Shown: positions 1 through 12,827 of the stretch, piece after piece | How the letters are laid out: every line of letters begins with the position of its first letter | Position numbering within the stretch: the stretch's first letter is position 1 | Virus record (IMG/VR): IMGVR_UViG_2671180864_000011 | Strand: one strand, 5' to 3' | From: a virus | Lineage: Duplodnaviria > Heunggongvirae > Uroviricota > Caudoviricetes | Length of the DNA stretch: 12,827 bases | The notes under the pieces: model-generated | Databases searched by the model: none | The model's input: only the letters and a program-made list of their open reading frames with translations | Told to the model about the DNA's origin: nothing | Translations under genes and position numbers: made by a program

Positions 1-170
1 TGAACATAAAACACTATCAATAAGTTGGAGTCATTACCAAACGGTTGAAATGTATGCCGCTACTTACGGGTCCTGTAATCCTCTGAATAAACCAGAGGGA
101 AAAGATGATTTCGACAAAATTTACCGCTTCTTGGAGGACCGCTATATCAAAAGCTTAGAGGACGCAGGGA

Positions 171-548
171 TCAAATCCCCAGTGAAGTCACCATTGTCCT
201 GAGAACTTGCAGAACGTCATGATCATAACTTCCATCCAAACCGCGACGGCGAATTGCTTCTCGTATTACCGGAAGCAGTTCGCTGGAAATCTCGGTGCAT
301 ATTTCACCTGATAATACGCTTGGCTCAAGTGAGAATATTGGTGAACTTACGGTCTTGGTCTCGACAGTTTCAGAGTCAGTGCCAACATTATAAAGCTCAA
401 CGAAAGCGGTCTTGATTTTCCGGGCCAGATCTTTTGCTGGCTCGCTTGCAATATCTTTCCCGATTTCTCGCAGCACAGAATGCAATGTATGAGCTGCTGT
501 TTTCTGTACATCAGACGGTAAATCTTTAAATTCCATCGTCAGCCTCAT
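171..548 (-). CDS. hypothetical protein (125 aa), distal gene of a leftward early operon
   Basis: Uninterrupted 125-codon ORF. Its first ATG overlaps the stop of the upstream ORF (TGATG); a second in-frame ATG 12 nt downstream is preceded by GAGG. No family motif recognisable by eye. Confidence 0.5.
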   Translation of the reverse strand: MRLTMEFKDLPSDVQKTAAHTLHSVLREIGKDIASEPAKDLARKIKTAFVELYNVGTDSETVETKTVSSPIFSLEPSVLSGEICTEISSELLPVIREAIRRRGLDGSYDHDVLQVLRTMVTSLGI

Positions 549-754
549 CAGTCAGTGTTTCTGGCTAACCAGCAACGCGCGCCAGATTCGGTTTTAAACG
601 TTTTGCTTTTGGTATACGTCATGGCGGTAAACGTTCCATCCTGGTTAGGGAACACGCCGCACACCAGAGATTCGTTGTTGCCAAGATCGATAGTATCCAT
701 GCTGACCTCATTTCCCCTTAACGCCGGGGTGGCGGAACAAAAAACCTGCTGCAT
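548..754 (-). CDS. hypothetical small protein (68 aa from the ATG at 754; 50 aa if started at the ATG at 700)
   Basis: Minus-strand ORF downstream of the operator pair at 882..922. The internal ATG (plus 698..700) has a GAGG Shine-Dalgarno 5 nt upstream; the ATG at 754 has none. Start is uncertain. Confidence 0.4.
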   Translation of the reverse strand: MQQVFCSATPALRGNEVSMDTIDLGNNESLVCGVFPNQDGTFTAMTYTKSKTFKTESGARCWLARNTD

Positions 755-881
755 AGTTAAAGATTGAACCCTGCCGTCATGTTCTTACGCCTCGGGCTGG
801 CTACTTAACCCCTGACCACTGTCTGGTAACTCGAAGTATTGCCCTGCATTCTGTGGGGCGGGGTGGGTTGACGCCTGAAAC

Positions 882-922
882 AATAGCATCATTATTTTTT
901 TGATGTAAATAGCATCGCTATT
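882..922. promoter_or_regulatory. OL-like operator pair: two 15-bp dyads at 882..896 (AATAGCATCATTATT) and 908..922 (AATAGCATCGCTATT)
   Basis: Same motif AATAG-N5-CTATT as the two dyads between the divergent repressor and cro-like genes, with the same 25-26 bp centre-to-centre spacing. Sits between the parE terminator and the leftward genes. Confidence 0.55.
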
Positions 923-937
923 GTTTTTTGTTGGGGC

Positions 938-962
938 AAGAAAAAACCACCCTAAGGTGGTT
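938..962 (-). terminator. Rho-independent terminator candidate ending the repressor-antitoxin-toxin operon
   Basis: Perfect 7-bp inverted repeat AACCACC (945..951) / GGTGGTT (956..962) with a 4-nt loop, followed on the minus strand by TTTTCTT. Lies 17 bp past the parE stop. Confidence 0.5.
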
Positions 963-978
963 CTGTCGGCGGGAATAA

Positions 979-1269
979 TTAACTGTTTTTGCCTGGATAC
1001 TGTCTTCGAGAATGCACAATATTTACTACTTCTATGCTTGATGCTGTTACTCGGTAAAGGATGATGTAGTTAGGATGAGTTACAATTTCACGAAGACCAA
1101 GAACTCGCTCGCTTGGAGGATACAGGTAAGGATGCTCTGTGAGCGGCAAAACGGATGTTTCAATTCGAATTTTCATTCTGCGTGCTGCCGCGGGATTTTC
1201 TTTAGCTATGTAGGCTACGATCTGGCGCAAATCATCACGAGCAGATGGTAGCCATAAAACGGGTAACAT
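979..1269 (-). CDS. parE: ParE/RelE-family type II toxin (ParE2-like)
   Basis: 96-aa ORF with typical ParE/RelE length and sequence character (N-terminal LPVLWLPSARDDLRQIVAYIAKENPAAA, C-terminal IVNIVHSRRQYP). Its start overlaps the stop of the upstream small ORF (shared position 1269), as in toxin-antitoxin pairs. Confidence 0.85.
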   Translation of the reverse strand: MLPVLWLPSARDDLRQIVAYIAKENPAAARRMKIRIETSVLPLTEHPYLYPPSERVLGLREIVTHPNYIILYRVTASSIEVVNIVHSRRQYPGKNS

Positions 1270-1463
1270 TATTCACCTCTGTGAGTTGCAGCAGCAATTT
1301 GGGCAATAATTTGTTCCATTTCCGCCATTACCTCATCATGCGGAATCGCCGGGCGGGGATCCGCGAGGCTTGCTGCTACTTTGGCCCGCAGCCATTCGTT
1401 GTAACTATTTTCTTGCTCAACTGTCTCAAATTCTGAAACCATTGGGGAAAGGACTGTACTCAT
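1269..1463 (-). CDS. small antitoxin partner of the ParE toxin (PaaA2-like)
   Basis: 64-codon ORF immediately upstream of and overlapping parE, with an AGGAGA Shine-Dalgarno before its ATG. Acidic, helix-prone small protein. Size and position match the antitoxin of the three-component paaR2-paaA2-parE2 loci described in E. coli O157 prophages. Confidence 0.7.
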   Translation of the reverse strand: MSTVLSPMVSEFETVEQENSYNEWLRAKVAASLADPRPAIPHDEVMAEMEQIIAQIAAATHRGE

Positions 1464-1482
1464 TTTACATATCTCCTCTGAT

Positions 1483-1983
1483 TTAGGCGCGACGGCCTTT
1501 TTGTGCAGCTAACCACCGCGCAACCGTACGATCCATTGATTCTTTTTTATCTTTCATCTCCTGAAGCATGTGTTCTTGATCTTCTTTCGGAAAAGCTCTG
1601 AACGTATGGATTAAATCTCGTTCCATCGGCTCTACGGCAAACGGTAGTTCATCCTCTGTTTGTTCTGTGTCTGCTGGTAATGCGACTATGTTATCTTGCT
1701 GTGGTTCTCGACAATACATCCTTGCAATTTGCAGCAAATCTACCATGTCTGGCCTGATTGACTCAGGGGGAACTTTCAGTAAGCCAGCAAACTTTAGAAC
1801 AGCCTCAAGGTTTAGTGGGGTTTGACCATTTAGGTAGTGACTTACCGCCCCTTGTGTTGAAAACCCCATAATTTCCGCCGCACGTTCCTGAGTCAATCCC
1901 AACTGAGATTTCTTTGCCATCCAGATTTCTTTCAGTCTTCTGGCGGCGTTGAGGTCGGTGTCTGACAATGATTTTCTTTTCAT
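1483..1983 (-). CDS. XRE-family HTH transcriptional repressor (CI-like prophage repressor / PaaR2-like); the ORF also extends to a GTG at 2013
   Basis: HTH segment LTQERAAEIMGFSTQGAVSHYLNGQ. C-terminal ~80 aa are acidic with no S24 peptidase-like region. Divergent from a cro-like gene with dyad operators between them. First gene of the operon containing the antitoxin and parE. Confidence 0.8.
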   Translation of the reverse strand: MKRKSLSDTDLNAARRLKEIWMAKKSQLGLTQERAAEIMGFSTQGAVSHYLNGQTPLNLEAVLKFAGLLKVPPESIRPDMVDLLQIARMYCREPQQDNIVALPADTEQTEDELPFAVEPMERDLIHTFRAFPKEDQEHMLQEMKDKKESMDRTVARWLAAQKGRRA

Positions 1984-2018
1984 ACATCCAATTCTAATAA
2001 GATTGCTAATCACTTTGA

Positions 2019-2058
2019 AATAGCATCACTATTTACTTTTAAAAATAACAGTGCTATT
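2019..2058. promoter_or_regulatory. OR-like operator pair: 15-bp dyads at 2019..2033 (AATAGCATCACTATT) and 2044..2058 (AATAACAGTGCTATT), overlapping divergent promoters
   Basis: Inverted half-sites AATAG/CTATT; centres 25 bp apart. A -10-like TATTAA at 2055..2060 lies 35 bp upstream of the cro-like ATG; TTGAAA at 2015..2020 is a possible -35. Confidence 0.55.
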
Positions 2059-2094
2059 AATTATGCATTGGTAACACATCACATAGGGCGGATT

Positions 2095-2358
2095 ATGAAT
2101 CTTGGAGAATATTTGCATCATTTTCATATAACCCAGAGTTCATTTGCTGAGATTGTTGGCGCATCCCAAGGGATGGTCAGCCACGTTATAACGGGGCGTG
2201 CAAAACTTACAGGAGAAAAAATATTACGTTGGTGTGAAGCAACGGGATGGGTGGTGACCCCACATGAGATTGACAGTAAAACCTACCCCAACCCAACTGA
2301 CGGCTTGCCTGCTGAGTTTCAGGCTAACACACAACCATCGGCGGGGGTTGATTCATGA
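2095..2358 (+). CDS. Cro/YdaS-like HTH regulator (ORF opens at a TTG at 2068; ATG at 2095 preferred)
   Basis: Short protein with HTH segment FHITQSSFAEIVGASQGMVSHVITGRAKLTGEKILRW. Divergent from the repressor. Its stop overlaps the next gene's start (ATGA at 2355..2358). Confidence 0.75.
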   Translation: MNLGEYLHHFHITQSSFAEIVGASQGMVSHVITGRAKLTGEKILRWCEATGWVVTPHEIDSKTYPNPTDGLPAEFQANTQPSAGVDS

Positions 2359-2780
2359 AAATCAAGCATGAACACATCCGCATGGCGATGAAAGCCTGGG
2401 CGCATCCGGACGGTGAAAAAGTTCCGGCAGCTGAAATAACCAGGGTTTATTTCGAACTGGGAATGACGTTTCCGGTTCTGCATAACGACAGCAAGCACAA
2501 CACGCTTTATCTCAACACCCAAAAGATTTTCCGTTGGCTGGATAAAGACACCCCTGACGCTGTTGAAAAAATTCAGGCGTTGTTACCTGCGATCGAAAGG
2601 GCAATGCCACCTCCGCTGGTGGCTCGAATGCGCAGCCACAGTTCAGCTTATTTTCGGGAACTGGTGGAGACGCATGAACGACTGGTGAGAGACGCTGATG
2701 ATTTTGTCGCAGTGGCAATCGCCGGTTTCAATCAGATGAACCGTGGTGGCCCGGCAGGAAATGCTGTGGCAGTACATTGA
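2355..2780 (+). CDS. YdaT-like protein (proposed CII-type regulator; historically annotated as a toxin)
   Basis: 141-aa ORF translationally coupled to the cro/YdaS-like gene, in the position and size of ydaT in Rac-type prophages. Family assignment is by gene order and recollection, not a search. Confidence 0.55.
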   Translation: MKIKHEHIRMAMKAWAHPDGEKVPAAEITRVYFELGMTFPVLHNDSKHNTLYLNTQKIFRWLDKDTPDAVEKIQALLPAIERAMPPPLVARMRSHSSAYFRELVETHERLVRDADDFVAVAIAGFNQMNRGGPAGNAVAVH

Positions 2781-2851
2781 CTGACAATAGCCATATCGAA
2801 TCGCTCCCGGCAACTCGTGAGTAAAAAGATTCGGTATCAGAAGAGGTGAGT

Positions 2852-3916
2852 ATGGCTAACGCCTGGCTCAGATTATGGCATGACATGCCAAATGACCCTA
2901 AGTGGCGAACAATTGCCAGGGTGTCAGGGCAGCCAATTGCAACAGTGATGGCAGTGTATATCCACCTCCTGGTGAGCGCGTCACGAAATGTCACGCGAGG
3001 TCACATTGATGTCACGACAGAAGATTTGGCAAGTGCGCTCGACGTGACAGAAGAGGTAATTGATTCAATTTTGCAGACGATGCAGGGGCGGGTACTTGAT
3101 GGTGATTTAATCACTGGATGGGAAAAACGCCAGGTGCTTAAAGAGGACAACGGCAATATTTCGCAAACCGCAAAATCTCCTGCAGAGCGCAAGAGGGCGC
3201 AGCGAGAGAGGGAAAGAAAGCGGGAACAAAATGGCGATTGTCACGGCGCGTCACGAAATGTCACGCACATGTCACGACGAGTCACGACAGATACAGATAA
3301 AGATACAGATAAAGAAGATCAAAACACTATGGTCCATGGCGTAAAAAACGCCACGAACCAGGCAGGGGATGTTCAGACCGTCAATCCTGGTCAGCCAGCA
3401 GGCTCGACACCGGAAGCCGATTCAGCGTATGCGCTGAAAGCCGATTCGGGCGCTGTGCAGCAGGTGATGACCGCAAGGCCGGAGCAATCACTCCAACTGC
3501 AGCAGCCTGAAGCCGATTCCGCCATTCAGCGGGAAGCCGATCGGGTAGCCCCGGAAAACACCGGGCAGCCTGTGGGACGAGTGGATTATCCGGATGTGTT
3601 CGAACAGGTCTGGCGGGAATACCCGTTGCGTGCCGGGGCAAACCCGAAGAAATCCGCATTCAGTGCCTGGAAGGCCAGATTGCGCGAGGGGGTGCCACCA
3701 GAGACCATGCTGGATGGTGTGAGGCGTTACGCGAGATACCTGGCGGCGACCGGGAAAGCGGGAACGGAATTTGTTCAGCGAGCGACGACGTTTTTTGGGC
3801 CGGACCGGAATTTTGAAAACCCCTGGTTGCTCCCGGTAAGCGGCACGAACAACCAGCGTTGTGTGAATCATATTTCTGAACCGGATACCGAAATTCCGCC
3901 GGGATTCAGGGGGTGA
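2852..3916 (+). CDS. phage replication initiator / replisome organiser (lambda O analogue, YdaU-like)
   Basis: AAGAGG Shine-Dalgarno 5 nt before the ATG at 2852 (ORF opens at a GTG at 2846). Sits directly upstream of the DnaC-like gene. Contains two clusters of GTCACG direct repeats and low-complexity charged stretches (ERKRAQRERERKRE, TDTDKDTDKED). Confidence 0.65.
   Translation: MANAWLRLWHDMPNDPKWRTIARVSGQPIATVMAVYIHLLVSASRNVTRGHIDVTTEDLASALDVTEEVIDSILQTMQGRVLDGDLITGWEKRQVLKEDNGNISQTAKSPAERKRAQRERERKREQNGDCHGASRNVTHMSRRVTTDTDKDTDKEDQNTMVHGVKNATNQAGDVQTVNPGQPAGSTPEADSAYALKADSGAVQQVMTARPEQSLQLQQPEADSAIQREADRVAPENTGQPVGRVDYPDVFEQVWREYPLRAGANPKKSAFSAWKARLREGVPPETMLDGVRRYARYLAATGKAGTEFVQRATTFFGPDRNFENPWLLPVSGTNNQRCVNHISEPDTEIPPGFRG
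2976..3019. repeat. iteron-like cluster A: GTCAC(G/A) at 2980, 2990, 3000 and 3011 (10-11 bp phasing)
   Basis: Direct hexamer repeats at helical-turn spacing inside the initiator gene. The 21-mer GCGCGTCACGAAATGTCACGC at 2976..2996 recurs exactly at 3246..3266. Confidence 0.55.
3240..3312. repeat. iteron-like cluster B: five GTCACG at 3240, 3250, 3260, 3271 and 3281, then a 12-bp tandem AGATACAGATAA x2 (3289..3312)
   Basis: Five phased hexamers followed by an A/T-richer tandem repeat; layout resembles the intragenic origin of lambdoid phages. Confidence 0.55.
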
Positions 3917-3922
3917 TGTGGC

Positions 3923-4669
3923 ATGAAAAACATTGCGGCAGCCGGGGTTCTTGAACGTATTCACAGACTTGCACCACAGGGGGCGGTTCCACCGTACCGG
4001 ACGGTGGAGGAGTGGCGGGAATGGCAACTTGCTGAAGGACGAAAACGCAGCGAGGAGATTAACCGCCAGAATCGCCAGTTGCGGGTGGAAAAAATCCTGA
4101 ATCGTTCGGGCATCCAGCCTCTGCACAGCAAATGCTCGTTTGCGAATTATCAGGTGCAGAACGACGGGCAAAAATACGCGCTGAGCCAGGCCAAATCCAT
4201 AGCTGACGAACTGATGACCGGGTGCACGAATTTTGTGTTCAGCGGTAAAACCGGCACCGGGAAAAATCACCTTGCAGCGGCGATGGGTAACCGGCTGATG
4301 GCGAAGGGGCGCAGCGTGATTATCGTCACCGAGTCTGATGTCATGAGCGTGTTGCATGACAGCTACGACAACGGCAAATCCGGTGAAAAATTTTTACAGG
4401 AGCTTTGCGGGGTTGATTTGCTGGTCCTGGATGAAATAGGCATTCAGCGGGAGACGAAAAACGAGCAGGTGGTATTGCACCAGATAATTGATCGCCGGAC
4501 AGCATCACTGTGCAGTGTCGGGATGTTAACAAACCTGAATCATGCCGCAATGAGCACGCTTCTTGGTGAGAGGATTATGGACCGCATGACCATGAACGGT
4601 TGTCGGTGGGTGACGTTTAACTGGGATAGCTGGCGTTCAAATGTCAGCTTTCCGGGAGTTGTGAAGTAA
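3923..4669 (+). CDS. DnaC-like AAA+ helicase-loader ATPase (phage P-analogue, YdaV-like)
   Basis: Walker A FSGKTGTGKNHLAAAMG and Walker B LLVLDEIG. Start lies 7 nt after the initiator stop, preceded by a GGGGGTGA Shine-Dalgarno. Confidence 0.85.
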   Translation: MKNIAAAGVLERIHRLAPQGAVPPYRTVEEWREWQLAEGRKRSEEINRQNRQLRVEKILNRSGIQPLHSKCSFANYQVQNDGQKYALSQAKSIADELMTGCTNFVFSGKTGTGKNHLAAAMGNRLMAKGRSVIIVTESDVMSVLHDSYDNGKSGEKFLQELCGVDLLVLDEIGIQRETKNEQVVLHQIIDRRTASLCSVGMLTNLNHAAMSTLLGERIMDRMTMNGCRWVTFNWDSWRSNVSFPGVVK

Positions 4670-4690
4670 TTTTTGTTGGAGGATGTTTTA

Positions 4691-5416
4691 ATGGAAACTG
4701 TATTTGACGCACTGAAAGCACTGAAAAGAGCCTCTTCACATGTGGTGGCGTCCCGCCTTGGAATCAGCCGTGAAGATGCGGTCAACGAACTGTGGAAACT
4801 GAAGCGCCGTGGTGAAGCGGATAACAAGGGTTCGATGTGGTGGCTGATTCAGGCTGGTGAAAGTGAACCAGTGTCACCGGTACCGAAAGTGACAGCGCAA
4901 ATGCTGACTGAGGCGATTGAACAACATGGCCCACAAACGGCGGATGAGCTGGCACTGATGTTCGGGATTACCTCCCGCCGGGCGAATTCATCGCTGGCCA
5001 TGGCAATCAGCAAAGGGCGTCTGATTCGCGTGAATCAGGGCGGTAAATTTCGGTACTGCATACCGGGCGCTGATTTACCGGCAGAGCCGAAAGCCGCATC
5101 CATAGCGGAAACGGATGGTAAAGTCTTTCCTCAGCCAGCAGGTGTTGCGTTACCGGTACAGGAAGCTGCAACACAGGAAGAAATTAAAACAGAAACTGTG
5201 GCGGACATTGTGCAGTCGTTGCCATCGTTCACCGAAACGCAAGCGGATGACCTGGTTTTACCATCGCTGCATATGGCAAACCGCGAACTGCGTCGGGCGA
5301 AAAGTCATGTCCAGAAGTGGGAGCGTGTCTGCGCCGCGTTGCGGGAGCTGAACAAGCACCGGGATATTGTTCGACAGATTGTCGATTCCTCCGGTCGTAT
5401 TGTGTCGGAAAAGTGA
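4691..5416 (+). CDS. hypothetical protein (241 aa) with possible N-terminal winged-helix-like region
   Basis: ATG at 4691 preceded by GGAGGA (the track ORF opens at a TTG at 4673). N-terminal segment [27 protein letters not shown]. No catalytic motif recognised. Confidence 0.6.
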
Positions 5417-5431
5417 TTGCCGGGGGCGCTT

Positions 5432-5854
5432 ATGGCAAAAGTATTTACACAGGAAGAGCGGGAAAAAATTAAGGGGCAGGTTGTTGAACTCGTACGCCAG
5501 AGTGGGCGCGAGACGTTACGACAACTGGAAGCTAAAACCGGGGCGACAAGATATTTAATAAGCGTTCTCGCCAGAGAGCTGGTTGCCAGTGGGGATGTAT
5601 ACAACTCTGGCTACGGGTTATTCCCGTCTGAACAGGCTCGTAAGGACTGGCAAAACGCCCGCAAAAAACTCTCGAGGGCAAAGCTGAAGAAACCATCTGT
5701 GGTTGATCCGGACCTTATCTGGTCATTACCAGACGGAGAAATACGCCGCTACGACAGACATCAGAACATAATCTGTCGCGAGTGCCGGAAGAGTGAAGTT
5801 ATGCAGCGTGTACCGGCTTTCTATCAGGGTGATTTTCAGGAGGCGGTACTGTGA
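5432..5854 (+). CDS. hypothetical protein (140 aa), possible winged-helix N-terminus and C-terminal CxxC
   Basis: ATG at 5432 (track ORF opens at a TTG at 5417). A diverged, 5'-truncated second copy at 8744..9133 differs mostly at synonymous sites, which argues the reading frame is real and under selection. Confidence 0.6.
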   Translation: MAKVFTQEEREKIKGQVVELVRQSGRETLRQLEAKTGATRYLISVLARELVASGDVYNSGYGLFPSEQARKDWQNARKKLSRAKLKKPSVVDPDLIWSLPDGEIRRYDRHQNIICRECRKSEVMQRVPAFYQGDFQEAVL

Positions 5855-7470
5855 GTGAAATTAGCTATCAGGCTTCAATTACCGCTGGCATTCGCATCAA
5901 AGGAGAGGAGCATGGAAATAAAACCAGAAGATGAGTTAAGCAATATTGTTTTATTTCCGGTAAAAGAGGATAACCCTCGTAATCAGGTTAATTTTCTTTA
6001 TGAGCCATCGGAAAGACCATATTGCCATCACGCTTCTGTCCGGGTTGACGAAAAAGAGCGTCAGGTCCGCTGTAAAATTTGCGGTGCAGTTGTGGAGCCA
6101 TTTGACTGGATGCTCTCTGTGGCGAAAAGAGAAACCAGACTGGCAGATGATGTAAGGCTCTTGCGCCAGGAGGAGCGGGAAAGGCGAAAAAATATAGAAA
6201 AGCTAATCCAGATTGAGCGTAATGCGAAAGCGCGGATACGCAGGGTGACAAAATATAGCCCCGAATAATCAAGGTTATTTCTGGAAGTCAAGTCGTGAGT
6301 GATGAGGACTAACAAATACGGTGAACTCGATAAAGAGATTCAGGACGAACTGGAGGCCAGGAATGATTGACAAATCACCAAGTGAGTTCAGCTACAAAGA
6401 TTTATTGTCATAACGGGTTATGAGATCGACTTGGTGCGTGATATTCTTCGGGCCAGTTTGCTATGCGCCACCATGAGATGTTATGGCCCGCATGTTTGAT
6501 ACATTAGGATTTTACATTATGAATGTGCAACATTTTGATTTTTTTACAGATAATGAGTTTTCTAATCTGGAAAGATATCAAACTTGTAAAGCCATGGCCA
6601 AAGGTTATGCGGGCAATTACAAAACCGGGCAGTCAAGGTTGATGCATGCCCGCTCATACTGCTTCAGCATCGTAGCTGCATATTGGGATACCCTTGCAAA
6701 AAAGCAAAAAAGCAGCATTAAAATGAGGGCAGTACCGCACACTGTTTACATAGAAGACATTCCATGTGATGCACGCGAGCTCGCTGAACGAACAGGTGAG
6801 CTTATTGCTCAATTTCCGGCGGAGGACGCTGGATATCTGATTGGGTCAATTTATACGGTAATGCTGCCATCCGCTTACCGTTCGGAATTGGGGGCTTACT
6901 ATACCCCCCCACCTTTGGTAGCGCGTCTCTTGGACCTGGCTGAAAAGTCTGGTGTTGATTTTTCTCATGCATCGGTTATTGATCCTGCGTGTGGTGGCGG
7001 TGCATTTTTGGCACCAGTAGCCATTCGAATGTTAAAAAAAGACAAGGGGTCTTCCCCTGAATGGATGTTGAGGAGAATCAGTCGTCGTTTAAAGGGGATA
7101 GAAATCGATCCATTTGCGGCTTGGATGAGTTTGGTATTGCTCGAATCTGTACTAATGCCACTATGTGTAAAGGTAAAACGTAGATTGCCTGAAGATACAA
7201 TTATTGTTGCTGATGCGCTTCAGCAAGATAAATTTTCTGGTTATGATCTTGTGGTAGGGAATCCGCCTTACGGACGTGTCACTCTCGATATTAAAACGAG
7301 AGAAAAATATTCTCGTTCGTTATTTGGTCATGCAAATCTATATGGATTGTTCACCGACTTAGCTGTTCGCATGGTTAAAGAGAAAACAGGAGTTATTGCA
7401 TTTCTTACGCCAACTTCTTTTCTTGGTGGGCAGTATTTCACCGCGCTGCGAACCCTTTTGACCGAAAAAA
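5465..7470. repeat. copy 1 of a ~2.0-kb direct repeat (140-aa gene, zinc-ribbon gene, leader, methyltransferase 5' half)
   Basis: Collinear with 8744..10749 at a constant offset of 3279 bp. Encoded proteins are identical from about 5710 onward; the first ~245 bp carry multiple substitutions. Confidence 0.85.
5912..6268 (+). CDS. hypothetical zinc-ribbon-like protein with basic coiled-coil tail (118 aa), copy 1
   Basis: Strong Shine-Dalgarno AAAGGAGAGGAG before the ATG at 5912 (track ORF opens at a GTG at 5855). C-H-H...C-K-I-C spacing suggests a metal-binding ribbon; C-terminus RLLRQEERERRKNIEKLIQIERNAKARIRR. An identical copy lies at 9191..9547. Confidence 0.6.
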   Translation: MEIKPEDELSNIVLFPVKEDNPRNQVNFLYEPSERPYCHHASVRVDEKERQVRCKICGAVVEPFDWMLSVAKRETRLADDVRLLRQEERERRKNIEKLIQIERNAKARIRRVTKYSPE

Positions 7471-7526
7471 ATTGGCTAATGAGGTGTACTGGCAATAGCG
7501 GACACTACCATTTGTTCTTTTTTTAA
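6483..7526 (+). pseudogene. 3'-truncated copy of the N6-adenine DNA methyltransferase gene
   Basis: First 329 codons are identical to the intact gene at 9762..11594. Homology ends at 7470, followed by 9 unrelated bp and the IS left end at 7480. The ORF then reads through unrelated sequence to a stop at 7526. Motifs X, I and IV are retained; the C-terminal domain is lost. Confidence 0.8.
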
Positions 7527-8341
7527 GCAGCCATCTGATGATATTTTTCCCTGAAGGCTGCCGGGGAGATATTCCCCAGACGAGAGTGACGACGCTGACG
7601 ATTGTAGAAAATCTCAATGTATTCCCGTATTACTGAGATGGCTTCATCCCGGTTATTAAAACGATAGTGGCTCAGGCTCTCATTTTTCAGCGTTCCCCAG
7701 AAGCTTTCCATCGGAGCGTTGTCGTAACAGTTACCTTTACGCGACATTGATGTTTTCAGACCAGACTGCTCCTGTATGACCCGGTAATCGTATGCGCAGT
7801 ACTGTGAACCTCGATCAGAGTGGTGGATTAGCCCGGCAGGTGGGCGCTGGCTCCTGAGCGCCATAAACAGGGCTTTACCTGTCAGCTCTTTTGTCATGCG
7901 CTCTCCCATGGCGTAGCCGACAATTTCGCACGTATAAACATCTTTGATGCCAGCGAGGTACAACCATCCCTCCTGTGTGGCAACATACGTCAGGTCCGCC
8001 ACCCAGACCTGATTTGGTGCTGTAGGAGCGAACGTCTGGTTCAGCAGATTTGGCGCAACTGGCAGATTGTGGTTCGAGTTCGTAGTCGCTCTGAACTTGC
8101 GTTTCTGCTTACAGCGTAGCCTTAGCTCCTTACGAAGACGTGCCAGTCGGTCACGACCAACGATGATGCCATTCTCTGCCAGCTCCGTCTGGAGCCGCCG
8201 GGTTCCATATGTTTCGCGAGTGCGGATATGTGCCACCTTAATCTCCAGTTTTAGCCGCTCATCACTTTGTTTTCTGTCTGAGGGTTCATGCTGTACCCAG
8301 TTGTAATAACCGCTCCTGGATACACCAAATACCTGACACAT
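7523..8341 (-). CDS. IS3-family transposase OrfB (DDE catalytic domain), normally made as an OrfAB fusion by -1 frameshifting
   Basis: 272-aa ORF in the -1 frame relative to orfA. Integrase-type catalytic core typical of IS3 OrfB (VWVADLTY ... HHSDRGSQY ... NAPMESFWGTLK). Confidence 0.85.
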   Translation of the reverse strand: MCQVFGVSRSGYYNWVQHEPSDRKQSDERLKLEIKVAHIRTRETYGTRRLQTELAENGIIVGRDRLARLRKELRLRCKQKRKFRATTNSNHNLPVAPNLLNQTFAPTAPNQVWVADLTYVATQEGWLYLAGIKDVYTCEIVGYAMGERMTKELTGKALFMALRSQRPPAGLIHHSDRGSQYCAYDYRVIQEQSGLKTSMSRKGNCYDNAPMESFWGTLKNESLSHYRFNNRDEAISVIREYIEIFYNRQRRHSRLGNISPAAFREKYHQMAA

Positions 8342-8376
8342 CGCTTCAATGGGAAATTGTTGTCGCCATTGTTCGA

Positions 8377-8679
8377 TTAACGCGTATTTTTCAGCGACTC
8401 CTGTGCAAAATACGCTGTTGCTTTTTTTAATATATCTCGCTCAAGGCGAGCTTCATTTAACGCCTTACGCAGTTGCAGAATTTCAGATTCCAGTTCAGCC
8501 ACCGTGCGGGAACCAGGAGTACCGAGCCCTTTTCTGGCGGCGGTAACCCATTGTCCTAAAGTGCCTTCAGGAAGAGATAATCGGGAAGCGCCTTCACTGA
8601 TCGAAAGTTGATTTTCAGGAACCGTTCTGACAGCTTCGGCTTTGAACTCTTTAGAGTAACGTTGGGTTTTTCTGCTCAT
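8377..8679 (-). CDS. IS3-family transposase OrfA (HTH DNA-binding subunit)
   Basis: 100-aa ORF with a leucine-zipper-like C-terminus (ELESEILQLRKALNEARLERDILKKATAYFAQ) ending just after the slippery run. Confidence 0.85.
   Translation of the reverse strand: MSRKTQRYSKEFKAEAVRTVPENQLSISEGASRLSLPEGTLGQWVTAARKGLGTPGSRTVAELESEILQLRKALNEARLERDILKKATAYFAQESLKNTR
8422..8428 (-). other. programmed -1 ribosomal frameshift slippery run (A AAA AAA G on the minus strand) for OrfAB
   Basis: Seven consecutive T on the plus strand inside the orfA codons for L-K-K-A, in the orfA/orfB overlap. Confidence 0.6.
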
Positions 8680-8743
8680 TATTAGCTCCTTCTGATGCCA
8701 TTCTATTTCAGGAAGGAGTGTCCGTTAAACTCAGGCTACCTCA

Positions 8744-9133
8744 AAAATTAAAGGGCAGGTTGTTGAACTTGTACGTCTGAGCGGTCGCGAGACGTTGCGG
8801 CAACTGGAAGCCAAGACAGGTGCGACAAGATATCTGATGAGTGTTCTCGCCAGAGAGCTGGTTGCCAGTGGCGATGTATACAACTCTGGTTACGGGTTAT
8901 TCCCGTCTGAACAGGCGCGTAAGGACTGGCAAAACGCCCGCAAAAAACTCTCAAGGGCAAATCTGAAGAAACCATCTGTGGTTGATCCTGACCTTATCTG
9001 GTCATTACCAGACGGAGAAATACGCCGCTACGACAGACATCAGAACATAATCTGTCGCGAGTGCCGGAAGAGTGAAGTTATGCAGCGTGTACCGGCTTTC
9101 TATCAGGGTGATTTTCAGGAGGCGGTACTGTGA
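8744..9133 (+). pseudogene. 5'-truncated, diverged second copy of the 140-aa hypothetical gene
   Basis: Homology to 5465..5854 begins immediately after the IS right end and lacks the first 11 codons. About 20 nucleotide differences but only 3 amino-acid changes (Q to L, I to M, K to N). The track ORF 8795..9133 begins at an internal Met. Confidence 0.7.
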
Positions 9134-9190
9134 GTGAAATTAGCTATCAGGCTTCAATTACCGCTGGCATTCGCATCAAAGGAGAGGAGC

Positions 9191-9547
9191 ATGGAAATAA
9201 AACCAGAAGATGAGTTAAGCAATATTGTTTTATTTCCGGTAAAAGAGGATAACCCTCGTAATCAGGTTAATTTTCTTTATGAGCCATCGGAAAGACCATA
9301 TTGCCATCACGCTTCTGTCCGGGTTGACGAAAAAGAGCGTCAGGTCCGCTGTAAAATTTGCGGTGCAGTTGTGGAGCCATTTGACTGGATGCTCTCTGTG
9401 GCGAAAAGAGAAACCAGACTGGCAGATGATGTAAGGCTCTTGCGCCAGGAGGAGCGGGAAAGGCGAAAAAATATAGAAAAGCTAATCCAGATTGAGCGTA
9501 ATGCGAAAGCGCGGATACGCAGGGTGACAAAATATAGCCCCGAATAA
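9191..9547 (+). CDS. hypothetical zinc-ribbon-like protein, copy 2 (protein identical to copy 1)
   Basis: Same Shine-Dalgarno and ATG context as copy 1; translation identical. Confidence 0.6.
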   Translation: MEIKPEDELSNIVLFPVKEDNPRNQVNFLYEPSERPYCHHASVRVDEKERQVRCKICGAVVEPFDWMLSVAKRETRLADDVRLLRQEERERRKNIEKLIQIERNAKARIRRVTKYSPE

Positions 9548-9761
9548 TCAAGGTTATTTCTGGAAGTCAAGTCGTGAGTGATGAGGACTAACAAATACGG
9601 TGAACTCGATAAAGAGATTCAGGACGAACTGGAGGCCAGGAATGATTGACAAATCACCAAGTGAGTTCAGCTACAAAGATTTATTGTCATAACGGGTTAT
9701 GAGATCGACTTGGTGCGTGATATTCTTCGGGCCAGTTTGCTATGCGCCACCATGAGATGTT

Positions 9762-11594
9762 ATGGCCCGCATGTTTGATACATTAGGATTTTACATTATG
9801 AATGTGCAACATTTTGATTTTTTTACAGATAATGAGTTTTCTAATCTGGAAAGATATCAAACTTGTAAAGCCATGGCCAAAGGTTATGCGGGCAATTACA
9901 AAACCGGGCAGTCAAGGTTGATGCATGCCCGCTCATACTGCTTCAGCATCGTAGCTGCATATTGGGATACCCTTGCAAAAAAGCAAAAAAGCAGCATTAA
10001 AATGAGGGCAGTACCGCACACTGTTTACATAGAAGACATTCCATGTGATGCACGCGAGCTCGCTGAACGAACAGGTGAGCTTATTGCTCAATTTCCGGCG
10101 GAGGACGCTGGATATCTGATTGGGTCAATTTATACGGTAATGCTGCCATCCGCTTACCGTTCGGAATTGGGGGCTTACTATACCCCCCCACCTTTGGTAG
10201 CGCGTCTCTTGGACCTGGCTGAAAAGTCTGGTGTTGATTTTTCTCATGCATCGGTTATTGATCCTGCGTGTGGTGGCGGTGCATTTTTGGCACCAGTAGC
10301 CATTCGAATGTTAAAAAAAGACAAGGGGTCTTCCCCTGAATGGATGTTGAGGAGAATCAGTCGTCGTTTAAAGGGGATAGAAATCGATCCATTTGCGGCT
10401 TGGATGAGTTTGGTATTGCTCGAATCTGTACTAATGCCACTATGTGTAAAGGTAAAACGTAGATTGCCTGAAGATACAATTATTGTTGCTGATGCGCTTC
10501 AGCAAGATAAATTTTCTGGTTATGATCTTGTGGTAGGGAATCCGCCTTACGGACGTGTCACTCTCGATATTAAAACGAGAGAAAAATATTCTCGTTCGTT
10601 ATTTGGTCATGCAAATCTATATGGATTGTTCACCGACTTAGCTGTTCGCATGGTTAAAGAGAAAACAGGAGTTATTGCATTTCTTACGCCAACTTCTTTT
10701 CTTGGTGGGCAGTATTTCACCGCGCTGCGAACCCTTTTGACCGAAAAAACTACTCCGTATGCCCTTGATTTCGTCACTGACAGGGATGGGGTCTTTGACG
10801 ATGTTCTCCAGGAAACAATGTTGACAGCATTCAAGGCGGGAGAACATAAAGTTCGGGCCCAGGTATCCTCACTTGTCCCTAAGGGGTTGAACAAAGCAAA
10901 AATTGAGAAAATAGGTAATGTTGATATAGAAAAAGGTGGAGCAACGTGGCTTTTGCCACGCGTTAAAGATGATGCCTGTTTTCTTAATGTATTAAAACAG
11001 ATGTCTACGCGTTTAGCTGATCTGGGATACTCAGTCTCTACAGGTCAGTTAGTCTGGAATCGATTTAAGTCGCAGTTGCGTACGACGAAAGGAAAAAATA
11101 GCTACCCATTAGTCTGGGCGGAATCAATAACTTCAGCTGGTTTTCGTTTTAGTGCAGACAGAAAAAATCATGTTCCCTATATCGATATAACCCCACAACA
11201 GGGTTTCCTTGTGACAAAATCTGAATGTGTGCTTGTTCAGCGGACAACATCGAAGGAACAGGACAGAAGGATTTTAGCGGCAATTTTACCTCAGGGATTT
11301 ATAGATGAAACTGGTGGCGTAGTAGTTGAAAACCATATTAATATTGTATATTCAAACGGATTGTTCTCTGCGGTTCGCCCTGATGTTATTGATATGCTAC
11401 TTAATTCGCATGTTGTCGATCGGGCGTTCAGGTGTATAAGCGGAAGTGTTGCTGTTTCGGCCTATGAATTGAATTCAATCCCGTTGCCTTCTCTGGAGCA
11501 GGTGATGGAGATTCAATCGTTAATTGATGCTGGCGTCCACAGACGGATTATTGAGAGAACTATCGCTGGTTTCTATGGAGTGATGATTGCATGA
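9762..11594 (+). CDS. gamma-class N6-adenine DNA methyltransferase (type II RM-type; possible true start at ATG 9798)
   Basis: Motif order X (GAYYTPPPLVARLL), I (DPACGGGAFL), IV (VVGNPPYGR), followed by a ~340-aa C-terminal region consistent with a target-recognition domain. AGGA lies 9 nt before the ATG at 9798; the ATG at 9762 has no Shine-Dalgarno. Confidence 0.85.
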   Translation: MARMFDTLGFYIMNVQHFDFFTDNEFSNLERYQTCKAMAKGYAGNYKTGQSRLMHARSYCFSIVAAYWDTLAKKQKSSIKMRAVPHTVYIEDIPCDARELAERTGELIAQFPAEDAGYLIGSIYTVMLPSAYRSELGAYYTPPPLVARLLDLAEKSGVDFSHASVIDPACGGGAFLAPVAIRMLKKDKGSSPEWMLRRISRRLKGIEIDPFAAWMSLVLLESVLMPLCVKVKRRLPEDTIIVADALQQDKFSGYDLVVGNPPYGRVTLDIKTREKYSRSLFGHANLYGLFTDLAVRMVKEKTGVIAFLTPTSFLGGQYFTALRTLLTEKTTPYALDFVTDRDGVFDDVLQETMLTAFKAGEHKVRAQVSSLVPKGLNKAKIEKIGNVDIEKGGATWLLPRVKDDACFLNVLKQMSTRLADLGYSVSTGQLVWNRFKSQLRTTKGKNSYPLVWAESITSAGFRFSADRKNHVPYIDITPQQGFLVTKSECVLVQRTTSKEQDRRILAAILPQGFIDETGGVVVENHINIVYSNGLFSAVRPDVIDMLLNSHVVDRAFRCISGSVAVSAYELNSIPLPSLEQVMEIQSLIDAGVHRRIIERTIAGFYGVMIA

Positions 11595-12673
11595 ATCTGC
11601 CTGTTGTTCCCCCATTGAATGTTATCCGGGAAAGATTACAATTAATTTTCCCTGAAGGGACTGAGAATCGTGGATATTTAATTCGGGAAATAGCTGCAAA
11701 AACAATTTTTGTCATGTTTTATGCTGGTGCGGTTGAGGGGCTGGGGCGATGGATAAGGCCCAGCCAGGTTGTAAGTATGGGAGATTCGCAGGCTGCTCTT
11801 ACTGATGATGCGTCCAGAGAAAGCTGGGTAAAGATGACTTTCTCTAAACAAAAGATAAGGCCTGCTGATGCATGGTATGCGGAAAATACGCGTGAGCCAA
11901 TACGTGATGAAACTATAAAAAATGGCCTAATACCTTGCAATGCAATTGTTGAGCGTAAAGGTATACCCACCACATCCTCTCGTCCTCGTTACAGTTTGAA
12001 TCGCTCTTTTGCAGCACTCTTTGATGCCGGGCTTGAAGGAGATTCGCTGCTGAGTGCAATAAGTTCCTGGCAAGAAAATCATTTGAACAAAGCCGCTCTT
12101 GCTAGGTTGCGTTTATTGAAATCAGGGGCAGTGATTGCTGCTGATGCCGTAGTCGTCACTTTCCCAAATGGAGAGAAGAGAACTTTAGCTCCGGGCCCGT
12201 CAAGTACAATAGCTAAGGCCGTCATCGAAGTTTTTGCTCCTAATTTTCTTAAGAATCCAACTGTGCTCTGGTTGTCTGAATCCGGGAATAAAGTTGTTGC
12301 TCAGGATGATGTATTGGCAAAAGCATTGGGGCTGAATATTGATGCCTCAAAAGCACTTCCAGATATTATTTTGATTGATTTGGGAGAGGACCGAACGGGT
12401 TCGGACATGCTTGTAGTTTTCACTGAAGTAGTTGCGACAGATGGGCCTATAAACAGGGAACGAAAAGTTACTCTCACTCATTTGGCTATTGACGCTGGGT
12501 TCAGCGAGAAAAATCTTGCATTCCTTACGGCATTTATGGACAGAAGTGCTCTGCCTTTTAAAAAGGCAATACCAGAATTGGCGTGGGGATCTTATGCATG
12601 GTTTGCTTCTGAACCGGAGCACTTAATTGATCTTCGGGATGGTTATCCGGTAAAGATCAGCCAGAGAAAATGA
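11591..12673 (+). CDS. putative restriction endonuclease partner of the methyltransferase (possibly BsuBI/PstI-like); function not proven
   Basis: 360-aa ORF whose ATG overlaps the methyltransferase stop (ATGA at 11591..11594). Same AT-rich composition as the methyltransferase. No unambiguous PD-(D/E)xK motif identified by eye, so the call rests on gene context. Confidence 0.5.
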   Translation: MNLPVVPPLNVIRERLQLIFPEGTENRGYLIREIAAKTIFVMFYAGAVEGLGRWIRPSQVVSMGDSQAALTDDASRESWVKMTFSKQKIRPADAWYAENTREPIRDETIKNGLIPCNAIVERKGIPTTSSRPRYSLNRSFAALFDAGLEGDSLLSAISSWQENHLNKAALARLRLLKSGAVIAADAVVVTFPNGEKRTLAPGPSSTIAKAVIEVFAPNFLKNPTVLWLSESGNKVVAQDDVLAKALGLNIDASKALPDIILIDLGEDRTGSDMLVVFTEVVATDGPINRERKVTLTHLAIDAGFSEKNLAFLTAFMDRSALPFKKAIPELAWGSYAWFASEPEHLIDLRDGYPVKISQRK

Positions 12674-12827
12674 CCAAAGTTTGATATCCGCCACGCCCTG
12701 AAGGATGGGGGTTTTACGGTGCACTGGATAAAAAATCGGTTTCATAGATTTGCCCACCGTGGTATACGCCTGCGATAAAAACTTTATTGTCATCAACGGC
12801 AAAAGCAATAATTGTTCTGTGGCGGGG

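Follow-up and report, generated by a model that had tools for sequence, protein, structure and literature searches.

A heteroimmune variant of the CP-933P immunity region with a PaaA-ParE toxin-antitoxin pair and operator-like dyads at both ends of the putative repressor operon

Introduction

CP-933P (Sp12) is a cryptic prophage of E. coli O157:H7 that harbors a paaR2-paaA2-parE2 / ydaS-ydaT region (Jurenas 2021, PMC8630535; Prolic-Kalinsek 2023, PMC9986795). Earlier work, Hallez 2010, is cited in PMC8630535. Experiments on this region revealed a CI-like repressor, OR, OL/PL, a leaderless PRM, YdaS in the role of Cro and YdaT in that of CII (PMC8630535). OR is footprinted by both PaaR2 and YdaS, which also repress PR, PRM and PL; YdaT activates PRE, and the locus is bistable (PMC8630535, PMC9986795). 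PL933P is an active promoter that is repressed about 100-fold by PaaR2 and YdaS, and the leaderless nature of PRM was established by 5′ RACE and N-terminal protein sequencing (PMC8630535). According to the same paper, which cites De Bruyn 2019 on this point, PaaR2 is octameric in solution. The toxin-antitoxin pair was described as one that "replaces rexA and rexB" (PMC9986795). Stabilisation of an unstable plasmid by RAE2 is the sole demonstrated phenotype, and ParE2 activity was detected in neither transcriptional state (PMC8630535).

Here, we analyzed a stretch of 12,827 bp (the window) of a prophage whose host is probably Shigella sonnei. The locus described below is very probably the immunity region of a lambdoid prophage of the Qin/Rac/CP-933P type, with a lambda-style bistable switch in which the repressor binds a set of inverted repeats. 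The design itself is already known from the CP-933P experiments (PMC8630535), and the locus is a heteroimmune variant of it.

Results

The putative repressor operon and its cargo

Between the two intergenic regions of interest the following features were identified:
1483..1983, minus strand: immunity repressor, 166 aa, ATG at 1983
1269..1463, minus strand: PaaA-type antitoxin, 64 aa (PF21217, E 3e-23; PDB 3zbe, PaaA2, E 1.4e-23)
979..1269, minus strand: ParE-family toxin, 96 aa (PF05016, E 1.8e-17; PDB 5cw7, ParE2, E 6.7e-37)
938..964, minus strand: intrinsic terminator, AACCACC-UUAG-GGUGGUU followed by UUUUCUU (-15.1 kcal/mol, z -3.47)

The start of the repressor is identical to the PGAP start in the close relative L001. 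Its N-terminal domain, arm included, is homologous to that of lambda CI (E 2.5e-9 to 1lmb in phmmer against PDB, residues 12-91), and in the same alignment the residues opposite lambda E34 and D38 are E and E. These two lambda residues belong to the positive-control patch. The AlphaFold model of the repressor consists of a five-helix N-terminal domain, a disordered linker and helices 119-129 and 133-165; along the chain, predicted helices at residues 8-90 form the HTH domain, residues 94-111 the disordered linker and residues 119-165 a PaaR-type helical tail. Homology to PaaR2 is confined to the last 44 residues (52% identity, E 5e-15); to another PaaR-type repressor, identity is 56% over the last 64 aa. 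The gene order of a PaaR-type upstream regulator is present, including a 19-nt gap to paaA, and the DNA-binding domain belongs to a different family from that of PaaR2. A Peptidase_S24 domain was not found by Pfam in the 166-aa protein. Since it lacks this domain, is only 166 aa long and carries a PaaR-type tail, the repressor would be CI-like in action and is not a full member of the CI/LexA family, and SOS induction by self-cleavage is not expected. Octamerisation and looping would be extrapolated from the short PaaR2-like tail; PDB entries 7nkv and 8c3k include PaaR2 residues 1-71 only.

The antitoxin is 75% identical over 56 aa to PaaA2 of CP-933P and the toxin 67% identical to ParE2. The 19-nt gap between the repressor gene and paaA, the overlap of the paaA stop with the parE start and the single terminator after parE suggest that repressor, paaA and parE form one operon. 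This terminator was missed by a consensus scan and was clear on folding; relatives carry a terminator-like stem with a T-run at the same place, the stem sequences of which differ. The sequence-only reading had concluded from such co-transcription that toxin expression would be tied to lysogeny, a statement that is not to be read as toxin activity, since ParE2 activity is seen in neither state of CP-933P.

The same reading placed the pair where lambda carries rexAB. No homology to RexA or RexB was found, the cargo proteins being PaaA2-type and ParE-type according to Pfam, and the analogy is positional only. In relatives the stretch between OR and OL contains PaaA/ParE, HigBA, HipA_2 (HipA-like) together with DUF3037, an unknown pair of 150 and 98 aa, or nothing. 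When the cargo of the relatives was subjected to PADLOC, HigBA matched PD-Lambda-2 A/B and HipA_2 with DUF3037 matched PDC-M66, which are defence or candidate-defence models. A role of PaaA/ParE as a rex-like anti-phage exclusion (abortive infection) system, instead of or besides an addiction module, would agree with its rexAB position and with these matches in the same slot, but it is unlikely, as neither PaaA nor ParE matches any PADLOC model and CP-933P shows plasmid stabilisation only, without ParE2 activity in either switch state (PMC8630535). The toxin-antitoxin pair would most likely be an addiction module, making it costly to lose or replace the immunity region.

Operator-like dyads at both ends

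The sequence AATAGNNNNNCTATT has two exact matches in the window (908-922 and 2019-2033), where 0.01 are expected from shuffles and none of the 200 shuffles reached two. Allowing up to one mismatch to AATAG-N5-CTATT, exactly four sites are present in the window (882-896, 908-922, 2019-2033 and 2044-2058), compared to 0.33 expected from window shuffles, and again none of 200 shuffles reached this number. Four copies of one dyad had been claimed from the sequence alone; the four sites hold, but they are not identical copies, as two are exact and two have one mismatch. The claimed pair spacing of 25-26 bp is correct, with start-to-start distances of 26 and 25 bp. From base composition, chance alone would give an estimated 4-5 or so isolated exact sites in 5 Mb, and essentially no pairs at a spacing of 24-26 bp. 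In an independent repeat search the four dyads were the top direct-repeat family, and the two pairs emerged as inverted copies of a single promoter/operator unit of about 45 bp. Extended inward, the dyad reads AATAGCA-N-TGCTATT, and the added positions, which the search pattern does not cover, are 69% C and 64% A among 32 distinct sites.

The first pair lies, as had been proposed, between the divergent repressor and cro-like genes, inside the 111-bp gap from the ATG at 1983 (minus strand) to the ATG at 2095. The right region comprises:
2044..2058: OR1-like operator, AATAACAGTGCTATT, one mismatch, overlapping the PR -10, position conserved in relatives
2019..2033: OR2-like operator, AATAGCATCACTATT, exact, overlapping the PR -35 and abutting the PRM -35, present in relatives too
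1996..2010: OR3-like weak operator, AATAAGATTGCTAAT, two mismatches, between the PRM -10 and -35
1991..2019, minus strand: PRM-like promoter from the promoter scan, -35 TTCAAA (2019..2014), 17-nt spacer, -10 TAGAAT (1996..1991)
2032..2060, plus strand: PR-like promoter read from the sequence, -35 TTTACT (2032-2037), 17-nt spacer, extended -10 TGc-TATTAA (2052-2060)
2095..2358, plus strand: Cro-like HTH protein in the YdaS position, 87 aa (HTH_3, E 5e-4)
2348..2365: exact YdaT operator OM, TTGATTCATGAAAATCAA (TTGATT-N6-AATCAA), at the cro/ydaT junction, the CII/PRE-equivalent position
2355..2780, plus strand: YdaT-family regulator, functional equivalent of CII, 141 aa (PF06254)

The weak site at 1996-2010 is a fifth, degenerate one that the sequence-only reading had missed. 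Alone it is not significant in the window; its position is kept in all relatives, and in the distant ones (L011-L019) it has one mismatch. Between the end of the PRM-like -10 and the repressor ATG there are 7 nt, so that a repressor mRNA without a leader is implied, and a gap of 6-7 nt is retained in all relatives. The center of the site at 2019-2033 would be at about -43 from the PRM start inferred in this way. The PR-like unit mirrors that of PL, of which it is an inverted copy in the repeat search, and is conserved in relatives; it was not called by the consensus promoter scan because its -10, TATTAA, is without the final T.

The HTH_3 match of the Cro-like protein scores 20.5 bits, under the curated Pfam cut-off of 23 bits. 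Among relatives the protein is 54-85% identical with an invariant SQGMVSHV, and no similarity to YdaS of CP-933P was found. YdaT is 77% identical to its CP-933P counterpart, and the motif of its operator was defined by footprinting (PMC9986795).

The second pair was found, in agreement with the sequence-only reading, beyond the toxin gene and the terminator, past the parE stop (979) and the minus-strand stem-loop and U-run at 938-964. The left region comprises:
908..922: OL2-like operator, AATAGCATCGCTATT, exact dyad, overlapping the PL -35, present in relatives too
882..896: OL1-like operator, AATAGCATCATTATT, one mismatch, overlapping the PL -10, position conserved in relatives
880..909, minus strand: PL-like promoter from the promoter scan, -35 TTTACA (909..904), 18-nt spacer, extended -10 TGc-TATTGT (885..880)
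755..870, minus strand: PL transcript leader, conserved across heteroimmune prophages
548..754, minus strand: YdfA-like gene (DUF1391), first of the leftward operon (PF07151, E 3e-28)

OL thus has two recognisable sites, not three. Transcription from the PL-like promoter would run leftward, through the conserved leader and on to the ydfA-like gene, and the position of the promoter relative to the leader is that of PL933P in CP-933P. Homology of the leader with heteroimmune prophages stops at 868-870, directly before the operators. A structured antitermination RNA in the leader (755-876, minus strand) was considered and dropped, as the folding of this segment does not surpass that of shuffles (z +0.24). 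A search of Rfam had no match at gathering scores, with chance-level matches only in 500-2400. The start annotated for the YdfA-like gene in L001 corresponds to a shorter product of 51 aa. Close relatives have a leftward operon of the ydfA-ydfB-ydfC-dicF-dicB type behind PL. In the window the operon is truncated by IS1 at 1-41, and IS600 and a duplication are found to the right; with the prophage damaged in this way, there may be no viable phage left for the switch to control.

The dyads track the repressor domain in relatives

Relatives were gathered by a homologous-protein search followed by retrieval of the encoding contigs; a scan of genome contigs with the repressor protein yielded no confirmed relative. 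The comparative set consists of the window and 16 related loci, several of them near-identical, amounting to about 123 kb, and the repressor N-terminal domains are 47-100% identical. The CP-933P locus itself is L014, which was found via a primer sequence from Table S3 of the published CP-933P work. L002 was rejected as the CP-933P module because its repressor starts with MMSALEV... and not with MQKKE.

Apart from a single stray match (L001:1532), dyads with up to one mismatch are confined to the two regions in the window and, throughout the comparative set, to OR and to the pair that lies upstream of the conserved PL leader. In the three heteroimmune prophages (L002, L003 and L014; 19 kb) there is none, and prophages with other repressors carry different repeats at the operator position. 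The OL pair is kept in every relative, whatever the cargo or the terminator sequence, and always lies directly upstream of the PL leader. In the relatives the dyads accompany the repressor's DNA-binding domain together with the cro-like gene; they do not follow the toxin-antitoxin genes.

The PL leader, parE, paaA, the tail of the repressor and ydaT are homologous to those of CP-933P. Homology to that prophage breaks at 870 and a second time over about 1549-2343, a stretch that takes in the N-terminal domain of the repressor, OR and cro. These two breaks indicate that both operator-bearing islands were replaced together. A full OR unit (at least 80% coverage) was detected in 72 of 5426 complete E. 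coli genomes, and the count for the whole module is also 72 of 5426, a comparison of totals and not of genome sets; further matches among those listed in the OR-unit search were partial (E~4). None of the isolated phages in INPHARED encodes the repressor, the best matches being lambda-type CI proteins of about 31% identity. Phages share DNA only in the flanks, and in phage Tritos the shared DNA stops at 868 and resumes at 2343.

As the cro-like gene is co-inherited with the repressor N-terminal domain and the operators, binding by the two proteins is inseparable in the comparative data. The dyads might therefore primarily bind the Cro-like protein in the YdaS position, with the 166-aa repressor recognising something else: the gene shares a heteroimmune island with the repressor domain and, like that domain, co-segregates with the dyads, and its product has an HTH with an invariant recognition segment. 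We consider this improbable. The recognition-helix motifs of the two proteins are near-identical (TQGAVSHYLN in the repressor, SQGMVSHVITG in the Cro-like protein), so that shared sites are the simplest reading; besides the dyads, the repeat search found no repeat family common to both intergenic regions; and in lambda and CP-933P the two proteins share their operator regions (PMC8630535).

That the leftward pair at 882-922 represents chance AT-rich palindromes or part of the parE terminator, and not an operator, is very improbable. Such a reading would be favoured by the AT-richness of the region, by the mismatch in one of the two sites and by promoter-like matches that are not enriched there (4 compared to 3.0 in shuffles), but all four sites fall at the two predicted places, the pair is retained upstream of the PL leader in every relative and replaced by other repeats in heteroimmune prophages, and its CP-933P equivalent is an active, repressor-controlled promoter (PMC8630535). 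Autoregulation of the operon through the dyads by the toxin-antitoxin complex, as is usual for type II toxin-antitoxin operons, was rejected as having next to no likelihood, since the 64-aa PaaA has no DNA-binding domain (PF21217, the PaaA2 toxin-binding module, is its sole Pfam match) and the dyads persist unchanged in relatives without PaaA/ParE.

Discussion

Several observations bear out the lambda-like OR/OL layout that had been suggested: the CI-type repressor domain, PaaA and ParE followed by a single terminator, operator pairs that overlap promoter-like elements and dyads that track the repressor in relatives. Operators at both ends of the repressor-toxin operon had likewise been proposed, and the same architecture is known experimentally from CP-933P (PMC8630535).

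The sequence features, together with the homologies and the way in which the dyads co-vary with the repressor domain, lead us to infer the following switch. Dimers of the 166-aa repressor would bind the 15-bp dyads AATAGCA-N-TGCTATT. At 2044-2058 and 2019-2033 they would cover the -10 and -35 of PR and silence the cro-like gene, ydaT and the replication genes, and the dimer at 2019-2033 would adjoin the PRM -35, which is where lambda CI sits when it activates PRM. Lying inside PRM, the weak site at 1996-2010 may let the repressor limit its own synthesis when it is abundant. The maintenance transcript is predicted to start at or next to the repressor ATG and to run via paaA and parE to the terminator at 938-964, so antitoxin and toxin would be made only as passengers of the repressor transcript, with a PaaA that has no DNA-binding domain of its own. 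On the left, repressor at 908-922 and 882-896 would cover the -35 and -10 of the PL that drives the early-left operon (ydfA..., dicB-type). The PaaR2-like helical C-terminal tail probably mediates higher-order assembly, and looping between OL and OR over 1.1 kb could follow. The Cro-like protein (SQGMVSH compared to TQGAVSH in the repressor) probably competes for the same sites, and YdaT at 2348-2365 would give a CII-like establishment input.

A broader view is doubtful and put forward tentatively. The stretch between a PaaR-tailed repressor and its OL/PL might serve as a bay for interchangeable cargo that is expressed from the lysogenic promoter, in which case PaaA/ParE would be an anti-phage module of the rex kind. 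As a separate matter, the PaaR tail of 44 residues might be a portable assembly module: joined to DNA-binding domains of unrelated families, two-HTH forms of 244 aa among them, it would stand in for the domain that is sensitive to RecA.

The locus opens no new question. It indicates that the CP-933P design, a toxin-antitoxin pair without its own regulator on the repressor transcript between OR and OL, is not a one-off: the same toxin-antitoxin cassette and repressor tail are joined to a lambda-CI-type DNA-binding domain, another cro-like protein and matching operators at both ends. Further, an immunity type that occurs in Shigella besides the 72 E. coli genomes is thereby given a clear operator consensus, AATAGCA-N-TGCTATT.

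Comparison with known systems

The modules of Qin (dicA-dicC/dicB) and Rac (racR-ydaS-ydaT) in E. coli K-12 share YdaT-family and DUF1391 genes with the locus, whereas they have no toxin-antitoxin genes after the repressor and possess other repressors and operators. The leftward operon type of close relatives is also that of Qin; in this window it is cut by IS1.

With lambda cI-rexA-rexB the locus has in common the repressor N-terminal domain with its arm and three OR sites, which are spaced 25 and 23 bp here. The site centers relative to the maintenance-promoter start (about -20, -43 and -68) nearly match those of lambda OR3, OR2 and OR1. Passenger genes on the repressor transcript, followed by a terminator and then OL/PL, are shared as well, as predicted here, and so is a leaderless repressor mRNA, as implied here. 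Unlike in lambda, a helical tail of 45 residues takes the place of an S24, RecA-cleavable C-terminal domain, the cargo is a ParE toxin-antitoxin pair and not RexAB, YdaT stands in for CII and OL has two sites.

The likeness to CP-933P comprises gene order and orientation, operators at OR and beyond the toxin gene, an exact YdaT operator, PL leader DNA of 93% identity and a maintenance-promoter -10 located 6-7 nt from the ATG. In contrast, the repressor's DNA-binding domain is a lambda CI homologue unrelated to that of PaaR2, the operators are of the AATAGCA-N-TGCTATT type and not the GTTTAGTAA-type repeats of CP-933P, two OL sites are recognisable compared to three, the Cro-like protein is unlike YdaS and the immunity specificity differs. 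Together with CP-933P, the locus makes up a natural heteroimmune pair in which specificity, looping and addiction can be tested.

Paired dyads at the proposed operator regions

The sequence-only reading had described four AATAG-N5-CTATT dyads in two pairs, each with 25-26 bp spacing, and this was borne out. Exact copies were found at 908-922 and 2019-2033 (two in the window; shuffles expect 0.01, and 0/200 reach two). When up to one mismatch was allowed, exactly two further sites, 882-896 and 2044-2058, joined them, giving four where shuffles expect 0.33 (0/200 reach four). Spacings within the pairs are 26 bp and 25 bp. In a repeat search of the window the four dyads formed the top direct-repeat family, and each pair including its spacer was an inverted copy of the other. 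Over the sites of related loci, a bias at positions just inside the searched pattern points to a fuller dyad, AATAGCA-N-TGCTATT. A fifth, degenerate dyad at 1996-2010 has two mismatches and is alone not significant; its position is kept in relatives. The pairs lie at OR, between the repressor and cro-like genes, and at OL, beyond parE and a terminator, within the following features:

755-870, minus strand, leader downstream of the leftward early promoter PL
909..880, minus strand, leftward promoter (promoter scan): TTTACA, 18-nt spacer, TG-extended TATTGT
938-964, minus strand, stem-loop with U-run (-15.1 kcal/mol, z -3.5)
979-1269, minus strand, ParE toxin, 96 aa
1269-1463, minus strand, PaaA-type antitoxin, 64 aa
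1483-1983, minus strand, repressor, 166 aa, ATG at 1983
2019..1991, minus strand, second leftward promoter (promoter scan): TTCAAA, 17-nt spacer, TAGAAT
2032-2060, plus strand, rightward promoter (read from the sequence): TTTACT 2032-2037, 17-nt spacer, TGc-TATTAA 2052-2060
2095-2358, plus strand, cro-like HTH protein, 87 aa
2355-2780, plus strand, YdaT-family protein

At the leftward promoter 909..880, dyad 908-922 overlaps the -35 and 882-896 the -10 element. The rightward promoter mirrors it and is overlapped by dyads 2019-2033 and 2044-2058. The -10 of the second leftward promoter ends only 7 nt ahead of the repressor ATG, which implies a leaderless repressor mRNA; PGAP chose the same ATG as the start in an E. 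coli locus of 95% identity. Counted from the inferred start of the repressor transcript, the three OR sites are centred at about -20, -43 and -68, a close match to lambda OR3, OR2 and OR1.

Over its first ~90 residues the repressor is a homologue of the lambda CI N-terminal domain, and the similarity takes in the N-terminal arm (E 2.5e-9). An S24 peptidase domain was not found in the repressor. In its AlphaFold model five helices make up the N-terminal domain, residues 94-111 form a disordered linker, and the C-terminal part has two helices, 119-129 and 133-165.

Conservation of the dyads in related prophages

Repressor homologues were gathered and then their loci; those repressors that share the N-terminal domain range from 47% to 100% identity. 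The named sources were E. coli, E. albertii, Shigella sonnei and Salmonella diarizonae, the others being read-archive (Logan/ENA) assemblies. In every locus sharing this domain, dyads with at most one mismatch were confined to OR, with two strong sites and a weak third, and to a pair that immediately precedes the conserved leftward leader; a single stray match occurred in ~123 kb. In 19 kb from three heteroimmune prophages no such dyad was found. Relatives also keep the promoter hexamers, the spacings and a 6-7 nt gap from -10 to ATG. The OR unit (at least 80% coverage) was present in 72 of 5426 complete E. coli genomes, and the whole-module count was equal, the match being in counts alone. 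The cro-like protein co-segregates with the dyads (54-85% identity), and its invariant SQGMVSHV resembles TQGAVSHY of the repressor; judging by these sequences, the two proteins probably share their binding sites.

Between the repressor and OL the cargo differs among loci:

PaaA/ParE: window, L001, L004-L010
HigB/HigA: Salmonella, L011-L013 (L011:4112-4839; matches PADLOC PD-Lambda-2 A/B)
HipA-like (HipA_2) kinase and DUF3037: L015, L016 (L015:3787-5360; matches PDC-M66A/B)
Absent or a small ORF: L017, L018
Uncharacterised pair, 150 aa and 98 aa: L019 (L019:3825-4573)

Since the dyads stay while the cargo varies, they go with the repressor gene and the cro-like gene and not with the toxin-antitoxin pair.

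Two alternative cargos of relatives thus match PADLOC defence or candidate-defence models, and repressors with the PaaR tail, the C-terminal helical segment shared with PaaR2, also exist without any toxin-antitoxin pair. Repressors of 243-255 aa (L015:3001-3735, L017:3001-3768, L019:3001-3732) carry tandem HTHs, first the lambda-CI-like domain seen in the window and then an entire PaaR-type HTH with its tail, and their loci show AATAG dyads only. The 166-aa repressor looks like such a protein minus its second HTH. In the closest E. coli relative a second, separate toxin-antitoxin pair of the ParD/ParE family is annotated in RefSeq ~4 kb right of the immunity region (L001:11790-12352).

Other features of the prophage

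An IS1 end at 1-41, which matches the IS1 of several phage records at 97.6-100% identity, adjoins the leftward early operon and cuts off the DNA beyond, where close relatives have ydfB, ydfC, dicF and dicB. An IS600 copy at 7478-8742, 100% identical to copies on a Shigella sonnei 53G plasmid, has a 2,007-bp segment on either side in direct repeat (5464-7470 and 8743-10749, 98.9% identical). The arrangement looks like the result of duplication mediated by the IS, or of two related prophages having recombined. The first methyltransferase gene copy is truncated at the IS (6483-7526, 347 aa) and the second is full length (9762-11594, 610 aa). The latter forms a restriction-modification pair (9762-12673), in which an N6-adenine methyltransferase (Eco57I/N6_Mtase domains) is followed, with overlapping stop and start codons, by a BsuBI/PstI-type restriction endonuclease (both Pfam domains, E 9e-45 and 1e-30).

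Comparison with CP-933P

The interpretation of a lambda-like OR/OL layout with PaaA/ParE replacing rexAB was right, and the design is a published one. In CP-933P of E. coli O157:H7, PaaR2 of paaR2-paaA2-parE2 is a functional CI analogue (Jurenas et al. 2021, PMC8630535), and rexA and rexB are replaced by the toxin-antitoxin pair (PMC9986795). PaaR2 and YdaS gave footprints on the intergenic region and repressed PR, PRM and a PL promoter lying beyond the pair, paaR2 is leaderless, a PRE-like promoter is activated by YdaT, and bistability of the locus was shown (PMC8630535). The YdaT operator was defined as TTGATT-N6-AATCAA (PMC9986795), and an exact copy lies at 2348-2365 of the window.

For the window we infer that the repressor binds the dyads, that the promoters are active, that looping takes place, and what the toxin-antitoxin pair does for the prophage. 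As the role of the pair addiction is favoured, the rival explanation being phage exclusion. The paaR2-paaA2-parE2 module stabilised an unstable plasmid, and ParE2 activity was detected in neither state of the CP-933P switch (PMC8630535).

The leader downstream of PL (~115 nt) is almost invariant over prophages of four different immunity types and exceeds the flanking genes in conservation. Neither an Rfam match nor a significant predicted fold was found for it. Phage Tritos has a different CI and Cro, and its homology to the window ends at 868 and restarts at 2343. CP-933P is homologous over the leftward leader (93%), over parE, over paaA together with the repressor tail (76%) and over ydaT (79%). 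Homology breaks at 870 and again over the stretch that holds OR, cro and the N-terminal domain of the repressor. The two operator-bearing islands were therefore exchanged together, despite the shared toxin-antitoxin cassette between them.

In the recovered CP-933P locus ParE, PaaA and YdaT are 67%, 75% and 77% identical to their counterparts in the window. YdaS has no similarity to the cro-like protein, and PaaR2 and the repressor have just their last 44 residues in common (52% identity). The locus is a heteroimmune member of the CP-933P design, in which a lambda-CI-type DNA-binding domain is grafted onto the PaaR tail and both OR and OL carry new operators to match.

Follow-up and report, generated by a model that had tools for sequence, protein, structure and literature searches.

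A likely replication origin embedded in the initiator gene of a lambdoid, Rac-like prophage of Escherichia coli

We analysed a stretch of 12,827 nucleotides (the 12.8-kb window, to which all coordinates refer) that belongs to a lambdoid, Rac-like prophage of E. coli and carries genes for several regulators, followed by the gene of a replication initiator and by that of a DnaC-like helicase loader. The initiator gene itself contains two arrays of a short repeated motif, an AT-rich tract and a recombination junction. The features on which the analysis bears are the following:

1483-2013, minus strand: HTH repressor gene
2068-2358: cro-like HTH gene
2355-2780: YdaT/CII-like gene
2852-3916, plus strand: initiator gene, 354 aa (winged-helix domain, charged helix, disordered linker, helical C-terminal domain)
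2976-3018, plus strand: iteron cluster 1 (GTCACG starting at 2980, 2990 and 3011, and GTCACA at 3000)
3043-3048, minus strand: inverted iteron copy (TGTCACG on the minus strand)
3240-3286, plus strand: iteron cluster 2 (five GTCACG, starting at 3240, 3250, 3260, 3271 and 3281)
3287-3330, plus strand: A-rich, AT-rich tract, a predicted DNA-unwinding element (73% AT, 70% purine on the plus strand; includes AGATACAGATAA twice)
3310-3321, no strand: recombination junction between the N-terminal/putative origin module and the C-terminal module, from E. coli partial-gene matches and the mosaics L001-L004
3330-3360, no strand: imperfect palindrome TGGTCCATGGCGT-AAAAA-ACGCCACGAACCA, just past the AT tract
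3923-4669, plus strand: DnaC-like helicase-loader gene (Pfam IstB_IS21 and Bac_DnaA; NCBIfam PRK12377, 499 bits)
Downstream of the DnaC-like loader gene: DUF1627 and DUF977 genes

The N-terminal domain of the initiator is a DnaD-like winged helix. AlphaFold2 modelled it confidently over residues 1-93, with helices 56-63 and 67-77 forming the helix-turn-helix and a beta-hairpin wing at ~78-89, and placed behind it a charged helix (residues 110-130), a disordered region (residues 132-225) and a helical C-terminal domain. The protein matched PHROG 3729, 'replication initiation protein', with E = 3e-250 and, weakly, families of 'replisome organizer' in the same collection (E = 2.4e-5 and 4.2e-4), and PGAP labels it 'phage replisome organizer'. 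No Pfam family was found for it at E ≤ 0.01, including the O-protein domain and Phage_rep_org_N, and a sequence search of solved structures returned nothing significant. Some phage records name it 'DNA replication protein O', which is annotation only. The DnaC-like loader would be the partner of the initiator C-terminal domain. DNA more than 95% identical is present in seven sequenced E. coli phages, and the initiator gene is matched over at least 80% of its length in 1,647 of the 5,426 complete E. coli genomes.

Nine of the ten copies of the hexamer GTCACG in the window fall within only 307 bp of this gene (2980-3286), the remaining one being located at 8150, whereas the chance expectation is 4.3 ± 1.9 copies scattered across the entire 12.8 kb. 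On the plus strand they form the two clusters listed above. A preliminary description of this DNA, made from the sequence alone, had counted four and five copies; five is correct for cluster 2, and four is reached in cluster 1 only by counting the variant GTCACA (3000-3005), which fills the gap between the exact copies. The 10-11 bp phasing that it reported is borne out by the start-to-start distances, which are 10, 10 and 11 bp in cluster 1 (variant included) and 10, 10, 11 and 10 bp in cluster 2. It had also noticed an exact 21-bp repeat shared by the two clusters and an A/T-richer 12-bp tandem following them, and we found both: GCGCGTCACGAAATGTCACGC at 2976-2996 and 3246-3266, one copy per cluster, and two consecutive AGATACAGATAA at 3289-3312, after cluster 2 and within the 40-mer of lowest stability in the gene. 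The inverted copy at 3043-3048 was absent from that account. At the protein level, cluster 1 encodes residues 43-56, corresponding to the end of helix 29-45/49 and the loop that precedes the helix-turn-helix; the inverted copy encodes D64-V65-T66, in the turn that leads into the predicted recognition helix; and cluster 2 encodes residues 130-145, forming together with the AT tract the coding sequence for the beginning of the disordered linker. The location of cluster 1 within the coding region of a folded domain is unusual. At the scale of the window, GC skew carried no origin signal.

Repeats inside a coding sequence can reflect the DNA, the peptide or both, and the preliminary description considered the two to be confounded at this locus. 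This is true of the 21-bp repeat only, whose copies lie 270 nt apart and therefore in the same frame, so that ASRNVT is encoded twice. It is not the case within the clusters, each of which contains the hexamer in all three frames, read as SR, VT, GH and CH. Because three codon phases are used within each cluster, peptide repetition is unable to explain the hexamers. Synonymous re-encoding of the whole gene, with codons drawn according to the usage of the window itself, left a mean of 0.6 GTCACG in the region 2976-3312 and a maximum of 5, versus the 8 observed, a number that none of the 20,000 trials reached.

A protein search with the N-terminal 158 residues of the initiator as query detected 773 relatives in Enterobacterales, Pseudomonas, Chromobacterium, Bordetella and other genera, and for the DNA of homologues we used 47 loci drawn from GTDB species genomes. 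GTCACG occurred at matching relative positions (+128, 138, 148 and 159) in about 24 of these 47 loci, whose GC content ranges from 34 to 69%. In this GTCACG class the equivalent of cluster 2 consists of 3-5 copies at about +386 to +450, the inverted copy is often kept at +191 (at +179 where the locus match starts at residue 5), and the hexamer is nearly absent from the rest of the ~24 homologous 5-kb loci. Neighbouring copies are spaced by 10 or 11 bp in 122 of 126 cases (22 loci), and the conserved unit is restricted to an asymmetric core of 6-7 bp separated by degenerate spacers (22 loci). In the codon alignment, the succession GCG TCA CGn AAT GTC ACG CGn GGT CAC ... GTC ACG is essentially invariant while adjacent synonymous sites vary. 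We quantified this in a non-redundant set of 21 homologues from beta- and gammaproteobacteria (locus GC 34-69%), considering conserved residues with degenerate codons: codon entropy was 0.24 bits at the 13 columns with the third base inside a hexamer, versus 1.47 bits at 48 other conserved columns (Mann-Whitney p = 7.6e-7). Thus, for example, Ser44 is encoded by TCA in 20/21 sequences, Val47 by GTC, Thr48 by ACG and Gly50 by GGT in 21/21 each, and His51 by CAC in 20/20. The preliminary description had left it to an alignment of homologues whether hexamer phasing is conserved at synonymous sites; in distant homologues both the identity of the hexamers and their phasing are, and none of the ~24 GTCACG-class loci keeps the peptides with scrambled hexamers.

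In relatives, the loop encoded by cluster 1 takes insertions of 7 to ~20 residues built from extra hexamers, which makes it a permissive site, and among E. coli strains the copy number of cluster 1 is 4 or 6, with 6 in the E. coli relatives L001 and L002. One of the relatives, a 50.9-kb circular 'plasmid' of P. aeruginosa, is a complete lambdoid phage genome encoding this initiator, and its sole GTCACG cluster (4 + 1 inverted + 4) lies inside the initiator gene. Matches to plasmids were discarded as proof of autonomous replication, since they corresponded to large plasmids with prophage-like DNA, mis-labelled chromosomes or this circular phage genome.

Stability within the gene is lowest in the 40-mer that starts at 3291 (75% AT), which ranks at the 99.8th percentile of the window. 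The corresponding 40-mer of most homologues also begins directly after cluster 2, usually above the 99th percentile of its own locus, and it typically contains GATAAA or GATACA units, even in hosts with 60-69% GC. A (GATAMA)n tract is found directly 3' of cluster 2 in most homologues, with a number of units that differs among E. coli strains; in the window, the whole AT tract is short (about 44 bp). At the (GATAMA)n column Asp is encoded by GAT in 19/19 sequences, in contrast with several other Asp columns, where GAC is the prevalent codon. Both the repeats and the AT tract are under selection at the level of their DNA sequence, which for the repeats is independent of the encoded protein. Since every iteron class, and hosts whose GC content reaches 69%, retain the hexamer GATAAA/GATACA itself and not just its AT content, GATAMA is perhaps more than a passive melting region; where the N-terminal domain is unrelated, (GATAMA)n is swapped for a purine repeat, (GAACAG)n. 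The initiator could recognise GATAMA sequence-specifically as a single strand, which would make this element functionally analogous to the DnaA-trio, an idea that we put forward tentatively and consider rather unlikely. The imperfect palindrome at 3330-3360 was the only notable hit of a promoter and terminator scan in which match counts were at chance level. It accompanies the C-terminal module and not the iterons, being present in L003 and absent from L001 and L002, and its membership in the origin is uncertain.

The initiator gene is a mosaic. E. coli genomes fall into three groups, having respectively the whole gene, only nt 1-458 (84-87% identical) or only nt 466/470-1065, which sets the junction at about 3310-3320, just past the tandem. 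The N-terminal domain, the iterons and the AT tract are inherited as one module. This module is joined in L001 and L002 to a DnaT-like C-terminal domain and a lambda-P-like gene, and in other genera it is found with IstB/DnaC-like, P-like or unrecognised partners; L003 and L004, conversely, have only the C-terminal half of the gene in common with the window. Because the modules join differing partners, it can be said that the repeats go with the N-terminal domain, not with the loader or the neighbouring regulators. The putative origin block sits between the N-terminal DNA-binding module and a C-terminal module that varies with the downstream loader gene. Sequence comparison shows a conserved architecture, and a linkage between the repeats and the N-terminal domain.

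Distant members of the same N-terminal domain have no GTCACG and use an alternative core in the same two-cluster layout. This core is GTAACG in L024, L027, L036 and L040, CGAACG(CA) in eight loci, and ACTACG in L042 and L050, where it is sited deeper in the gene (about +325 to +360, and in L050 also near +460 and +640). ACG is the shared ending of all four cores (GTCACG, GTAACG, CGAACG and ACTACG). In the E. coli mosaics L003 and L004, which have an unrelated N-terminal domain, AAGGGGCTT repeats are found at two equivalent places, and after the second set come the (GAACAG)n purine tract and, next, the junction to the shared C-terminal module. The residues that separate the GTCACG from the CGAACG class are mainly the iteron-encoded residues 42-56 and residues 65-66, which immediately precede the predicted recognition helix, with a few others at positions 30-31 and 96. 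The loop encoded by cluster 1 may itself determine iteron specificity, the site and the segment that recognises it being then encoded in the same nucleotides. This is less likely than the single-strand recognition suggested above for GATAMA, and the tolerance of the loop to insertions of 7 to ~20 residues speaks against it.

We consider it likely that this element is the origin from which the lambdoid, Rac-like prophage replicates, lying within the region that codes for its own initiator. The comparisons suggested in the preliminary description all favoured an origin: the repeats keep their identity and phasing at synonymous sites, the tract that adjoins them is the least stable of the gene, and the block is positioned at the junction of the N- and C-terminal modules, as in lambda O. 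The linkage of the repeats to the N-terminal domain and the co-variation of motif class with this domain suggest that the initiator binds them, bearing in mind that, because the sites lie inside the gene, the two are genetically inseparable by comparison alone. Melting and origin firing would follow by analogy with characterised origins. In the mechanism that we propose, the N-terminal winged-helix domain would bind the (T)GTCACG cores, and their spacing of one helical turn would align the bound proteins on one face of the DNA. Cluster 2, the predicted core initiator-binding array of the origin, abuts the A-rich (GATAMA)n tract and would form with the initiator a nucleoprotein complex able to melt the region 3287-3330. 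The initiator C-terminal domain would then recruit the downstream DnaC-like loader and the host DnaB. Cluster 1 and the inverted copy at 3043 would be an auxiliary array located 260 bp upstream, which could serve cooperative wrapping, looping, or the control of copy number or expression.

Other functions can be envisaged for the same repeats. The arrays might be initiator-binding sites devoted to autoregulation or copy control, acting as an in-gene roadblock or by handcuffing, with the true origin elsewhere in the phage. Such a role would suit cluster 1, which is inside the region coding for a folded domain and 260 bp away from the AT tract, and plasmid iterons have both initiation and control roles. 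A weak promoter-like match also lies over cluster 2 on the minus strand, such matches being, however, at chance level. We regard control as the sole function of the arrays as improbable given that, in the window and in most homologues, cluster 2 abuts the stretch of lowest stability in the gene, that the complete 50.9-kb relative is devoid of a second motif cluster, and that proven origins have the same layout (PMC7466680, PMC6316719). A control function may still hold for cluster 1 alone.

It appears very unlikely that the repeats bind a different protein, from the phage or from the host, such as a repressor, a CII-like regulator, DnaA or a nucleoid protein. The class of motif goes with the initiator N-terminal domain in hosts ranging from Entomomonas to Pseudothauera even as the downstream partner changes, the annotated neighbouring regulators differ among the E. 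coli mosaics, and a host factor would not switch from GTCACG to CGAACG between relatives. A DnaA-box-like string, TATATCCACC, does occur upstream of cluster 1 (2956-2965), but it is not conserved at the DNA level and its codons vary freely in homologues, so we took it for a chance match. We give hardly any credence to a third explanation, namely that the repetition is a by-product of the peptide repeats (ASRNVT...VTT) or an mRNA-level signal, devoid of function as double-stranded DNA. The in-frame 21-bp repeat with its duplicated ASRNVT and the conservation of S44, V47, T48, G50 and H51 as protein are compatible with it. However, the three frames give differing peptides, synonymous positions are fixed inside the hexamers and variable outside them, the encoded loop accommodates insertions made of extra hexamers, the conserved inverted copy favours recognition of duplex DNA over RNA, and Rfam produced zero family matches across the whole window.

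The replication origin that we propose most likely represents a familiar layout in a protein family for which the open-access literature searched describes no origin; these papers contained no account of these repeats, of iterons in DnaD-like phage initiators or of the origin of this family. The concept itself will not surprise a specialist in phage replication. It nevertheless provides a well-supported origin prediction for an initiator present in ~1,650 of the 5,426 complete E. coli genomes and in many beta- and gammaproteobacterial prophages, marks the expected centre of prophage in-situ amplification, and defines a portable module composed of the putative origin and the N-terminal domain. 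The cores GTCACG, GTAACG, CGAACG and ACTACG constitute a natural specificity series on an otherwise highly conserved winged-helix domain, well suited to study how initiator-origin specificity, and hence replicon incompatibility, diverges. The locus is, in addition, a clean case of an overlapping DNA signal that constrains a protein-coding sequence, with a strong synonymous-site signal spanning two proteobacterial classes.

Several known systems share part of these characteristics. In E. coli K-12, the ydaU-ydaV module of the Rac prophage occupies the same place, preceded by the cro-like and YdaT genes and followed by a DnaC-like gene. However, YdaU is a DUF1376 protein unrelated to the N-terminal domain studied here, its internal repeats (..GATGTTCAA..) are different, and the K-12 record has no annotated origin feature in the Rac module; Rac oriJ was, for these reasons, rejected as a counterpart. 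Plasmid iterons are about 17-22 bp long and lie outside the rep gene. In comparison with iteron-type plasmid origins and their winged-helix Rep proteins, the cores found here are short and located inside the gene. A length of ~20 bp has been reported for plasmid iterons (PMC2647930).

Phage origins are more similar. In the Bacillus phage SPP1, oriL consists of directly repeated sequences together with an AT-rich unwinding element inside gene 38, which encodes the origin-binding replisome organiser gp38 and is followed by the helicase-loader gene (PMC6316719). The SPP1 gp38 system and the one described here have in common the in-gene repeats with an unwinding element, a replisome-organiser fold and a helicase-loader gene in the next position. 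They differ in that our system belongs to proteobacterial hosts, has unrelated repeat sequences and lacks a detectable Pfam Phage_rep_org_N domain. An equivalent of oriR, the second origin, was seen neither in the window nor in the complete 50.9-kb relative. By its fold, gene order and layout, the initiator fits the replisome-organiser kind, the curated Pfam model being unmatched.

In phage lambda, the initiator-bound repeats lie beside an AT-rich tract inside gene O, and the two iterons nearest to this tract are sufficient (PMC7466680). The iterons of lambda form a single array of 4-6 imperfect inverted repeats of 19 bp, whereas the prophage has asymmetric 6-7-bp cores with 10-11-bp spacing in two arrays 260 bp apart. 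Moreover, its initiator is no homologue of O (no Pfam match), and the partner encoded in the window is DnaC-like, not P. Iterons of lambda type (~19 bp, with internal dyad symmetry) were therefore rejected as a description of these repeats, of which only the 6-7-bp asymmetric core is conserved. With the exception of cluster 1, which is inside the coding region of the N-terminal domain, the arrangement is nevertheless that of lambda ori/O and its variants in Stx phages: the repeats are followed by the AT tract at the junction between the DNA-binding and loader-binding parts of the protein, their number varies among relatives, adding residues to the protein, and the origin together with the N-terminal part forms an exchangeable specificity module (PMC7466680).

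The iteron cores of the different sub-families (GTCACG, GTAACG, CGAACG and ACTACG) have the 3' half ACG in common, as seen in a comparison of alternative cores within nt 1-500 of the initiator gene at each of the homologous loci L024, L027, L032-L040, L042, L046, L047 and L050. Because every core retains ACG, the sequences suggest that conserved residues of the initiator read one half-site and class-specific residues the other. The third core of cluster 2, the iteron array closer to the AT tract, is mutated to GTCATG in a single strain, E. coli 99-3311 (locus L053), where the gene upstream of the initiator is a truncated pseudogene adjoined by an IS3-family transposase gene; this prophage is possibly decaying.

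At its other end, the initiator carries a tail that may be a portable peptide contacting the loader or the helicase:

3850-3916: C-terminus of the initiator, with the tail ...SEPDTEIPPGFRG

This tail is kept in homologues that are otherwise unrelated in their middle and C-terminal parts, and the C-terminus of DnaT matches it weakly. At the nucleotide level, the final 60 nt of the initiator gene recur with 92-97% identity at the ends of otherwise different E. coli genes (matches H35-H47).

Further genes of the window are:

979-1269, minus strand: RelE/ParE-family toxin gene
1269-1463, minus strand: small ORF immediately upstream of the toxin gene
7523-8341 and 8377-8679, minus strand: IS3-family transposase genes
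9762-12673: 610-aa methylase of the Eco57I/N6_Mtase type and, after it, a 360-aa endonuclease of the BsuBI/PstI family

The small ORF may encode the antitoxin of the RelE/ParE-family toxin, as annotated in the relatives L002 and L003. The methylase and endonuclease genes look like a type II restriction-modification pair. The IS3-family element is flanked on both sides by the copies of a 2,023-bp direct duplication (5460-7482 and 8739-10761), identical at 98.2% of positions overall and at 100% from about 5700 onwards. This arrangement reflects either a duplication linked to the IS or an error of assembly. The element truncates the N6-adenine methylase ORF of the first copy (6483-7526), and that of the second copy (9762-11594) is whole.

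Two further features concern the sequence 3' of the AT tract, one present in relatives and the other in the window:

L055 45450-45480, and also L011, L014, L018 and L020: C runs directly 3' of the (GATAAA)n tract
Window 3330-3360, immediately 3' of the AT tract: imperfect palindrome with 13-bp arms, TGGTCCATGGCGT-AAAAA-ACGCCACGAACCA

Such C runs (e.g. ACCCCCCTTACCCCCCTGAGGGGG), which code for a PPxPP(R)G peptide, follow the AT tract in many relatives and are absent from the window; those of L055 make a C5/G5 inverted repeat. L055 (CP137943.1, 50.9 kb, circular) was submitted as a plasmid of P. aeruginosa; it is the complete genome of a lambdoid temperate phage and has genes for an integrase, an S24 repressor, CII, an initiator of the window type, a DnaB-like helicase, NinB/NinG, a terminase and tail proteins; its PLSDB gene table omits the initiator gene. 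The palindrome of the window is found in L003, which shares only the C-terminal half of the initiator, and is missing from L001 and L002, which share the N-terminal and iteron module; it belongs to the C-terminal module. It recalls the palindrome that lambda ori has on its right side.

Follow-up and report, generated by a model that had tools for sequence, protein, structure and literature searches.

Common accessory genes, each shuffled on its own among lambda-like prophages, next to an independently acquired restriction-modification pair

Introduction

Mutants of phage lambda defective in ren are Rex-sensitive, and the gene is dispensable for growth. A preprint describes ren as co-transcribed with O and P and as "likely involved in DNA replication", and it reports that the Rex proteins interact with both O and Ren in two-hybrid assays (bioRxiv 10.1101/2021.04.19.439022). 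Among the relatives of Ren treated below are proteins of the DUF977 family, which was classed as winged helix in earlier work (PMC2686095) and to which LygF of the Rac-like phages belongs. LygF is a name without an attached function, and no functional study on LygF, DUF977, DUF1627 or Ren-like proteins was found in the literature.

The DUF1627 family is represented in Escherichia coli K-12 by YdaW of the Rac prophage, which has been catalogued as a predicted transcription factor (PMC9308461). In addition, an overexpression screen published as a preprint includes K-12 YdaW in its list of prophage genes that block RcaT, the toxin of retron-Sen2; 11 hits of that screen were re-tested, and ydaW is not shown to have been one of them (bioRxiv 10.1101/2020.06.22.160242). 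This listing as a retron-toxin "blocker" is the sole functional datum on YdaW. A further preprint has located PasA/PasC near DUF1627 genes; no Pas-type sRNA was found in the window studied here.

The three genes and their operon context

The window, that is, the whole stretch of DNA analysed, comprises 12,827 nucleotides (IMG/VR record IMGVR_UViG_2671180864_000011), and its source host is almost certainly Shigella sonnei. Three consecutive ORFs lie on its + strand: ORF1 (4691-5416, 241 aa) for a YdaW-family protein (Pfam DUF1627), ORF2 (5432-5854, 140 aa) for a DUF977/LygF protein of the lambda Ren family, and ORF3 (5912-6268, 118 aa) for a C-x-H...C-x2-C zinc-ribbon protein of phrog_1621. The first-pass annotation had described three same-strand ORFs of these lengths with ribosome-binding sites, and they were indeed found in place, each ATG being preceded by a Shine-Dalgarno-like motif read from the sequence (GGAGGA at 4678-4683 for ORF1, GGGGG at 5422-5426 for ORF2 and AAGGAGAGGAG at 5900-5910 for ORF3). 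When compared with other alleles, all three ORFs are under purifying selection, with dN/dS values of 0.07-0.29 (0.21-0.29 for ORF1, 0.08-0.15 for ORF2 and 0.07-0.11 for ORF3), and profile searches returned a protein-family match for each of them, with E-values from 1e-30 to 1e-121. On these two grounds, ORF1, ORF2 and ORF3 are real genes. No NCBIfam model matches any of the three, searches of the PDB by sequence gave no match at E <= 0.1 for ORF1 and ORF2 and none at all for the ORF3 profile, and Rfam and tRNA scans of the window returned no matches.

ORF1-3 are located directly 3' of the genes for a replisome organiser and a DnaC-like helicase loader, in the place that ren occupies in lambda; the earlier placement of the three among lambdoid accessory genes therefore holds. 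A simple consensus scan of positions 4500-6600 detected neither a promoter-like site nor a terminator-like site on the + strand, so that ORF1-3 are probably transcribed with the replication genes. This arrangement, immediately 3' of the organiser and loader genes with no intervening promoter or terminator, is compatible with a role as accessory factors of replication that bind either the origin or the complex of organiser and helicase loader and take no part in defence. In relatives, genes of these types are likewise placed beside different loaders, P-like or DnaC-like, and the lambda literature considers ren "likely involved in DNA replication" (bioRxiv 10.1101/2021.04.19.439022). Moreover, tandem winged-helix folds, such as that of ScpB, are common as protein and DNA adaptors. 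However, ORF1 and ORF3 are missing from many otherwise similar prophages and thus cannot be essential replication components. The dispensability of lambda ren for growth and the location of ORF3 relatives far from replication genes in other phages also weigh against a pure replication function, which we retain as a tentative explanation only.

ORF1 and the YdaW family

On sequence evidence, ORF1 is a homologue of E. coli K-12 Rac YdaW (b1361), with which it shares 57% identity over residues 1-139 (E 2e-56), and a member of DUF1627. It matches the entire PF07789 profile (1-155/155) at 5.9e-93 (309.2 bits, with a gathering threshold of 28.1) and phrog_630 at 1.7e-121. As in K-12, the gene comes after a DnaC-like ydaV homologue; YdaW, on the other hand, has 186 aa and is truncated by the Rac deletion, whereas ORF1 is full length and retains a disordered linker and a C-terminal helix. 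The AF2 model of ORF1 predicts an N-terminal three-helix HTH, a classical winged helix at residues 69-123, a disordered region at 131-189, which forms an acidic linker, and a long C-terminal helix. When searched with Foldseek, this model gave weak E-values to MarR/ArsR-type proteins and to proteins with tandem winged helices, all of them generic winged-helix matches. The sole basis for a Ren-like winged helix shared by ORF1 would be weak PHROG matches of about 2e-4, and the comparison of ORF2 with ORF1 by hhalign, made from shallow alignments, stays below significance (E 0.039, probability 1.3%).

The winged-helix fold raises the question of whether ORF1-3 could be transcription regulators, as repressors or activators of the winged-helix type with specific operators, that act in the lysis-lysogeny decision or in the early-to-late programme. 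Such a function would agree with weak profile matches to MarR, TrmB, Crp and ArsR types and with the inclusion of K-12 YdaW among predicted transcription factors (PMC9308461), but it is unlikely: operator-like repeats were looked for near ORF1-3 and none were found, the cI-like, cro-like and CII/YdaT-like slots are already occupied upstream in the window, and ORF1-3 are freely gained and lost among prophages that carry the same regulators.

ORF2 and the lambda Ren family

ORF2 matches the whole PF06163 (DUF977) profile (1-134/134) at 2.2e-30 (105.9 bits, gathering threshold 22.1) and, over its full length, phrog_142, the "Ren-like exclusion protein" family (2e-46, profile 1-115/116). The same PHROG profile detects lambda Ren at 1.6e-41 (profile 11-110/116), and an iterated HMM seeded with ORF2 picks up lambda Ren at 7.7e-24. 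The Pfam match places ORF2 in DUF977/LygF, and the two profile-based links to Ren, which extend over the full length, place it in the family of lambda Ren. The protein consists of an N-terminal winged helix and a conserved C-terminal motif, CRECRKSEVMQRV, that aligns with Ren (BLASTP 1e-5; hhalign 1.8e-5), a pattern of the form (I/F)xECRxSxxMxRV being common to both.

Like ORF2, Ren is a small winged-helix protein encoded in the early right operon just 3' of the replication genes. The two nevertheless differ in several respects. Ren has 96 aa against the 140 aa of ORF2 and does not reach Pfam DUF977, whereas ORF2 does, and their pairwise similarity is undetectable outside the C-terminal motif of about 20 residues. 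Furthermore, ren follows directly after P, whereas here ORF1 intervenes between the loader gene and ORF2; in two related loci the DnaC-like gene is followed directly by the DUF977 gene. No substantial difference separates ORF2 from the LygF/DUF977 proteins of Rac-like phages (for example phage Rac MN652886, Rac-SA53 and mEp460), which belong to the same family, are encoded in the order ydaV-ydaW-lygF and share 85-90% DNA identity with this locus.

ORF3 and its zinc-ribbon relatives

ORF3 matches phrog_1621 at 1.1e-54, and its family forms 1664 clusters when the representative library is grouped at 50% identity; no relative was found in Pfam, NCBIfam or the PDB. Its metal ligands C38, H40, C54 and C57 do not vary across 29 sequences, and among 40 distant relatives C38, C54 and C57 remain invariant while H40 is at least 90% conserved. 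All 40 of these relatives match the small zinc-ribbon phage proteins of phrog_1621 and phrog_8538, and 39 of them also match phrog_4865. The ribbon is accompanied by a conserved basic helix, LRxEExxRRxNIEKLIQIERNAKARIRR, and the AF2 model (pLDDT 73.7) places the ribbon at residues 43-61 and one long helix at 63-115. The TFIIB-type zinc ribbon PF08271 scores 21.6 bits against ORF3, below its gathering threshold of 29, and Foldseek searches of the model against PDB and BFVD gave nothing at E < 0.1 and zinc-ribbon resemblances only, headed by the TFIIB ribbon 1pft at E 0.2. The likeness of ORF3 to the TFIIB ribbon is a resemblance only.

The structural reading of the first-pass annotation is confirmed by these comparisons. 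The winged-helix-like N-termini proposed for two of the proteins correspond to the winged helix of the ORF1 model and to the classification of DUF977, and the C/H...CxxC ribbon with a basic coiled-coil proposed for the third corresponds to C38/H40/C54/C57 and the basic helix at 63-115. The folds are of the nucleic-acid-binding rather than the enzymatic type, as had been suggested, and no enzymatic domain is present.

As regards genomic context, the ORF3 family occurs in the nin regions of many enterobacterial phages. At 60 of 83 loci the gene is followed by a DUF7167-like ORF, and eight relatives with 44-72% identity have neighbours that look NinB-, RusA-, methylase- and Q-like by reading of their N-terminal sequences, with no ORF1 or ORF2. 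Pattern searches for the contexts of very distant, high-GC relatives returned enterobacterial loci only.

Independent assortment among prophages

The distribution of the three genes was surveyed in 5426 complete E. coli genomes. ORF1-like DNA is present in 2396 of them, ORF2-like DNA in 4103 and ORF3-like DNA in 1679, and the contiguous arrangement ORF1-ORF2-ORF3 is found in 233. At 109 non-redundant loci, ORF3 has ORF2 as its immediate neighbour in 50 cases and in its vicinity, though not adjoining, in 32; ORF2 is missing from the other 27. Parts of the block were matched by 37 of the 50,697 phage records searched. ORF1-3 are, in consequence of this independent assortment, three separate mosaic units and not the cassette that had been proposed. 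Neither do they constitute an undescribed module, since Pfam DUF families cover two of the genes and PHROG families all three. They belong to gene families that were already known and, as accessory genes, are common in lambda-like prophages, where each is shuffled on its own.

The adjacent restriction-modification pair

A mosaic junction at the stop codon of ORF3 marks the beginning of an insert that opens with a spacer (6269-6482, + strand) and carries a PstI-family endonuclease and methyltransferase. A functional link between this methyltransferase and the three genes had been put forward, and the distribution of the pair contradicts it. The PstI-type restriction-modification (RM) pair is present in 2 of the 5426 E. 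coli genomes, compared with 1679-4103 for ORF1-3. Of the 1679 genomes with ORF3, 1677 lose similarity at its stop (query positions 343-361), and only the 2 RM genomes continue beyond it. Finally, methyltransferase relatives in 54 other species are accompanied by an REase in 44 cases and by ORF1, ORF2 or ORF3 in none (0/54). The pair is therefore an independently acquired insert just after the ORF3 stop, functionally untied to ORF1-3, and the comparison across genomes revealed no conserved association of the three genes with the methyltransferase. No match to the RM pair was found in the 50,697 phage records. The 214-nt spacer shows 100% identity among all Escherichia/Shigella loci that bear the RM pair, and it could not be detected in the RM loci of other species. 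The identity points to a single insertion event.

In type II RM systems, controller (C) proteins are encoded, like ORF3, by a small gene directly upstream of the methyltransferase/endonuclease pair, but they contain an Xre-type HTH, whereas ORF3 combines a zinc ribbon with a coiled coil. ORF3 is moreover found without any RM in 1677 of its 1679 E. coli carriers and is absent from the RM relatives in 54 species. A C-protein-like role of ORF3 and a linkage to the RM pair were rejected on distribution.

The segment 5464-7470 is repeated at 8743-10749 with an offset of 3279 nt, the ends of the duplication falling within ORF2 and within the methyltransferase gene. An IS3-family, IS600-like insertion sequence of 1264 bp (7480-8743, - strand) occupies the junction of the tandem copies; it encodes OrfA (HTH_Tnp_1) and OrfB (rve and HTH_21), has terminal inverted repeats TGAGGT... 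and is present at other positions in related contigs. The second, 5'-truncated copy of ORF2 (8744-9133, + strand) abuts the IS600 end and lacks about the first 10 codons and the ribosome-binding site, and the second copy of ORF3 (9191-9547, + strand), inside the duplicated segment, is identical to the first. The ORF2 copies differ by 22 substitutions, all of them in 5473-5710 (19 synonymous and 3 non-synonymous), and 5711-7470 and 8990-10749 have zero mismatches. One further locus and eight complete genomes, the latter with an identical ORF1 protein, have an un-duplicated form.

The duplicated block is thus an IS600-bounded segmental tandem duplication that does not respect gene boundaries; with its ends inside ORF2 and the methyltransferase gene, it is not a gene-boundary unit. 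The block was rejected as a functional unit on account of these IS600-defined ends inside two genes and of the un-duplicated form. The joint duplication of ORF2, ORF3 and the 5' half of the methyltransferase, once taken as a hint of linkage, is real, but the linkage drawn from it does not stand.

It follows from this distribution that ORF1-3 are most improbable as dedicated RM partners, whether as a controller, an anti-restriction or timing module, or a specificity factor travelling with the methyltransferase. The placement of ORF3 directly upstream in every Escherichia/Shigella RM locus, with the identical 214-nt spacer, and the duplication of ORF3 and part of ORF2 along with the methyltransferase 5' half could be cited for such a partnership. 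Nonetheless, the identical spacer points to a single insertion event, the duplication ends are set by the IS and cut both ORF2 and the methyltransferase, and ORF3 lacks a C-protein-type HTH. The rarity of the RM pair beside ORF3 (1679 genomes) and ORF2 (4103), the stop of similarity at the ORF3 end in all genomes without RM, and the 54 other-species RM loci devoid of ORF1-3 also oppose it.

Proposed role of ORF1-3

The explanation that we favour, with a probability of about 75%, is that ORF1-3 are ordinary accessory genes of the early right operon, of the YdaW, Ren and zinc-ribbon types, in a Rac/lambda-type cryptic prophage, that the RM pair is unlinked to them, and that their role, as far as it can be inferred, is that of Ren-type modulators. 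After induction or infection, the genes would probably be transcribed together with those for replication, and their products may be small modulators that bind DNA or protein and work on or close to the phage replication complex. In analogy to Ren, they might keep Rex and other abortive-infection systems, or toxins of the retron type, from being triggered by phage replication. This counter-exclusion is the best-supported specific role, to which we give somewhat less than even odds; a direct replication-accessory role appears less probable, and the rest falls to other regulation. The proposal of a regulatory, anti-defence or exclusion module accordingly survives in part: an anti-defence flavour is plausible by homology, through ORF2 to Ren and through YdaW to the retron toxin, while the undescribed module is not. 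What the analysis has uncovered is largely the contrary outcome that the first-pass annotation had itself named, namely Rac and lambdoid homology without a conserved tie to the methyltransferase, with the roles of the homologues known only phenotypically.

Counter-exclusion on behalf of the phage has to be distinguished from superinfection exclusion or defence that would protect the lysogen. Cargo genes for defence and addiction abound in the neighbourhood, with the RM pair here and ParDE and HokD in relatives. Yet PADLOC defence-system models gave no match to ORF2 or ORF3 and a chance-level one to ORF1 (0.0099), the genes have no promoter of their own and lie inside an operon repressed in the lysogen, and Ren, the sole characterised relative, acts on behalf of the infecting phage rather than the host. 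A lysogen-protecting function is therefore very unlikely.

Significance

The S. sonnei prophage is a remnant without late genes, so that ORF1-3 may have no current role in the host, and as a starting point for study this decayed locus offers no advantage over lambda or an inducible phage of the Rac type. A modest interest remains: the mechanism of lambda Ren has been unexplained for decades while relatives of Ren are present in approximately three quarters of complete E. coli genomes, and the large zinc-ribbon family of ORF3 is entirely without characterised members. Neither the point on Ren nor the one on ORF3 is new. It is conceivable, though improbable, that Ren- and YdaW-type proteins, and especially the ORF3 family, form a counter-defence set that silences abortive-infection sensors (Rex-like systems and retron toxins) in early replication; if true, the ORF3 family, with >1,600 clusters at 50% identity, would be a new and widespread anti-defence family. 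The main value of the analysis is the removal of a false lead: the association of the block with the RM pair stems from mosaic insertion and IS-mediated duplication, and not from a shared function.

Genomic setting of ORF1, ORF2 and ORF3

The window has the appearance of a lambdoid prophage's immunity and early-right region. Its plus strand carries a cro-like gene and then a YdaT/CII-like gene (2355-2780), followed by a replisome organiser (2846-3916; phrog_3729), a DnaC-like loader (3923-4669), and then ORF1 (4691-5416, 241 aa), ORF2 (5432-5854, 140 aa) and ORF3 (5912-6268, 118 aa). The minus strand carries genes for an HTH_3 regulator (1483-2013), a PaaA2 antitoxin (1269-1463) and a ParE toxin (979-1269), together a PaaR2-PaaA2-ParE2-like three-gene toxin-antitoxin operon (979-2013) at the usual cI repressor position of lambdoid prophages. 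Upstream of this operon, also on the minus strand, lie two small ORFs (171-754; 125 and 68 aa) that match phrog_33007 and phrog_751, neither of which has an assigned function.

The coordinates and lengths of the three ORFs are exactly those of the first-pass annotation, and the ribosome-binding sites it proposed are borne out by a Shine-Dalgarno-like motif before each. Comparison with other alleles yields dN/dS values of 0.21-0.29 for ORF1, 0.08-0.15 for ORF2 and 0.07-0.11 for ORF3, indicating that all are genuine genes. A simple consensus scan of 4500-6600 returned no promoter-like and no plus-strand terminator-like site, which fits their co-transcription with the replication genes.

Shigella sonnei supplies the nearest matches (99-100% identical proteins), and thousands of assemblies contain the exact ORF1 protein. 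Eight complete genomes with an identical ORF1 (4.8-5.0 Mb; L221-L228) carry the order DnaC-like gene, ORF1, ORF2, ORF3, methyltransferase, endonuclease. An IS1 transposase is called directly after the endonuclease gene in six of them, and in all eight ordinary chromosomal genes lie downstream (mannitol dehydrogenase, ydfZ, GntR regulator). The element is thus the remnant of a prophage, devoid of late genes (no Q, lysis or structural genes).

Family membership of the three proteins

ORF1 matches Pfam DUF1627 (309 bits) and phrog_630 (1.7e-121), and the N-terminal 139 residues of YdaW from the Rac prophage of E. coli K-12 are 57% identical to it (E 2e-56); the ydaW gene likewise comes after a DnaC-like gene, ydaV. 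In the AlphaFold model (overall pLDDT 63, but 85-90 for domain two), residues 1-50 form a three-helix HTH and 69-123 a classical winged helix, 131-189 are acidic and disordered, and the C-terminal part is a long helix. Foldseek searches with this model retrieved MarR/ArsR-type and tandem winged-helix proteins with weak E-values.

ORF2 matches Pfam DUF977 (2.2e-30) and is annotated 'LygF' in phage records. Both ORF2 (2e-46) and lambda Ren (1.6e-41) match phrog_142, 'Ren-like exclusion protein', over nearly the full length of each protein. The two share a C-terminal motif (BLASTP 1e-5, hhalign 1.8e-5), and an iterated HMM, seeded with ORF2 and run over the comparison loci, recovers lambda Ren at 7.7e-24. 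Position agrees too, as lambda ren directly follows P.

ORF3 belongs to phrog_1621 (1.1e-54), a family of unknown function with homologues in Escherichia, Shigella, Salmonella, Klebsiella, Serratia, Erwinia and Yersinia. Across 29 sequences, C38, H40, C54 and C57 do not vary, and conservation of the C-terminal helix is striking; the predicted structure combines a small ribbon with a single long helix. Searching 1.84 billion representatives with a profile gave 1664 clusters, and no function-giving relative was found in Pfam, NCBIfam, PDB or by structure search. The earlier structural guesses proved good, while the proposal of an undescribed module gives way to catalogued DUF1627/YdaW, DUF977/Ren-like and phrog_1621 members.

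Nor do the genes really form a cassette, as had been proposed. Of 109 non-redundant ORF3 loci, 28 have the complete ORF1-ORF2-ORF3 order; ORF2 adjoins ORF3 at 50 of the 109, lies close by but apart from it at 32, and is missing from 27. Both E. coli genomes bearing the restriction-modification (RM) pair lack ORF1, and one has DUF4406 and Ea22-like genes between ORF2 and ORF3. ORF3 relatives of 44-72% identity occupy nin regions of other phages without ORF1 or ORF2, beside genes that would be NinB-, RusA-, adenine-methylase- and Q-like by a reading of their N-terminal sequences.

Relationship to the RM pair

A functional link to the methyltransferase, also put forward earlier, is contradicted by the distribution of the genes. 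Among 5426 complete E. coli genomes, ORF1-like DNA is present in 2396, ORF2-like in 4103 and ORF3-like in 1679, with all three contiguous in 233; the methyltransferase and PstI-family endonuclease occur in two. The pair had zero matches among 50,697 phage records. Another 54 species, ranging from Erwinia to Spirochaetia and Methanoregula, carry methyltransferase relatives (40-67% identity), with an adjoining endonuclease gene in 44 of them and ORF1, ORF2 or ORF3 in none. The gene after ORF3 is a DUF7167-like ORF at 60 of 83 ORF3-containing loci and the methyltransferase at seven. When ORF3 and its downstream spacer were used as query, the match ended at the ORF3 stop codon except in the two RM genomes. 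The 214-nt spacer is 100% identical across RM-bearing Escherichia/Shigella loci and undetectable elsewhere, which points to arrival of the pair in one insertion event.

The pair itself (9762-12673) comprises a PstI/BsuBI-family endonuclease and an Eco57I/N6-type methyltransferase, rare in Escherichia. With relatives in Erwinia, Alteromonas, Burkholderia, Xanthomonas, Spirochaetia, Acidobacteriota and one methanogen (L007-L060, 40-67% identity), it is a typical horizontally mobile pair. The alignment with methyltransferase homologues of other species begins only at residues 7-13 (MNVQHFDF), and one public annotation places the start 36 nt further on, so the second ATG is probably the true start (6519/9798 rather than 6483/9762).

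The duplicated block had been taken as a hint of linkage. Segment 5464-7470 is repeated at 8743-10749, with an IS600-like element of the IS3 family (7480-8743, 1264 bp) at the junction. The duplicated segment begins inside ORF2, at about codon 11, and stops inside the methyltransferase gene, at about codon 330; contig L064 and the eight complete genomes retain the un-duplicated, ancestral arrangement. Since the ends cut genes, an IS lies at the junction and un-duplicated forms exist, the duplication is no evidence of functional linkage. The copies differ at 22 positions, all in 5473-5710 (vs 8752-8989) within the first 250 nt (19 synonymous, 3 non-synonymous in ORF2), with no difference in the other ~1760 nt. 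The truncated ORF2 copy resembles a different allele, and the confinement of the differences suggests that recombination with another allele, perhaps from another prophage, took part in the history of the duplication.

Nine bases (ATTGGCTAA, 7471-7479) that match neither copy separate the broken methyltransferase gene from the IS600-like end. The left methyltransferase copy (6483-7526) keeps the N-terminal part and NPPY motif, loses about the last 280 residues and reads on through these nine bases and the IS terminus, and is probably inactive. In related S. sonnei-like contigs the same IS lies inside ORF2 (L063) or ~110 bp past ORF3 (L068).

Possible functions

Functional information is available only for two relatives of these proteins, lambda Ren and K-12 YdaW. 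In classical genetics, Ren lets lambda escape exclusion by Rex. One source has lambda ren transcribed together with O and P, calls it 'likely involved in DNA replication' and reports two-hybrid contacts of Rex proteins with O and Ren (bioRxiv 10.1101/2021.04.19.439022). An overexpression screen lists K-12 YdaW as one of the prophage-gene blockers of the retron-Sen2 toxin RcaT (bioRxiv 10.1101/2020.06.22.160242). For the three proteins of the window, a plain replication-accessory role ranks second in probability; transcriptional regulation and exclusion protecting the host are regarded as less likely. On the basis of Ren and YdaW, the favoured reading, to which we assign a probability of about 40%, is that ORF1-3 would encode small DNA- or protein-binding modulators, produced together with the replication proteins, that would stop abortive-infection sensors from firing.

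A large share of E. coli and Shigella genomes contain the three genes, which are not linked to the RM pair and are in this sense an ordinary finding. What stays of interest is the unexplained biology of Ren-type proteins and the unannotated ORF3 family.

Follow-up and report, generated by a model that had tools for sequence, protein, structure and literature searches.

A small tandem duplication in a Shigella sonnei prophage remnant, with a joint probably built from DNA of a second remnant

The window (the whole 12,827-nucleotide stretch analysed, IMG/VR record IMGVR_UViG_2671180864_000011) spanned exactly one IS1-to-IS1 interval and was assigned by its sequence to the Qin-site lambdoid prophage remnant of Shigella sonnei, labelled P1 here. 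It carried a tandem duplication of 3279 bp, with an IS600 element of 1264 bp at the joint. This joint was probably built from DNA of P2, a second, scrambled lambdoid remnant assigned to the same S. sonnei chromosome, through microhomology on the left and a homologous crossover on the right. The duplication event is in all likelihood real, and is an ordinary strain-specific recombination scar, neither a transposition nor a new system.

Self-comparison of the window at an offset of 3279 displayed a direct repeat of 2007 bp (5464-7470 vs 8743-10749). As position 8743 is the final base of the insertion sequence, the true homology extends from 5465-7470 and from 8744-10749. The two copies differed at 22 positions, all located between 5473 and 5710, and were identical over the remaining 1760 bp (5711-7470, 0 mismatches), the probability of all 22 falling by chance in the first 247 of 2006 bp being about 1e-20. 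Most differences were synonymous (19 of 22, the other 3 changing amino acids), so that the start of copy 2 is an old allele rather than a product of decay. Repeat copy 1 was 100% identical to a single-copy S. sonnei locus (L009). The initial annotation had reported a duplicated 2-kb segment, an IS3-family element exactly at the novel junction and the gene order across both copies, all of which were borne out, by the self-comparison, by the position of IS600 (7480-8743), and by open reading frames (ORFs) together with Pfam matches, respectively. The features were as follows:

5432..5854, + strand: intact DUF977 gene, 140 aa, resident "allele a" (ORF; Pfam PF06163, E=2e-30)
5464..7470, + strand: repeat copy 1, holding the 3' nine-tenths of DUF977, the zinc-ribbon gene and methyltransferase codons 1-329 (self-comparison)
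5912-6268, + strand: zinc-ribbon gene, copy 1
6483..7526, + strand: truncated methyltransferase ORF, 347 aa (ORF; Pfam)
7461..7470, + strand: 10-nt microhomology ACCGAAAAAA (three-way comparison of methyltransferase, window and P2)
7471..7477, + strand: apparently templated patch ATTGGCT, 7 nt, continuing the P2 17-mer ACCGAAAAAAATTGGCT
7478..7479, + strand: two A residues, 7479 being the P2 base adjoining the IS end and 7478 a base without identified template
7480..8743, - strand: IS600 (IS3 family), 1264 bp, with TGAGG...CCTCA ends
8679-8377, - strand: IS600 orfA (Pfam HTH_Tnp_1)
8341-7523, - strand: IS600 orfB (Pfam HTH_21, rve, rve_3, rve_2)
8744..8989, + strand: 5'-truncated DUF977 "allele b", P2-derived, holding all 22 differences from copy 1
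8744..10749, + strand: repeat copy 2, holding the truncated mosaic DUF977, the zinc-ribbon gene and the first 988 nt of the intact methyltransferase
8990..9036, + strand: crossover interval of 47 bp without any difference between the alleles, inside which P2 gives way to resident sequence
9191-9547, + strand: zinc-ribbon gene, copy 2
9762..11594, + strand: intact N6-adenine DNA methyltransferase, 610 aa (Pfam N6_Mtase, Eco57I)
11591..12673, + strand: intact BsuBI/PstI-family type II restriction endonuclease, 360 aa (Pfam PF06616, PF17728; RefSeq naming)

The first block thus ran from the intact DUF977 gene through the zinc-ribbon gene to methyltransferase codon 329 and was followed by IS600 and the second block, composed of the 5'-truncated DUF977 (a mosaic extending to 9133), the zinc-ribbon gene, the intact 610-aa methyltransferase and the BsuBI/PstI-type endonuclease. 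The exact 140-aa DUF977 protein was named from S. sonnei and found on at least 1000 contigs, and its DNA was 100% identical across 18 S. sonnei loci. The truncated methyltransferase ORF combined 329 native residues with NWLMRCTGNSGHYHLFFF, encoded by the patch and the IS end. It kept the AdoMet-binding and NPPY motifs and lost the C-terminal 281 residues, its Pfam Eco57I and N6_Mtase matches stopping at residues 330-333; its product had no entry in a collection of 15 billion proteins. The exact 610-aa methyltransferase was also named from S. sonnei. Both it and the adjoining endonuclease were intact, and each matched a protein widespread in S. sonnei with full identity; together they are predicted to form a type II restriction-modification system of the PstI/BsuBI family, with the 360-aa endonuclease, judging by family and position, as partner of the methyltransferase.

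The resident locus was traced in other genomes. Window positions 1-7470 and 9037-12827 were 100% identical to CP032523.1, from which the segment 8743-12827 differed only at the 22 clustered sites. Elsewhere, the P1 gene order (DnaC-DUF1627-DUF977-Zn-MTase-REase) was found once and without IS600 at every place given by two exact-protein look-ups (31 contigs read per look-up, almost all of which were complete S. sonnei chromosomes), and the zinc-ribbon protein was encoded at one place per genome on these contigs. No IS600 was found in the P1 DUF977 or the P1 methyltransferase in any single-copy S. sonnei locus read. The comparison with single-copy relatives suggested in the initial annotation has thereby been made, and the S. 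sonnei chromosomes read carried the block once, without the insertion sequence.

The element in the window showed 0-3 mismatches over 1264 bp to copies annotated in RefSeq as [quoted passage not shown], and its ends, TGAGGTGTACTGGCAATAGCGGACAC and, as reverse complement, TGAGGTAGCCTGAGTTTAACGGACAC, formed imperfect terminal inverted repeats starting with 5'-TGAGG. Its boundaries could be fixed because nine other IS600 copies were flanked by clean 3-bp duplications (e.g., GAC/GAC in an Stx2a phage). With these boundaries the flanks were TAA and AAA, in agreement with the earlier claim that a target-site duplication is missing, so that this copy does not represent a primary insertion, its identity as IS600 being unaffected. 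Among 14 distinct IS600 copies that were read on chromosomes of S. sonnei, 7 likewise had no target duplication, and copies of this kind are ordinary there. IS600 has been recently active in S. sonnei, in which its expansion is documented (PMC7373316), and rearrangement rates in Shigella are high (PMC8072062).

The origin of the joint was indicated by P2, which in one reference genome has the same orientation as P1 and is separated from it by about 340 kb. P2 is itself an example of a prophage remnant scrambled by IS-IS recombination, and its IS600 is flanked by a 5'-truncated DUF977 of a different allele and by a fragment of an 87-aa gene. In the P2 locus used as donor reference (L047), the IS600 copy had 0 mismatches to that of the window, and the IRL-side flank (AAAATTAAAGGGCAGG...) matched the window from 8744. 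Identity was 100% over 1558 bp (7479-9036), comprising one flank base, IS600 and 293 bp of the 5'-truncated DUF977, and all 15 mismatches began at 9037. The allele b segment (8744-8989) was 100% identical to S. sonnei P2 and, over 248 bp, to DUF977 of prophages of E. coli ATCC 25922 and ST131; truncated allele-b products of 98 and 112 aa are recorded from S. sonnei 53G and 3226-85. Another locus (L097) had the same IS600-F junction with an other-side partner different from that of L047; other P2 states thus exist, and the reference may not match that of the source strain. By these identities the joint is P2 DNA, and IS600 would be a passenger from P2. Since it came with its right-hand flank, no transposition into P1 took place, and the target duplication is missing because the element was carried in within P2. 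With P1 represented by CP032523.1 and 7479-9036 by L047, the suggestion of a recombination between two related prophages rather than a simple insertion was upheld.

On the right, the last P2-specific base was 8989 and the first resident-specific base 9037, so the allele switch lies within a stretch of identity with parental markers on either side, as in ectopic recombination between paralogues. A full-length DUF977 protein (WP_065552319.1) combining an allele-b N-terminus with a resident C-terminus occurred in other S. sonnei isolates, a mosaic indicating that exchange between DUF977 paralogues recurs in this species.

On the left, the methyltransferase reference read ...GACCGAAAAAA followed by CTACTCC, whereas the window read ...GACCGAAAAAA followed by ATTGGCTAA and TGAGG. 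As stated in the initial annotation, nine bases (7471..7479) belonged neither to the IS nor to the methyltransferase, or eight if the extra A is joined to the A-run. The preceding ACCGAAAAAA was common to the methyltransferase gene and to the P2 sequence beside IS600, with unrelated flanks on both sides, i.e., a short shared breakpoint sequence without longer homology, as in microhomology junctions. Extended by ATTGGCT, it formed a 17-mer (ACCGAAAAAAATTGGCT, window 7461-7477), 10 nt of which were also in the methyltransferase, that was found exactly in L047, 7-23 nt outside the same IS600 end and in opposite orientation relative to the IS, as well as at position 6033 of an uninterrupted E. coli prophage (L018). 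The native continuation of this sequence (...GGCTTT) was present in 85 IMG/VR contigs, and the window-type continuation (...GGCTAA) in 0 IMG/VR contigs. ATTGGCT thus appears copied from near the IS end that comes next in the window, as in templated insertions, and identity between window and P2 begins at 7479. The "orphan" bases would therefore be a templated patch from P2, save one base (7478). Compared with L047, the patch is inverted relative to the IS end, so that one has to assume either one more strand switch or a P2 in another state.

The sequence would follow P1 to methyltransferase codon 329, pass through the 10-nt microhomology into 7 nt of P2, continue with one or two A residues, then run through the P2 IS600 and 246-293 bp of the P2 DUF977, and finally return by a homologous crossover within the 47-bp identity to the P1 DUF977, P1 being read twice. 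While the origins of the segments and the positions of the joints were read directly from alignments, the process can only be inferred. Two routes fit equally well: a single event of replicative repair, break-induced or microhomology-mediated, in which the template was switched and which may have begun at the IS end, or an unequal exchange between DUF977 paralogues giving a duplication of about 340 kb, later trimmed by a microhomology deletion. A more specific and doubtful reading is that the joint is the footprint of a fork or broken end failing exactly at a transposase-nicked IS600 end and rescued by microhomology-mediated template switching, with a first switch onto the opposite strand 7-23 nt away and a second onto the methyltransferase about 340 kb away. 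If true, IS3-family elements would seed duplications via site-specific nicks rather than via transposition or homology.

An artefact of assembly or library preparation, with only normal P1 and P2 in the genome and a chimeric contig, was judged improbable, although the warning of the initial annotation against an assembly artefact still holds. It could arise from mis-traversal of the assembly graph via the 47-bp stretch common to the DUF977 alleles, from chimeric long reads or from in-vitro template switching. In normal genomes, a different prophage holds IS600 together with the 293 bp that open copy 2, a circumstance named beforehand as telling against the duplication, and the switch from P2 to P1 falls in an identity that a short-k graph could merge. 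Polymerase chimeras formed in vitro likewise carry microhomology and short inverted patches as their signature. Neither junction was found a second time in complete genomes of E. coli, in plasmids, in IMG/VR, in JGI metagenomes or among GTDB representatives, and the junction-spanning ORFs had no match in the protein collection, so the structure rests on one sequence. An IS1-to-IS1 window also resembles a fragmented assembly, yet this one crosses both an exact repeat of 1760 bp and a 1264-bp IS that is present in multiple copies. The left junction (methyltransferase, ATTGGCTA and IS600) is in neither parental locus, so the reads must contain it and mis-joining of true k-mers cannot yield it. 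Were it real without a return to P1, about 340 kb would have been lost, including the endonuclease side of P1, which is implausible. Flanks and the 1760-bp repeat were moreover error-free against S. sonnei references, pointing to consensus-quality sequence.

In the classical IS-mediated route, IS600 would have inserted in both the methyltransferase and DUF977 (on two chromatids or one chromosome), unequal IS-IS recombination then leaving a hybrid IS at the joint. Such an exchange does yield an IS at a duplication joint without target duplication, IS600 is active in S. sonnei, and half of its copies lack target duplications. This route is nevertheless very unlikely, given that the part of copy 2 adjacent to the IS is the P2 allele and not the resident one (22 old, mostly synonymous differences), that the IS-DUF977 junction is identical to one pre-existing in P2, that the left flank holds a P2-templated patch instead of methyltransferase sequence up to the IS end, and that no S. 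sonnei genome read has IS600 at either P1 site. An unequal IS-IS crossover was accordingly not supported, as neither a parental IS at both endpoints in the single-copy S. sonnei loci read nor the same allele right up to the IS was found; with a single-copy parent free of IS600 at either endpoint, an IS-mediated rearrangement in the classical sense, as initially proposed, was not sustained. Lambdoid phages recombine readily, and prophages of E. coli commonly carry allele b, with 100% identity over 248 bp, which would suit an exogenous lambdoid phage or transduced DNA carrying allele b and IS600 instead of resident P2. Such a donor is equally improbable as the classical route, as the IS600-allele-b junction was present in S. 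sonnei P2 and absent from 5426 complete E. coli genomes and IMG/VR viral contigs, the IS copy is identical to that of P2, and the patch source adjoins IS600 only in the P2 arrangement.

A joint built from P2 DNA has partial parallels. In the lac amplification system of Salmonella and E. coli, Kugelberg, Reams, Roth and colleagues reportedly found tandem duplications with short-junction joints, in which microhomology ranges from a few nt up to about 10 nt and short patches, inverted or templated, may be present; large unstable duplications can be trimmed to small ones. The S. sonnei joint shares the tandem duplication and the 10-nt microhomology, but it is illegitimate on one side only, the other being a homologous crossover of diverged paralogues, and it holds about 1.55 kb from a third place (P2), whole IS included. 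Microhomology-mediated break-induced replication and fork-stalling template switching are said by Hastings, Lupski and colleagues to produce complex rearrangements with templated insertions, reportedly described mainly in eukaryotes and laboratory E. coli. Several switches, a 10-nt microhomology, one untemplated base and a 7-nt patch whose source lies, in opposite orientation, less than 25 nt from the next template are common features, whereas the P1 case would be deduced from one natural sequence. As in IS26-type translocatable units and composite transposons, the insert formally consists of one IS and some 2 kb of neighbouring DNA, and on paper it is equivalent to a circle of 3279 bp that integrated by homology; it differs by having no second IS copy and no target duplication, by an IS3-family element that moves alone by copy-out-paste-in, and by adjacent DNA that is a P2/P1 mosaic, no pre-existing unit so composed being known. 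Studies of IS- and prophage-driven rearrangements in Shigella and E. coli are concerned with events between IS copies, namely inversions, deletions and gene loss (PMC8072062; PMC7373316). They share with the present case the organism group, the IS600 expansion with many copies lacking target duplications, and prophage remnants scrambled by IS-IS recombination, but here a small duplication was found, with the IS as passenger and a phage-gene paralogue as homologous substrate.

The broad biological weight of this single strain-specific, probably neutral variant in a cryptic prophage of a rearrangement-prone species is small. If the duplication is true, reads containing CCGAAAAAAATTGGCTAATGAGGTG are expected, and, should the variant be clonal, its junction k-mer could serve as marker of a sublineage. 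Assemblies of this region in S. sonnei call for caution, since the two loci have a stretch of 47 bp in common. The structure also serves as a worked example: an IS at a duplication joint need not be its cause, and the donor can be revealed by synonymous differences that cluster and by a handful of "orphan" bases. One intact copy each of DUF977, the zinc-ribbon gene, the methyltransferase and the endonuclease was kept, so the product is probably neutral and, from its predicted gene content, would leave the cell unexposed to an unmodified restriction system: a rearrangement can cut into the methyltransferase of a restriction-modification pair and still survive, since an intact methyltransferase is retained through the duplication.

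The window carried a direct repeat of 2007 bp (5464-7470 and 8743-10749), delimited by self-comparison at an offset of 3279, while a generic repeat finder returned its first 300 bp only. The two copies differed by 22 mismatches, all within 5473-5710, and the remaining 1760 bp (5711-7470) displayed none. The initial annotation, which had described a duplicated 2-kb segment with an IS3-family element at the joint, was confirmed in all details of its observation: an IS600 of 1264 bp separated the copies, and ORFs and Pfam domains gave the same order from the intact 140-aa gene to the intact methyltransferase (MTase), as follows.

Copy 1 (5464-7470): intact DUF977 gene (140 aa), zinc-ribbon gene (118 aa), codons 1-329 of the MTase
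7480-8743, minus strand: IS600, 1264 bp, with TGAGG...CCTCA ends, a 100-aa orfA and a 272-aa orfB
Copy 2 (8743-10749) and onward: 5'-truncated DUF977 gene, zinc-ribbon gene, intact 610-aa N6-adenine MTase, 360-aa BsuBI/PstI-family endonuclease

Intact proteins of the window had exact counterparts among proteins named from Shigella sonnei, each on at least 999 contigs. Positions 1-7470 were 100% identical to S. sonnei CP032523.1 and 8743-12827 differed from that locus only at 22 clustered sites, an identity pattern also displayed by 18 further S. sonnei loci. This resident locus (P1) is located between ynfF/G/H-type genes and ydfI-ydfZ-ydfH-ydfG-dcp and holds dicB and ydfA/B/C-type genes, and was therefore assigned to a Qin-site lambdoid prophage remnant. 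The first 38 bp of the window (1-38) are the terminal 38 bp of an IS1, and the window ends (12826-12827) exactly at the point at which the next IS1 starts in reference genomes; it encompasses the whole IS1-to-IS1 interval, which may reflect break points of the source assembly.

Related loci harbored the segment in a single copy. Exact-protein look-ups with the MTase and the zinc-ribbon protein (31 contigs each, nearly all complete S. sonnei chromosomes) returned loci that all encoded the DnaC-like, DUF1627, DUF977, zinc-ribbon, MTase and endonuclease proteins once each, without IS600, and no second zinc-ribbon-protein locus was found in any genome read (31 contigs per look-up). The two closest E. 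coli loci were likewise single-copy. The comparison with single-copy relatives proposed in the initial annotation thus gave the same state throughout the loci read, which makes the duplication a variant of this strain. Collapse or expansion of a normally two-copy region was ruled out, as the reference loci are single-copy. ORFs spanning the junctions (347/344/335-aa MTase fusion; 112/98-aa mosaic DUF977) were not on record in protein look-ups.

The PstI/BsuBI-type restriction-modification pair (9762-12673) was essentially fixed in S. sonnei (exact proteins on at least 1000 contigs), and among 5426 complete E. coli genomes only 2 had its DNA. Elsewhere in the window, an exact 21-bp direct repeat, GCGCGTCACGAAATGTCACGC (2976-2996 and 3246-3266, 270 bp apart), occurred inside the replisome-organizer (lambda O-like) ORF (2846-3916) and is a candidate origin iteron or binding site. 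On the minus strand (979-1463), adjoining the prophage repressor gene, a 96-aa ParE-family toxin and a 64-aa PaaA2-type antitoxin were encoded.

The insertion sequence displayed HTH_Tnp_1 in orfA and HTH_21, rve, rve_3 and rve_2 in orfB, and differed by 0 to 3 bases from RefSeq copies annotated as 'IS3-like element IS600 family transposase, programmed frameshift'. Its boundaries were fixed by other IS600 copies with clean 3-bp flanking duplications (GAC/GAC in an Stx2a phage; CAT, AAC, GTT, AGC and TTC in S. sonnei). The window copy is flanked by TAA and AAA, and therefore has no target duplication, as the initial annotation had noted. This absence is not remarkable in S. sonnei: among 14 distinct IS600 copies in the loci read from CBDDMI010000001.1 and CP104423.1 (L029-L048), 7 had clean 3-bp duplications and 7 did not, which indicates frequent IS600-IS600 recombination or adjacent rearrangement. 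IS600 has been recently active in S. sonnei (PMC7373316), and Shigella chromosomes show high rearrangement rates (PMC8072062).

The 22 differences between copies all fell in the 247 bp adjoining the IS, 19 being synonymous and three changing amino acids (Q23L, I43M, K84N), a pattern of old allelic divergence under purifying selection and not of decay after duplication. For DUF977, copy 1 had the allele resident in S. sonnei. Copy 2 started with a sequence (allele b) 100% identical to DUF977 of many E. coli prophages, including those of ATCC 25922 and ST131, and from 9037 on followed the resident and not the E. coli allele. Neither the mosaic DUF977 (allele b and resident) nor the IS600-DUF977 junction was found in complete E. 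coli genomes. Other S. sonnei isolates (contigs up to 9739 bp) encoded a full-length DUF977, WP_065552319.1, joining an allele-b N-terminal part to a resident C-terminal part with the same crossover interval as copy 2, which shows that exchange between DUF977 paralogues recurs.

Exact look-ups located 5'-truncated allele-b DUF977 within S. sonnei itself, as the 98-aa SS322685_2700 of strain 3226-85 (4.82-Mb chromosome) and the 112-aa SS53G_1369 of strain 53G. The donor, a second lambdoid prophage remnant (P2), was reached through exact look-ups of IS600 orfA and orfB, the orfB match leading to CBDDMI010000001.1:1,819,802-1,825,620. The IS600 of P2 is joined to TCCATCACCG... and to AAAATTAAAGGG...; it had 0 mismatches to the window copy, and its IRL end continued into AAAATTAAAGGGCAGGTTGTTGAACTTGTA, exactly the right junction of the window. 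Positions 7479-9036, which comprise one flank base, the complete IS and 293 bp of DUF977, were 100% identical to P2, all 15 mismatches lying from 9037 on. P2 is related to the ATCC 25922 prophage and has been scrambled: a segment that runs from DUF977 into the 5' part of an 87-aa gene is inverted against the remaining sequence and abutted by an integrase fragment, an IS1 is inserted after DUF977, and the 3 bp TCC are found at both break ends. It exists in more than one state, a locus of another genome (L097, 3493 region) having the same IS600-F junction with a different partner on the IRL side. On the same chromosome the coordinates are about 2.16 Mb for P1 and about 1.82 Mb for P2, and the plus strand of the window corresponds to the minus strand of the record for both; the two remnants thus lie about 340 kb from each other, in direct orientation.

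At the left joint the MTase reads ...GACCGAAAAAA, with CTACTCC as its native continuation, while the window has ATTGGCTAA there and then the IS; the earlier claim that 9 bp (7471..7479) are foreign to both IS and MTase was borne out by this comparison with reference MTase sequences. On the IRR side of the P2 element, the IS is followed by TCCATC, ACCGAAAAAAATTGGCT and TTTACAC. The 17-mer ACCGAAAAAAATTGGCT is an exact match to 7461-7477, in which the first 10 nt also form the final 10 nt of the native MTase stretch, and the last 7 nt are the first seven orphan bases. It also occurs about 640 bp downstream of DUF977 in an uninterrupted E. coli prophage (L018, 6033); its orientation in the window is opposite to that in P2 relative to the IS end, and as in the uninterrupted phage relative to DUF977. 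Base 7479 is the P2 base adjoining the IS, and 7478 is the sole base without a template. By these matches the left joint consists of MTase, a 10-nt microhomology, 7 nt copied from P2, 1 nt, and the P2 IS600. Split reads of the duplication structure would contain CCGAAAAAAATTGGCTAATGAGGTG.

Other sources for the 9 bp were considered and rejected. GGCTAA, as a natural variant of P2, was found in 0 IMG/VR contigs, against 85 with the native continuation GGCTTT, 7 of which had IS600 at the same TCC site. Unselected S. sonnei IS600 copies had unrelated flanks, so the bases are not part of a longer IS600 end, nor was a target preference established. In several unrelated E. coli copies, sequence resembling ATTGGC lay 3-4 bp beyond the IRR end (ATATTGGCAAC and ATATTGGCGCAC next to the IS; L003 1501, L004 1501), although these flanks came from BLAST matches chosen by query similarity and may be due to chance rather than target preference. 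As an earlier flank of this IS copy, the exact pattern was absent from IMG/VR, GTDB representative genomes, JGI metagenomes, plasmids (including 122 Shigella plasmid records) and E. coli genomes; in CP032523.1, a different flank adjoins the IS600 located 2.4 kb upstream of P1. A natural MTase allele with the continuation ...EKNWL was discarded, since both of the E. coli genomes with DNA of this MTase (2 of 5426) cease matching at 7470, and CCGAAAAAAATTGGCTAA was found in no IMG/VR viral contig. Derivation from an IS600 circle junction (GGCTACCTCA-NNN-TGAGG plus a deletion) relied on a 5-nt resemblance seen by eye and was dropped after the 17-mer match in P2, while TGGCTAA near the IS in L097 is a 7-nt resemblance judged to be chance.

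The origin of each segment could thus be established. Sequence matches to both parents show one illegitimate joint, with a 10-nt microhomology and a templated patch, and a second joint formed by homologous crossover in the 47 bp (8990-9036) common to both DUF977 alleles. Because IS600 arrived with its P2 flank, it did not transpose into the window site. The data support the initial view of a recombination between two related prophages instead of a simple insertion, and they define it at the base level. An assembly artefact is improbable as an explanation of this structure, even though a single instance is available, part of copy 2 is normally found in another prophage, the return to P1 falls in the stretch common to both alleles, and the window resembles an IS1-bounded contig yet crosses a multicopy IS and an exact repeat of 1760 bp. 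The left junction sequence exists in neither parent, and must therefore be present in reads; if this junction is real, the duplication-bearing genome is the sole viable genome containing it. All parental segments were, moreover, error-free.

Two routes would yield the same product by ectopic recombination between P1 and P2. In a single replicative repair event, synthesis would pass from DUF977 of P1 to the homologous copy of P2 and on through IS600, switch strand for 17 nt at the IS end, and re-anneal through the 10-nt microhomology in the MTase of P1, which would then be copied again. Alternatively, unequal exchange between DUF977 paralogues of sister chromosomes would create a duplication of about 340 kb, later trimmed by a microhomology deletion between the MTase and the IS end. 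Events of both kinds are established, as short-junction duplications and their remodelling in Salmonella and as microhomology-mediated break-induced replication. That a nick at the IS600 end initiated template-switching repair is unlikely, although a start at a transposase nick is an attractive speculation since the breakpoint lies within 2 nt of the IS600 end. The event is of an already known kind, in which ectopic recombination leaves a microhomology joint in a genome rich in IS elements.

Intact genes were kept in the duplicated structure, DUF977 in copy 1 and the zinc-ribbon gene in both copies, and copy 2 retained the intact MTase together with the 214-bp region upstream of it, followed by the endonuclease. 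The truncated MTase ORF (347 aa), in which 281 C-terminal residues are missing, keeps the AdoMet and NPPY motifs and is probably inert. As nothing was lost, neutrality of the variant is most likely. Had an IS simply inserted at this position of the MTase, the endonuclease would have been left without its MTase, which may be the reason why only the duplication-bearing form is seen.

Follow-up and report, generated by a model that had tools for sequence, protein, structure and literature searches.

The DNA analysed in this study is a stretch of 12,827 nucleotides (hereafter, the window) that carries the same block twice, and the locus raises the question of how two copies of one block came to be identical over most of their length and sharply different at one end. 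An earlier note on this DNA had described roughly 20 differences in the first ~245 bp of the block, mostly in the first ~100 bp, and identical encoded proteins thereafter. In our analysis the window matched itself without a gap at an offset of 3279, from 5464/8743 to 7470/10749, giving copy A (5464-7470, plus strand) and copy B (8743-10749, plus strand). The exact alignment of the two copies contained 22 mismatches, all of them within 5473-5710. The sites are 5473, 5491, 5497, 5499, 5503, 5506, 5518, 5521, 5533, 5536 and 5539, followed by 5542, 5555, 5557, 5560, 5563, 5593, 5611, 5638, 5674, 5683 and 5710. The first 100 bp of the block alone account for sixteen of them, and no mismatch was found in the 1760 bp of 5711-7470, so that the description in the note was accurate. 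Nor are the differences uniform along the 2 kb, the pattern that the note had set against its own reading. With an even spread over the 2007 bases, all 22 differences would be confined to the first 247 with a probability of about 1e-20. Had the remaining 1760 bp diverged at the rate of the tract, about 157 differences would be expected there, against the 0 observed. Direct reading of the sequence also showed the heptamer GAAAAAA at the right end of the block (7464-7470, plus strand) and again at its left end (5462-5468), where it could have served as microhomology in the formation of a joint.

The divergent tract, which occupies 5465-5710 in copy A and 8744-8989 in copy B (both plus strand), corresponds to codons 12-93 of a 140-aa DUF977/LygF gene (5432-5854, plus strand). 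In copy A this gene is intact, and its protein gave a full-length match to Pfam PF06163 (DUF977; E=2.2e-30; residues 1-136 of 140). The exact 140-aa protein was found in 3747 blocks of the collection and is carried by every Shigella sonnei chromosome read; it is the resident S. sonnei allele (allele A). In copy B the gene is a 5'-truncated fragment (8744-9133, plus strand) that lacks codons 1-11 and the start codon, and it is probably a pseudogene. When the 22 changes were placed in the frame of the 140-aa gene, 19 were synonymous and three were nonsynonymous (Q23L, I43M and K84N), three being the number of amino-acid changes given in the note. The divergence of the tract by the Nei-Gojobori method was dS=0.42 and dN=0.016, that is, dN/dS=0.039. 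We read this low ratio as the mark of selection that acted while the two alleles were still separate and functional. The note had proposed purifying selection on both alleles before the joining, and this proposal gains support from the ratio and from the finding, described below, that copy B holds a natural allele.

Where, then, did the sequence of copy B come from? Over 8744-8995, copy B shows 100% identity to DUF977 as carried by prophages of the ATCC 25922 type in E. coli (ATCC 25922, ST131 and other strains), and 55 complete E. coli records match the copy B tract at at least 99% identity. In a three-way comparison of alleles A, B and ATCC 25922, copy B agreed with ATCC 25922 at 22 of 22 tract sites (allele B) and then with copy A at 16 of 16 sites. 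The switch from the ATCC 25922 type to the resident type is thus a single one, between 5710 and 5758; it lies in the 47-base interval 5711-5757 (8990-9036 in copy B; plus strand), where all three alleles agree. So clean an order of 38 sites is obtained in only 2 of about 2.2e10 orderings. At every one of the 22 sites copy B has the base of a known E. coli allele, so the differences are not sequencing noise. The comparison also shows that the DUF977 fragment of copy B is a chimera of the ATCC 25922-type and the resident alleles, because the informative sites change parent once, and that the imported DNA is limited to 246-293 bp. Judged in this way, the tract is a pre-existing, selection-shaped allele of another prophage lineage and not the product of mutation after the duplication. 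The search for the carriers of each allele, which the note had suggested, placed B in E. coli of the ATCC 25922/ST131 type and A in S. sonnei. Among phage records, none matched allele B above 94.5% identity, and no Chi site was found near the switch.

These results bear on two further proposals of the note. It had placed near 5710/8989 either a boundary between source lineages or the end of a gene-conversion tract. The boundary was confirmed, with a foreign ATCC 25922-type tract on one side and the switch within 5711-5757; as to the choice, a foreign origin and homologous exchange were both supported, and neither was singled out. The note had also argued against a recent in-place duplication. 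This argument is sound for the tract and fails for the remaining 1760 bp, which are identical between the copies and in both are equal to S. sonnei 53G.

The hybrid allele itself was not encountered elsewhere. The best match over 8744-9600 in the E. coli complete genomes was 96%, and the possible products of the hybrid, looked up as exact sequences of 112 and 98 aa, were absent from the protein collection. We therefore think that the hybrid probably formed in this lineage. Two other features of DUF977 alleles were observed. In E. coli ATCC 25922 (positions 4968-5390 of locus L013), the donor-type allele is interrupted at codon 111 by an in-frame stop. Copy B crosses over just upstream of this codon, so that the hybrid retains the open 3' end of the resident allele. 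The DUF977 gene of E. coli FDAARGOS_943 (positions 5854-6276 of locus L001) is linked to the same methyltransferase gene that lies downstream of DUF977 in the window, and it is unrelated to the window allele upstream of about 5576 and 98% identical from there on. This is a second natural mosaic boundary within DUF977.

The window as a whole is a segment of a Qin/Rac-like cryptic prophage remnant of S. sonnei. The look-up of the DUF977 protein led to complete S. sonnei chromosomes, in which the dms/ynf genes stand on one side of the locus and ydfI on the other. Positions 1-7470, including all of copy A, are 100% identical to S. sonnei 53G (HE616528), and 8743-12827 is equal to 53G apart from the 22 tract sites. 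The excess of the window over 53G is 3279 bases, made up in order of nine orphan bases, a complete IS600 and the second copy of the block. The gene order begins with a ParE/PaaA2 toxin-antitoxin pair and with repressor, Cro-like and YdaT-like genes. It continues through a replisome organiser, a DnaC-like ATPase and a DUF1627 gene to DUF977 and a small zinc-ribbon-like ORF, and ends with an N6-adenine methyltransferase and a BsuBI/PstI-family endonuclease. The toxin (ParE family, 96 aa) and the antitoxin (PaaA2 type, 64 aa) are encoded at 979-1463 on the minus strand and adjoin the prophage repressor. The zinc-ribbon-like ORF is present at 5855-6268 (plus strand; 137 aa, or 118 aa from the ATG at 5912), and the ORF list shows its second copy at 9134-9547 (plus strand). 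Comparison with the 53G locus showed that positions 1-38 are the last 38 bases of an IS1, and 12826-12827 are the first two bases of another; the window is probably a whole draft contig bounded by IS1. All of the about 31 complete S. sonnei chromosomes have the single-copy form of the locus, and the tandem arrangement was seen in none of them.

The note had reported the divergent tract without its key context, that is, an IS600 at the joint of the duplication, no target-site duplication and nine orphan bases. The IS600 is complete (1264 bp; 7480-8743, minus strand), and its terminal inverted repeats occupy 7480-7506 and 8717-8743. Its OrfA (8377-8679, minus strand) matches HTH_Tnp_1 (E=2e-19) and its OrfB (7523-8341, minus strand) matches the rve integrase core (E=9e-26). 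In its length, its terminal inverted repeats (imperfect in this family, from TG to CA) and its two ORFs (HTH and DDE/rve) it is a regular IS600 of the IS3 family; RefSeq annotates a programmed frameshift in the same element. Its identity to annotated IS600 copies is 99.8-100%. It has the S. sonnei consensus sequence and is identical to three of the 10 copies inspected. Base 8743 is both the last base of the element and the first base of copy B, and the divergent tract begins exactly at this end. At the other end, the nine bases ATTGGCTAA (7471-7479) stand between the methyltransferase breakpoint and the inverted repeat. The flanks of the element are TAA (7477-7479) and AAA (8744-8746), which means that the 3-bp target-site duplication is missing, whereas a control IS600 in E. 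coli O121 is flanked on each side by CAC, the normal 3-bp duplication. The absence of a target-site duplication is the signature of an exchange between two IS copies, and the flanks indicate that this IS600 is not a simple insertion. We looked for a template of ATTGGCTAA in the vicinity and found none. Near-matches to the nine bases beside IS600 in E. coli (at pphA and other sites) were rejected as chance matches. In one S. sonnei genome (5937-8452 of locus L022), an IS600 broken by a second IS600 of opposite orientation was observed.

Of the possible explanations for this structure, we consider it reasonably probable that a recent duplication centred on IS600 took place in an S. sonnei Qin/Rac-like cryptic prophage, and that the tract is what homologous recombination left behind at its joint. 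The comparisons above show that the tract is foreign and was joined by homologous exchange, and that the remainder of the duplication is recent and local, because its 1760 bp contain no difference and both copies are equal to 53G. The process may have been as follows. First, another prophage or incoming DNA would have had its ATCC 25922-type DUF977 gene interrupted by an IS600 at codon 11/12, and recombination would then have carried the IS600-DUF977 junction to the resident locus. The homology arms would have been IS600 and, on the other side, the DUF977 gene or the downstream block, and the exchange would have been resolved 246-293 bp into the gene. One simple route would be a circle of IS600 and adjacent DNA, looped out between two IS600 copies; if it integrated through one crossover within the 1.76 kb of common sequence, exactly the order U-A-9bp-IS600-B-D would result. 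If two simple IS600 insertions were involved, a partner junction would be expected in which CGGGAAAAA is joined to TGAGGTGTACTGG (the 5' part of DUF977 and the IS600 end, with the target AAA). A second would be expected in which CAGGCTACCTCA is followed by TAA, at the other end of the IS600 copy carrying ATTGGCTAA. For comparison with Shigella assemblies, the arrangement can be marked by the sequences ATTGGCTAATGAGGTGTACTGG and CAGGCTACCTCAAAAATTAAAGGGCAGG.

Several points weigh against this explanation. The donor locus, an ATCC 25922-type DUF977 gene cut by IS600, was not found in the collections searched. Among the 10 IS600 sites of one complete S. sonnei genome, none had the nine bases or DUF977 as a flank. 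A second S. sonnei DUF977 gene (P0074/L014) was considered as the donor and rejected, as it is a different allele with 89% identity. Homology searches for an S. sonnei donor returned only full-length cluster representatives, and the truncated products predicted for a donor had no exact match in the collection. Neither of the two junctions, nor any source of the nine bases, was found in the E. coli complete genomes, plasmids, GTDB representatives, IMG/VR or JGI metagenomes. ATTGGCTAA would be unaccounted for unless it is the flank of a second IS600 copy, and the abrupt end of homology at 7470 calls for an illegitimate join or a mosaic donor. Moreover, the structure is unreplicated, as the about 31 complete chromosomes are single-copy and the window comes from an apparent draft contig.

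This last point leads to an alternative in which the junctions are real and the tandem order is not. That is, the genome would contain the normal single-copy Qin locus and, elsewhere, a segment of the form IS600-[B tract - 1.76 kb - 9 bp]-IS600, and the assembly would have taken the 1.76-kb repeat and the multi-copy IS600 for a simple loop and passed the contig through them. The window runs from the last 38 bases of one IS1 to two bases of the next, as is expected of a short-read contig, and S. sonnei draft contigs for this locus are typically 5-10 kb long (3254 of 3747 blocks), a size to which the window returns when the excess is removed (12827-3279=9548). It spans a consensus IS600 that has many identical copies and an exact repeat of 1760 bp, neither of which can be phased by short read pairs, and none of the complete chromosomes has the tandem form. 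However, a multi-copy IS600 node normally breaks a short-read contig and is not traversed. Furthermore, all of the junctions (7470 with the nine bases and IS600, IS600 with the B tract, and the B tract with the resident allele) would still be required in the genome, so that the mosaic tract and its explanation would remain. We regard an assembly artefact of this kind as unlikely, though it deserves more weight than the other two alternatives. One of these starts from the heptamer GAAAAAA, on which both block ends lie. A tandem duplication by microhomology between 5462-5468 and 7464-7470 would have been followed by the arrival of IS600 and the nine bases, and a separate gene conversion would have overwritten the first ~250 bp of copy B with the ATCC 25922-type DUF977 gene, stopping at the IS as the edge of homology. 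Deletion of 7471-8743 and one AAAA does give exactly the predicted joint, but three independent events would be necessary, with a target duplication of 4 bp instead of the 3 bp made by IS600 and a 9-base extension outside the IS600 inverted repeat. Conversion up to the exact edge of homology would also be unusual, and a match of heptamers is weak evidence because A-runs are common. We think that this course of events is clearly improbable. In the last alternative, the block would have been duplicated in place long ago, the copies would have diverged through mutation, and gene conversion between them would later have made 5711-7470 uniform again. Such a history would likewise produce a sharp boundary between diverged and identical parts. 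The three-way comparison contradicts it, since the variant bases of copy B are those of an independent E. coli allele at 22 of 22 sites. In addition, a dS of 0.42 beside a dS of 0 implies a great age, yet the copies are otherwise equal to 53G and the duplication is absent from the about 31 complete chromosomes. We consider this last origin extremely improbable.

Under the reading that we prefer, the recombination footprint at an IS600-centred joint, the outcome of the event was one intact DUF977 gene, one truncated DUF977 fragment, one truncated methyltransferase and one intact methyltransferase-endonuclease pair. Copy A ends within the methyltransferase gene. The truncated methyltransferase (6483-7526, plus strand) has 347 aa, consisting of 329 native residues and an 18-residue tail that is read from the nine bases and the IS600 end. 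The NPPY motif is retained and the C-terminal 281 residues are lost, and neither the 347-aa nor the 335-aa form had an exact protein match in the collection. The intact N6-adenine methyltransferase (9762-11594, plus strand; 610 aa) has N6_Mtase/Eco57I domains. It is followed by the type II restriction endonuclease of the BsuBI/PstI family (11591-12673, plus strand; BsuBI_PstI_RE, E=9e-45; N-terminal domain, E=1e-30). The region 9762-12673 thus has the adjacent methyltransferase and endonuclease genes of a BsuBI/PstI-family type II restriction-modification (R-M) system, as RefSeq also annotates, with predicted activity. In this family the recognition site is probably CTGCAG. The methyltransferase DNA was present in two of 5426 complete E. 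coli genomes and in every S. sonnei chromosome read. In some S. sonnei assemblies (loci L008, L027 and L028) the methyltransferase gene is split, at the window equivalents 9818, 10183 and 10313, by single-base deletions in T6, C6 or A6 runs. We rejected these as real inactivations, since homopolymer deletions are probably long-read errors, and they have no bearing on whether the R-M system is dispensable.

The presence of a broken methyltransferase copy beside an intact pair suggests one further reading, that the arrangement is a survivor structure imposed by the R-M pair. While the PstI-family endonuclease is active, an IS600 event that broke the sole methyltransferase gene would be lethal, and the survivors would be only those cells whose event also duplicated the block, leaving an intact methyltransferase-endonuclease pair downstream. 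Selection by the endonuclease for an intact methyltransferase would explain the observed combination. We regard this reading as improbable. In R-M-preserving rearrangements, only arrangements that keep methylation should survive, and the Kobayashi laboratory has reportedly worked on the duplication and retention of R-M gene complexes. The disrupted methyltransferase copy beside the intact pair resembles such rearrangements, whereas the R-M pair here is known from sequence and its activity and selective role are putative.

The structure can also be compared with other known systems. Our literature search on IS600 duplications and on DUF977/LygF found nothing specific. Among the closest known systems are IS-mediated rearrangements in Shigella genomes, involving IS600, IS1 and other elements (see Hawkey et al. 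2020, PMC7373316). The present locus resembles such rearrangements in having a complete consensus IS600 at a novel joint, without target-site duplication, in an IS1-flanked prophage remnant. It differs from classical IS-IS unequal crossing-over, in which IS copies stand at both outer borders of the block. Here the DNA to the left of 5464 and to the right of 10749 is uninterrupted, 53G-identical prophage DNA, so the outer ends are IS-free, and a 9-base orphan insert is present. The integration of an IS circle of the Campbell type, in the manner of a translocatable unit, gives the same order of unique - block - IS - block - unique, in which the direct repeats enclose just one IS. In contrast, such integration is inferred here from the order of the parts, and IS600 is an IS3-family element, and the circles that this family itself forms hold only the IS. 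Mosaic alleles of lambdoid/Rac-like prophage genes arise by homologous exchange between prophages, as part of modular phage evolution and of recombination between phages and prophages. The present tract is like them in its sharp switch between pre-existing alleles, its strong purifying selection on both alleles (dN/dS 0.04) and the existence of other internal boundaries in DUF977. It is unlike them in that the exchange goes together with a local duplication and the end of an IS600 and is not a clean allele replacement.

In conclusion, we read this locus as a segmental duplication associated with an IS, at whose joint lies a recombinant prophage allele. Each of these two elements is familiar from Shigella and from lambdoid prophages; the particular case described here is unrecorded. 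We regard it as an ordinary IS-driven rearrangement in an S. sonnei cryptic prophage, and its wider biological significance is modest unless the R-M pair is shown to have selected the structure. If that were true, the locus would be a natural case of an R-M system shaping local rearrangement in the cryptic prophage of a pathogen. As it stands, the locus gives a base-pair view of how IS elements and diverged prophage alleles may jointly remodel a Shigella cryptic prophage, with a foreign patch of less than 300 bp marking the recombination joint of an otherwise identical duplication. Local divergence between duplicates may thus be imported and not accumulated, and in annotation and evolutionary analysis such divergence should therefore not be used for dating a duplication.

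Follow-up and report, generated by a model that had tools for sequence, protein, structure and literature searches.

A predicted type IIP restriction-modification pair of the BsuBI/PstI family in a lambdoid prophage region

Is the 360-aa protein encoded directly behind a prophage DNA methyltransferase the endonuclease of a restriction-modification (RM) system and, if so, which site might the two proteins recognise? We addressed this for a pair of genes, here called M and R, in a window of 12,827 nucleotides (the whole stretch of DNA analysed) from the IMG/VR virus record IMGVR_UViG_2671180864_000011. A first-pass annotation had described the two genes as a type II RM-like pair. Its coordinates for both ORFs (Table 1) are correct, and its description agrees with matches to Pfam and PADLOC models and with the solved relatives of the two proteins, SdaI and M.TaqI.

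M carries motif X (GAYYTPPPLV, aa 137-146), motif I (VIDPACGGGAF, aa 165-175) and motif IV (GNPPYG, aa 259-264, with NPPY at 260-263). This is the gamma-class order claimed for it earlier, and Pfam matches to Eco57I (PF07669; 51.4 bits, cut-off 25.3) and N6_Mtase (PF02384; 37.6 bits, cut-off 20.4) bear it out. The PADLOC model MTase_II (PDLC03338) matches M over its full length (E 1.8e-300), M.TaqI is its top PDB match and the nearest solved methyltransferase, and C-terminal residues 340-584 align with the recognition half of M.EcoGIII. An identical Shigella sonnei protein is named 'N-6 DNA methylase' in NCBI records. These features show M to be a predicted SAM-dependent N6-adenine DNA methyltransferase of the gamma class, whose catalytic motif is NPPY and whose C-terminal half would serve target recognition. 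Three other assignments were considered and rejected. The Alw26I/Eco31I/Esp3I family model (TIGR02987) gives M 78.7 bits against an NCBIfam cut-off of 353.5, the score of a distant relative only; BREX PglX models give it only 30-37 bits against cut-offs of 400-900; and a type IIG or otherwise fused RM enzyme is ruled out by the two separate ORFs.

The longest ORF probably overstates the length of M. Most homologues have 598 aa, their alignment beginning at M residue 13 and covering 98% of the query; several gene callers choose the ATG at 9798, with 598-aa calls in loci L089, L091 and L093; and an AGGA lies at 9784, ahead of that ATG. The true start is therefore probably 9798 rather than 9762, which would give a protein of 598 aa. 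We refer to the homologous pairs below as the 598/360-aa lineage.

Table 1. Positions of the M-R pair and neighbouring features in the window
Feature	Position	Strand	Details and evidence
Left copy of direct repeat (~2,006 nt)	5464..7470	+	100% identical to S. sonnei chromosomes L086 and L088
Truncated M copy, pseudogene	6483..7526	+	First 329 codons identical to intact M
Probable IS600 (IS3 family), 1,264 bp	7480..8743	-	Pfam domains, PGAP-named matches, aligned ends
IS600 orfB	7523-8341	-	Pfam HTH_Tnp_1, rve and HTH_21 across the IS600 ORFs
IS600 orfA	8377-8679	-	Pfam HTH_Tnp_1, rve and HTH_21 across the IS600 ORFs
Right copy of direct repeat	8744..10749	+	98.9% identical to S. sonnei reference
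M gene, predicted gamma-class N6-adenine DNA methyltransferase	9762..11594	+	610 aa as longest ORF; Pfam, PADLOC, motifs
AGGA ribosome-binding site and alternative M start (ATG 9798)	9784..9800	+	Sequence, 598-aa gene calls, homologues
Coupling junction: GGAG ribosome-binding site in 3' end of M, then ATGA overlap	11577..11594	+	
R gene, predicted BsuBI/PstI-family type II restriction endonuclease	11591..12673	+	360 aa; Pfam, PADLOC, SdaI

Two identities had been offered for the 360-aa partner, a BsuBI/PstI-type endonuclease and an unrelated effector; the first is supported by family matches, and the same matches remove the second. Pfam profile searches of both proteins, a check proposed in the first-pass annotation, placed all four domains above cut-off. 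Those of R are the C-terminal domain PF06616 (152.2 bits, cut-off 27; aa 188-349, profile positions 2-152 of 154) and the N-terminal helix-turn-helix recognition domain PF17728 (106.6 bits, cut-off 27; aa 10-172), with E-values of 9e-45 and 1e-30. R thus falls in endonuclease families and not in the non-nuclease family that had been named as the outcome counting against an RM pair. The PADLOC model REase_II (PDLC03589) matches R over its full length (E 2.8e-128), and NCBI records give an identical S. sonnei protein the name 'BsuBI/PstI family type II restriction endonuclease'. SdaI (PDB 2ixs) is the sole significant PDB relative of R, both by sequence (phmmer E 1.8e-16, residues 96-349) and by fold (Foldseek E 2.5e-15, probability 1.0, using an AlphaFold2 model with a mean pLDDT of 76). 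PF06616 has been assigned to the PD-(D/E)XK class (PMC3424549). When R is aligned with homologues, the EcoGIII endonuclease among them, its P257, D258 and E279 are invariant, and it retains all 43 residues invariant between the 598/360-aa lineage and that enzyme. A helix motif, YA-x-N-(S/T)-R-E-x-x-R, is common to R, EcoGIII and SdaI. The evidence shows R to be a predicted SdaI-type endonuclease of two domains, with N-terminal helix-turn-helix recognition and a C-terminal PD-(D/E)XK nuclease. That R is instead a non-nuclease effector sharing the operon of M has a negligible probability, given two Pfam domains far over cut-off, the full-length REase_II match, homology to SdaI in sequence and fold and the NCBI naming, and we found nothing in its favour except that no nuclease motif had earlier been seen by eye. 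The PD-(D/E)XK lysine is not at the SdaI position, R reading E-V-V-A where SdaI reads E-A-V-K. The active EcoGIII endonuclease has E-S-V-T there, likewise without a lysine, so the idea of a dead nuclease was dropped.

M ends in ATT GCA TGA and R starts at the ATG of gcATGAatc; the overlap of stop and start, already recognised in the earlier reading, comprises the 4 nt ATGA at 11591-11594, with GGAG at 11577-11580, 10 nt 5' of the R start codon. In each of 80 species-representative loci, drawn from several phyla, the gene immediately before R on the same strand encodes a homologue of M. The overlap is exactly 4 nt in half of these loci (40/80), and the spacing lies between -4 and +4 nt in 66. 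This arrangement, with M before R and their stop and start overlapping by 4 nt, is conserved in the 598/360-aa lineage. The DNA immediately ahead of M showed no sigma-70 consensus promoter. We considered the upstream ORF, a 137-aa zinc-ribbon protein, as a controller or third component and rejected it because none of the 80 non-Escherichia loci contains it, because its phage family (phrog_1621) has no assigned function, and because it occurs without the RM pair in E. coli, where the gene is found in 1,680 of 5,426 genomes.

The early region of a lambdoid phage is present in the window, and two E. coli genomes have the same pair inside prophages that are integrated beside potC and contain genes for lysis, terminase, portal and capsid; the locus is prophage-borne, as had been proposed. 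The pair is also more AT-rich than the replication genes (2846-5416), with a GC content of 43.6% against 53.6%, 10 points lower. Homology ends ~5-20 nt past the stop codon of the phrog_1621 gene, and the same slot in other prophages holds hokD and small ORFs. Composition, homology break and variable slot content all support the separate acquisition suggested by the first-pass annotation, and the pair is evidently cargo in a variable slot of a lambdoid prophage, with the replication region on one side and the nin region on the other. Its distribution is uneven: it occurs in only 2 of 5,426 complete E. coli genomes and is very probably near-universal in S. sonnei, and the 598/360-aa lineage is widespread in Proteobacteria and beyond, with an R of 55% identity on a Xanthomonas phaseoli plasmid (L035). 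A DNA search of a phage collection with the whole pair returned no match, and a protein-level search of the collection gave only distant matches, to EcoGIII-type genes. The S. sonnei prophage is a cryptic remnant, ended by IS1 ~200 nt after R, and more than 1,000 S. sonnei contigs carry an intact, identical R ORF. In a published survey, 994 S. sonnei genomes yielded 982 type II systems (PMC13293514). In nearly every S. sonnei genome, this pair is very probably the only type II system.

We consider it highly likely, on family membership and gene arrangement, that the pair is a conventional two-gene type IIP RM system of the BsuBI/PstI family carried as lambdoid prophage cargo. In such a system M would modify a short palindromic site by adenine methylation of both strands, protecting host and prophage DNA, and a dimer of R would cut phage or plasmid DNA entering the cell with that site unmethylated. 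Through translational coupling, synthesis of R would depend on prior translation of M. The lysogen would gain a defence against superinfection, and the prophage may gain through post-segregational killing when the system is lost. It is improbable that R, intact by sequence, is inactive or unexpressed and that the pair acts as a solitary epigenetic methyltransferase in a decaying prophage. The IS1-cut remnant in S. sonnei, the additional IS600 damage in the window, the consensus promoter not found upstream of M and the non-conserved position of the usual catalytic lysine would fit such decay. However, a full-length, identical R ORF persists across the S. sonnei contigs, all 43 invariant residues are kept, the biochemically active EcoGIII endonuclease equally lacks that lysine, and the pairing of M with R is conserved in every one of the 80 loci.

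Upstream of the intact M lies a 3,279-bp insertion consisting of 9 nt, a probable IS600 element and a near-copy of the 2 kb that precede the insertion. This IS600-linked partial duplication is the only unusual thing near the pair; an insertion with a duplicated 5' part of M does not figure in the earlier reading. The left repeat contains the 3' part of a DUF977 gene, the phrog_1621 gene, an intergenic stretch and the 5' 988 nt of M, so that these 988 nt and ~1 kb upstream of them are present twice in the window. The right repeat, which differs from the S. sonnei reference only in its DUF977 part, supplies the intact M with its promoter-proximal part and codons 1-329. The two copies are offset by 3,279 nt and show 22 mismatches, all within 5473-5710, followed by 1,760 identical nt. 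The truncated M copy runs into 9 foreign nt and then IS600, with the tail NWLMRCTGNSGHYHLFFF before its stop; it has motifs X, I and IV and is without the entire target-recognition half. Exact-protein look-ups found no record of its product elsewhere.

An IS600 would be expected to have a length of ~1.26 kb, TG...CA ends, orfA and orfB with an rve integrase core, and a 3-4 bp target duplication. The element here is 1,264 bp long, and its orfA and orfB carry the expected Pfam domains. Matching E. coli copies bear the PGAP name 'IS3-like element IS600 family transposase', and the terminal parts match those of PGAP-annotated IS600 copies. The flanks here are TAA and AAA, with no target-site duplication, compared with ATA, CAC and CAAC at three E. 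coli copies. Neither exact-protein look-ups nor IMG/VR junction scans found a donor for the IS600/DUF977 junction. It is possible, though less likely than not, that an assembly artefact created the duplicate and the IS600 junction, the real genome having a single uninterrupted copy like the S. sonnei references. Deleting 7471-10749 yields a locus 100% identical to L086 and L088, and the same protein look-ups and IMG/VR scans showed neither the junction nor the truncated products elsewhere; the lack of a target-site duplication and the 9 unexplained nt at the left junction point the same way. The 22 substitutions between the copies, however, cluster in 250 nt of the DUF977 gene and so look like a real second allele rather than the product of collapsed or duplicated reads. 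Shigella, moreover, commonly undergoes IS-mediated rearrangements.

By likeness to PstI, BsuBI, EcoGIII and SdaI, the recognition site is most likely CTGCAG or another palindrome with a TGCA core; the chances that it is CTGCAG itself appear evenly balanced. Close similarity to the characterised CTGCAG pair was not found, as R and M are 26% (E 4e-22) and 25% (E 7e-27) identical to their EcoGIII counterparts. Specificity is not transferable from the CTGCAG enzymes because of this identity of ~26%, the unaligned N-terminus of R and the larger size of the proteins. We also looked for avoidance of palindromic hexamers in 1.13 Mb flanking the 80 related loci; no NTGCAN hexamer was an outlier, and the analysis was uninformative. 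CTGCAG itself had an observed/expected ratio of 0.88, rank 45 of 64. The literature searched for a methylome or a characterised member of the 598/360-aa lineage returned only EcoGIII/PstI-type systems, with no methylation or cleavage data for the lineage. Two candidates were discarded: Psy9853I has the 2.4-kb size of the short type, and ATGCAT methylation, described in methylome papers on STEC and ST131, is attributed there to other, unrelated enzymes (M.EcoGVI, for example).

A possible reading, which we hold to be less than probable, is that the system is active at a site other than CTGCAG and that the 598/360-aa lineage is a distinct specificity group of the BsuBI/PstI family. The low identity to the EcoGIII pair speaks for it, as do 94 N-terminal residues in the recognition domain of R without an EcoGIII counterpart and ~120 extra N-terminal residues in M; SdaI (CCTGCAGG) illustrates that the family is able to change specificity. 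On the other hand, the recognition-helix motif is conserved with the enzymes for CTGCAG and CCTGCAGG, and three loci pair a lineage-type R with a more EcoGIII-like M (31-36% identity), which fits a shared site. PstI isoschizomers are also common in genera that carry the lineage, including XphI of Xanthomonas phaseoli. A joint version, in which a separate non-CTGCAG group sets the entry barrier of S. sonnei and the truncated M could perturb the balance of M and R, is unlikely. If it were true, the species' single, near-universal type II system would set its barrier to phages and plasmids, and the IS600-truncated M could be an expressed catalytic-domain fragment that shifts that balance.

Taken as a conventional type IIP system, the pair is ordinary and already known; both proteins are correctly family-named in NCBI records, and the defence-system catalogue PADLOC already has dedicated models for the lineage. 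A prophage-borne PstI-family system, EcoGIII, has already been studied functionally, and the pair carries little weight as a discovery. Since nearly all S. sonnei very probably have this pair as their only type II system, knowledge of the recognition site would be of modest value for the design of transformable DNA and phage-therapy candidates. The IS600-linked duplication, if real, illustrates on a small scale how IS elements remodel prophages in Shigella.

Among known systems, the closest comparison is EcoGIII of the Stx2 prophages of E. coli O104:H4 C227-11 and many STEC, which is likewise prophage-borne in Escherichia/Shigella. There, too, the gene for a BsuBI/PstI-family endonuclease overlaps by 4 nt the end of a gamma-class m6A methyltransferase gene that comes before it on the same strand. 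Our comparator was the EcoGIII-type pair in locus L004 (M 858-2327, R 2324-3277), whose endonuclease is 99% identical to the C227-11 protein. This endonuclease shares with R both Pfam domains, the PD...E residues and the YA-x-N-T-R-E helix, whereas R residues 1-94 have no aligned counterpart in it and M exceeds M.EcoGIII by ~120 N-terminal residues. The EcoGIII proteins are smaller (489/317 aa against 598/360 aa), their genes adjoin cI in the immunity region rather than lying between replication and nin genes, and the two pairs have no similarity at the DNA level. EcoGIII methylates and cleaves CTGCAG, restricts lambda-like phages and changes the expression of ~1,900 genes (PMC6602927, PMC3893438). 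A homologue search seeded with the EcoGIII endonuclease and aimed at PstI/BsuBI returned only near-identical E. coli copies. The founders of PF06616 and PF17728, PstI of Providencia stuartii and BsuBI of Bacillus subtilis, share the families of R and the same methyltransferase class. The PstI genes are divergently transcribed and encode enzymes of ~320 and ~500 aa, whereas the genes here are co-directional and coupled and the proteins larger. SdaI, an 8-bp cutter, has the same plan as R, a winged-helix recognition domain and a PD-(D/E)XK domain, with 21% identity; a global TM-score of only ~0.4 indicates another arrangement of the domains in the model of R. Lastly, BsuBI/PstI-family enzymes also occur as fused M-R proteins, such as YenI of Yersinia enterocolitica. 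M and R match the two halves of such fusions in PADLOC PDLC03359 (840 positions) and phrog_1639 (838 positions), but here they are two separate polypeptides.

R, the 360-aa partner of the adenine methyltransferase M, carries the two Pfam domains by which the BsuBI/PstI endonuclease family is defined, namely the HTH domain BsuBI_PstI_RE_N (residues 10-172, 106.6 bits) and the nuclease domain BsuBI_PstI_RE (residues 188-349, 152.2 bits), each against a cut-off of 27 bits. Its sole relative among solved structures is the endonuclease SdaI (PDB 2ixs; phmmer, E 1.8e-16), which is also the sole significant fold match (Foldseek, E 2.5e-15, probability 1.0) of an AlphaFold2 model of R with a mean pLDDT of 76. 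These domains and the SdaI match bear out the type II restriction-modification (RM) pair that was the preferred reading of the first-pass annotation. M matches Eco57I (PF07669, 51.4 bits) and N6_Mtase (PF02384, 37.6 bits), both above threshold, and its closest solved relative is M.TaqI. PF06616 has been placed in the PD-(D/E)XK superfamily (PMC3424549). P257-D258 and E279 of R do not vary when 17 members of the lineage are aligned with the endonuclease of EcoGIII, the CTGCAG-specific RM pair of Stx2 prophages; a helix motif, W-Y-A-x-N-(S/T)-R-E-x-x-R, is likewise invariant and is also found in SdaI. The lysine after the glutamate in SdaI (E-A-V-K) is replaced by alanine in R (E-V-V-A). Inactivation of R through this loss was rejected, since the EcoGIII endonuclease, which likewise lacks the lysine (E-S-V-T), is biochemically active.

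The gene-level description given at first pass also held: there are indeed two long co-directional ORFs (table), the methyltransferase motifs X, I and IV all lie in M in gamma-class order, and the two genes overlap by 4 nt at ATGA, M ending in ATT GCA TGA and the ATG of R lying within gcATGAatc. GGAG stands 10 nt upstream of that ATG. The M homologues are nearly all 598 aa long and align from residue 13 of the 610-aa ORF; some gene callers choose the ATG at 9798, with AGGA at 9784, and this is probably the true start.

Coordinates of the features in the window
Feature	Position	Strand	Details
ParE toxin and PaaA2 antitoxin	979-1463	-	96 aa and 64 aa; immunity region
cI-like repressor	1483-2013		adjoins ParE/PaaA2 pair
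phrog_1621 zinc-ribbon-like ORF, two copies	5855-6268 and 9134-9547		137 aa (PGAP: 118 aa)
Truncated left-copy M pseudogene	6483-7526	+	347-aa product lacking the target-recognition half
Foreign spacer ATTGGCTAA	7471-7479		9 nt between left copy and IS600
IS600	7480-8743	-	1,264 bp
M ORF	9762-11594	+	610 aa as longest ORF
Motif X	M aa 137-146		GAYYTPPPLV
Motif I	M aa 165-175		VIDPACGGGAF
Motif IV	M aa 259-264		GNPPYG
R ORF	11591-12673	+	360 aa; co-directional with M
RelE/ParE-family toxin gene, 3' end	12714-12827	-	runs off window

We compared the arrangement across 80 species-representative loci, each encoding a relative of R at 51-68% identity, from Proteobacteria, Acidobacteria, Chloroflexi, Firmicutes, Bacteroidetes and Planctomycetes. 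An M homologue lies directly upstream on the same strand in all 80; half (40/80) share the 4-nt overlap of M stop and R start, and 66 have a gap of -4 to +4 nt. Coupling is therefore tight in most loci, a family trait and not a peculiarity of the window. At three loci (L026, L028 and L052) an endonuclease of the window lineage (53-60% identical to R) has as its partner a methyltransferase from another lineage, which shares 31-36% identity with M.EcoGIII and 25-27% with M; methyltransferase swapping thus occurs within the family. Another locus (L035), on plasmid pXPP88 of Xanthomonas phaseoli pv. phaseoli ATCC 49119, encodes an endonuclease 55% identical to R, together with a methyltransferase. 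XphI, a PstI isoschizomer, is an enzyme of this same species; if XphI is the product of the plasmid's endonuclease gene, the R lineage would be CTGCAG-specific.

Both proteins are already catalogued. M and R are letter-for-letter identical in Shigella sonnei (>1,000 contigs), where their NCBI entries read 'N-6 DNA methylase' for M and 'BsuBI/PstI family type II restriction endonuclease' for R, and the index of an assembly collection lists the identical R protein in 4,192 blocks. PADLOC has full-length models for just this lineage (MTase_II PDLC03338, E 1.8e-300; REase_II PDLC03589, E 2.8e-128). For each protein >3,700 homologues were recovered, with identities of 60-89% for the 120 best on the list, and their sources include Kluyvera, Citrobacter, Klebsiella, Serratia, Salmonella, Burkholderia and Pseudomonas; homologues of M and of R often come from the same species on equal-sized contigs, and probably lie on the same ones. 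Few complete E. coli genomes carry the pair (2 of 5,426); these two copies are 99.3-99.9% identical and have PGAP names similar to those at NCBI. The pair has no DNA-level match in 50,697 phage records. A survey of S. sonnei found 982 type II systems in 994 genomes and a species uniform in RM content (PMC13293514); the pair is the obvious candidate for the system counted there.

The genes of the window make up a lambdoid prophage's early region and run in the order ParE/PaaA2, cI-like repressor, cro, YdaT-family gene, O-like replisome organiser, DnaC/IstB-like loader, DUF1627, DUF977, phrog_1621 ORF, M and R. That the pair is prophage-borne, as first proposed, is confirmed by these genes and by the same pair in E. 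coli FDAARGOS_943 and VL7S7, whose prophages, integrated beside potC, also encode lysis, terminase, portal and capsid genes and continue past the pair with ParDE, DUF968, RusA and Q. Only a remnant of the prophage is left in S. sonnei chromosomes: IS1 cuts it off ~200 nt after R, and chromosomal genes lie beyond. The RelE/ParE-family toxin gene at the window's end is part of the ParDE pair found behind the RM pair in the E. coli prophages, and ParE/PaaA2 is a second item of this prophage's addiction or defence cargo. Inside the replisome-organiser gene, two exact 21-nt copies of GCGCGTCACGAAATGTCACGC stand in direct orientation at 2976-2996 and 3246-3266, 270 nt apart; no further copies with up to 3 mismatches were found, none being expected by chance. 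The repeat may represent an iteron-like element of an origin.

The phrog_1621 ORF, immediately upstream of the pair, is prophage backbone. Its candidacy as an RM component was rejected, since it occurs in E. coli without the pair (1,680 of 5,426 genomes carry it) and was not found beside RM homologues in other genera. Similarity ends just past its stop, at 9551-9565, except in the two RM-bearing E. coli genomes, and related prophages fill the slot with small ORFs and hokD. M and R are more AT-rich than the replication genes, as noted at first pass (43.6% GC versus 53.6% at 2846-5416). This 10-point drop, the homology break and the variable slot therefore support separate acquisition of the pair as cargo. 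The pair is ordinary: its family is well known, so is the kind of location, and its annotation is correct; the one oddity beside it is an IS600-linked partial duplication.

The ORF table repeats itself at a 3,279-nt offset, 5464-7470 matching 8744-10749 with 22 mismatches, all within 5473-5710 (the DUF977 gene), the next 1,760 nt being identical. The left-copy M is identical to the intact gene over 329 codons and then reads into ATTGGCTAA and IS600. Positions 1-7470 and 10750-12827 both match S. sonnei chromosomes at 100% identity and are contiguous there; the window is therefore the S. sonnei locus with 3,279 bp inserted, made up of the 9 nt, IS600 and a near-copy (2,006 nt) of the DNA that precedes them. 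The clustering of the substitutions points to a second prophage, with a different DUF977 allele, as recombination partner. An assembly artefact is a less likely alternative, although neither insert junction and none of the truncated products occurs elsewhere in the collections queried; IS600 also lacks a target-site duplication at its ends at 7480 and 8743 (TAA versus AAA), where three E. coli copies show ATA, CAC and CAAC. The 9 nt of ATTGGCTAA are neither M nor IS sequence. TAT(T/A)GGC also lies a few nt outside the same IS600 end in three unrelated E. coli copies, a recurrence that suggests target preference or carried flank.

The domains, the catalytic motifs and the structure of the operon are established; the mechanism we infer from family knowledge. 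M would methylate an adenine in each strand of a palindromic site, and an R dimer would cleave sites left unmethylated on incoming DNA. Coupling would make R expression dependent on translation of M; no sigma-70 consensus promoter was found directly upstream of M. The prophage might gain superinfection exclusion and stabilisation. By analogy with EcoGIII, CTGCAG is the most likely site, at about an even chance and no higher because identity to that pair is only 26% (R) and 25% (M) and residues 1-94 of R have no counterpart in its endonuclease; a TGCA-core palindrome is likely. EcoGIII is the closest studied precedent, with the same gene order and overlap; both its methylation and its cleavage target CTGCAG, and the system restricts lambda-like phages as well as affecting ~1,900 transcripts (PMC6602927, PMC3893438).
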